A stretch of 64,000 bases of DNA from Lepidodermella squamata (taxonomy: Eukaryota > Animalia > Gastrotricha): contig JBLDXI010000034.1 in the NCBI GenBank assembly GCA_047495785.1, positions 1,318,139-1,382,138 on the forward strand, in the 5' to 3' direction. A program made the position numbers and the translations under genes. A model generated the notes under the pieces. The model worked only from the letters and a program-made list of their open reading frames with translations, was not told the DNA's origin and ran no database searches. Of this stretch, positions 1 to 64,000 are shown piece by piece (position 1 is the first letter of the stretch; each line of letters opens with the position of its first letter).

Positions 1-42
1 AATTTGCTAAAAATGCATGAAGTTGGGACGTGGACTTCATAC

Positions 43-414
43 CTGAAATCTCTGCTCGGCCTCGGCCACTTTTCGATCATTCGTCATTTTGTATGTCATA
101 AATTGTTCTTCCAGCTTTGAGATCATTTGTGTAAGTTGCTGCTTCAGGACCATCATTTCACTCTTCAAAGCCGAGTTTTCCTTCCGCAACTTTGTTAAAG
201 AAAAGTTATATACGAAACACCTCGAAAATTAATTTGAGACCTTGTCGATTAGATAGTCTTTATTGGATTCAATTGTTTGAGGACTAGAATCTGCCCCGCT
301 GTAATCGCGGCTTCGGGCTCTCACTGCGCTTCGAGATGTCAAAATCGGCTCGGCAAGCACAAAGAAGGGATGTCCACCCGCGGTCGAAAACCTCGCAACC
401 CCAGTCAGCGCCAT
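43..414 (-). CDS. 5' part of an unidentified coiled-coil protein gene running off the window start (exons ~414-241 and 189-43)
   Basis: ORF 229..414 has a GT donor after ...YLIDK (240). A 51-nt intron joins in frame to LRKENSALKSEMMVLKQQLTQMISKLEEQF...AEQRFQ (heptad-like), followed by another GT donor at 42. Confidence 0.45.
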
Positions 415-772
415 TGGATAGAACTAAACGCTAATAGCAATTCACTAAAAACAAATTCGGACAGATGAGGTGTGAGAGCAGCGTGGCGGTTGTTAAAGGC
501 CTACGGAGAGTTAGTGACGTGATTTGCTTAGATACCGCAAGTGCACCCGAAGGATTCGTCAGGCAGCATTTTTTTCGATCTCATCTAACGGCTCCATAGC
601 AATAATACTCTGTTGTAAATTATGCATACATCGATAAATATCAGATTTCCGCGATCCATGTTTTATTCATACCACAGGTATTATCCGACTCTCTCTTGAC
701 CACACGGAATTAATTAAAATTTTATATAATAAATCAAGTAAAATCAATGCCAGTTAAAGATTTGAAGTGTAA

Positions 773-2319
773 TTACGAATTTTTAGCCGAGGTTTTGACG
801 AAAACGGTTTTCGTCTCAAGGTAGGCGTCCAAGCCTTCCTCGCCCTTCTCTCGACCCCAGCCGCTCATCTTGTAGCCACCGAATGGCGCACCATCGCTAC
901 CAACACCGTAGCAGTTAACCCAGACAGTTCCAGCTCTGAGTCCCTCGCTAATGTAATTGATGGTGTCAACATTCTTCGAGAAAACAGCAGAGCCAAGGCC
1001 ATACGACGTATTGTTGGCTCGCTCAATGACTTCGTCCAAAGTCGAAAATTTCAGAATTTGCATGACCGGGCCGAAAATTTCCTCCCTAGCAATGCGCATG
1101 TCGTCCTTGACATCGGCGAACACAGTTGGCTCGAAGAAATTGCCCTTGCCAGCGATACGTTTGCCGCCGCATTTCAGAGTCGCGCCCTCCTTGATGCCGG
1201 ATTCCACGAGCTCAGCGATCTTCTTCATTGATGGTTCATCGATTTGAGCACCCTGTTCAACGCCGATTTCAAACGGATCGCCAACCGTGCGCTTCTTGGC
1301 ACGAGCAGCACTGGCTTCGACAAATTTGTCGTAGATAGACTCGTGGACGAAGGTTCGCGAGCCAGCAAGGCAGCATTGCCCTTGATTGAAGAAAAGCGCT
1401 TGGTGGGAAGCTTCAACAGCGTAGTCAACTGAAACAAAAGCTTTTTTATCAGAGGCGATCTTCCGAGCATAAACTTACAATCAGCATCCTCGCAAACAAT
1501 GTTAGGACTCTTGCCTCCCAACTCCAGGGTTACTCGCTTTAAATTGGTCGCTCCAGCGGCTTGGGCAATCAAACGGCCAACTTCAGTCGAGCCAGTGAAG
1601 CTGAGCTTATCAACATCCATATGGTTCGACAAAGCAGCGCCGGCAGTTGGGCCATAGCCAGACACGATGTTGACAACGCCATCAGGAAAACCCGCTTCCT
1701 TCGTCAAATGAGCGACGTACAAAGCCGATAGTGGTGATTGTTCAGCCGTCTTCATGACAACTGTGCAACCAGCAGCCAAGGCCGGGGCCAACTTCATCGA
1801 CTGCAGCAACAGCGGGAAGTTCCATGGGACGATGAGACCGGCAACTCCCTTAGGCTCGCGACGGGTGTAGCAGAAAAATGGACCTTCCGTTGGAATGGTC
1901 TTTCCGCAGATTTTGTCAGCCAATCCTCCGCAGTAGCGGTAGTAGTTGATCGCGATTTGAAGATCGACCAAGTAAGCTTCAGCGTACGGCTTTCCGACGT
2001 TCAGAGTCTCGAGCGAGGCTAGGTATTGGCGGTCACGTTCGATCAAGTCAGCGAGTTTAGCAAGCAGACGGCCTCGTTGCACCGGGTCCATGGTTCGCCA
2101 TGGTGAGTTGAGCGCGAACGCCTTGCGCGCTGCTTTCACAGCGACGTCGATATCCTCGGCAAGACCTTCGGCAACGTCGCAGATTTTCTCGCCTGTTGCT
2201 GGGTTGATGGCCGGGAATGTTTTGCCACTGATTGACGGCACCCATTGGTTGTTGATGAAGTGCTGGGTGAATTTCACTTCAGGGTTGCGATTCGGTGGTG
2301 GAACTTGTGGTGCTGCCAT
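773..2319 (-). CDS. Aldehyde dehydrogenase, ALDH1/2 family, without obvious mitochondrial presequence (exons 2319-1479, 1428-773)
   Basis: Motifs [42 protein letters not shown] and [10 protein letters not shown] 50-nt GT-AG intron (1429-1478) joins ORFs 1225..2340 and 773..1228 in frame. Confidence 0.93.
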
Positions 2320-3789
2320 TTTTTGGTTTAATTCGGGCAAAAAAGCGGTTTGTACCGGTGATGCGCAATTGTGCGCGCTTTATACAGCCAACTTCAGTTG
2401 ATAAAAAAATAACGGAATGAACGCGATAAAGCTTATTAATCCAAACCATTTGAGATAAAATGTCCAAACCAGCTGTCTCGGTGATAAACCCAGATTGGGG
2501 ACGTCCGGAAAATAAATCAGTTAAAAAGGGCAGCTCGAAAATGGCACCTTTGCTAATTGAAGCCGGTTGTGTTGATGATAAGGCCAGGTTGCTATTAACA
2601 TCGTTCGTGACGCTGCCTATCATTCCATTTGGCTGTAACTTCTTCCAGTGTGTCATAAGAAGTAGAAAATATCGCATAACGGAGCACTATGGCGATATAC
2701 TGTCAGATCGGGAGAATTTTACAGTCGGGGTCACTTTGACATGCCGAAATGGGGCGAATTCAGCAAATTGGAACATGGCTAGGCGAAAACGCTTTGAAAG
2801 CCCAGGAAAATTGGAAAAATAATTTGATTTTTGAACGAATTTCGAGGACTCAGCAGCTGGACGGTTTCCATCAAAATAACGAAATTGTTTCATTTTTAGA
2901 AGCCCTCTTTGGAGTCCGGCTGTATTAATACTTATTTCAAATTTCAAATTTCGAAGCTTTCCATCAAGCACTTCCGCTAGCTATAAAGACTTCAATTGAG
3001 CACTTTTCGCGGACTGAGGTAAATATCTCAATGTTGTCGGCTTCAAATCTATATCTTTGAAATATGCATTTTCATCGAAGTGTCAAGCAGGTCGACAGTT
3101 TTAGAACGGAAATTGCTCATTAAGATTCCTATCCACGTCGCGGCGAGTTTCAATATCGGGCGTCAATTTCAAAAATAAGTAATTAGAACTTGGATGAGGG
3201 ATTTCTGCTTATATTCGCATATAGTAATGCCATAATACCAGCGTGCGAAACATGTTGAACTTCGACCACCATGTGAACCGATGCTGTTATTTGCGGTCAT
3301 CATTTCAAATTAATTACCTGTTCAACTGCAAATAAATTAAGGCAATCCCATTCATCCGTGATGTGGTATAAACATAGGCGCGGCTTATCGCTACTGCAAC
3401 TGGTATATTTACACACCACCGAAAAAAAACGTTAACCACGCCACATAGCAGCCTCGTTACTGGCATAATGAAGATACGTCTGCTTATCTTCCTATCGAGT
3501 ACCGCAAATTTACCCTGTTTTCTGCTACGAGAGGAGAGCCGATAAGGCTCGTTAAGCACCCTAGATAAAAAACTGCCAGTCATGTCCAAACAAATAGGTA
3601 AAGAGATACTACGAGAGCAAAAAAGGCTGTGCTTTATTTCGCCGGAAGAAAAACAAGTGACTCCCTAAAATATTTGACGAGAAAAAATGCAAGTGTTGTG
3701 AATCCTCAATCAAAAAAAATATAGGCACACGGTCGATTTTCATAAATCAAGAAGAAAAACCAGTTATTTTAATCTCAGCAGCAGTTTTT

Positions 3790-5446
3790 TTACGAATTCT
3801 TCTGCGGAACCTTGGTGATGACGCATTTCGGCTCGGTGTACGCTTCGATGCCGTAGTCGCCCTTCTCACGACCCCAGCCGCTCATCTTGAAACCGCCGAA
3901 CGGCGCCTGGTCCGAGAAAATATCATAGCAATTGACCCAAACAGTTCCAGCGCGAACGCCTTGAGTCAAATAGTTGATCTTATCGACGTCACTCGAGAAA
4001 ATAGCCGCTGCCAAGCCGTAGGAAGTCTTATTCGCACGCTCGATAACTTCATCGAGCTTCTTGAACTTCAAAATCTGCATAACCGGGCCGAAGATCTCCT
4101 CACGGGCGATCGTCATATCGTCCTTGACGTCGGAGAAAACGGTCGGGGCAACGAAGTAACCCTTCGATCCGACACGGCTGCCGCCAGTGTGGAGCACGGC
4201 GCCTTCCTTCTTGCCGGTTTCGATGAGGCCGAGAATCTTCTTCATCTGGCTTTCATCGACCTGGGGGCCTTGCTCGTTCTTCGGGTCGAACGGGTCGCCA
4301 ACAGTGCGCTTCTTCGCGCGAGCAACGCTAGCCTCGACGAACTTGTCGTAGATCGATTCTTCAACAAAAGTCCTCGAACCAGCGGTGCAGCACTGGCCTT
4401 GGTTGAAGAACAGACCGAAGTGAGCCTGTTCGACGGCGTAGTCGAAGTCGCAGTCAGCGAGGATGATGTTAGGGCTCTTGCCGCCGAGCTCAAGGGTAAC
4501 ACGCTTCAAATTGCTTTGAACAGCCATTTCAGCGACCTTGACACCAATCTCCGTCGAGCCGGTGAAAGCAACCTTATCAACGTCAGGATGGCGGGCAAGG
4601 GCAGCACCAGCAGTTGGGCCGTAACCCGAAACGATGTTGATGACACCTTCGGGGAAACCGGCTTCCTTGGCGAGGTTAGCGACGTATAGAGCAGAAAGGG
4701 GGGTCTGCTCTGCAGTCTTCATAACAACAGTGCAACCTGCTGCGAGGGCTGGTCCTAGTTTCCAAGCTTGCATCAGAAGAGGGAAGTTCCACGGGATGAT
4801 CTGACCAACAACTCCCTTTGGTTCATGGCGAGTGTATGCAAAGAAGTCGCCATCTGTTATTACAATGTTATAATTAGTTAAATGTCAGAGCCATAAGAAC
4901 TCACCAACAGGGATGACTTTGCCCTGAATTTTATCCGCAATACCAGCGTAGTAACGAAGATGGCTGATCGAAAGCGGAACATCAATGTTGTATGAGGCAG
5001 AGTAGGGCTTGCCGTTATCGAGAGTCTCCAGCGACTAATAGGAAACAAAAAAATTTTAGGATCCAAACGCAATCGGCCAAACACACCGCAATATAACGAC
5101 GATCGCGCTCCATCAAATCTGCGAGTTTGTACAAGAGGCGACCACGCTGTGATGCGTCCATACGGCGCCAAGGCGAGCCAAGACGAAAAGCATCACGCGC
5201 AGCAGCGACAGCCTTGTCGATTTCGGCCTTGTCGCCCTCGGCAACTTCGACTATTTTCTCGCCTGTCGCTGGGTTCAAAACAGGGAAAGTCTTCTTGCTT
5301 GCCGACTCAACCCACTCGTTGTTGATGAAATGCTTGACATATTTTATTTCCGGCTTGCGGATCGGCTCAGCAATAGCAGCCGCAGACAAAGCACGGGCAG
5401 GAGTGAATCGGGCAGCAAATGCTGCACCACGGATGAGGCTCGACAT
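3790..5446 (-). CDS. ALDH2: Mitochondrial aldehyde dehydrogenase (ALDH2-like) (exons 5446-5087, 5034-4905, 4853-3790)
   Basis: Arg/Ala-rich N-terminal presequence [21 protein letters not shown]; motifs [38 protein letters not shown] and EEIFGPV; two 51-52-nt GT-AG introns. Confidence 0.92.
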
Positions 5447-7332
5447 CACGACGTAACTCGACTAGAAAAGAAAATAAGAATACAATAAGAAAGTTTCTCC
5501 AATCGGAATTTTCTGAATTACGACACTGTAGCTGCTTGGGAGATTACGGGTACTTATGCTTAAAAAATGGTTTCAGCGTTTTTATTAGAAGTCGACAACG
5601 AGAAGGGTAGGTGGTTTGGAGAGAAACTTTCGAAAGTGGATATTGTCTCATGTAACGGTGGCGATGCGATAAGATGTGACTGTTCCTTGAGATACACATG
5701 TAAAGGAAGACTCGTCGATCAACAGGTAACACAGTCAGAAGGCAACAGGACAAGATCGAGAATGGTCCAAACTCCACACTCAGGGGCCTCTCTGCACGTG
5801 AAGAGCGTCACATGATCTGATTTTTGGCGCGTCTTTGCGGTTGAAGGTGAACAAATGATTTTGTTAAAAGCTCAATTACACTGATAAAACAATTTATGCA
5901 ATCCCAAATATCAGTTATTGCTCTATTATCTTTATAAATTTGCCGCATGCTATTTAAAATAAAAAATCGTCTTCTCCAAGTGTCCGCTTACGCATAACGA
6001 GCTCATGAAACTACGCCGAGATAGTGCTTTCGATGAGGATTCACGAAACAATGGGAATCAGTATATGTTACCTACTCCTTACTCCCGAATCTGACGCATG
6101 CCTTGCTTTTAAGATGAAAACTTGAATGTTGCATGGCGAATGGGTTAAACCTTGTCGACTAGCCTGCTTCGCCTAGAATTTCACACCTGGAATAAGACAA
6201 TCCGAATACATCAACATTCATGACTAGATTCCACTTCTGTCCTTCATCACAGTTCGGCAGATGCCGTTTGATCTCAGATCGCCCACTTTGTTGAGCGCAT
6301 GGACTCCGTCTTGACTGAAACAGCCGACCTCAACCTCCCGGATTCCGGACGGACTAGAGTTCTCTGACTGAGTTATGATCGCACGCAGAGCCACCTTTCC
6401 CATAGGAAAGGAGAGTTTATATGCAGAATGCTTTATTCGGAGCTGCAACTAACTACACGCTGGAATTGACTTGTTTCAGCTCACTTATCGCACTTCTTCA
6501 GGAGATGACTTCTAGCCAATAATTGATGCCAATCGCTTGAGCTTTATACGATTCATCGCGAATTAAGACCCTTCAGAAATACTTGAATTTCCCTTCGAGA
6601 TCGCTATTTCACAAAACGATTGAAAGGGAAATAAGTTTTGTCTGTGAAAAAACGTAATTCCTAATTCTCCAAGGCGCTTTGCAGTAGGTGTACGTTTATT
6701 GTGCACATCGATTAGGTAATAGCACTCAGCATGTAACTCCTTGTTGTATGTACATCATTATAGATCAACGCCGCAATCAATCATCACTGAACATGATCGT
6801 GACTAAGCCCCGAGTAGGTCACTTTAACCGCAAATATACAGCGGTCGCCACTGAAGCCGCTAAAAGGAAGATTTTCACTGCTCGGTACCACATTTTCAGT
6901 GCATCATGTTAATTTCTAATGAATAAACATCACAAGATTCCCATTACACAAATCTTAGTAGTAAACGAAAATTCTGCAGTTGATTGGATTGCAGCCTCCG
7001 AATCATAGGTGGAATAAAACATGCATTGCAAAAACAACTGTTTCCACTATGTTTTACTTTTTCAATTTGCCATCAAAGCGACCAGCTCAATGCCAGCAGC
7101 AGAAGTACAAAAAGCGCATCTCAAACAAAATTCAGAAGTTAATACCATAACATGACATAATAAGCCGATGTTTCGCATAACAATGTCCCGTACCAGTGCA
7201 ATAAAAATTAGTGCATGTGGAATTACTATGAGCTGATTTAGCGGTGCCTTTTTCATAATGAGAAAATATAAGAATAAAACCGCTCAGCTGGGCGGAATAA
7301 AACAATAGTGGAAAATTTGCAATAGGTATAGT

Positions 7333-8031
7333 TTAATGCGTCGTGGTTTCGTCGCCCATGCGTTGATACGGCGTTGAAGACGTTTGTCCATCGACGGCTC
7401 GGTTGGCTTCCTTGGTCAAGCCGTATTTCGTGCGAATTTCGTTGTACTTGGTCTCGCGTTCAGCCCTGCGCTCCTCGTTTCGCATGCGACGCTCTTCATC
7501 CTGTTCCTGCATGCGAGCTTCTTCTTGGCGCTCACGGCGCGAGATTCGAGACGAGGAACCGCGGCAACAACAGCAGTAAATGCAGCAGCAGAAGGTGACC
7601 AAAATGAGGAAACCACCGACGGATAACAGGCAAATCGCCATGAGCAATAAGGAAACAGCGCAGGTGTGATACTTAACCGAACCCATCGCGCAGGTTCCAT
7701 CATAGGGTATACCAAAAATCGTATTTTTCGGCATGGGCAAACAAGCTTTTTTCGATTCGCAATAGTAGCACTAAAAAAGAGGAATTGACCTATAACTTAA
7801 ACATAAGATAACCAATATTTACCTCGTTGTCATATTGCAAACAGTCTGAACAGGAAGCATTGTACATTTCACAATCTATAAATATAAAATAATTTGCGGG
7901 ATTCATAGATGATATTCCAGCTTCAACTAACGTATTATCGGCTTGGAAGTCGTTGTATTTTGAGCAAATACACCATCGACGAGACAAAAAGCAGCAAAAA
8001 GTGCAGCAGTCACAACAAACTTAATCATCAT
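7333..8031 (-). CDS. PTTG1IP/PBF-like type I membrane protein (signal peptide, PSI domain, TM helix, Cys cluster, charged tail); 3 exons
   Basis: Signal MMIKFVVTAALFAAFCLVDGVFA; PSI-like CEMYNASCSDCL..CYYCESKKAC; TM followed by CCCIYCCCC; tail ...RAERETKYNEIRTKYGL...PYQRM, matching the PTTG1IP C-terminal pattern with a YxxPhi motif. Confidence 0.8.
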
Positions 8032-8187
8032 TGTAGTTAAATGTTCTAGGAATAAACAGCAATGATCAGCGGGTCGTGTTGTGTAGCAAAAAATCGAAGT
8101 ACAAGAATAAAATTGCAAGCTTGATTGCTAAAATCATACAAATTTTGATCAATAAATCACACATAAGCTTGATTAGAAAGCACTATG

Positions 8188-8881
8188 TTACTCGTTGTCC
8201 AATTTGGAATACTTGTTCTGAATACCGTACTTCATTCTGATCTCATCATAACGTGACTCGCGAGCTTCATTGCGAGCAGCACGGCCGGATTTCTTATCCT
8301 CCTCTTGCTGATTAGTCCAGGTCACCTCAATATTGCTAGTTTTTCAAAACCTTATTTTACGCGAAATGTTGAGAAAACAATTAGGCTTACTCCATGTCTA
8401 CCCTTGGTCTCTTGTGGCAACGAATGCAGCAACAACAACAGATGAGCAATCCGGCAAGGAGAAGACCACCCCCCACTGACAAAATGCTGATTGCCAACAC
8501 CAACAAACTTACATCGCATGTCTTGTACATGGCGGTATCCAATGAGCATTCATCATCAAGCGGTAAACCAAAAGGCATATTGCTGGGAAGGGGTCGACAT
8601 TCTTTGAGAGAACCGCAATAATAACACGAAGTGGATGCATCCAAGCAAGTCTCGCAGCTCTGACCATACTTGGAGCAATCTTTAATTCAAGCGAAATGAA
8701 CAAAAAATGATCATGAAACGAATATGGCGCAAGAATATTTGGTACCAAAAGAGGCTTCAGTTGTAGTAATTGGATCAACTGAAGCAGTAGTTGTGTCAGG
8801 TTCAGGAGCTGAGGTGGTAGGGTCGTCAGCTAGTCCAGACACGAATAATAAACAAAAAATGAAACATATTGGGAACTCCAT
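8188..8881 (-). CDS. Second PTTG1IP/PBF-like paralog with Thr-rich stalk; 3 exons
   Basis: Signal MEFPICFIFCLLFVSGLA; CSKYGQSCETCL..CYYCGSLKEC; TM followed by CCCC; spliced last exon ...RNEARESRYDEIRMKYGIQNKYSKLDNE*. Confidence 0.78.
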
Positions 8882-10175
8882 GTTTAAGATTGACGAGTCT
8901 ACGATACAGACATCATTCGTGAAAAGGTTCGTGACTTGCGAGCAATGCTTAAAACTTAGAAATTAGCCAATGATAAAAATTTGATAGTAATTATCGCTAC
9001 TATACCATTATTTCACTGCAGAAATTGAGCTTCAAAGTCCAAATGTTTCTAAGTTTGATATAAAACCATGGGCAGAGAAAAGTCATGGTTTCGAGGAAAA
9101 TAGCTTCGTTAAATAGGTCAGCTCATTATTGGAAGAATGAGACTGTGTTTTCAACAATCGTGACTGACGGTGGATTATAACGTAAAAGACAACAGATTTC
9201 CTACAAATTTATTTTTAATCTGGCTGTTGGCTGGCTGAGTTCAAAGCTGACAAGCAAGAAAGATTTTCTTAGTTGGTAACTTCAAGTCGTCGAAGAGGGA
9301 AATCGAGACGGTCTCTGACGAGCACACTGAATTGTCCCAAATCATCAAGGTCTCTTGATAATCACGCTCCAAATCGCATGATGTTGGCGGAGTGTATTGT
9401 GTATTGTTTAAAGGATTCAAGATGCTGAGCTTTTGAGTGAGTGTCCATAAACTGTGAAGGCGTCCTGTACAGTAGCCGCAAGTTAGCGAGATATCGGAAT
9501 ATCTTGGCCATGCAAAATTTTTCCCTGGGACCGAAAGAGAAAGAACCCCGATTCTACAAGTTAAAGGGGAAGACAGGTGACAGGTGACAGCGGAAACACG
9601 AAGAAGCGAACCTTCATTCTGATCTTAACATCCGGGGACAAAGATCAGAAACTATTCATTAATGCGCGCCATAACTGCGTTGCTTTGATTTTCACGCAAT
9701 TAATTAATTAAAATTTTGTAAATCAAAAAAACATACTTATAGATTGCCGAATTCAGAAAAACAAGACAATCTTGTCCTTCAACTTTGAAGCCGCGGTTTT
9801 CGAAGCCCGACCGATCGATAAGTTCGCGCCTTTTGCTAGTGAGTTTGACGTGCCTTCCGTTTATCCGATGTGCCGTGGGGCGTCTTTAGGCGTGCTCGCG
9901 CGGCAATTATGCCTTTAGCATTGAACGAAAATTGCTAAAATTGGCATGTACCTGGCAATTGACACTCGACACTATCGAAGGCAGACTCAAGTGTCGATCA
10001 GTCATGATCTAGCTGATAGATGCGTTAATGGCGGGCGGATGATTATGAACATGAAGCCTAATCTAGTCGCTAGTATAGGGTGTATCTTTGTTTAACTCGA
10101 AAAAAATTAAATAGTAGAACTCTAGTCGCCGCTAGCATATATATATATTTTTTTTTTTGCTATGTTAGGGTTTAG

Positions 10176-16510
<6,335 letters not shown>

Positions 16511-16804
16511 CTTCCATTTTACTTGTTTCTTTTTCATCGTTTCATCATCCAAGATCTGATCTTATCAATTCGTATTATTTGATTTGCCTGTGTTTTTTCG
16601 TAAATTTCTTATACTAGTCTTTGAACGTATGCATATGTACACAAATTTGACTATTGAAGCGTATGTTGATCGTAATTTCATCCGAATTCTTATTCATCAA
16701 TAATATTTGCTACTACCGCATTTATTGTTTTTTGCTGTAGATCATGTTATTGTGTGATTTTATGGCGTGAGAAATCGCCGTCCCCACGATACACGCGGCT
16801 CAAA

Positions 16805-19800
16805 ATGAGTGAAGTAAGCAGTGTCAGTATCGATCGAGTCAAAGTTCTAGTTTTGGGCGATTCTGGTGAGTTGTCTTTAATTTTCCATATTTCGCCAGTA
16901 ATCTTTGCGTTTGAAGGTGTTGGCAAGACGAGTTTGGTGCACCTTATCGCCTCAGGTCTGGTTTTGCCCCGTGGTCCTGGTTGGACTGCTGGTTGCAATG
17001 TTGAAGTTCGATATCACGAATACGCCGCTGGGACTTGTAAGTTTTTACTGAAACCTTGAAAAATCGAAATTTGCTGGCAGCTTAAAAATTCCAAAATGGA
17101 AATTATTTTGACTTAACTCGGATATTTCCGCTGGCGGAACGGATTTAGATGAACCGTAGCGAGCCATGTCATGTAATTAATCTGCGCAGCTATTATCTTA
17201 AATTTGTTACTTTTTGCTTTTTATTTTCGTATTATGATTACGAGAATCAGGTACCAGTTAGATCCTCCTAGAGACTGAATTTCGACTGGTCCGGCTACAT
17301 CCGGCTATGGACTAGATCAAACTCGCATTTTGATCTTTGATAACTGACTTTAGAATGTGTTGCTCGATGAGCACAGGGTTCACAATCATCGAGAATGTGG
17401 CGACCTTAAGACCATCAACCAGGTTGTGTCGAAGGATTTGTTTCCGTGCTGACGATCCGGCATGTCCGAATCGGCGATGCCATTGAGTGTAAGTGGGTGC
17501 GAGGAGTGCGTGGTGAGACTTCTGTCGTAAAAAATAAAGCCCGTCAAGTTTGTCCGCAATTCACACTTCTGTATTTGACAAATTAAGGTCTCGAATTTGT
17601 GCGTTTGTCTTGGTAAAAATGGCAATATTATCCTTTTCTCTGGCAGCAGGGACACTAAATAAGTTTGAGGCCAGGCCTGGTACGTACATGACGTCCTCAA
17701 GTTGCACCCAAAATGCCTACGAATCCGATGCTGCTGCTTAATTGGCACCGCGCCGGACCAGTTGACTGGAATCCAACGCCCCAGGTCCCCAGGTAGACGT
17801 TGGTTTGCTCGACAAGCCTAGTCGGGTTCCTGAAGAGACGTGGATTGTTGCCAATATGCGAACTGGCGCCTGAGTCTAGAACCCATTGGTGAGATTGAGC
17901 CTTGCTAGCGAGTAAAGAGTAGCATTTTCTGGGTGTCATTCCCGAGTACGCATTTAAAATACCTGGAGCAGAACTAGTATCCTTCCGAGCGGCAGCCGGG
18001 AAGTATGGCAACGATCACTTGGGATCAAGTCGTCTAGATGGATCTGGATCTAGAATTTGTATTGTTGTTTTCATGGGAGGTTGCTGTTAAAATATGCTGA
18101 TGCTTTTCCACTCGATTTCGAATACGTCGTTTGTGCATTCCAACCACGGTCTCCGATCTGGGACGCGAACTTCTGAGCTCGTCATTAATCTCATCAGCAT
18201 TGACTGGAACCAAATAACTCAACGGCATTTCATGAACATTTTGAACAGCTGAGCGGAAAACCGAAGCTTAATTGAACTGCGAAATAATTAGAAAATTCAC
18301 AATTGAAAACACCTCAATATTTTCCGCTTGTTCTGGATGGTAGATATTCAGCTTCACGAATTTACGGCTTGTTTGATCAAGTGTTAGTTGGAGCAGTTGA
18401 TGGGCTATCTCCTGAGCCGAATAATCGCGATTGCCAACGTCAAGGGTGAACTCAGCTCAGCGGACATTTTTTTGCTATTGGCAACATAGCCAACAAGATA
18501 CTTCAGAAACCAACAATGTTGAAAATTAGGGCTAAGTCGCAGTTAGCTCTCCATGCAAACGTGATGAGTAGGTCGTAACTGTTGAGATTTTCATTCGAAT
18601 TCCTCACCGCCCCAGGGGGGCATGACGGCGCGGTTAGTAAGGGGTGGGAGGGGAGTGTGAAAAAAGTCCAGCGTGACTGCAACAAATGATATTGCCTTAA
18701 TACATAAGTATCGATTATTGTTGACAAAAAACTAAATACCTAACAGCGGAGGCGAATCAGATAGAAAGCGCGCCGCATGACCACCCTCCCGTCCGAACCG
18801 TGGTCTCGTAAACGGCGAGGCAGCTCGGTCTTCAAAGCCTAGCGGCATGACAAACGATGCGACCGCTGGAGATGTTAACAACGAAATCGGTGGTGCAGGC
18901 GGTCGATTAGTCGGCGCCTCGGCATAAGGAGTGAGAACAATTTCATATGAAAATTCGACACTATTTTATTGAAATTTCAATTTTACGGCTCGGCTTGAAA
19001 TAAATTCGGCCTTGAAAGGCTGTTTTCGTCTAATAGAATCTAAGGAAGCAAATATTGGTTACTATGGCTCGCTACGGTTTGCCAGAAACCTCTCCGGGAT
19101 TTGAATATTTTTGAAAAATTGAAACTTCATAGCAATTATCCAAAATCTGGTGTTAACCAATTTTTTAAATATTTTCAGCTCGAGAGCAGCCATATTTTGT
19201 TGAATTATGGGACGTTGGCGGCTCAGCAGCTCTGCAAGCCGTTCGCCCGCTGTTCTACGGCGGTGCCCACGGCTACATTCTCGTCCACGATATGACAAAC
19301 CGAAAATCTCTTCAAAACCTGAAAACAGTGTGGCTAAACGAGCTGACCGCCGCAGCATCAGCCCAGCCGTCAACTTCCAGCCTATCGTCATCACCCTGGT
19401 CCTCCTCGTCGTCGCCCTCGTCATCCTCGAGTAACACAACAATCCTACTACCACCCCAGGCGCCTTGTCTATTAATCGGGACGAAGGTTGACGCGTTATC
19501 AGGCGGTGATAAAGTTAATGGCGAGTACGTTCTGCCGATGTCGAATCGAAAAGCAAGTTCGAGCGGGTCGAGTTGGCCTGGCCTGGGCGTCACAATAACA
19601 GCCGAATCGATATGCAAAACTGTGGGCGGCGCGGAGCATATAACAGTCGATTGTCATAACGCTAGGTCGTTAGCGCCTGGTTCTTCGAATTCGGTGGCGA
19701 TTACGCGGTTTTTCGATAAAGTTATCGATGTCAAACTGGCGATGACGCTGTCTGGCAATGGGTTGTCTTCGTCGATGGGTGGGTCTAGCAATATGTTGAG

Positions 19801-20579
19801 TGTGGCGAATTCTTCGTCGAATTCGTCTTCCTCGCTGTTATCGGCCGGCAATCGGTTATCGAGTGGATCCTCTCCATTTCAACAGGTGAGACAGTTTTAA
19901 TTTCCGTATAGTCTATCACGACTTGATTTTTTGTACCTGTGGAATTAGTCTCGTCCGTGGAAAAACACTTTTTATTAGAAAAATTGAGGAAATTATTCGA
20001 ATCTGTTTGCTGTCTTGAAAATAATGTTTACATGGTATACGTTGATTTTCCCTATTTTCCTCTAAAATTTGGCTTCGCCCGGTTTAGACTCAAACTTGGC
20101 TGATCGCTCTGTAGTTTGTATAATAAAATTCTGAGAATATTCCCAATGTAGCGCGTTTATTGGTGCGGAATAGAATTTAATTACCATGTGTTTTGCACCT
20201 AGTGATTAATTATTATCAGCCTTTTTTCGTCAAATAACGTTATGGGACGCTGAATGTCAAACGCGGGTGAAAAAATCGATAATTCAATAATCAAGTGACA
20301 TGTTCATGTATTTTTCAACTTTTAGTAATAATTTTCTTGTTAAAACTGCCTGGGGAGTTTTGTTGGGGATTTTTCAGCCTATATCAGGCTTTCTATTTTC
20401 CGATTCTCGACAAGTCGATTAAAATAACCATTTTGTAGAAATTGCTCTGTGTAATAACGTGAAAATTTGGTTAATTAATTTTTTTACTAGGCATTCATAA
20501 ATGTTTTTGCTGTTTTTTAAGGCCAGATGTTTTTTGAATGTTTACTTTTTATTTTCTTATTTAGGTTCGCCCCCGCTGA
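16805..20579 (+). CDS. RABL3: Rab-like protein 3 (exons 16805-16865, 16917-17036, 19179-19885, probable tiny last exon 20565-20579)
   Basis: [47 protein letters not shown] and [17 protein letters not shown] match the RABL3 pattern, with Ser-rich insertions. The last exon is less certain (read-through stop at 19900). Confidence 0.88.
17350..18010 (-). mobile_element. Degenerate Ty1/copia LTR-retrotransposon pol fragment (aspartic protease plus GAG-pre-integrase domain) in RABL3 intron 2
   Basis: [10 protein letters not shown] (copia protease); in shifted frames [17 protein letters not shown] and WHRRFGH...NLVDGL...CEPC. Frameshifted; no intact LTRs recognised. Confidence 0.8.
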
Positions 20580-20856
20580 TGTGACACTGCTGAGTAAACA
20601 AAGCCTATCTCTTTCGCCTTCCATTCCCAACCGAATCGTAAAATATTCTTCATAATTCATTATTTTTGTTGATATCATGGAAACATTCCATAATAATTAA
20701 ATTATGAAAAATTTGAATTTCAAACGATGAAATATGCATTTTATTTTCATTTTGTAGGAATATTAATAATAGATTTTTCCAATTTTTCCTGCTGGGATAT
20801 TTTGTGTTTTTGTGACAAAAAAAATCTCACGAAAAAATGGCTGATTCCCGGTTGAA

Positions 20857-23221
20857 ATGACGTCGGCATTGTGCGAGGCTGCGACATTGACACCCGAGCC
20901 TAATTTCAGCGACAACGCGACCGATCAACTGTCGAAAAGCCCGTCTTTCGTCGAGCAGCAATTCGTGCACGATGTGTACAAAGAAATCGCGCACTGCTTC
21001 ACAACGCCGGAGAACCGCCGATGGCCGAATGTTGTCAGCTTTCTGGACTCGCTAGACGACGGAGCACTGGTTTGCGACGTCGGCTGCGGCGATGGCAAGT
21101 ACATGGCGACCGAGGCTGCGCTCAATGGCAAATTAGCGATAATTTCTGTCGATTTGTGTGCCAATCTGTTGGAGTCTGCGGTGGCTTATGCCGAGAAAAC
21201 GCCGGCCTGTGACGTTGTGGCTTCGAATAACTTGTCGTTAGGTAAATTTTATGAATTTTATTCAAAAAATGGAAAGAATTTGTTAGAAATTTCAAAAAAA
21301 GAATGATTTTGAGAAATCCAAGTCACTGAGCTTGCTTACCACCAAACTCGGGTTTTCACGTCGAAATAATTTTCCTTTTAGTCCGATTTTAACTGGCGGT
21401 GGGGTAATGTGATATCTTCGTTTATCTCAATAACTTCATTAAAATCTCGCGGTTTAAAAATTTTACTTCCACTTATTAACCTTTTTTGGTTGAGTGGGCA
21501 AAGTTCACTTACAAAATTCTTAAAATTGCTGGTAAGGGTTCCATAAGGTCCAAAGGTCCATGAGATGTTGATTTTAAGAGGTTTCATTTTCATTCGTAAT
21601 TTAATGTATTTAGGTTTCCGAGATGGCTGCTTCGATGGCGTTGTTTCTGTCGGAGTACTGCATCATTTCTCGACCGTCGATCGGCGAGTTCAAGCTCTCC
21701 GCGAACTAGGCCGGCTGCTCCGACCCGACGGTGGTCGTTTGTTAGTCTACGTCTGGGCGCTCGAACAGCCGCGGCGCAATTTCTCAGCCCAGGACATTCT
21801 CGTCCCAGCCGACGTCGATGTGCCATCGCCTAGCCGCGGTCGCCTGAAAAAAGCGAGTTCAGTCGCGGTGACCCCCGAAACGGCATGGCCGGTGAAAAAT
21901 GGCCATCGCGTTGTGTTCGAGGAATTTCCTAACTGGCCGAATGGCAATAGCGCAATCAACGTGTCTGTCGATAATATTGTGAAAAAGCTCAACGACGAAA
22001 ACGGCTGTGTCACCAATGGCGATGTGGCGGCTAGCAGGAAAAGCTCATTATCAGCAGCTATGTAAGTGATTGCCTCGCTTTTCAGCTTCATACCGATCCA
22101 GCTTGTAGAATCGATCAAGTAAAAATTCAGGATTTTTCGATATCAGAAGTTTTAAAAACAAATAATAATTTGGCGGGGCCAAATATATACAGCATGCCCT
22201 ATAATTTTCTCAACCATTTTTCATTTTGCGAATTTTTTGAGGAAATGAAACTAATTTTTCGAAAAAATGCCCTCTGGGGGATTCTTTCATCCTTTATTTA
22301 AGATTTTACCGAAGAAATTTAAAATTGAAAACCCCAATGGTAACTGGTTTGGAAATTTTCGGTTTTTACCTGGCTGGATCAAATTTCTTCGGATTTTTTA
22401 ATCCCATTCACAAGAGACATTACTTTGTGACTATTCTTATGGCACTTTCTATTTTTCTGAGATTTTTCTGGCAATGACTGTCAAGTCTTTTACAGAATTT
22501 CTTGCTAAATTTGAAAATAATTTATTCAGAATAACGCTGGTCTATAATAATAGCTTTTCAAGTTCTGAACAGTGCTTTCAGGACCACTTAAATATTCCAA
22601 AAGCTGGTTTTCCTCACCCTTCCGGAAAAGGAGCGCCCCTTTTTAAAAATATTTTTTTTCATATTTCTTTTATTAATTTGTATCAAGTTGACTCATTAGC
22701 CAGAATTTTTAGACACGTCAATAAAATTACCCTATTTCATTTTTTTCAGTTCTGCACCGGAAACGAACCCTGAGCCAACGCCGTCGCTGTTTTCCCGCAT
22801 GTTGCCGCCATTCCTGCGATCGAAACGTGACAAAAGCCCGAATGGACTCGTCAACAAGCCTGCGAACAAAGAAGTGCCAGCTGAAACCCCGTCGCCAGTA
22901 GCTGAAGCAGCAAGTTGTGAAAATAACGAGCCGACCAGCCAACGTGCCCTCTACCGGTATTACCACGTGTTTTGCCGCGGTGAATTGGAGAGCCTAGTCG
23001 AGACGCTGAATCGCGAGTGCCAAGACCTCAGCGACGTCCACTGCACGAAAAAACCGCCGCATCGCCCGGTCACGACAGCCTCATCTCCGTGCTTAACCGC
23101 TGTTGAAACTAATTCGTCTAGTCCGATGTCAAGCCATCGCAATGTGAAATTGAACCTCAAAATCGTGCGATCGTTCTACGACCACGCAAACTGGGCTGTT
23201 GAGTTACAGCGCGTTTACTAG
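20857..23221 (+). CDS. TRMT9B: tRNA wobble-uridine methyltransferase 9-like protein (TRMT9B/ALKBH8 MTase family) (exons 20857-21241, 21614-22061, 22750-23221)
   Basis: EQQFVHDVYKEIAHCF, SAM motif DVGCGDGKY, SVGVLHHFSTVDRRVQALREL, YVWALEQ, YRYYHVFCRGELESL, SFYDHANW. A long low-complexity insert and no AlkB domain, as in TRMT9B. Confidence 0.82.
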
Positions 23222-25685
23222 TCAGAGATTTCACTTCATGGCCATCAATCGTCTTTTTTGTAATCTCATCATAGCTTTCGTTTCTAAATTTTCATGGCGT
23301 TTATCCGGTGAATTTTTAGCCGTGGTTCTTTAGTTTTCCTCTGCCATTTTTTCGAGTGAACTGACGATGTCTTCTTCATATAATTAGCTGATGTTTGGAA
23401 TGTTGTTGCGTTTTTCTTCCCGAATTTTACGTCCATAATGAACAATTCTCTTCGTTATATAGCTTTATGGTCTAAAGCATTCCACTCATGAAAAAATAAG
23501 AATCTGAAAACGCGTAATTCGATATAATAATTTTTCTCAGCCAAATTCACATCTTCCTCGATTTGTTGAATTACCAATTGCTTGATTTGATTTGATTGTT
23601 TTATCGGTCGCGTGAAATATTTCTCATTGTTGCTCACTTAATTTTCGTGACGGCTTTATTCTATCGACTCTCGGTTTTATTTTGATACAATATTCAGAGC
23701 TACTCTGCACGCGGGTTGTATTACTAAAGTGTTGTTGTCATACATAATATTTTGTTTCGGCTGTAATGTCGTGCGTTATTGACGGAATTCTACTATTTTT
23801 GATCTAATGCACACTGCTTGGCGGGTGAAGTAAAAATCTGGTTTTTTTTGAATAAAACTATAAGTGATCGAGTGCAGCGAACGTGAAATCAGTGGTGCGC
23901 ATCGAGGCGCGAAGATGCTGGCGTAAATATGAAAAATTGATGCAACGAGTGTCATCGATCGCCCGCCGGTGTTCTATTATCTGGCGACGTCTTGCGGCGT
24001 TGTTGGCTAAATGGGTTTTATAAAGACGCCGGCGTAAATAACGCGGACAGGTGTGCTAGTTGCAGCCGCCATTCAATGATATAATAACGGCTGGATAGTA
24101 TCGCCAATTTCCTGCGCGCCTGAAAACCAGGCGACTGATTGGTTGCCAATTATCGGCTCGGAAATGGGCTGATTTTACGTTATCCCCATAGCGCTGTGAG
24201 CAGCTGATCGTTTTTTCCATGAACAATAGGTACTCACTCTAATGCTGAACCGGCCTAATCCCGTCCCATGGGTTCGGACTTTGTTTTTGCGACTCATAAA
24301 AAGAGACGGCGGAGAGCAGGCCAAGTGGCTCGTTATTATCATGTCAGTATAGTAACCAATATTGCGCACAATACTAGCTGTTTTTCGCAATTAATATTAT
24401 TTGCTTATGTTCTGCTTATTACTGTTCTCGCTACATGAGCAGATATTCTTCCAATTATCAGCCTTTTACATCGAGGACATTTCAGGAAAACCCTCCATGG
24501 CGAAACGTCGATACGAATTTTATTAGGGAAATGACAGGTATTTCATTCCGTATTTGAACCTTCGTCTTTCATTAGTCAGCTTTATGAACAGTCGAGGACG
24601 TGGAAATCAGGGTGGTATGCCCGTAGCGACATTTGTATCTCGCATCATTAACTAACTACCTACCCACCGAAATATTTCGCGAAAAAACAAGCACAAAGTA
24701 GGTAACCTTCCGATGAGGTTCGAGGAAGAGTTAAGCTAATCCCGGATAGCCTCATCAACTGCATTTATTCCCTCGATCGAAAAGTTGAAAATGTTGATGT
24801 TTTGAAGCAAGGCTGGGCTCTCTGCCAATGCAATTGCATAACAACCTAGAGCTTCACCTGCAAAACAACCCCCCAGTTATGGTGTCTCATCAGGGTGGTT
24901 GGAAACTCCAGCCGTTATCGCAATTAATCATAATTATCAAGAATCAAGAATCAGCAGGCACTTGACCCATGCATTTCTCCAACTTCCCCAAAACTTACTT
25001 TTAGTAAAAATCGACGTTTGAAACTTTTCGAAAATGTTCCAATCCTTCAGTTTTCGCTTGCAGAATTTTAGGTACTTTATCTGATGGCACGTCGGTCATA
25101 GGCTATTTATAGCCATACAAATTCAAATCGCCCTTTCTCTGTAATCTGCAAACCTAGAACCTATGCAGTTTCTCGTCTCTGCGGTGAATCTGTCGCATTC
25201 AGTAATAGCTAGTCAGTAGTCAGCAGCTACAATCGAACAATTTATGGCGATTGCGCTTTATGAAGTAAAAATAGTCTGCATCGCGTGAAAATGAGGCGTG
25301 CTGGTTATAGAGGCGAGCCGTACACCCCCGTTGTTTATTTATACCGATGAAACCGATTACCTTGGCACGTATAACTAGAGGTCTCGACGCCTGTACTTTT
25401 TAAGCATTATTTACATAAGCAGGCGAATTGAGCTATGCGGAAGTTATCAGCGCGATCATGCGCGTTTCTTTCACTTTTTCGCCCATGCACCGCTAGTTGA
25501 GTATTGATGCATTGCCCATTCTGGAAAAAAGGAAACTGCCCGAATTATCGCAGTCTCATTTAAACCCTGTTGTCAAAACAAATCTTAGCTAGCAATAAAA
25601 TGCACTAAGAATCAAGACAATTTTCAGTTAATGCATATAATGTTGTGTCTTGTGTCTTGTTGTGCCCTCCTCAGTGATCAGATCG

Positions 25686-27507
25686 ATGCTGGCTGGTCTC
25701 TACTCGCACTGCACGGCACGTGTTACCTCTTGCCACAAATCGATTTTGTGTTTGCTGCTCTGCCCTCGCGCGCGATTTTCGTCCAGCAATGAGCTTCTTA
25801 TGATTAATATTTCACGAGGGCCCACTAGTACCACGCCGTATAGTAGAGGATTTGGAGAAACTCGTATACCGTCTTCGGTCCTCCAGGTCGAAATGCGACT
25901 TCGATGAGCTAATAATTACAATATTCCGAACACTCAGAAAACCGCCGGCTGAATTTATGATAAATATTTCCCATTCTATAGGCTTTGCATCTTTGTAAAC
26001 ATGAGACCACGGAAGAAGATTTCGGTGGCCACATTGATATTATAGCCAATAAATTGGGGCATGGTGACGCTGCAGTTTCAGTCGACGAAGGAAGTGCATC
26101 TCCTCACCACAACCGCTGCCATTTCCGTCTTTCTATGGGGCATGTCACTTAGCCACGTCCTAATCTATACGAACAACAGTAAAAAACTCCTTTTAACCTA
26201 GTTCTCCGATATTCACACCTGTTTTACAGAACTTCTTGTGCTCATTGCCATATTCTTTCTAATTATATGGGTAGCCTGCTTACTGGTGACAAGTGAGTTT
26301 GAGAATATTTGGGAATTTAATGGCGTTAATAAATTGTTCCTTAGTTTATAAACTCGTTCAGGTGTTCAGAAGAAAACGGCAAGAGGAAGCGAATCAAAAA
26401 CTGGCTACGAAAAGATGGCTTTGTTCCAGACCTTCTTCGGAAATAGGAACTAAAGTCGGCGAGAGCCAATCGCCCCCACCACTTCCTGTCCCCGCCACAA
26501 CAGCCCCGATCTCAATAACCTGCGTCTACAACATGCTAACAGTTAGCTACGTCTCAACACTATGGAGTTCCTTGATTATAGGCTCGAATCTCTTCCTATG
26601 CGTCGTGGTTTACATTGACGCAACTCGTGAGTACGCGCCTGCAGTATTGGGGTCAGAACCGCCGCCAGGTAGTGATTCTAGGGAGAACCAAGACGAATCA
26701 GATCCAACCTTCCTCACAAAACACATCGTCATACCTCTTATTGTCTACATAGCCTCTATTGTTGCCTGGATGTGCTCCATAATTTTTGGCAGTTTGCTAA
26801 ATCAACCCCTCGAGGATGGTGACGATGTCCCCATGTCATCGACGACTTCAGGTGGCCATCACGGCGGCGGGGATGACGCGTCAACCCTGCATTACTCGCT
26901 GAATTACGGAACTGGCCATGGTTTGCTTGCTCAACAAAGTCATCGGCAGTCAATGGCTAGGTCCGATTGTGAAAATATTAGAACTAGCATCCCGTCGCCT
27001 GGATCTGGGCCGACCCTCGACTGTGAGGAGAGGAAACAGCGGCAGCACACTGTTGTAGTCTCTTTTGCGAACAAAATAGTGACAAGTCAAGTAGCACCAG
27101 TCAGCCATGACCAACCCGCGAGTTTCGAGTATGGAATCGAAGGTCTTACAGAGGAACCTCAGGTCCAGTACCCTATACCCTACAGATCTCCGTCGAATCC
27201 TACTTTAAAACCTGTTTATGCGCGAGTTAGAGGCTACGGCGCTAACGAGCAGTCTTCATGTTCAACATTGACAGCTGTCTCGCCCTGTGAAGAAAGTAGA
27301 CCTATTGTCGCCAAAGTTCCGTTTTCAGTATCAGCCCTATCCAGCTTAACAACTAATTCTTCCGAATCATCTTCTGCCTATCCTTACAATGATGATCAGT
27401 CCGATGGCACTACGACAATCATTTTGACTACGGCAAAAAATGCTGCGGTTTCAATGTTACCGCCATCGCCGACTCGCCAAGGTATTCCGAGCTCACAAAC
27501 GTATTGA
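25686..27507 (+). CDS. Uncharacterised multi-pass membrane protein with long Ser/Pro/Thr-rich cytoplasmic tail; 5' exons uncertain
   Basis: A 404-aa ORF (26293..27507) has two hydrophobic segments. An upstream exon (~26202-26292, ELLVLIAIFFLIIWVACLLVT) splices in frame via a GTGAGT donor. Further upstream exons are guessed. Confidence 0.5.
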
Positions 27508-27759
27508 TACCCTTCTGCCTGGCTACCCTCTTTCATTTTACCTCATCAGGGAGTGAAAACTGGTTAAACTTGTTCGATTTATAGCGATTTTATACAATTT
27601 TTGTCAAGTCAAGCTTATTTTTTGTAGAATTTGCGCTTTGATAATAAAATCAGCTTTTGAATTTTCCGGTAACTTATTTATTTTCAATTTTGACTTTCAT
27701 TTGTCTGAAGAAAAGCAGATCGCTAATAAGCAGCCTAAAGTTATGTTATTCAAGGAGTT

Positions 27760-29165
27760 CTAACATTGGAGCTTTTGAATTTCGCCAATGCTGACGGGTT
27801 CGACAGCCTCGAGCTTCTGGCCCTTGCGATCAACGCAGTGGCAAACAGAGCCGATGCATTGAATGGGGTTGTAGTTGCCGAGATTGTCGCAGGAGAAGAG
27901 GAGGCCGACCATGCCAGTCTTCCTGAAATCAGCCTGAGCACGGGCGCATTCGCAGTCCATCTTCGAGGCGAATCCAACGTTAGCAGAGTGGCCGGTGGGG
28001 ATGCCCTGGCTGTCAACGCACTGGCAGACGGCTTCGCGGCACTGGCGAGGGTGGTACGAACCATCTTCGAGGCACTGAGGCTTGTGGCGACCGCCCATGC
28101 GGATGGTTGAGCTCTGTTGGATGAGTTCGACTTCACGAGCGCAAGCACCCTGTTCGACGGCTTGACGCTTGTCAGCAGCGCAGCTCAGGGTCGAGATCAT
28201 GTGGATCGGGACGGCTTCGATGGCTTCGAGACGCTGACCGACCTGGTCGACGCAGTGGCAAACAGAGCCGATGCACTGGACGGGGTTGTAGTTCCCGAGG
28301 GCGTCGCACGAGTAGGTGAGACCAACGAGGCCAACCATGCCCTTGCGCTGGTAGTCGGCTTGTTTGCGAGCGCATTCTAAAACAGAAAATTGTGATCATT
28401 GAATTCGACAATAAGGCATTTTTTTAATTTGTAGAAGGCATTGATTTAGTAGTTGAGACTCTGAGAGTAACTAGAAGTAGTAACTTGAAGCTTACCGCAG
28501 TTCATATCAGCAGCCTGGGAAATGTGAGCCGAGACTTCAGTCGGGCGGCCCTTAGAGTCGACACAGGTGCAGACAGAGCCGAAGCACTGGCGGGGGTGGT
28601 ACGAGCCATCTTCACGGCAGACTGGTTTCTTCTGGCCAAGACGAACCGGGCCCTGTTCGAGGAGCTCGAGCTCACGGGCGCAGGCACCTTGTTCAACAGC
28701 CTGGCGCTTCTCCTCACGCTGGGCGCAGGGGAGAGTGGAAATCTGGCTGATGTGAACTTCTTCAACAGCCTCGAGCTTCTTGCCCTTGGTGTCGACGCAG
28801 CGGCAAACTGAGCCGGTGCACTGGACGGCGTTGTAGTTGCCGAGCTCGTCACAGTCGAACATAAGACCGACCATGCCGGTCTTCAGGAACTCAGCCTGGT
28901 CGCGGGCACACTGGCAAGTCATTTTGTAGGCGGAGCCAACGTTAGCGGAGTGGCCGGTGGGCTTGCCCTGGGTATCGACGCACTGGCAGACGGCTTCACG
29001 GCACTGGCGGGGGTTGTACGAGCCATCTTCAAGGCACTGAGGCTTGTGGAGACCGGGGCGGGCGATCATGGAGGTGAGGCCCTTGAGCTCACGGTGGCAA
29101 GGTCCCATTTCAGCAGAGGCAACACCGCAAAACGCGGCGACGGCCAAACATACGATGAATTTCAT
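27760..29165 (-). CDS. Secreted protein with six thyroglobulin type-1 domains (thyropin; equistatin/saxiphilin-like protease inhibitor), ~428 aa (exons 29165-28496, 28376-27760)
   Basis: Signal MKFIVCLAVAAFCGVASA; six C..G.Y.P.QC....C.CVD..G units arranged as three pairs; 119-nt phase-1 intron; strong C-ending codon bias. Confidence 0.88.
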
Positions 29166-29219
29166 TCTAAGGTTATTGAAACTTGATCAATTGTGAAGAT
29201 TTAGGGGTTCCCCTAGCCT

Positions 29220-29227
29220 ATTTATAC
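29220..29227 (-). promoter_or_regulatory. TATA box of the thyroglobulin-repeat gene
   Basis: TATAAATA on the minus strand ~55 nt upstream of the ATG at 29165. Confidence 0.5.
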
Positions 29228-29781
29228 TGCTGGGTGCAGTCTGCGAAAACAACTGTCGGCATGTCGGAGCTTCCCACGCCGTGAGCATTTTTTTACCAGC
29301 TTCGTAATCGGTCTCGTGATTTTTGAGGGGGTAAGAAAAAACAAAAATAATAGAGCCTTATCGCATGGAAACACTACGTCTCACTGGGTGGGAAAGTTAC
29401 GCCCAGGGTTTTAGAACTGGTTTCATGCTGAAGGAATCCGTTTTGCAATGTCTGGTTTGTTATCTAACGCACGTGGATGAAATTCGTCGCATTCAAGAAC
29501 AAAACAGTGTCCCATGACGTCACACAGCGTCTGAAAGGAGGCAAATCATGGTGTGACTATTGCTATCTAAATGTAAATAAACAATAAAAAACTTGCACCT
29601 ATGGAAGAAGTTCGCTCAAAATTCGGCGAGGGCAAAATGGACAGAAAACACACTTCTCGAATTTCAAAACAGAAAACGTGACTTTATTAAATAATTTCGA
29701 GCGGCTGTTGTGTAAAAATAATTCTACCAGAAAAAGCAAACGGAAACAACAAAATATTCACCGGGAAAGGTTCATTCCCAC

Positions 29782-31563
29782 TTAGGCCTTTCTCGGATCA
29801 CTTCCTTGAGAGTTGACATTGGATTTGCCGTAACTTTTCAGGTATTCAACAACCTGAGTCCTTCCGAATCTCTCAGCATCATCGAGCGGCGAAAATCCCC
29901 AGCGATCTCGAGGCGATGGATTGCAGTGGCACTTCTCAAGGATGAACTTCACAACATCCAAATGCCCCTCAGCGGCTCCCAAATGCAAGGCAGTTCTTCC
30001 ATCATAATCTGACATTGAAATATCAAGTCCTTGAAGGTAGAACCTCCTCAGGGCCGAAACGTCGCCATTTGCAGCACTAAATAAGAGAGCTACGACTTGA
30101 TTCGACTGCGATTGAATTTCGCGCCGCCTGGGGTCGTATTTCTGCGAGCCAGAGTACCTCACATTATCGTAGTTGTGAAAATTGAAAACTCGGACTAGAT
30201 CTTCACAAAATTGGATGCCTCGAACCGAGTTGCCTAATTCGTCCAAAGGCGGGGACCAGGTGCAGATACCCATTACATTAGGGACTACTAACATGATACA
30301 TCCGGACACCCCAGATTTCGCAGGTAGACCAACTTTAAAGGCAAATTTCCCTGAGTAATCGTACATTCCACAGGAATGCATTAGGGACAACGTGTTTCGC
30401 ACAGCTTCACCAGCCAACACTCGCTCACCAGTTAGAGGGCAAATACCGCCATTTGCCAGTGTTGAGGCGATTACGGCGCAGGATTCTGCCGTCACGTCAA
30501 CCGAGCAGAATTGGAAGTAAAGATCTAATGTATCAGCCAGCTTAGCATTTTCTGGGAAAACCTTATTCTCCTGCATGTAGTAGGCCAAGGCGAAATTCCT
30601 ATCCGCTGTTTCTCGCTCTGATAGGAACGTAGAATTGCTGAAGCCGACGTACTCACCCCCAGCCAGTCGCCTATATTCGTTGAATACGTAGTCAAATCGA
30701 TCTGACATAGACCATTCAGTTTTCAGGAGGGAGCAAATAGCGATAGCTCCTGCATTAATCATTGGATTATGAGGCTTTTTGTGGTAATCAAGGCTCAGTT
30801 CATTGAAGGACCGCCCACTCGGCTCCTGGCCAACGTGAGAATGAACCTCCTCTGGAGTCAAATCATTCAAAGCAATCGCGTAATTCAAAGGTTTGCTCGC
30901 AGATTGGAGGCAAAACGGCACTTTTGTGTCTCCGATTGAGTATCGCTGACCGTCGACGGTGCAAACTGAGATAGCCCAGTAGTTAGGGTCGAACCGGGCT
31001 AGCTGAGGGATGTAACTAGCCACTTTACCACCAATATTGCTTCGACAGCTTTCGAAGAGATTGTCGATTGAACGGCAGAATTTGTTAAATTCAGGAATAA
31101 CGAATTCGCCCTCCAAGGCTTGGCAAATCAATTCACAATTTTCCTGTAACAATAAACCAAAACTTACATCGTAGCTCAAACGTGATAAATTGTAAATACC
31201 TGAATGCAGTCGATGAATTGATCACGGGATAGCTGTAAATCTTCGCTAATGCCACCCTCGTCACTTTCTTCAGAAGAATGTCCAGCACAAACTTTTAGTT
31301 TCTTGAAGAATTGTTTCAGTCGAGGATCTGATCGTCGTAGCCCGGTGTGAGTTAGCAGCTGGACAAATCTTGCCATCGAAACCATATGAGTGGTCTCATT
31401 CTTCAACAGCTCATACAGCAACTCCAACTTGCGAGAATCCGTCGCTGAGTTAAGCTCCGCGGAACTAAAGAAATAAGCCGAAGTTCAGCAATAAATTTGC
31501 CAAATTTGTGCTATCAACTCACATTTTAGTTATCGTTGCATTCAAGTCTTTGCTTCCAGACAT
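29782..31563 (-). CDS. GLS: Glutaminase with C-terminal ankyrin repeats (exons 31563-31523, ~31464-31200, ~31143-29782)
   Basis: GKVASYIPQLA, catalytic QSASKP, EPSGRSFN, NPMINAGAI, GMYDYSGKFAFKVGLPAKSGVSG; ankyrin DYDGRTALHLGAAEGH; N-terminal GLRRSDPRL segment. Confidence 0.95.
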
Positions 31564-33080
31564 TTTCAACAATATTTTTGGACAAAAATTGTTAGCAAAT
31601 CAGGTTGCCTGATATTCCACACAAGGACCAACCGCCAATTCACGCAATGCTTTGTGTAATCAAATAATGCGTTCAAAATAAATCGAAAACTAATCTCAGC
31701 GGAACTCTATTGCCAGCCTGCGGATTGTAAAAAACACGGTCAGTCAAAATGGTTCACAGCGTGCGTGTGCGACGGAAACTGCGAGGCTATAAAAGAGTTA
31801 TAGCGCTTGTATTAATACAATCGATTTTATTGGTCGCTGATGCATATGCAATAAATACTGCCGGATATATCCTGCATTTGCATGCTACATCTATGAATAA
31901 TGCGTAGTTTGTTTTATTCCGAAAGTGTCCGCTTTTGATCGATAACATAAACGAATGAATGAATGAAAGCAATGATTAGAAATGGCGTTGCTCTTCACTC
32001 CTCTTGATTTCGCCGCTTTTTGTGCCCTGTCGAGAGATTTCGAGCGAAGCTAATGGGCTTGCTGTGACGCTATATTGCGACAATGGGTCAATATTTGGCA
32101 AGAATTACTTCCCGTTTCGGCGGTTTTGCCCGCATCAAAAGGGTTCGATGTGGAATGGGTGGGAAACTGCAATAATCTAGGGGTGATCATTGCGAAAGCT
32201 GAGCGAATAGCGAAAATGAAGTTGAATGACAATGCGAAGAGAAATCAGGCAGGAAAAACTGCGGCCAACATGTCGATTTTGGCACACATCCGGACACAGC
32301 AAGTGAAATGTAGCTTTCATCGCTCAATTTCTTGAATCCTATTATAATATGTTAATTTCCATGCTTTCACTAAGAGTATTGCTATTATTACTCTTTTAAT
32401 CGATAAATCTCATTTTTGAGCTAATTTTGCGCTATAGCTGGCCTTTTGCCTATTTAAATATCAAGAATCGATTTCGCCCGAGAAAATGTTGCCACTATAT
32501 AAAACTAGAACCTCAATTTTCAACTCAAATCTTCGTACCGGCCCCAAGACTTCAGCCCAATCCAATGAGTCACCTATCCGCTAAGAATTTATTTAGCTCC
32601 GCGATTATCAGAACAATAAAGCAATAATATTCGCGCTGTTGTCGCTCATCTGTCATCGCCGTGCGGACCGCGCTCATTTGCCATTCCGGTGACACAAAAC
32701 CGCGATCGCGCACGCACTGACCCGCAAAGCATTGTTTGCAGTGCGCGGCTGCATCGCAGTACCACCACACCTATATATTCGCCCGAGCTCGCAGTTGCCT
32801 CGGGTAAAGGGTAAACAATTCGCATTCATTCACACAATTACATCAGCGCATTACTATATGCAATAATGGCCAGGTACATGTGCGCAAATATTAGTGGCTC
32901 TTGCTGCCCGTCTTATATAAGAAAAGCTAAGTATTCTGACGTTGACTTGTGGTTTCTGATTGCATTCTTAAGCTTTCGGAATTCTGCACACTCCTCATGG
33001 ATTTTGTGATGAATTGCCGCACAAACGATTACTCTTCTTATCATTTCTGACATTTCTTGTTCATTAGGATACTTGGTTTT

Positions 33081-34344
33081 ATGATTGTAAAGCGATCCGC
33101 ACTGCAATGCACTTTATTCATCTCGATTCTACTCAATTTCGTCGTGATTTACATATACTTCTACCCAGCTCGGAGGTTCAAACGCTTCATCCGCGAGAAC
33201 TCTTCGTCCACAGATTTCACCGAAATCAACTGGCTGAATCAATTAGTTGACAACAGCCCGTCCGACTCTTTGCGAATTTTCACCTCAGATCGGCAGGATT
33301 TTGTTCTGGATCAGGAGCATAAATGCGACCTGGCCCGTGGATACCGCATAGTCATAACCTATGGCTCACACGGCCCTTATCTAAAACAAGCCGAGGATCA
33401 CTGCCAAGTGGCCGTGTCAATCAGAGGCATTGACGCTTGTATAGTTGTTAGGCCATCTTTTCTAGACGTTAAGTTTCGAGACCAGAATTGGGACAGTATT
33501 CTGTCGCGCAAACGCGGAGCCGGTTACTGGTTGTGGAAACCCTACATTGTCTTTCGATTTATACAGCAAATGAACGCTGAGGATGTGCTGCTCTACCTTG
33601 ATGCGGATAAATTTTTGATAAATAACCTGGAAGAATACGTCTGCTTACAGGTATTTTTCAGACATTTTTTATTTGATTTTTCAATTCAAAATTAATAAAC
33701 GGAAATTGAGGTTATAGCAATTAATTTGAGCAATAATTGTTCTCTTCATGATTCATGATCGCATCAATTTCAAAAATTTGAAAAATCGATAGGTCAAAAA
33801 AGTTACCATGGACTATTTTAAAAAATTTCTTAATTTCCCAAATTAGGCTGAGTTGAAGCAGGACGTAGTTGTCTTCTACCAAGCTTTCAACGACAATGTA
33901 TGGACAAAAGCTGATACCTATCACCTAATGAACATCGACCACAAAAACGTGCAATTTTTCAACGAAACCATGCAAATCTACGGTGGCTATTTAATGCTCA
34001 GAAAATCTATACATTCCATCCGATTTGTAAGCGAATGGTTGACCTATGCTCAAGACCCTCGAATTGTGACCGACGAACCGAGTCGTCTAGGCAGTGAAAT
34101 TTCGAATTTCGTGGAACACCGCCACGACCAGTCGATTTTAAGCTTATTGGCTAAAAAGTGGAATTTATCAACGTGGCCGAGCCCGGAATGGTGGGATTTC
34201 ACGTGGTCGCAACAGGGTCGAAATCAAGACCGTGACGGGCGGCCTGTTAACAGTCACAATCCGTTGAACATTGCAAAAATTCGTGAAAAAGGATTCACAA
34301 TACCTTCCAGAACTGTCATTCGGCTAGGAGAAGAAATTGTTTAA
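33081..34344 (+). CDS. Type II membrane glycosyltransferase-like protein (GYWxWKP / DxD / HRHDQS family); exons 33081-33650, 33847-34344
   Basis: N-terminal TM (TLFISILLNFVVIYIYFY); RGAGYWLWKPYIV, LLYLDAD, FVSEWLTYAQDPRIVTD, FVEHRHDQSILSLLAKKW; phase-0 GT-AG intron. Confidence 0.7.
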
Positions 34345-34386
34345 CAACAAATTATTTTATTATATCACATTATTTCGCAAATAAAT

Positions 34387-35861
34387 TTATTGATTTGGCT
34401 GATTTGACGGTTCTTGTTCGCTGGATGTTGGCTGATTATTGTTGAGATCGCGGCCACGGAATATCCATGGCGATTCTTCGGGTTTCAAATTTCGAATCAT
34501 ATCAACGATTTTACGCTGAAAATAGGATCGAGGTTCGCGTGGCTGATAATTTTCTAAAAAAGAATAAATAAATATATGAGTTGTTCGAAATTTCAAATTG
34601 ATTTAAATTTTTTTTGAAAATAATGTTTTCTGTGAATTTTATGTGAAGACGATTTTTCTTACGTTTTTCGGCGATTTCATAGCCATTTTTGAGCAATTCA
34701 CTCTCAGTCATCTCCATCTCATCAGCCGCCATCTTGTAGCTGGTCCTACCGAATGGTCTCATCCCGTAGAGCAGAACTTGAATTTCCAAAATAATTAAAA
34801 AAAATGAAGAGTTTTTTACTCTTACACTTACACACTTACATTCGATGAGTTGCATCTCGAGATGATCCAAATGATGAAAAACAACGGCAGTATCGCTGAT
34901 CCCATCAATACCCGGCGTGAATAGGTCGAAATCAGGTGGGTAGAAACTGATGGCCGTATCGACGGTTCCGTTCAGGTACTCGACGGGTTTTAGCGGGAAA
35001 AAACGCTGCCGGCCTTCAGCGTCGCGAGAATCGCCAACTTTTACCCCGAGTTTTTCCATACAATGACTCATTGAAATGTCCTCGCTATAATGAATGCCTC
35101 GGACGCATTCTGGGACATTGTTCCCACGTTCTCCAAATCTGTTCAAAATTACAAATAATTATTCACTGAAAATGTAATTATTTAATAAAATCCATGATCA
35201 CGAATATTACGTATTTTTTAATTAAATGTTTACCTCTTGAGAGCAGATCGGGAGATCGCGTATCCAGATCCAGAGAGGAAATGGTAACGATGCCGGCCGA
35301 CCATTAGCGGTTCATTAGGTGAATATTGGCTAAGGACCAGCTTCAAATTTTCCATCACAACATAACTGTCGTCATCAACTTTGAAAAACCAGTCGTAATT
35401 ATCAACGTTCTCCTCATAAACCCTCCTGAAATTTAAAAATTAATCAAATTAATTTTCTTGTAATTTTGCCGTTCATATACTGACCTGAAAGCGTTGCGCG
35501 TTTTGTACCATAAAGCTCGATAGTCTGAATTACTCGTGACCTTTGTCGCGCCCAAAACTGGGTCATGCTCGTCACTTGCAATGAAAAGGCCGTCGCATCT
35601 TTTGCCCCATAATAATTTGGCTAATTTAGCTCGGCTTTCGTGAAATTTCCGCGTCGTCAGCATCACGCACATTATTCTAACCGATCGCGACAGCAATTCG
35701 CCCGCTGATACCAAATTCGGAGCAGATATGGGTTCGGGTGCAGGCATTGGTTCATTCTCAAGCCGGGAAATCGAAATAAGGACAAGTAGTAAACAGGCGG
35801 AGAAGCCGAAAATAAATGGCCCAATGGCCTGAAAAATCGAAGATTTTCTCACGTAAATCAT
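34387..35861 (-). CDS. C1GALT1: Core 1 beta-1,3-galactosyltransferase-like (GT31/Fringe-like); about 5 exons
   Basis: N-terminal TM; VRIMCVMLT, WGKRCD, LWYKTRNAF, YDWFFKVDDDSYVVMENLKLVL, SGSGYAISRSAL, EDISMSHCMEKLGVKVGDSRDAEGRQRFFP, SDTAVVFHH. Confidence 0.85.
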
Positions 35862-36657
35862 TTTTGTGGAATAAATAAAATGAAAAATCATTTAGAGTAG
35901 TTAGAAAACGTAAATTTAGTCGTGTGCCTCACAGACACGCGCACGAATAATCAATCATCCAGTAAAAATAAGAAATTATCGATATTTTTCGAGTGGTTTG
36001 TTCGTTTGTGAGCCTGCTCAAATAAGAAGCAGGAAACTTATTAGCAAAGATCACAAGAGTCATTTTTACTGTCTTGGCCCGGATTGGCTATCATTCAATA
36101 TCCTGTGCCTCCTAAACATCGATGCATTTCAAAATGCATATCTGGCTAAAAGTATTTTGAAAATAAATTTCAGCTCGTTTGGCCAAAAATGCCAACAAGG
36201 TATTGGATTATGGATGATATTTCCCCATTTTCTGCCCCTATTCCTATTTGCACAACATTATTTGGTATTATATCCTTTTTTACACAATATTGTGGTACTT
36301 TGCTATTTTACATAACTGACCTTAACTCCAACCCCAACCATAACCCTGACCGCAACCCTAACCTGGAAGAAGGTATCGCCTGGTATCAATAATTTCACCA
36401 GTTGCGCGGCAGCTTCAACCTTTTAAAGTTTCGAACTCATACGAAAAAATATCGACAAATTAACAAAACATAGTTTACAGCTTTATTCGTGATAACTTAT
36501 TATTAGAACTTGAAACTTGACAGGAAAAAACGAAAAATTGAGAAAAAGAATGCTCTGAATAGCTTCTAGCACTTTCAGAATGTAAGTGTTGGCAACGTCA
36601 CAGTCCATAATATAATCCAATCTTGCAAGCAATAGGTCAAATTGAAAGCTCATAATA

Positions 36658-38453
36658 TCAAGCAATGTCGGCTGCAGGTGGCCTGTTGCCGAATTCACAG
36701 AGATTAACCTTTAACTGGTCAATTCGTTGCGCCAATGTCTCCTTCACGTGGGCATCCACGCCCGGATTTGAAATGGAAATAGACGAGACAGCTCGTTTGA
36801 GTTCAAGCTCAGTCATGTCGAAAAAGTCGGCGGGAATGCTAACGATAGCCATCTCATCCCACCTGATAGGCTCATCACAACCATATCCTTTTTCGATCAA
36901 GTCCAACTTTACGTCGAAAGTTTTGAGGGCCGCACATGCACGTCTGAGCTGTTGCTGGCGCTGGCCAATGGGCTTCAGGGCTGACATCCAATTACTGAAA
37001 CCGCTCAAAGCATCGATGCTATCAGATTTACCGTCCAATAAACTAACAAATTCACATAAAAAGAGCAGACTTTCGTTAGTTAGTGGAAGTGAAAACATTT
37101 TATCAATCAAATATCCGAACAAATACGAGGTGGGACGGTTGTCACTCAGAATTAACCCTGCCCTAACAGCGATGAGCTCGGCCAAAATGTAAATCCAGAT
37201 TTCGTGGAGATCGTGTGCCATGACAACTTCGATTACTTGTCGCCTTAATTCTTCGACGTCGTACTTGTCCGCATCATCCAGCAGAAATTTGAAAATTTCT
37301 TTATAACTTTCAACTTTGATACTTTCGAGCTGCCGCCTGCGGAACTCCAGCTTCTTCGTCTGAACATGTGTAACGACTGGAGGCTCAGTTCTTCGAATAA
37401 AGAAAGATCTGCCGTCGCTATTCCAGCGGGAAATTAATCGCACTGAATCGCCTCTTGGAACGGCGCCACAATTCGTCGAATTGTTGCAACCTTGAACCTG
37501 AGTCCATATCAACCCACAGTGAGGGCACTTTCGAAAGGGATGCTCTTTATCAAGACTGTCCGTCAAATAGCTCCTGAATTGCTGGCAATGGGCGAAGTAA
37601 CCATTAATGATGGCGTTAAGTTCCTCTCGAACCTTCTCGTACCAGAAGTAATCATCGAAATGATTGGCGTCCAGCCCGTTTTCATCCACAAACCGTTGGA
37701 CAAGTTCATCACAATAGCTTCGTATTTCCTTCAGCATTGAAAACATAAAATCCTGCCTGTCGAAAATGTCCTCAATTGACTGCAACTTCTCCATCACGCA
37801 GCTGACGAAAACGTTCGCTTTTTCATTCATTTCCTGGGCCGATCTCAAAATTCCCCGTTCACTTTTCTTCAAGTCGAAGTAGCGAGAAAGATTGTCGACG
37901 GAAATGTTGATCTCCTTTGCACCAGGCAGGTCGTCTCGGCCGATAAATTCGCCTATGACCTGCTCGTAATTTGTATTCAATTTGGAAACAAACACGACGC
38001 TTTTGATATTGAAGCGATGCAGCATCGTAGACCGAATCTTTCCTTCAAGATCGGCTGAGCTCGTCCGCAAATTGTCGGCGTGATCCCAATGTGTCACCAT
38101 GATGGTCATGTTATCTTCCAGGTCTTCTGCCATAGGATCGACTACGGTCTCGACGTCTCGAACCATTCTATCGATTCGGTTGTCAAACTTGCAAATAATG
38201 AAGATTCGCGTCACAAGCCGGTAGCATAGCGCTTTAGCAATGTGTATGGCGTGTTCGACCCTTTTGTCCATAGGCTCGTAACCAGGCGTGTCGGCGAAGT
38301 CGAACAGCGGCATTCCATAAACAGTGGTTTCAGTTGTAACGCTCACGGCACAATCGCGAGTCTCATTCGCCTCCAATTCACGGCCAATCAATCCCTCGGC
38401 AATCGTTGTCTTCCCGCTACCTGTCGCTCCGATGAGAACAACGTACTGCAAGG
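36658..38453 (-). CDS. P-loop GTPase (AIG1/GIMAP/septin-like TRAFAC) with helical region and Cys motif; one long exon, probably spliced to the upstream kinase
   Basis: G1 GATGSGKTT, G2 SVT, G3 DTPG, G4-like THWD; later CPHCGLIWTQVQGCNNSTNCG and GYGCDEPIRWDEM; 618-aa ORF 36658..38514. Confidence 0.8.
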
Positions 38454-38809
38454 CTGCAACGACAGAGGGTTTACAAATTATCGACTGAGAAATGAGAAAG
38501 CGTTCTATCCCCATTTCACATGCATTTCCCGCGACACTCCATAATAATTGAGATTTTTAGATAGGTTTCGTTGTTATATTCGAGGAAGCATCAAAATTTC
38601 GAATATGTCAACTTCGTTTAATTGACAATGCCGCCCGCAGTTAGTCAGCCTACGCTTTGCACCCAAGACCGAAGTCAGGTTTGAAAAAGTGACAAGCTGA
38701 CCAATCAGTGCACGGCGGTTTCGAAGGTTCCAAGCTCAATAACGGGAAGAAAAAATGGGGCAATGGAACTTTCCTCCTTGTATCAAAGAAATTCAAGATA
38801 TTATTATAC

Positions 38810-41450
38810 TTAAGAATGGATGTCCAGATGCTTGTGACATGGTGAATCGCTGCTCCGGCTTCTCCCTCATCAAATTGATCAGCAAGTCATCCAAGTTTTC
38901 CGCATCGCGATAGCCAAATTCCGATGCCTTTTTTGGTGACTTGAACTAAGCAATTTCTTGCAATCAAACACAAGATTTTTATAAAAAATAAGAGTTCCAA
39001 CCTCCATGTCGAGAGAAACAAGCTCATAAATTGTAGCTCCCAGCGACCAATTATCACATTTCAAAGTATAAATTGAACCAGTCGCAAATTCCGGTGCAAA
39101 GTAAGCAAGAGTGCCAGCCAATGTATCAGTGACCCTTTCGTAGATCGTAGACAATAATTCACATGCTATTGTAATCTGAATGCAAGCGGCTTACTCAGTT
39201 TTATCTTTCGCCAGCCCAAAATCTCCCAGCTTGATCACGCGGCGTCTCGAACAAAGAAAGATATTCTGATAGATTGAATATGAAAACAGTAATAAGATGG
39301 AAATGAAGCGAATTGAATGAAACGATTACGGAAAAGGTTAAAATCTAGTTATCCAATTTTCTTATCCTCTTTGATGCTAACAATCCGATTAGCGCTATTC
39401 CACAGACGGAAACAACTTGCACATGCTCATACTTCTCAAAGGGGCTATAAATGTTGTAAAAAATGTAATTTCGGAGATCTATACTATGTACAATCTATTA
39501 TTGGCCGGTTACCCTTTTCCTTTCTTTCAGGGTTATAGGTAATTGAATCTTTGCTGCACAGTATTTAAAATGAAAACTTCTCGAACTTACATCAGGCTTG
39601 ATGTCCCGATGCACCAGGTTGCGTTTGTGAACAAAGTTGAGCGCATTTATCATCTGCTTCGACCAAGATTGAATTGTCAGCATCGAGAATCGCTCATTTT
39701 TCGCCCTCATCTCATTGATGGCATCTCGCAACGACCCGTCCTCGCAGTATTCCATAATAATGTAAAAAACAGGCCCATCCACGCTATTTTCTGAAATACA
39801 AGACAATATTTTTCAGACCAGGTCGCGTCATGGGGGCCGAGGTTAATAGCTTTCAAAATTAAATTAAAAACATAATACGGGTCCTCCTGTACCGGAACCA
39901 AATTAGCTGTAAGCGGAACTAAATTTCGCAATATTTTTTGGGCCTGAGACCACTTTTCAGAATATCCAGAGATATTAAAATAGACCATCGTATAATTTTA
40001 TATACATTATTTTAAATTTCAGCGTGAAAGTCTGTGCAAGACGTAGCATTCACTATAGAAATCATTCGTTGCCAAAAATTCTTAGAATTTTTCGGAAATC
40101 AACATTTAACTGCACCAAATTTCAAATCAAAAGCTGGCACCTAACACAAATGATCAAAAGAGCAACTTTTCGAATATTTTTTCTATACCGATGATTAGGA
40201 ACTGGGGTTAGGGGGCTAGGGCGGTTAGAACTAGAATTAGGTCGATTTTCGAGCTTTTCCCAATATCAATTTTAGGGCCCTTGTACTTCACCAAAAACTA
40301 TTTTATTTTCAAGTGGAAAAATGGCTACGCGTTTTCGTAACCTCGTTTTTCGTTTGTAAAAACCGAAAATTTAACAATTTCAAAATTCAGATCACTGGTA
40401 AAAACGTTGAGCGAATTATTCTAAAATGAATAAACTTTAGCTTATCGACAGAACTACAATCGCTTCTAATTGAATCCTGAATCTCTACGAATGACTGTGC
40501 ATAAAACTGGGTGAATTTTATAGGTCAAATTTTAACGAATTTTAGGCAGGATTCTATATTCTAAGGTCTAAAATGTGGCTATTTGTAATTTGGCCCTTTT
40601 ACCTTCCTTTACCTATAAGCCAGTTGGAGCATGCCTGTTTTTCGCCGTTTCGGTCTGCGTGACAATCGGCATTGTTTGTTCCCATGATTCCTCAAATTTT
40701 AAGCAGACGTTCAGTTTATTTTGTTTATTTTGTAAGGCAAATTTTGCCCTGAAATCGTGCCGCGAGCCTAAATTTTTATTGCCCATTTGTCATTTGACAC
40801 GTCCATTATGTGACCACTTTTTAGGCGGGAAACGACGCCTTCTCCTATTGGTTCATTCAAATACTACGCGGGCGATTCAAATAGTTGTTTTTTGTGGAAA
40901 ATGATCGTTTTTACAACAATTGGCACGCGTTTTTCGATAAAATAGCGCCATTTAGCGCTAAATTGTTGCCAAGCCTATTTTTTCTAATGAAAAAGTGATC
41001 ATTTGAATCGCCCGCGTAGTATTTGAATTAACCAATAGGAGAAGGCGTCGTTTCCCGCCTAAAAAGTGGTCACATAATGTCAATTTTTAAAATAATCCTA
41101 TTGATAAAATTTCCAATAAAGCTAACCTTCGAAAGACTCGATCACCGAGACAATGTTCTTGCATTCAACGTGTTGCATGTTCTCAGCCTGAAATGTGTTT
41201 AAAGAGCAGCATAAATAAGCAAAAGAGAAGCGTAAAAGTCAACCTCTTTCTGTGCCATTTTCCACACTTTCTCGCAAAGATTAGGACGTCCCAATGTCAA
41301 CGCAGCTATCGCAGACTTGTAAACGCGCTTCGCGGCAAAAATCGTATCGTCGGCGTCTATTTTCTTGCAACGGAATACATCGCCGAAACCACCCGATTTT
41401 ATACGATCGATGGAGTGATACTTTCCGGAACCTCGCCAAATTCCCGCCAT
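38810..41450 (-). CDS. NEK-like Ser/Thr protein kinase domain (exons 41450-41244, 41187-41127, 39790-39591, 39265-39195, 39134-39002, 38945-38810), possibly the 5' part of a kinase-GTPase fusion gene
   Basis: SGGFGDVF, FAAKRV, YIIMEYCEDGSL, LVHRDIKPDNIFL, IKLGDFGLAK, GTLAYFAPE, CDNWSLG, PEQRFTMSQASGHPFL; all junctions are GT-AG and in frame. Confidence 0.85.
40804..41079. mobile_element. MITE with ~78-bp terminal inverted repeats in a kinase intron
   Basis: CATTATGTGACCACTTTTTAGGCGGGAAACGACGCCTTCTCCTATTGGTT...CGGGCGATTCAAAT (from 40804) is the near-perfect reverse complement of ATTTGAATCGCCCGCG...AAAAAGTGGTCACATAATG (to 41079). Confidence 0.75.
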
Positions 41451-42723
41451 TGCAACGTCGCTGCAGTGCCCACGGTTACCCAATATTTCAGTAATAATAA
41501 TATCGTCTATCATAATATAATATTAGGTCCTAAACTTCGACGAACGCCTTTTTCAATTTTTAAAATTCAGTTCGCTCGTAAAAAATGCAAAGAAATTTGC
41601 CTGAGGAATCTTGATCGACAGGTAAATTGTGGAGATTTTAGGAGCTCACCTTGATTTTTGAAGATATGTGAAGCAACCTGTAAATTTGGACATTTTCCCT
41701 AAGATTTGGACACATTATTGAACACGCATATGCTAATTAGACCATATTAAATAATAAGTTATATTAATTACTGACTCGTCTCATTGAGAGGGAAATTCTG
41801 ATAATGTTAAGGCCTAATCATAAAATCAAGGTGAAATAAAAAAATTTCGAAAAAGTAGAAAGAAATCACAAGGTTTTTATTTTGATGCTGACCAAAATGA
41901 TACATTTTCATGCAAAACTATAAGGAATTTTTCAAGACATTTTCAAGCTTAAAATTCTCGATGAAAAATAATCAATGAGAAAAATATTGAGGCGAACATG
42001 CGATCAGCGATTTCAAGGAAAATTTGCATTTATTGGAAAAATTCTTTGTACTAATATATAGGTTTTGCATATCGAATATCAGCGCTTAAATATTAGGTTC
42101 ACCCTTAAACACAATATAAAACAAAATAAGTCATCAAACCGCAATCGCAAATAATGAGCTCCAATCTCACAAATGCGCACAAATAGCCAAATGAAGAGGC
42201 AGAAACAAAAGACTTTTGACTTGTCACCTATATCACCTTGAAATGGATGTAAACAAGCCTAAATCCGAGTTATAGATTTACGCTAACGATTTATATAGAT
42301 TTATAGCGATGATTTTTAGATCGAAATCGGTGAATATTTAGCGAACTTCTCAACTTGGATCGAAATTCCTCAGGTTGATTCAAAATTAAAAAGCAGAATG
42401 AAAGCGAGAGAATAAGCAAGGCTATATCGTAGCATCGTTTTTCAGTAATTTAAAAGTAGTAAAAGTATAAGAAATTGGCACACGTGTGTAAGCAGCAGAG
42501 CACGCGCCAATCAAGCTGGATCAAGTTGACGTATGAAATTATTGTTCTAACATGTCAGCATCCGTAGTGACAAGTCGACTTTCGATGAGAAATTATGAAA
42601 AATTGCCAGCCACAATATTAAAAGAAATTGAAATTTCGGGGAAAAAACCGGAGAGAGCCAGGGAATGGAACCATCACGACAAAGGGTTCACAACAACAAA
42701 AAATGGCGTATTCATATTGAATT

Positions 42724-44070
42724 TTAATGCGAAAAATTGGGCATTTTCAAGCCTAAAAACCAATAATCAATTGAAAAATGTTTCGCGACAACACGATCCA
42801 ACGCCTTCCTAGCTTCCAAGTCCAAGTAAGCCGCACCTTTCGTATTAGTATCAAACTGATATCGATCGGTTCCAGCTCCTGGCTTGCCTGACGGCTCCGG
42901 TAACCTCGGCACTTTTTTCCTGCCAGTAATTTGCCTGGCAAAATATTCCAAATCGCACGCTAGATTGTCGAAATGGCCAACAAAGTCGTAGTCGATAGCG
43001 CAGAAATGGCACAGATACAATTGACCTCGCCAATGAGCTTCCAGCTCGCGTGGGTAATTTTCGGTATTCAAATACTTGATGAAATCGTCGAGTCGAACTG
43101 GCAGGCCGATGTCGATTTCTGACTTCGAGGCATTCCTCCATATTCTTTGCCGCACCTCTGAACCAACTATCTTAAAAATTGAATTTTTAATAATACTTAT
43201 TCGAAAGCTACCGAAAATTGAAAATTTTCGAAATACCTTGTAGTGATCTCGCCAAATGCCGTCTGATTCAGACGTGGACAACTTTTCACGCCATGATGAT
43301 ACGACACGCTCGACTGGGTCGCGGATGAATGCGATTTTCTTGTAAGTCGCCATGATTTTTTTAGCCTCTTTCACTGAGTATTCGGTCAAGCGTCGCGAGT
43401 GTTTAAGACCCGATCCGAGCCGATGAATTTGCAGCATTTCAGATCGGTTGTACGGGTACGATTCCAGCTCAGAATTTTCACTCAGGTGATTCAGGTAAAG
43501 CCGGACGTTAGTATTACCGACCTTCGGAGTCCTTAAGTCAACAAGATAAATTTTTGAAATAATTCGAAAACGAAAAATCATTCAAATTTACGCGCAGTAA
43601 ACAAGTTTGTATTTGTCATTTATCGCCAGATCGTTCCACCAAAAATCGGGCAAGCTGATATTTGAAATTAAAAATTAATTTAAATATTTTTGAAATTTCA
43701 CAAAGCATACTAGCAATTTGAAGTGATGTTGTTAGCGGCTGCCCAAGAGAAAAATCGCCATTCCGGAGTTTTTAGCGGCTGGTAAAGGTCGCCTCGCCGC
43801 TCAATTTTCTCGCAAATTTCCTTCATCCTTCGAATTCGAGCCTTCGACCGACTAGCTATCACTTCATCAGGCTACTGATGTGAATTTGAAATTTGTTGCT
43901 GAATATTTGAAAAAACTGACCTCACATCGTTGATGCGAGAAAGTATCGCTGGACAATTGCACTTCGATTTTTGCCGATAAATCGATGTGAAGAGCCAATA
44001 AAACACCAATAATAAAGGCGAGCAATAATCTTAAATTCGCGAGAATTTTATTAGGATGACCTAGACTCAT
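42724..44070 (-). CDS. Golgi carbohydrate sulfotransferase (Sulfotransfer_2; CHST8-14/HNK-1ST-like); about 5 exons
   Basis: N-terminal TM; spliced 5'-PSB VYCATPKVGNTN; 3'-PB FIRDPVERVVSSW; HWRGQLYLCHFCAIDYDFVG. Confidence 0.85.
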
Positions 44071-44129
44071 TTTTATGAATAGAAAAATACCTATATAATA
44101 AAGAACAGGCAAATTTTACGGAATTATTA

Positions 44130-45482
44130 TTAGACTTTATTTTTCTTCGATTTGTCATTTTCTAGGTTAAAATAGGGCCGGTCATAGCCAAGAAGCCAGT
44201 AGTCAGTTTCGTAATGCTGCCGAATAATTTGATCAACTAAAATCACCTTCGTTTTATTTCGCCGATTTTCAATAATCGATTTTACGAGTTTGTAATCGCT
44301 TCTGTTGTTGGGAAATCGATTTAGGGAGCTTCGATTGCCAATAATTCGCGTGACGTAGTCAAATTCACAGTCCAAATTTTCGTGGAGACCAATAAAGTTG
44401 TAATTAATGGCGCAAAAGTGGCACGAGTCGAGCTGTGGCCGTAAATTGGTGTCGAGTCCCTTCGATGGCTGATCGACCGCCATGTATCGCAAAAAATCGA
44501 TCAGATCGATAGGCAACAGCTGCTTAGTTTCGTTCGGTTTGTTCGATTTCGCCAAAATAATCCCGCCGAGGTCCTAATAAATATTTGGATTTGGATTAAA
44601 GATTAATTTGGATTTAGATTTTTCATCTCAATTTTTTCTTGAGGTTCTAAGATTTTTCAAATTTATTATTCCAAGTGATTGACCTACCTTAAACGACTGC
44701 TGATCGGTAGCATTTTCTGACAGATGATCGCGCCAAAAAGTCAGCATACGTTCCAATGGATCGCGAATGAAGGCAACTTTTTTGAAATTTTCCATCATCC
44801 ATTTTGCTTTGTCAGCTTTGAAATCATTCAAGCGGAACAGTTGGTAATTTCTCTCGCCTGATCTCGTTGGACCTAGTTTTCGCTGATCAAAATCGGATAA
44901 AAAGGAGAGGATCCCTTCATTGATAACCGAAGGTGACCTAATAAAATATCCTGATTGAGATTGATTTATAGGATTATTTTCATAATTACCCGCAAAAAAT
45001 GAGCTGCAGATTTTCGAAGACATACAAATTCTCCCACCAGGATCTAAAAGGATAATATTTTATGAAAATATGAGTAAAATAAACGAAAGCCTACAAGACG
45101 CTTGTTGATGATTGACCAAAGTTGTCCCAATCTAGGTCGAAAATCGGCGTCTTATCAAAAGTTCGATTTTCACTCGCGATTACATCGCAAATTCGCCTTG
45201 TTCTACTCTGCCGGTACGCATTGTGTGGTTTCAAGCTTGCATCTTCCTAGAAAATTCAAAAATTATCACGTATCTTTGAAATTTACAACCGAAATAATGA
45301 CACACTGGGCATAAATTTGAAGCGTCGAAAGCAGCTGATTCGATCGATGTTAATTTGAGTTTTTCACTTGAAAAATCGTCTAGTGATTTTTCAAAATTTC
45401 TCAGGCTAAGCGCTACGATGAAACCGAATGAAAGCGAGAAAGTAAGCTTGGCTATTTCATAATATTGTTTTTTCACTGTCAT
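44130..45482 (-). CDS. Second, divergent carbohydrate sulfotransferase paralog; about 5 exons
   Basis: N-terminal TM; FIRDPLERMLTFW; PQLDSCHFCAINYNFIG; YETDYWLLGY; similar exon layout to its neighbour. Confidence 0.75.
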
Positions 45483-47572
45483 TTAGCAATGTTTTCAGGC
45501 CAGAAATGTGTTCAGCCTTAAAAAGATGAATGAAAAAGTTGCACCAATATAAAGTGTTCAAGAAGTAGAGCACGTGCCAATGCGATACACCAGAAAAAAA
45601 ATCACTCACCCTACTAGTCCGATTTTCTATCAGCCATCACCCTTATTAGGGAATCGGGAAATCGGATTTTTTTAGCATTTGAAATCCCGTCAATTAGGGC
45701 ATAGGAGTATCCTATGTCACCTATGTTCACCGTCCTATGTCAGCTTCCTAAGACTTGCATGCTTTCGGTGGAGGATTTACGGTGATATTTATTTTCTGGT
45801 CTACGGTCAAAAAATAGCTATGAAACGAAATAAACAGTGAGCCTGTTGAAACTTGGCATCTGAGTTGGCGAAATACCATGAATACGTATGGCAGAATGTG
45901 GACGACACTTCTTTGATCTTTGCTTATAGAACTGGACATAGAAATGCTTATCCATAGCTCTAGGAAAGTGCTTCGTACGTTAACTAAGATAACGCAAATG
46001 CATCTGCGTTTATTTCTTATGAAACACGATCAGGTATCGCATTGGCTCCCTGTTGCCCGAAGACATAGAAATGAGACTGGTGAAATGTTTAAAGAGACAA
46101 CAAGTGAAGAATATACCCAACAGGCAAAACAAAAATATCTACTGGCTATATAGGTGCCGTTGGACAATTACTTTATTGTCCCTGATTACGGAGAGAACAA
46201 TTTCTTGAAGTAGAGATTATCAAATATGCCACTTGACAATGGGATCAAAAGAATCCGTAGAAATTTGCTCCAACCGGGTAAAATACCATCTCACGTATTG
46301 CATTTTGAATGTATAATCTTCCGTGAATCAATTTTTTCCTTACAGCGCTGTTTCATGCTTCACTGGAGTAGCCTCGAGAAAGGGAAGGGAGTTACGAGAC
46401 AGCGATTGAAATGTAGGCCACCGCTGTATAGGGCGCTGGAAATAACAGTTTTTCAGCAGGTTTTTAAATAAACCGGACTCTCAAGGTCGGAGTAACTTTT
46501 GAGGTCCCATTTGTATACTAATGCTTCTTAATGCATAATTCCTCAAATTATGTCTCACCTGAAGGTGATGGCTGTAAAGAATAGAAGAGAAACCTACTTG
46601 ACAAATTATCAATCAGTATTTTGAAACTTTATTATGATGGTGGATGCTCTGTTTTGCATGGTTTTTGCGCGTTCTGTCATAATCCGGACTTTTTCACCTT
46701 TAAAACGGCCAAAAATGCATATGGTTCGAATTACGAAAATTCCGGATAATGCAATGTTTCTATATGTAAAGTAAGCGATTTCGGCATGAGCCACCTGAAA
46801 TTACGCGAATTTCAGCCTCCACAAGTTCGAACTAAACCTACTGTAGGTGTAAGAGAATGCAACACACCCATCAATGGAGTATAATTTCACGCAATCGGGC
46901 AAGCTCGAACTTTTGACTTTCTACATCTACATCGCGATGCTCAAACCCAAGCCTCACAAGTTTTATAATTTGGCAATACGCAATGAAACCTAATGAATAC
47001 AGCTTGTCTTACTGAATGAAGTAGGGGAACGTTAAAACCTCTGTTTATTTGACAGAGCTATCCGTATAGCTAATTTATGACTGTTTCCTTTAATTAATTA
47101 ATGAGTTATGCATGAGAGTATACGTCATACATCATTGCGTTACAGTTTTTATTCCTAAACCTAGTGGCTGACTCATTCGCTGGAGTTCTGTCCCATCAGA
47201 ACTGCCGCTATGTCCAAGCCATGTGACGTAGATATCGATGTCACATGGTCCAAGCAGGTGTATCTATGCGTTGTCAAGTTTTCGATCGTAACCATGAGCG
47301 GAATATGAATTATTATCACTTCATTCCTAGCTGTTTTTCATGGTTGCAATCGAGCTTATATTTTAACGTACATTACATATTCGTCTTTTCATTCGCTAGT
47401 CGCGAAAAAACAGCGTAATTTTCCAATGTGCAAACAAAGTAATTTGCCTTAAGGCAGGTGAAAAATGTTCCCGGGGAGGAAAAGTATAAAGCTTCATTCG
47501 CATTCATTATCAAGCATTTTCCTTTTGAAGGTTCCAACATTTTCGGTCTTATTCTCAAATCTTTGAGACAAG

Positions 47573-47957
47573 ATGCTACGATACGCTGCATTGGCACTTC
47601 TGGTAAGATGTCTACCTTTAAAGTGAGCATGTTCTATTTCAAAACATTTCTCATAAGGTCGCCAACATTTTCGGCGAAGTTCCATCTGAGCAGAGCCGCC
47701 TGAGCGCTGAAGGCATGCGCGATAACGAGTCAATGAGACCTGTCACTGTGCCACCTCCACCACCGACTATCGCTTGGAAATACAGGACGGGAAATTGCCG
47801 CGAGGTTGAAGTTCCATCCGAGCAGAGCCGCCTGAGCGGTGCAGGCATGCGCGACATCAAACCACCGAGAGCTGCTCCTGTTCGCGGGCCAGCTCCAGCA
47901 CCTGCACCCTCTGGCAAATACAGGAACCCGAGGGGAAATGGCCACAAGGTTGAATAA
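47573..47957 (+). CDS. Secreted two-cassette Pro-rich peptide precursor (exons 47573-47602, 47658-47957)
   Basis: Spliced MLRYAALALL|VANIFG signal peptide, then EVPSEQSR-LSAEGMRDNESMRPVTVPPPPPTIAWKYRTGNC-REVEVPSEQSR-LSGAGMRDIKPPRAAPVRGPAPAPAPSGKYRNPRGNGHKVE*. TATAAA at ~47485. Clear paralog of 54152..55505. Confidence 0.8.
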
Positions 47958-48163
47958 GTTCTACTAAGTTAGAGTTGTCTTAAGATTCGTGGGCGCTGTT
48001 TCTCTATTTTTGGTGCGCAATCGCATATTGTGATTGTTTTCAGTGCGTTTCATAGCGGCGTTTCATGGTTTTTGAGTCGGTCTGTTTGTATGGTTGTTTT
48101 TCACCCGCAAAATGAGTTGCAGGTCTTTGTGAAAAGATGATAAGTAGAATAAACAAAAGCCTA

Positions 48164-51100
48164 CACTTGAAAAAAATAACCCCTGATCAGGGGGCTGATC
48201 AGGGGTCATAGCTCCTAGTCATTACTATAGCTGATCAGGGGGTAATATGCACCCTGATCAGGGGTTATATTGAAATGAACCCTAATCAGCTCACCCTGAT
48301 GAGGGGTCATTTTGGTTCCAATATTTGCTCATAATAATCACATTTAGCGCCCCTGATCAGCTGCTGATCAGCAAATTTAGTAAAATTTCAAAATTTTTAG
48401 AAAAATGGCAGCCCTTTTTCTGTTTTATTTTTATATTATACTGTTTTGAATAGCCGGTTGATCAAAATCCGCCCAACCTGTGCCATCCAGGTAGTGCCGG
48501 CTCGGTAGAATGGTATGCCACCGGGCACGGCAACTACCTAAACATGGCAGGGACTCATGATGGCACTTGGTAGAGTCACTTAGAAAAAGAAGGATTTATT
48601 GCTAAGTAAACAGCTGAAGTAATAGAGTTCGCGTGTGAAACAATACTATTTTTTGAAAATATGGACCTTCCGACGCAAGCCTGAATTGAACATGCAGCCT
48701 AATTTGCATATGCACGCTTGGCTAATTAGCGAATGCACACTTTTGACCCCTGATCAGCAAAAGCCGCTTTTACACTACACTATTCGAATGGTAAATGATG
48801 GTAAATGATGGTAATTACTCCATTGTTAAATAACAGTGATTAGCTCAATTTTATGCGTTTTTAACGTTTTAAATCGCTGTTATGAGAAAGCTAAAAATAT
48901 TTTAAAAAGTGTGTGACTGATTTCAAAAGGCATTCCCGATTTCCCGTAAAAATGGATGTAATACCTAGGCTTTAAATTCAGCACCCAAACAAAAATTCCT
49001 GCCTTTGCATAATTGAATATTTCAAATAAATTCCGCTAAGCTTTTTTGTAAAAATTATGTTGGCAAATTTCTTGCTTCATCACCGTGAACGCGAGGCTTT
49101 TCGCGTCAGAAAACTGCCTGCATTACAACTTTTCAATATTTTTCAAGGTGTTGGGCATGGCCATCGCATTACAAACAAGACGTGATAATTAAAATTTAAA
49201 AGACAAATTTAACCTGGAAACTGGGCCTCGGTGTTGTTTTTAGGCCTGTTTTTCCTTCAATAATTCGAAGTTTGAAATTATTTCTTGATGCGCCAAGAGG
49301 ATCGGCAAACCCCGGGCGATTTTTAAGCTATCAATTAATAACCATGTTATCTTTTTGCGGAACCAAAATTGGCTGGTGCGGACCCATATTTCAAGACTTG
49401 GAAATTTTTATGATGATTTATTTTGATTTTTTGATTTTTTGAAATTAATCTGGAAATTTCAGAAAATTCGGAAAATGCATTTTAGGCGAATTTTAATCAC
49501 TCAAAAATAGTTTCCGCTTCCGGCCAAATTTAATTCCGCATTTTTGGTTCCGCTAAACGTAAGAACCATTAATAATTTTACAGCAATTTTGTGTGGGAAA
49601 AGGTGTCAAGAAATACCTTGAAAAATAATTAAAAATTACCCAAAATTGGAATCTCGACAATTTCCCAACGCGGAGAAGCCGCGAGCTCAAAGTGATGAAG
49701 CAAGGAAATTTTGTCCAACAAATTTGCAGAAACGCTTCGCGAAATTTACACGATAATTTTGTCTTTAAATTCGGCCAGGTACTGAATAAAGCTCAGGCAT
49801 CCTATCGGTTTGACAGAAAATTAATCAGGTTGTCAATGAGTCGCAAAAATACCCACGTAAACTGGTTTTAATTATTTTTAGTTTTCTCAAAAGCACGATA
49901 AAACTGTGAAAATAAGCAAAAACAAGCTAATCCTTGTTATTCAACAATTGAGTAATTACCATCGTTTACCATCATTTACCATTCGCTTAGTAGTAGCCGC
50001 TTTTACACTACTACTAAGCGAATGGTAAATGATGGTAAACGATGGTAATTACTCAATTGTTGAATAACAAGGATCAGCTTGTTTTTGCTTATTTTCACAG
50101 TTTTATCGTGCTTTTGAGAAAACTAAAAATAATTAAAACCAGTTTACGTGGGTATTTTTGCGACTCATTTACAACCTGATTAATTTTCTGTCAAACCGGA
50201 TAGGATGCCTGAGCTTTATTCAGTACCTGGCCGAATTTAAAGAAAAAATTATCGTGTAAATTTCGCGAATTTTCCGCGATTCCGCGAAGCGTTTCTGTAA
50301 ATTTGTTGGACCAAATTTCCTTGCTTCATCACTTTGAGCTCGCGGCTTCTCCGCGTTGGGAAATTGTCGAGATTCCAATTTTGGGTAATTTTTAATTATT
50401 TTTCAAGGTATTTCTTGACACCTTTTCCACACAAAATTGCTGTAAAATTATTAATGGTTCTTACTTTTAGCGGAACCAAAAATGCGGAATTAAATTTGGC
50501 CGGAAGCGGAAACTATTTTTGAGTGATTAATTCGCCTAAAATGCATTTTTCGAATTTTCTGAAATTTCCAGATTAATTTCAAAAACTCAAAAAATCAAAA
50601 TAAATCATCATAAAAATTTCCAAGTCTTGAAATATGGGTCCGCAACAGCCAATTTTGGTTCCGCAAAAAGATAATATGGTTATTAATTGATAGCTTAAAA
50701 ATCGCCCGGGGTTTGCCGATCCTCTTGGCGCATCAAGAAATAATTTCAAACTTCGAATTATTGAAGGAAAAATAGGCCTAAAAACAACACCGAGGCCCAG
50801 TTTCCAGGTTAAATTTGTCTTTTAAATTTTAATTATCACGTCTTGTTTGTAATGCGATGGCCATGCCTTAACTGAAAACGTTAACTGAATATGTTTCAAA
50901 TTAATCGCGAATTTTGAAAATTAATTAAAAAACGTTTCCGCGACATCGTTTCAACTAAAAGTAAGGCCCTCTTGAGAATTTACGGCGAATAGTCAATCAC
51001 CTTGAAAAATATTGTAAAGTTGTTATGCAGGCAATTTTCTTACGCGAAAAGCCTCGCGTTCACGGTGATGAAGCAAGGAATATGCCAACATAATTTTTAC

Positions 51101-51547
51101 AAAAAAGCTTAGCGGAATTTATTCAAGTATTCAATTATGCAAAGGCAGGAATTTTTGTTTGGGTGCTGAATTTAAAGCCTAGGTATTACATCCATTTTTA
51201 CGGGAAATCGGGAATGCTGTAATGCCTTTTGAAATCAGTCACACAATTTTAAAATATTTTAGCTCTCTCATAACAGCGATTTAAAACGTTAAAAACGCAT
51301 AAAATTGGCTAATCACTGTTATTTAACAATGGAGCAATTACCATCATTTACCATCATTTACCATTCGAATAGTGTAGTGTAAAAGCGGCTAGTAATGTAA
51401 AAGCGGCTAAAGTCATGCTGATCAGCATGAAATGACGTGGATTATCAGCTGGCGACTGTTGATTATCAGGGGTTGTCCCTTTTTCGTCCTGGTCAGCAAA
51501 ATGGTTTAAACAGCTGACCCCTGATCAGGGGTTAATTTTTTCTAGTG
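48164..51547. mobile_element. Non-autonomous CACTA/EnSpm (CMC)-like DNA transposon with TA target-site duplication and CCCCTGATCAGGGG subterminal repeats
   Basis: Left end CACTTGAAAAAAATAACCCCTGATCAGGGG; right end reverse-complements to CACTAGAAAAAATTAACCCCTGATCAGGGG. TA flanks both sides (48162-3, 51548-9). The joined flanks AAAGCC-TA-CAAGACG match the uninterrupted paralogous sequence at ~45086-45100. Confidence 0.85.
48762..51390. mobile_element. Two inverted copies (48762-49994 and 49995-51390) of a ~1.3-kb PIF/Harbinger-like non-autonomous element nested in the CACTA element, forming a ~2.6-kb fold-back
   Basis: Termini AGCCGCTTTTACACTA / TAGTGTAAAAGCGGCT with ATGGTAAATG subterminal repeats. 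The copies are reverse complements except for small differences and a ~130-bp segment present only in the second (~50869-50998). Superfamily inferred from TIR shape only. Confidence 0.7.
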
Positions 51548-51645
51548 TACAAGACGCTTGCTGATGATTGAACAAAGTTGTCCCAATCTAGGTCGAAAAT
51601 CGGCGTCTTATTGATGGTTCGATTTTCACCCGCGATACCATCGCA
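51548..51645 (-). pseudogene. Duplicated fragment of exon 2 of the sulfotransferase at 44130..45482, interrupted by the CACTA insertion
   Basis: Nearly identical to ~45092-45190; encodes CDGIAGENRTINKTPIFDLDWDNFVQSSASVL versus CDVIASENRTFDKTPIFDLDWDNFGQSSTSVL. Homology continues left of the element at ~48126-48163. Confidence 0.75.
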
Positions 51646-52008
51646 TCAACTCTCAATCAATTGGCGAAGGGCGATTTTTGACATCCATAGCTGATATTCG
51701 CACACAATTCAAATATGTACTCGATCCACTCATCAAAGCTAAATTTTCTTACAAATTTTCCGCTGGCTAATTTCCTGCTTGTTGAGAAGGAGAGATAATA
51801 TATGAGAATTTAAACAGCCACCCGTTTCGGCGCGCTCATTTCTTTCCCCAGGGTTTTTGCGTGATACTTTCATTCTTTTGTTTGTCATTCCGCCAGGTGC
51901 GTTGCACGTTAACTGAAGAATGAGGAAAGATAGAAGGACGAAATTCATTTCTGTCAAATTTCGCTCTACTGCTACTTATAGTTGAAAATAAAAAGGTCCT
52001 GTTAGAAG

Positions 52009-52233
52009 ATGAACAACTTCGTCGTTGCCTTGTCTCTTCTTCTGGTATAAGTTCATTCTTGCTATTGTATCGATGTTATACCTATAATTTTGAAACGCAC
52101 ATTCCAATAGGTTTTATGCTATGCAAGCGTCGCTCTATGCAATCCGACTACTCAAGATCCAAATTGGGCTTGGGCGATCTTCCAGGGTTTGTGTCGGCGA
52201 GAGGCAGTCGCTCAAAACGCAGAAAGCAACTAG
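52009..52233 (+). CDS. Putative 52-aa secreted peptide precursor (exons 52009-52044, 52111-52233)
   Basis: Spliced MNNFVVALSLLL|VLCYASVALC-NPTTQDPNWAWAIFQGLC-RR-EAVAQNAESN*; phase-0 GT-AG intron inside the signal peptide after CTTCTG, as in the neighbouring precursors. Confidence 0.55.
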
Positions 52234-54151
52234 TACCAACTGGTGCAGTCGGGTTTACGGCACGAAGCTCATCTCCCGAAACAAGTAATTGGCCTAAAGG
52301 ATATTTCTTGTAAAATCGCATGGAATATCGAATGTCATCATTCTTGTGAATTTCCCACTTATAGTATTGCTTTTGCTTGCAATAATTTCTTCCTATTTGC
52401 AGTTTTAACGTTTGTAGTTAACACTGAATTTAGCTAAATTAAATTTGTGAAGGCGTGAGCAAAAATATACCTATGAATTGAGAGCTTGGCGTGTCATAAT
52501 TAATAAACTTTATCAGCGTGCAGAAATTGGTCGAAAAATACATATTACAGCCTTTTTCTTCTCGATCCCACGTGTTACATTTCGAATGTGATCTTCGCAG
52601 TGAGTCAATTTTTTCCTTACTTTTCATGCTTCAATGAGTTCAGAGAAGTTTCGACAAAGAGAAGCGAGTATGAAATCTAAGCCACCGCTCATAGGGAGCC
52701 GGATATATAACGGTTTAACTTATTTTTAGCAGTAACTAGCCTAGTTTTCATGATTAATCTGCTTACAATCGCGGGGTAAAGTGCAATCCATCCCTCTTCC
52801 TTTCTCCTGAGCATTTTCTTCCTCCAGAGTCTCCGCACAAGCATATTTGACTGAGACGGACAAGCGAAAACTCACTTATCCTGTTCCTGCTATGTGCCCT
52901 GTCCTGCAATTGTGCATTGTTTCCTTACCATTTCCAACTATTTTTCTCATCAATATTCCAAGCCTCTCCGTCTAATTAATCTAAATGGGTTATCCGGGTT
53001 ATCATAGCGGGAAATATGCCATTAAACAGCCCGAAATAAGTACTGCTATCCTGAGCTGTTTCTGAAAGAAAATTAACAAGGCTGAGGGATTTGTCGCAAA
53101 TTATAAGAGATATCCACAAGCGGGGGCAAGCCATTTGATCAGGTTAGAGGCAGCGAAAGATTTACCGCGGCCGAGAATTATCGCCGATTGCTTAGAAACT
53201 TGAGCGAGCCTCAACTTGCCAAAGGAGGATGGTGCAACAAACAAGTCGGGCCGAACAAGTCGTTGCCATATCGCTGGTTGACTGACAATTCTTCTTGAAG
53301 CTACGTAGCAGCTTGACACCCAAGATTGAGCGGCTCGATGCAGATTCGCCGTTCGAGAGATAGACTTGGCATTTTTCACCTCGAGATAAATGCGCTCAAT
53401 GTCGATGCGGATGAGCGTGAAGTTTTAAATCGCAGAAAAAAGTGATGGATGATTTTCAGCAGTTGAAAATCATTCGCTGTTGCAAATTTGATGCAAAGTT
53501 TCAAGTTGGATTTTAATTTTCAATATTATTGCTTAATCCGTCTGAACGGTAACTTTACTGTTAAGAAATTGATGATAGTGGCCCGGATAACACAACTATA
53601 TCTGGAAGCTTTTATACGAATGGCTAAAATATTCGCCTTCATCAGGTCGCTATTCCGCGCCTTGGGTCTGAAAAGCTGGTCTTGAGGCTAATATATAAAA
53701 CAAAGCTCACAGAAGATGTTTTATATTATTCATAACCTCTCCCTTTCAATGTTTACTTTTTATTTCCGTTTTTATTATAATACTGCACTTGCGTTACAGT
53801 TTTTCTTAATAACTGAATCATTCGCTAGAACTCTGAAACGCTGAGTGGGGTAACATGGCGTAATTTTCACGTACATTGGCATGCGTGCATGTGGGTGTTC
53901 AAATTTTTCACGCACATTCTTTCCCGTTATGCCAACATATAATGATGGTAGATCAGTCCGTGCACAAAACACCGGAATGATGGCCCGAACAAGGGTGCAA
54001 ATTAATGTAAACTCCCAAACATCATGGCGCTCGGCAGGTGGAAAATTCACCCGAGAAGGAGGGAACGAGCCTAACTCTCTTTCATTATCAAGAATTTAGC
54101 TTTGAAAAACGCTAAACTTTTTCGGACCGAATTTCAAATTCTAGTGATAAA

Positions 54152-55505
54152 ATGCTCCACTACGCTGCTGTGGTACTTCTGGTAAGTTCTTTGCGCCGTA
54201 TAAAAGCTCGCTGTATAAAATTTTCAAAACTTTACCCGGAAGGTCGCCACGGTTTTCGCTGAAGTTCCATCCGAGCAGAGCCGCTTGACCCGTCAGGGCA
54301 TGGCGGACATCAAGACACCGAGAGCTGCTCCTGTGTACGCCCCAGCTCCACCACCGGCGCCTGCCGGCAAGGGTCGTCCTCTCAAGCCCCGTGAGGTTGA
54401 AGTTCCATCCGAGCAGAGCCGCTTGACCCGTCAGGGCATGGCGGACATCAAGACACCGAGAGCTGCTCCTGTGTACGCCCCAGCTCCACCACCGGCGCCT
54501 GCCGGCAAGGGTCGTCCTCTCAAGCCCCGTGAGGTTGAAGTTCCATCCGAGCAGAGCCGCTTGACCCGTCAGGGCATGGCGGACATCAAGACACCGAGAG
54601 CTGCTCCTGTGTACGCCCCAGCTCCACCACCGGCGCCTGCTGGCAAGGGTCGTCCTCTCAAGCCCCGTGAGGTTGAAGTTCCATCCGAGCAGAGCCGCTT
54701 GACCCGTCAGGGCATGGCGGACATCAAGACACCGAGAGCTGCTCCTGTGTACGCCCCAGCTCCACCACCGGCGCCTGCCGGCAAGGGTCGTCCTCTCAAG
54801 CCCCGTGAGGTTGAAGTTCCATCCGAGCAGAGCCGCTTGACCCGTCAGGGCATGGCGGACATCAAGACACCGAGAGCTGCTCCTGTGTACGCCCCAGCTC
54901 CACCACCGGCGCCTGCTGGCAAGCGTCGTCCTGTCAAGCCCCGTGAGGTTGAAGTTCCATCCGAGCAGAGCCGCTTGACCCGTCAGGGCATGGCGGACAT
55001 CAAGACACCGAGAGCTGCTCCTGTGTACGCCCCAGCTCCACCACCGGCGCCTGCTGGCAAGGGTCGTCCTCTCAAGCCCCGTGAGGTTGAAGTTCCATCC
55101 GAGCAGAGCCGCTTGACCCGTCAGGGCATGGCGGACATCAAGACACCGAGAGCTGCTCCTGTGTACGCCCCAGCTCCACCACCGGCGCCTGCCGGCAAGG
55201 GTCGTCCTCTCAAGCCCCGTGAGGTTGAAGTTCCATCCGAGCAGAGCCGCTTGACCCGTCAGGGCATGGCGGACATCAAGACACCGAGAGCTGCTCCTGT
55301 GTACGCCCCAGCTCCACCACCGGCGCCTGCTGGCAAGCGTCGTCCTGTCAAGCCCCGTGAGGTTGAAGTTCCATCCGAGCAGAGCCGCTTGACCCGTCAG
55401 GGCATGGCGGACATCAAGACACCGAGAGCTGCTCCTGTGTACGCCCCAGCTCCACCACCGGCGCCTGCTGGCAAGGGTCGTCCTGGCAGACCGCGTGAGG
55501 TTTAG
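54152..55505 (+). CDS. Secreted nine-cassette Pro-rich cationic peptide polyprotein, 430 aa (exons 54152-54181, 54243-55505)
   Basis: Spliced signal MLHYAAVVLL|VATVFA followed by exactly 9 x 46-aa units EVPSEQSRLTRQGMADIKTPRAAPVYAPAPPPAPAGK(G/R)RP(L/V)KPREV (the last ends GRPGRPREV); GTAAGT donor at 54182. Confidence 0.85.
54261..55502 (+). repeat. Coding tandem repeat, 9 x 138 bp, nearly identical units
   Basis: GAAGTTCCATCCGAGCAGAGCCGCTTGACCCGTCAGGGC... recurs every 138 nt. The only variants are GCC/GCT, GGT/CGT, CTC/GTC and the end of the last unit. Confidence 0.97.
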
Positions 55506-57042
55506 TCAGCGGCATCGGCATAAAATATCGTTCGCCACGCTATACCGTGGGAATTTCGCTGCTTTGTCACCGCGCCTTAATTTCTTTAAAGGTGAAAGAT
55601 GTCGATTTGCTTGGTTCTAGGTTTGGTTACGGGGGTATGCAATATTATTCGTGTGGGTGAATGTGTGATTTCAACTACTGCTCGGCTTGGGGACTTATCG
55701 CTTGAAGTGTCGGCAATAAATTATACTGTGCAATTGATGTCACTACGCTTACACAACGGGTGTTATAAGACTGAAAAATCGATTAAAAACTTGAATTATA
55801 GGCAGAATAACCACCCCCTAAATGACCACCTCGTCAGGCGGATACGTAAAAAGGGAATTGGTTGGTTCCATTGAGTCCCGTTCTCTATGGCGGTGTTCAT
55901 AATGCTCACGTGAAAAGACTGAAGTGTTGGCAGTTTTTATTCAGCCTATTTCTCTTTCAGCCTTTTTTAACACATCTGTGCAATGCCCAGCGTTGTTCAC
56001 AGCTGCGCAATCACAGAGTCCACCTCGCAGGAGTCGACGGTCTAGGGCTCGGCGAGAGGCCATTGCTATGGAGGCCCCTTGAGGAGTCGAATCGAAGCAA
56101 AACATGTGGTCATTGTATTATATAGCTCAGGATGCGGGCGATAGCACAGTTCCGTGTCGAGAATTATTAAATTAAACTATTCAGCCAACTTCTATACATC
56201 ACAACACTAAGTGAGAACGTGCCGTATATAAAGGGCCCTTATTTGAGCCGAATTTGACAGAGGGAAATGTTGATAGTTAATTCATCAGAGCGTAGTCACC
56301 CCAACTGTGTTAAGCAAGAACAAAAACGATGAGGACCTTTTCTGTCTGGTACGTCTCATATTATGGCACACAGATCTACCCTTGAAGGACTGAGGGAAGG
56401 ATCTATGCAGACAGCTTGCTTCAAATATAATTTTGTGGCTTCAGGTTTCACTGATAATAATTTTTGAACTCTATGATATGGCTTCGCCTTTCATAAACGA
56501 GGCTTCACTGAGGCCTATTTCTCGTTCGCAGGTTAGAGCGCTCACCAAGCGTGACAACTCCCAGTTCAGCCGACATACGAAAGTATGACAGGCCTCCTTC
56601 TACTGGCGGGAATGCATCGATTTCAGCAAATCAACTCACTGATTAACTTTCTGGTTAATGGTTGATGAAAGATCATGTTTTGTCCATAATAACAACGTAA
56701 CAAGTACTTTTGCATTATCTAGCATGCCCTAGCTCAATATTTTTTACCACGGCGTGAGCTTGATATATAGCTTGATAGGCGATTGCCTTTGCCTTTTTTC
56801 GTGTCTCCCACCGAACTTTCGAGATAAAGCAACAACGCGCTCATTATGGACCCAACCAGGCAGCAAAAACAACACGATAATAGCTCGAATTAGATAGCAC
56901 TTAGCCCTAATAATAAAAAAACAGCCATGCGTGAGAAAACTCTGGGACCCGATGGCGACTCCCATAACCAGGAGAGACCCTATAAAAGGCGGGTTCACCT
57001 AGTTAATTCCATTCGTTATTCAAGTTCGTTCTATCCACCGAA

Positions 57043-57155
57043 ATGAGATTCATATTTGCAATTGCTGCCGCTTGCACCCTACAAGTGTGCTCAGCTATCA
57101 TTTGCACGCCCGATATCTGCAGCAATGCCGACTGCTCCTCGGCCATGCTCGAGAT
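57043..57155 (+). CDS. 5' part of a secreted Cys-rich small protein, truncated by the inner end of the right palindrome arm
   Basis: TATAAAAG at ~56981; signal MRFIFAIAAACTLQVCSA then IICTPDICSNADC. Sequence from 57156 on is the reverse complement of 55614 backwards. Confidence 0.6.
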
Positions 57156-57264
57156 CCAAGCAAATCGACATCTTTCACCTTTAAAGAAATTAAGGCGCGG
57201 TGACAAAGCAGCGAAATTCCCACGGTATAGCGTGGCGAACGATATTTTATGCCGATGCCGCTGA

Positions 57265-58618
57265 CTAAACCTCACGCGGTCTGCCAGGACGACCCTTGCC
57301 AGCAGGCGCCGGTGGTGGAGCTGGGGCGTACACAGGAGCAGCTCTCGGTGTCTTGATGTCCGCCATGCCCTGACGGGTCAAGCGGCTCTGCTCGGATGGA
57401 ACTTCAACCTCACGGGGCTTGACAGGACGACGCTTGCCAGCAGGCGCCGGTGGTGGAGCTGGGGCGTACACAGGAGCAGCTCTCGGTGTCTTGATGTCCG
57501 CCATGCCCTGACGGGTCAAGCGGCTCTGCTCGGATGGAACTTCAACCTCACGGGGCTTGAGAGGACGACCCTTGCCGGCAGGCGCCGGTGGTGGAGCTGG
57601 GGCGTACACAGGAGCAGCTCTCGGTGTCTTGATGTCCGCCATGCCCTGACGGGTCAAGCGGCTCTGCTCGGATGGAACTTCAACCTCACGGGGCTTGAGA
57701 GGACGACCCTTGCCAGCAGGCGCCGGTGGTGGAGCTGGGGCGTACACAGGAGCAGCTCTCGGTGTCTTGATGTCCGCCATGCCCTGACGGGTCAAGCGGC
57801 TCTGCTCGGATGGAACTTCAACCTCACGGGGCTTGACAGGACGACGCTTGCCAGCAGGCGCCGGTGGTGGAGCTGGGGCGTACACAGGAGCAGCTCTCGG
57901 TGTCTTGATGTCCGCCATGCCCTGACGGGTCAAGCGGCTCTGCTCGGATGGAACTTCAACCTCACGGGGCTTGAGAGGACGACCCTTGCCGGCAGGCGCC
58001 GGTGGTGGAGCTGGGGCGTACACAGGAGCAGCTCTCGGTGTCTTGATGTCCGCCATGCCCTGACGGGTCAAGCGGCTCTGCTCGGATGGAACTTCAACCT
58101 CACGGGGCTTGAGAGGACGACCCTTGCCAGCAGGCGCCGGTGGTGGAGCTGGGGCGTACACAGGAGCAGCTCTCGGTGTCTTGATGTCCGCCATGCCCTG
58201 ACGGGTCAAGCGGCTCTGCTCGGATGGAACTTCAACCTCACGGGGCTTGAGAGGACGACCCTTGCCGGCAGGCGCCGGTGGTGGAGCTGGGGCGTACACA
58301 GGAGCAGCTCTCGGTGTCTTGATGTCCGCCATGCCCTGACGGGTCAAGCGGCTCTGCTCGGATGGAACTTCAACCTCACGGGGCTTGAGAGGACGACCCT
58401 TGCCGGCAGGCGCCGGTGGTGGAGCTGGGGCGTACACAGGAGCAGCTCTCGGTGTCTTGATGTCCGCCATGCCCTGACGGGTCAAGCGGCTCTGCTCGGA
58501 TGGAACTTCAGCGAAAACCGTGGCGACCTTCCGGGTAAAGTTTTGAAAATTTTATACAGCGAGCTTTTATACGGCGCAAAGAACTTACCAGAAGTACCAC
58601 AGCAGCGTAGTGGAGCAT
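57265..58618 (-). CDS. Mirror copy of the nine-cassette peptide polyprotein gene
   Basis: Identical 406-aa ORF 57265..58485 plus the mirrored signal-peptide exon (ATG at 58618). May be an assembly duplicate. Confidence 0.6.
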
Positions 58619-60536
58619 TTTATCACTAGAATTTGAAATTCGGTCCGAAAAAGTTTAGCGTTTTTCAAAGCTAAATTCTTGATAATGAAAGAGAGTTAGG
58701 CTCGTTCCCTCCTTCTCGGGTGAATTTTCCACCTGCCGAGCGCCATGATGTTTGGGAGTTTACATTAATTTGCACCCTTGTTCGGGCCATCATTCCGGTG
58801 TTTTGTGCACGGACTGATCTACCATCATTATATGTTGGCATAACGGGAAAGAATGTGCGTGAAAAATTTGAACACCCACATGCACGCATGCCAATGTACG
58901 TGAAAATTACGCCATGTTACCCCACTCAGCGTTTCAGAGTTCTAGCGAATGATTCAGTTATTAAGAAAAACTGTAACGCAAGTGCAGTATTATAATAAAA
59001 ACGGAAATAAAAAGTAAACATTGAAAGGGAGAGGTTATGAATAATATAAAACATCTTCTGTGAGCTTTGTTTTATATATTAGCCTCAAGACCAGCTTTTC
59101 AGACCCAAGGCGCGGAATAGCGACCTGATGAAGGCGAATATTTTAGCCATTCGTATAAAAGCTTCCAGATATAGTTGTGTTATCCGGGCCACTATCATCA
59201 ATTTCTTAACAGTAAAGTTACCGTTCAGACGGATTAAGCAATAATATTGAAAATTAAAATCCAACTTGAAACTTTGCATCAAATTTGCAACAGCGAATGA
59301 TTTTCAACTGCTGAAAATCATCCATCACTTTTTTCTGCGATTTAAAACTTCACGCTCATCCGCATCGACATTGAGCGCATTTATCTCGAGGTGAAAAATG
59401 CCAAGTCTATCTCTCGAACGGCGAATCTGCATCGAGCCGCTCAATCTTGGGTGTCAAGCTGCTACGTAGCTTCAAGAAGAATTGTCAGTCAACCAGCGAT
59501 ATGGCAACGACTTGTTCGGCCCGACTTGTTTGTTGCACCATCCTCCTTTGGCAAGTTGAGGCTCGCTCAAGTTTCTAAGCAATCGGCGATAATTCTCGGC
59601 CGCGGTAAATCTTTCGCTGCCTCTAACCTGATCAAATGGCTTGCCCCGCTTGTGGATATCTCTTATAATTTGCGACAAATCCCTCAGCCTTGTTAATTTT
59701 CTTTCAGAAACAGCTCAGGATAGCAGTACTTATTTCGGGCTGTTTAATGGCATATTTCCCGCTATGATAACCCGGATAACCCATTTAGATTAATTAGACG
59801 GAGAGGCTTGGAATATTGATGAGAAAAATAGTTGGAAATGGTAAGGAAACAATGCACAATTGCAGGACAGGGCACATAGCAGGAACAGGATAAGTGAGTT
59901 TTCGCTTGTCCGTCTCAGTCAAATATGCTTGTGCGGAGACTCTGGAGGAAGAAAATGCTCAGGAGAAAGGAAGAGGGATGGATTGCACTTTACCCCGCGA
60001 TTGTAAGCAGATTAATCATGAAAACTAGGCTAGTTACTGCTAAAAATAAGTTAAACCGTTATATATCCGGCTCCCTATGAGCGGTGGCTTAGATTTCATA
60101 CTCGCTTCTCTTTGTCGAAACTTCTCTGAACTCATTGAAGCATGAAAAGTAAGGAAAAAATTGACTCACTGCGAAGATCACATTCGAAATGTAACACGTG
60201 GGATCGAGAAGAAAAAGGCTGTAATATGTATTTTTCGACCAATTTCTGCACGCTGATAAAGTTTATTAATTATGACACGCCAAGCTCTCAATTCATAGGT
60301 ATATTTTTGCTCACGCCTTCACAAATTTAATTTAGCTAAATTCAGTGTTAACTACAAACGTTAAAACTGCAAATAGGAAGAAATTATTGCAAGCAAAAGC
60401 AATACTATAAGTGGGAAATTCACAAGAATGATGGACATTCGATATTCCATGCGATTTTACAAGAAATATCCTTTAGGCCAATTACTTGTTTCGGGAGATG
60501 AGCTTCGTGCCGTAAACCCGACTGCACCAGTTGGTA

Positions 60537-60761
60537 CTAGTTGCTTTCTGCGTTTTGAGCGACTGCCTCTCGCCGACACAAACCCTGGAAGATCGCCCAA
60601 GCCCAATTTGGATCTTGAGTAGTCGGATTGCATAGAGCGACGCTTGCATAGCATAAAACCTATTGGAATGTGCGTTTCAAAATTATAGGTATAACATCGA
60701 TACAATAGCAAGAATGAACTTATACCAGAAGAAGAGACAAGGCAACGACGAAGTTGTTCAT
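60537..60761 (-). CDS. Mirror copy of the 52-aa secreted peptide gene
   Basis: Reverse complement of 52009..52233. Confidence 0.4.
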
Positions 60762-61223
60762 CTTCTAACAGGACCTTTTTATTTTCAACTATAAGTAGCA
60801 GTAGAGCGAAATTTGACAGAAATGAATTTCGTCCCTTCTATCTTTTCCTCATTCTTCAGTTAACGTGCAACGCACCTGGCGGAATGACAAACAAAAGAAT
60901 GAAAGTATCACGCAAAAACCCTGGGGAAAGAAATGAGCGCGCCGAAACGGGTGGCTGTTTAAATTCTCATATATTATCTCTCCTTCTCAACAAGCAGGAA
61001 ATTAGCCAGCGGAAAATTTGTAAGAAAATTTAGCTTTGATGAGTGGATCGAGTACATATTTGAATTGTGTGCGAATATCAGCTATGGATGTCAAAAATCG
61101 CCCTTCGCCAATTGATTGAGAGTTGATGCGATGGTATCGCGGGTGAAAATCGAACCATCAATAAGACGCCGATTTTCGACCTAGATTGGGACAACTTTGT
61201 TCAATCATCAGCAAGCGTCTTGT

Positions 61224-63984
61224 ACACTAGAAAAAATTAACCCCTGATCAGGGGTCAGCTGTTTAAACCATTTTGCTGACCAGGACGAAAAAGGGACAAC
61301 CCCTGATAATCAACAGTCGCCAGCTGATAATCCACGTCATTTCATGCTGATCAGCATGACTTTAGCCGCTTTTACATTACTAGCCGCTTTTACACTACAC
61401 TATTCGAATGGTAAATGATGGTAAATGATGGTAATTGCTCCATTGTTAAATAACAGTGATTAGCCAATTTTATGCGTTTTTAACGTTTTAAATCGCTGTT
61501 ATGAGAGAGCTAAAATATTTTAAAATTGTGTGACTGATTTCAAAAGGCATTACAGCATTCCCGATTTCCCGTAAAAATGGATGTAATACCTAGGCTTTAA
61601 ATTCAGCACCCAAACAAAAATTCCTGCCTTTGCATAATTGAATACTTGAATAAATTCCGCTAAGCTTTTTTGTAAAAATTATGTTGGCATATTCCTTGCT
61701 TCATCACCGTGAACGCGAGGTTTTTCGCGTAAGAAAATTGCCTGCATAACAACTTTACAATATTTTTCAAGGTGATTGACTATTCGCCGTAAATTCTCAA
61801 GAGGGCCTTACTTTTAGTTGAAACGATGTCGCGGAAACGTTTTTTAATTAATTTTCAAAATTCGCGATTAATTTGAAACATATTCAGTTAACGTTTTCAG
61901 TTAAGGCATGGCCATCGCATTACAAACAAGACGTGATAATTAAAATTTAAAAGACAAATTTAACCTGGAAACTGGGCCTCGGTGTTGTTTTTAGGCCTAT
62001 TTTTCCTTCAATAATTCGAAGTTTGAAATTATTTCTTGATGCGCCAAGAGGATCGGCAAACCCCGGGCGATTTTTAAGCTATCAATTAATAACCATATTA
62101 TCTTTTTGCGGAACCAAAATTGGCTGTTGCGGACCCATATTTCAAGACTTGGAAATTTTTATGATGATTTATTTTGATTTTTTGAGTTTTTGAAATTAAT
62201 CTGGAAATTTCAGAAAATTCGAAAAATGCATTTAGGCGAATTAATCACTCAAAAATAGTTTCCGCTTCCGGCCAAATTTAATTCCGCATTTTTGGTTCCG
62301 CTAAAAGTAAGAACCATTAATAATTTTACAGCAATTTTGTGTGGAAAAGGTGTCAAGAAATACCTTGAAAAATAATTAAAAATTACCCAAAATTGGAATC
62401 TCGACAATTTCCCAACGCGGAGAAGCCGCGAGCTCAAAGTGATGAAGCAAGGAAATTTGGTCCAACAAATTTACAGAAACGCTTCGCGGAATCGCGGAAA
62501 ATTCGCGAAATTTACACGATAATTTTTTCTTTAAATTCGGCCAGGTACTGAATAAAGCTCAGGCATCCTATCCGGTTTGACAGAAAATTAATCAGGTTGT
62601 AAATGAGTCGCAAAAATACCCACGTAAACTGGTTTTAATTATTTTTAGTTTTCTCAAAAGCACGATAAAACTGTGAAAATAAGCAAAAACAAGCTGATCC
62701 TTGTTATTCAACAATTGAGTAATTACCATCGTTTACCATCATTTACCATTCGCTTAGTAGTAGTGTAAAAGCGGCTACTACTAAGCGAATGGTAAATGAT
62801 GGTAAACGATGGTAATTACTCAATTGTTGAATAACAAGGATTAGCTTGTTTTTGCTTATTTTCACAGTTTTATCGTGCTTTTGAGAAAACTAAAAATAAT
62901 TAAAACCAGTTTACGTGGGTATTTTTGCGACTCATTGACAACCTGATTAATTTTCTGTCAAACCGATAGGATGCCTGAGCTTTATTCAGTACCTGGCCGA
63001 ATTTAAAGACAAAATTATCGTGTAAATTTCGCGAAGCGTTTCTGCAAATTTGTTGGACAAAATTTCCTTGCTTCATCACTTTGAGCTCGCGGCTTCTCCG
63101 CGTTGGAAATTGTCGAGATTCCAATTTTGGGTAATTTTTAATTATTTTTCAAGGTATTTCTTGACACCTTTTCCCACACAAAATTGCTGTAAAATTATTA
63201 ATGGTTCTTACGTTTAGCGGAACCAAAAATGCGGAATTAAATTTGGCCGGAAGCGGAAACTATTTTTGAGTGATTAAAATTCGCCTAAAATGCATTTTCC
63301 GAATTTTCTGAAATTTCCAGATTAATTTCAAAAAATCAAAAAATCAAAATAAATCATCATAAAAATTTCCAAGTCTTGAAATATGGGTCCGCACCAGCCA
63401 ATTTTGGTTCCGCAAAAAGATAACATGGTTATTAATTGATAGCTTAAAAATCGCCCGGGGTTTGCCGATCCTCTTGGCGCATCAAGAAATAATTTCAAAC
63501 TTCGAATTATTGAAGGAAAAACAGGCCTAAAAACAACACCGAGGCCCAGTTTCCAGGTTAAATTTGTCTTTTAAATTTTAATTATCACGTCTTGTTTGTA
63601 ATGCGATGGCCATGCCCAACACCTTGAAAAATATTGAAAAGTTGTAATGCAGGCAGTTTTCTGACGCGAAAAGCCTCGCGTTCACGGTGATGAAGCAAGA
63701 AATTTGCCAACATAATTTTTACAAAAAAGCTTAGCGGAATTTATTTGAAATATTCAATTATGCAAAGGCAGGAATTTTTGTTTGGGTGCTGAATTTAAAG
63801 CCTAGGTATTACATCCATTTTTACGGGAAATCGGGAATGCCTTTGAAATCAGTCACACACTTTTTAAAATATTTTTAGCTTTCTCATAACAGCGATTTAA
63901 AACGTTAAAAACGCATAAATTGAGCTAATCACTGTTATTTAACAATGGAGTAATTACCATCATTTACCATCATTTACCATTCGA
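61224..63984. mobile_element. Mirror copy of the right part of the CACTA element and its nested fold-back pair, lacking the left end
   Basis: Begins CACTAGAAAAAATTAACCCCTGATCAGGGG after TA and mirrors 51547 back to ~48784. Confidence 0.7.
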
Positions 63985-64000
63985 CTCTCACGAGATGTGT

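What the first reader, a model, noticed from the sequence alone, without database searches (positions are those of the whole stretch)
36658..41450. Probable kinase-GTPase-Cys-motif fusion protein (~867 aa) with an immune-like architecture
Seen: the kinase ends HPFL-A|GTATAA (donor 38809). An acceptor GTTGCAG| at 38454 restores the frame to give ...HPFL-T-LQYVVLIGATGSGKTT, and the seven exons sum to 2604 nt (868 codons). The GTPase part is one 1.8-kb exon, whereas the kinase has six short exons. It carries CPHCGLIWTQVQGCNNSTNCG, resembling the CPxC...GCNHMxC pattern of the RBR-ligase catalytic RING2 but with Asn where His usually is. Known: AIG1/GIMAP-type GTPases act in innate immunity, and the standard kinase-GTPase fusions (ROCO/LRRK) use Roc-COR, which is not seen here. 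Inference: a lineage-specific kinase + GTPase + possible E3 or zinc module, perhaps formed by capture of an intronless (retroposed or foreign) gene.
Basis: partly seen in the sequence, partly recalled or inferred. Interest (0 to 1): 0.75.

Follow-up and report, generated by a model that had tools for sequence, protein, structure and literature searches.

The report
Kinase fused to GTPase-zinc-module protein
One seven-exon animal-type gene most likely joins a complete protein kinase, with no linker, to a protist-type GTP switch that ends in an unstudied five-cysteine module; this domain combination is undescribed, but its function and its transcript remain untested.

Summary

The fusion is supported by comparison, not RNA. 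Three diverged paralogs in this genome (about 45% identity) have the closest kinase directly upstream. Each has a phase-1 intron (52, 59, 402 nt) at the same codon after HP[FY]L. None has an ATG in the GTPase frame before the P-loop.

The 3' exon belongs to an unnamed family of about 450-aa standalone proteins (Tetrahymena, Paramecium, Physarum, Pelomyxa; 555 hits). These combine a GIMAP-like G domain, a helical stalk and five invariant cysteines. None of the best 150 hits carries a kinase.

It is not ROCO, and it fails Pfam AIG1. It is not an RBR ligase. However, the first 21-23 columns of the cysteine motif match RING2 profiles well above shuffled controls.

No transcript evidence could be found here. 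The scan has already reported this family on other DNA of the same genome. The joined 867-aa protein was never assembled or searched.

The parts
41244..41450 (-). Exon 1: start codon, Gly-rich loop (SGGFGDV) and the VAIK-type lysine (AAK). An alternative in-frame ATG at 41513 would add 21 aa.
   Evidence: weak Pkinase hit to profile positions 1-38
41127..41187 (-). Exon 2 (61 nt), the alpha-C/beta-4 region (AENMQHVECKNIV...). It ends in phase 1.
   Evidence: the same exon is present in the paralogs
39591..39790 (-). Exon 3 (200 nt), from the hinge to the catalytic loop. HRD lies at 39611-39603.
   Evidence: Pkinase 49.4 bits, E 5.4e-13. The nearest solved kinases are CDPK, GCN2, ULK1 and NEK1.
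39195..39265 (-). Exon 4 (71 nt). DFG lies at 39223-39215.
39002..39134 (-). Exon 5 (133 nt): activation segment, APE and the DxWSxG motif.
   Evidence: Pkinase E 3.5e-7
38810..38945 (-). Exon 6 (136 nt): the end of the kinase domain, ...RFTMSQASGHPFL plus the first base of the junction codon.
   Evidence: Pkinase profile positions 227-263 of 263
38454..38809 (-). Intron 6 (356 nt, GTATAA...TTGCAG, phase 1). It holds the in-frame ATG at 38514 and an ATTAAA at 38622.
   Evidence: The same intron position and phase occur in three diverged paralogs (59, 52 and 402 nt).
37882..38453 (-). Exon 7, part 1: the G domain. The P-loop GATGSGKT is at 38430-38407, DTPG at 38292-38281 and THWD (G4) at 38094-38083.
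   Evidence: MMR_HSR1 26.7-26.9 bits. AF2 pLDDT is above 90. Matches: GIMAP7, IRGB10, GIMAP2, Era, FeoB, Toc34 by Foldseek; EngA/Der and GIMAP4 by profile.
37582..37857 (-). Exon 7, part 2: three long helices (E7 protein residues 199-290) forming a stalk after the G domain.
   Evidence: AF2 secondary structure, pLDDT 86-96. The stalk is conserved in the standalone family.
37381..37539 (-). Exon 7, part 3: first half of the cysteine module. It holds the invariant C309, C312, C322 and C328 (motif at 37527-37465) and two beta-hairpins.
   Evidence: Invariant columns in alignments of 10 and 60 sequences, nearly invariant in one of 71. The same motif occurs in 87 of the 152 proteins held by then (the 150 listed hits and two cluster members). 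hhalign to RING2 gives 91% over 21-23 columns.
36922..37362 (-). Exon 7, part 4: a helical insert of about 150 aa (residues 364-510) that splits the cysteine module. It is absent from the typical 450-aa relatives.
   Evidence: Fold matches are only generic helical bundles, Z<=5.5.
36817..36894 (-). Exon 7, part 5: second half of the cysteine module. It holds the fifth invariant cysteine (C525, 36879-36877) in the motif GC-x3-I-x-W-x2-M.
36658..36816 (-). Exon 7, part 6: C-terminal helices and the stop codon (36660-36658). There is no CaaX box.
36482..36487 (-). AATAAA polyadenylation-type signal about 170 nt after the stop codon.

Best explanation
Shown or strongly inferred from sequence: 41450-36658 (minus strand) is one seven-exon gene. 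Its product of about 867 aa (888 aa from the upstream ATG) has three parts. (i) A complete, apparently active Ser/Thr protein kinase. (ii) Joined to it with no linker, a GIMAP-like TRAFAC G domain with a helical stalk. (iii) A module with five invariant cysteines, here split by a lineage-specific helical insert.

The 3' exon descends from a family of standalone proteins of about 450 aa; every named member is a protist, and the sister clade comes from unidentified eukaryotes. One ancestral event placed it behind a kinase gene whose own coding sequence ended at HP[FY]L. The N-terminal 15-20 residues of the GTPase were replaced by a phase-1 splice acceptor. The fused gene then duplicated to four loci, plus one near-identical twin.

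Inferred mechanism: the GTPase acts as the switch. GTP-dependent dimerisation or oligomerisation of the G domain, as in GIMAPs, septins and IRGs, brings the N-terminal kinase domains together for trans-autophosphorylation and downstream signalling. The cysteine module binds one zinc ion and, together with the helical insert, serves as the partner- or ligand-binding end. A role in defence or stress signalling is only an analogy.
For: Gene structure: all splice sites are GT..AG and the frame is preserved.

Comparative proof of the join:
- The closest kinase exon-3 matches in the genome (54-63% identity) lie directly upstream of each GTPase paralog.
- All four loci have a phase-1 intron at the identical codon (356, 59, 52, 402 nt).
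- In three loci the GTPase frame is closed 4-16 codons upstream of the acceptor and has no ATG, so it cannot be translated on its own with an intact P-loop.
- Introns of 52 and 59 nt leave no room for a promoter.

A kinase-only paralog ends at the same point (...HPYFNS*).

The kinase motifs (Gly-rich loop, AAK, HRD, DFG, APE) are seen in the window copy; exons of the paralogs show them where I read them. The G1, G3 and G4 motifs are conserved in all four loci.

Family: a profile search gave 555 hits, the best at E 1.4e-79, with a typical length of about 450 aa. C309, C312, C322, C328 and C525 are invariant or nearly so. Named members come from Pelomyxa, Physarum, Tetrahymena and Paramecium. 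No HRD kinase motif occurs in the best 150 hits, and Pfam finds no kinase in 10 of them.

In this genome the family exists only in the fused loci. The fused copies form one clade (SH-like support 100) that is sister (95) to standalone proteins.

Structure: the AF2 model has mean pLDDT 86.9, and GIMAP7 is the top Foldseek match at E 4.6e-7.
Against: No RNA evidence was obtained. The word search, a metagenome protein scan, an exact-product look-up and an exact DNA pattern all came back blank. The tools warn that records of this genome and its near relatives may be hidden.

The window copy, unlike the three diverged paralogs, has an in-frame ATG (38514) inside the 356-nt intron, plus an ATTAAA at 38622. 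A separate or alternative GTPase transcript therefore cannot be excluded for this copy.

The twin copy on C28 is identical across this region, so it adds no test.

The mechanism is entirely by analogy. I could not read model coordinates, so zinc binding and the role of each cysteine are not shown. The full-length joined protein was never searched or folded.
Confidence: 0.78

Rival explanations
1. In the window copy there are two adjacent genes, or two isoforms. The kinase ends at HPFLSIIIS*. A standalone 618-aa GTPase is made from the ATG at 38514, driven by a promoter inside the 356-nt interval.
For: The ATG at 38514 is in frame. It would give a 21-aa N-terminal extension, similar in length to the 14-19-aa N-termini of two sister-clade standalone relatives. 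An ATTAAA at 38622 could end a kinase-only message.
Against: The three diverged paralogs have no such ATG and have a stop 4-16 codons upstream of the acceptor. The extension is therefore not conserved and looks like intron sequence. An open run of 35 codons has a chance probability of about 0.2, by my calculation from (61/64)^35. The junction position and phase are identical in all loci.
Confidence: 0.12
2. The cysteine module is a diverged, one-zinc relative of the RBR catalytic RING2 (Rcat), with C322 as an active-site cysteine. The protein would then be a three-enzyme kinase-GTPase-transthiolation machine.
For: A profile of 70 family modules against a profile of 8 RING2 domains from this genome gives hhalign probability 91% and P 1e-6 over 21-23 columns (k-CPxC-x4-e/w-K-x2-GC-n/d). 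This places C322 on the catalytic Cys column. None of 300 column shuffles reached the score (36.1 against a maximum of 25.5). The IBR profile gives only 3.8%. Reciprocal HMM searches in a small local database put each family at or near the top of the other's non-self hits. The count and order of the five invariant cysteines fit the first zinc site plus the catalytic Cys of Rcat; this reading comes from my own knowledge of HHARI and HOIP.
Against: The match covers only half a small domain, and global alignment fails (17.8%). There is no RING1, no IBR, no second zinc site (FCWxC) and no His after the Cys. The Pfam IBR model hits neither the protein nor its relatives. A module profile against all PDB sequences finds no RBR protein. 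The fold searches match RBR proteins only through the unrelated helical Ariadne domain, at noise level (Z about 4). A single-sequence hhalign gave 3.4%. Zinc knuckles converge easily.
Confidence: 0.1
3. The locus is a decaying or non-functional chimera: a pseudogene made by a chance juxtaposition.
Against: Five loci keep long open frames of about 600-632 codons. All catalytic and nucleotide-binding motifs and all five cysteines are kept at about 45% identity. The twin copies encode identical GTPase parts.
Confidence: 0.03

Closest known systems
Unnamed family of standalone GTPase / five-cysteine-module proteins; named members are protists (e.g. Tetrahymena XP_001026731.1, Paramecium A0CEG8, Physarum EP00026_P007742, Pelomyxa KAH3757173.1)
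   Same: G domain, helical stalk, the CPxC-x9-GC-x5-CG motif and the distal GC-x3-I-x-W motif all align. E values reach 1.4e-79, and the five cysteines are invariant.
   Different: Those proteins are about 450 aa, start with their own Met and have no kinase. The window protein has a kinase in place of the N-terminal 15-20 residues, and a helical insert of about 150 aa inside the cysteine module. I found no functional study of the family. One member is labelled 'SRP receptor beta', apparently through a weak SRPRB hit.
ROCO proteins (LRRK2, DAPK1, Dictyostelium Roco kinases)
   Same: A protein kinase and a regulatory GTPase sit in one polypeptide. In DAPK1 the kinase is also N-terminal. In concept, the GTPase state gates the kinase output.
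   Different: There is no Roc above threshold, no COR dimerisation domain and no repeats. The G domain here is GIMAP/Era-like, and the kinase is joined without any linker.
GIMAP/AIG1 and IRG immunity GTPases
   Same: These are the best structural matches: GIMAP7 3zjc at E 4.6e-7, then IRGB10, GIMAP2 and Toc34. They share the TH-x-D type G4 motif, helices that follow the G domain, and the lack of a catalytic Gln after DTPG.
   Different: The window protein does not reach Pfam AIG1 at all. By sequence profile, EngA/Der (1.8e-20) outranks GIMAP4 (1.2e-9). There is no transmembrane or lipid anchor, and the cysteine module is extra.
RBR E3 ligase catalytic domain (RING2/Rcat)
   Same: A local, order-specific motif match runs through the catalytic-Cys column: CPxC, spacing of 9, K-x-x-GC.
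   Different: Only 21-23 columns match. The second zinc site, RING1 and IBR are absent, and there is no family or fold hit.

Membership tests
Eukaryotic protein kinase (Pfam PF00069) | Profile match over the gathering score, and the catalytic motifs (Gly-rich loop, VAIK Lys, HRD, DFG, APE) | tested here: met
   Exon 3 alone scores 49.4 bits against a cut-off of 31.7. The other exons hit successive parts of the profile (1-38, 127-147, 154-192, 227-263). All the motifs are read. The exons were tested one by one; the joined domain was not searched.
TRAFAC P-loop GTPase (Pfam MMR_HSR1) | Profile match over the cut-off, and the G1 (GxxxxGKT), G3 (DTPG) and G4 (T/N-x-x-D) motifs | tested here: met
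   26.7-26.9 bits against 21.9. The motifs GATGSGKT, DTPG and THWD are conserved in the paralogs and the family.
AIG1/GIMAP | Pfam AIG1 (PF04548) match | tested here: not met
   The window protein has no AIG1 hit at E<=1. Of 71 aligned relatives, 33 touch AIG1 at E<=1, the best at 6.3e-10.
AIG1/GIMAP | GIMAP-like fold of the G domain plus the following helices | tested here: inconclusive
   GIMAP7 is the top Foldseek hit (E 4.6e-7, TM on the target 0.42-0.56). Era, FeoB, IRG and Toc34 follow closely.
ROCO (Roc-COR kinases) | A Roc domain over threshold followed by a COR domain | tested here: not met
   Roc scores 17.4-17.5 bits against a cut-off of 27. No COR family is listed at E<=0.1 or at E<=1.
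RBR E3 ligases | The RING1-IBR-RING2 triad, with Pfam IBR matches | tested here: not met
   IBR is absent from the hits of the ORF. A genome-wide IBR scan found 34 matches, none at this locus or at its paralogs.
RBR E3 ligases | A complete Rcat: two zinc sites and a catalytic Cys in the GC-x-H-x context | tested here: inconclusive
   The first half matches (hhalign 91%, 21-23 columns; 0 of 300 shuffles reach the score). The second half is absent, and global alignment gives 17.8%.
Standalone GTPase / five-Cys-module family (unnamed) | Full-length profile similarity and the five invariant cysteines in order | tested here: met
   555 hits at E<=1e-3, 38 of them at E<=1e-30. Matched stretches cover the G domain, the stalk and both halves of the module. 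C309, C312, C322, C328 and C525 are invariant.
Zinc-binding module | Four ligands clustered around one metal ion | not testable with these tools
   Model coordinates are not exposed, so only secondary structure and pLDDT were available.

The most novel reading that the evidence does not exclude
The five-cysteine module is an ancient, one-zinc relative of the RBR Rcat domain and keeps a reactive cysteine (C322). This gene family would then couple a kinase, a GTP switch and a ubiquitin-like transthiolation activity in one chain. The widespread standalone relatives would be GTP-gated E3-like enzymes that nobody has recognised.
Probability: 0.1. Interest if true: 0.85.

Novelty: new variant of a known kind. 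Interest (0 to 1): 0.55.

Why it matters
Kinase-GTPase single-chain switches are known almost only as ROCO proteins such as LRRK2 and DAPK1. Here a different GTPase lineage has been welded to a kinase with no linker. It is GIMAP-like and carries a conserved cysteine module that has not been studied.

Because the fusion is linker-free, it gives a compact natural system for asking how nucleotide state can gate a kinase.

It also draws attention to a eukaryotic family of several hundred proteins, present in Tetrahymena, Paramecium and Physarum. This family has no Pfam domain for its C-terminal half, has at least one misleading database name, and has a motif that statistically resembles the catalytic half of RBR ligases.

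Finally, the exon structure is a clear example of new-gene origin by capture of an intronless gene behind an existing gene. The donor site was created exactly at the old stop codon, and the captured gene may be foreign.

Tried and rejected
Transcript evidence. All four attempts came back blank: the word-based protein search, a tblastn-confirmed scan of metagenome contigs, an exact-product look-up of the 618-aa ORF and an exact 30-nt pattern from exon 7.

The twin copy on C28 was useless for testing intron 6. The two copies are identical from 39823 to 36706, introns included.

The ROCO reading was rejected. An operon or trans-splicing reading was rejected because three paralogs have no ATG after the acceptor.

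MZB (PF09369) was considered after one hit in P0010. P0010 is three identical tandem repeats, and MZB is not among the 25 families most members match.

The Foldseek hits to ARIH1 and ARIH2 turned out to align the helical insert with the Ariadne domain at Z about 4, not the cysteine motif.

The kinase subfamily could not be resolved from single exons; CDPK, GCN2, ULK1 and NEK1 all score alike.

A maximum-likelihood tree with the mixture model did not finish, so a FastTree run was used instead. The two C28b pieces were left out of that tree.

I did not establish the organism. Earlier notes say 'probably a rotifer', but the window is about 42% G+C, and I leave it unidentified.

The joined 867-aa protein was not built, searched or folded.
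Full report
**What is in the sequence**

The region is eukaryotic, with short GT..AG introns. On the minus strand I confirmed seven exons: 41450-41244, 41187-41127, 39790-39591, 39265-39195, 39134-39002, 38945-38810 and 38453-36658. They sum to 2604 nt, and all six introns are GT..AG (56, 1336, 325, 60, 56 and 356 nt).

The first six exons hit successive parts of Pfam Pkinase. Exon 3 alone scores 49.4 bits. They carry the Gly-rich loop, the AAK lysine, HRD, DFG, APE and DxWSxG.

Exon 6 ends ...GHPFL plus one base. The donor G is at 38809 and the last intron base is 38454. The junction codon ACC (Thr) leads into LQYVVLIGATGSGKTT. An AATAAA follows the stop at 36487.

I never assembled, searched or folded the joined 867-aa protein.

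**Is it really one gene?**

I could get no RNA evidence. The word search, a metagenome scan, an exact-product look-up and an exact 30-nt pattern were all blank. The tools warn that records of this genome or near relatives may be hidden.

The decisive evidence comes from comparison within the genome (121 Mb, 151 contigs). The exon-7 protein has four distinct homologous loci, plus a near-identical twin of the window locus on contig C28. The kinase exon-3 sequences closest to the window's lie directly upstream of each GTPase paralog, at 63, 58 and 54% identity.

In all four loci a GT..AG phase-1 intron sits at exactly the same codon, after HP[FY]L or HSFL and before L-[PQ]-Y-[IV]-V-x-I-G. The intron lengths are 356, 59, 52 and 402 nt. 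In the three diverged paralogs the GTPase frame is closed by a stop 4-16 codons upstream of the acceptor. That stretch contains no ATG, so the P-loop can be translated only through the splice. Introns of 52 and 59 nt also leave no room for a promoter.

A fifth kinase paralog, at C28:302 kb, has no GTPase. It ends ...EHPYFNS* at the same point. This shows that the fusion point is the natural C-terminus of the kinase.

The window copy alone has an in-frame ATG (38514) inside the intron, and an ATTAAA at 38622. A separate or alternative GTPase transcript therefore cannot be excluded for this copy. I give that reading about 12%. The C28 twin is identical from 39823 to 36706, introns included, so it offers no test.

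**What the 3' exon is**

Pfam sees only MMR_HSR1, at residues 4-102 (26.9 bits). Roc is below threshold, and COR, AIG1 and IBR are absent.

A profile of the four paralogs was searched with HMMER against 1.84 billion cluster representatives. It found 555 proteins at E<=1e-3, the best at 1.4e-79. They are typically about 450 aa. They align over the G domain, three long helices and a cysteine module.

Five cysteines are invariant or nearly so: C309, C312, C322, C328 and C525 of the exon-7 protein. They lie in the motifs R-x-CPxC-x3-W-x2-V-x-GC-x3-T-x-CG and, distally, GC-x3-I-x-W-x2-M. Among the 152 proteins held at that point (the 150 listed hits plus two cluster members), 87 carry the first motif.

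Named members come from Pelomyxa, Physarum, Tetrahymena and Paramecium. The Tetrahymena protein is labelled 'SRP receptor beta', and the Paramecium protein 'G domain-containing protein'. The protein atlas adds ciliate-dominated clusters and one cluster whose single placed member is a cnidarian.

None of the 150 best hits has an HRD kinase motif. Pfam found no kinase in ten of them, including the longest. The closest relative I could place on a contig has no kinase upstream.

In this genome the family occurs only in the kinase-fused loci. In a FastTree phylogeny of 69 rows, with the two split C28b pieces left out, the fused copies form one clade (SH-like support 100). That clade is sister (95) to four standalone proteins from unidentified eukaryotes. 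This points to one fusion event followed by duplication.

The window-lineage proteins differ from the family norm by a helical insert of about 150 aa between the fourth and fifth cysteines.

**Structure**

AlphaFold2 with a 71-row alignment gave mean pLDDT 86.9. The model shows a G domain, a stalk of three long helices, small beta-hairpins around the cysteines, a helical bundle (the insert) and a final beta/helical part.

Foldseek against the PDB ranks GIMAP7 first (E 4.6e-7). IRGB10, GIMAP2, Era, FeoB, IIGP1 and Toc34 follow. By sequence profile, EngA/Der comes first (1.8e-20), with GIMAP4 at 1.2e-9.

'GIMAP-like' is therefore a fair structural description, but membership of Pfam AIG1 is not met.

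The C-terminal 302 residues folded alone (pLDDT 77.5) match nothing above helical-bundle noise.

**The RING2 question**

Several tests speak against an RBR relationship.
- There is no Pfam IBR hit to the protein or to 71 relatives.
- A genome-wide IBR scan found 34 sites, none of them here.
- A module-only profile against all PDB sequences gives no RBR protein.
- The ARIH1 and ARIH2 rows in Foldseek align the helical insert with the Ariadne domain at Z about 4.
- A single-template hhalign gave 3.4%.
- Global profile alignment fails at 17.8%.

Some tests speak for a local relationship.
- A 70-sequence module profile against a profile of eight RING2 domains from this genome gives 91% probability and P 1e-6. 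It covers 21-23 columns running from k-CPxC through K-x-x-GC-n/d, so C322 falls on the catalytic-Cys column.
- The positive control, RING2 against IBR, gives 94%. The module against IBR gives 3.8%.
- None of 300 column-shuffled RING2 profiles exceeds a score of 25.5, against the real score of 36.1.
- In a local database of 4284 frames, each HMM ranks the other family at or near the top of its non-self hits. E values there are 0.006 and 0.016.

I conclude that this is not an RBR ligase and not a complete Rcat. It may be distant homology or convergence of a zinc knuckle-hairpin. I put E3-like chemistry at about 10%.

**How it probably works (inferred)**

Both enzymatic parts keep their catalytic signatures in the exons I read, at about 45% identity between paralogs. 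This argues for function.

By analogy with GIMAPs, septins and IRGs, GTP binding would drive G-domain dimerisation or oligomerisation. With the kinase attached directly to the first strand of the G domain, this would bring the kinase domains together for trans-activation. ROCO proteins are the known precedent for a GTPase gating a kinase within one chain.

The cysteine module, presumably with one zinc, and the lineage-specific helical insert are the likely partner-binding end. None of this was tested.

**Origin**

The GTPase part is a single exon in three of the four loci; C28b has one 60-nt intron. The family's named members are all protists, and no standalone copy exists in this genome.

A published precedent exists. 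In the rotifer Adineta vaga, the GTPase Arl17 is inferred to be a eukaryote-to-eukaryote transfer from an amoebozoan, and it is present as four paralogs (PMC8358228). I did not identify the organism of this window, and the sister clade is unlabelled, so horizontal transfer remains untested.

**Context from the scan**

Earlier notes show that the scan has already reported this family on other DNA of the same genome (s1-384359, s1-421484, s1-404943). It has also reported other kinds of kinase-GTPase fusions there.

One of those notes claims a spliced cDNA contig giving about 887 residues. That would fit the C28 twin, which lacks one codein-frame triplet after the upstream ATG. I could not reproduce that evidence and do not count it.

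I checked one other fusion myself, at C7:2.117 Mb. There the kinase runs into a different GTPase within a single exon, so it is an independent fusion. Kinase-GTPase fusion thus appears recurrent in this genome.

**Verdict**

This is a real and probably functional gene with an undescribed domain combination. It is a new variant among kinase-GTPase switch proteins. Interest is moderate, with a speculative upside in the cysteine module.

Noticed in passing
window 40804-41081 (intron 2 of the gene): A hairpin element of about 278 nt has 90-nt inverted arms (40804-40893 and 40990-41079, 93% complementary). It is present in the window copy and absent from the otherwise collinear twin on contig C28. 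It looks like a recent MITE-type insertion.
   Followed up: partly
window 36706-39823 vs G000:C28:364-367 kb (L001/L010): The twin loci are 100% identical over 3.1 kb, including four introns. Upstream of 39823 they differ by many substitutions and indels (overall identity 92-98.5%). This suggests recent gene conversion, or a haplotype pair with a conversion tract.
   Followed up: partly
L022 (G000:C28:299500-308500), about 2200-3350: A kinase-only paralog with the same exon layout ends ...EHPYFNS*, exactly where the fused genes splice. No GTPase exon follows. It may resemble the pre-fusion kinase, or it may have lost the 3' exon.
   Followed up: partly
L023 (G000:C7:2115500-2121500), about 1204-3218, minus strand: This is a different kinase-GTPase fusion. 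The last kinase exon runs straight into another P-loop GTPase (LLLGKTSVGKST...DTPG) within one 336-codon open frame, with no intron at the join. It is an independent fusion event.
   Followed up: partly
The C28 twin has a 3-nt in-frame deletion there. The true start codon is unresolved (867 or 888 aa).
   Followed up: no
protein P0010 (ENA, 812 aa): A database protein that consists of three identical tandem copies of the stalk plus the cysteine module of this family. It is probably an assembly artefact or a very recent tandem duplication. It produced a misleading MZB (PF09369) hit.
   Followed up: no
protein P0014 = Tetrahymena thermophila XP_001026731.1: It is annotated as 'signal recognition particle receptor beta subunit', but it is a full-length member of the GTPase / five-cysteine family. 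The name appears to come from a weak SRPRB hit and looks like a misannotation.
   Followed up: no
L008 (G000:C28:258000-267999), about 5100-8700: Intron 2 of the C28a paralog is about 3.6 kb. It contains repeated ORF fragments (for example, near-duplicate 'IREWGYIRV'-type peptides) that suggest transposon debris.
   Followed up: no
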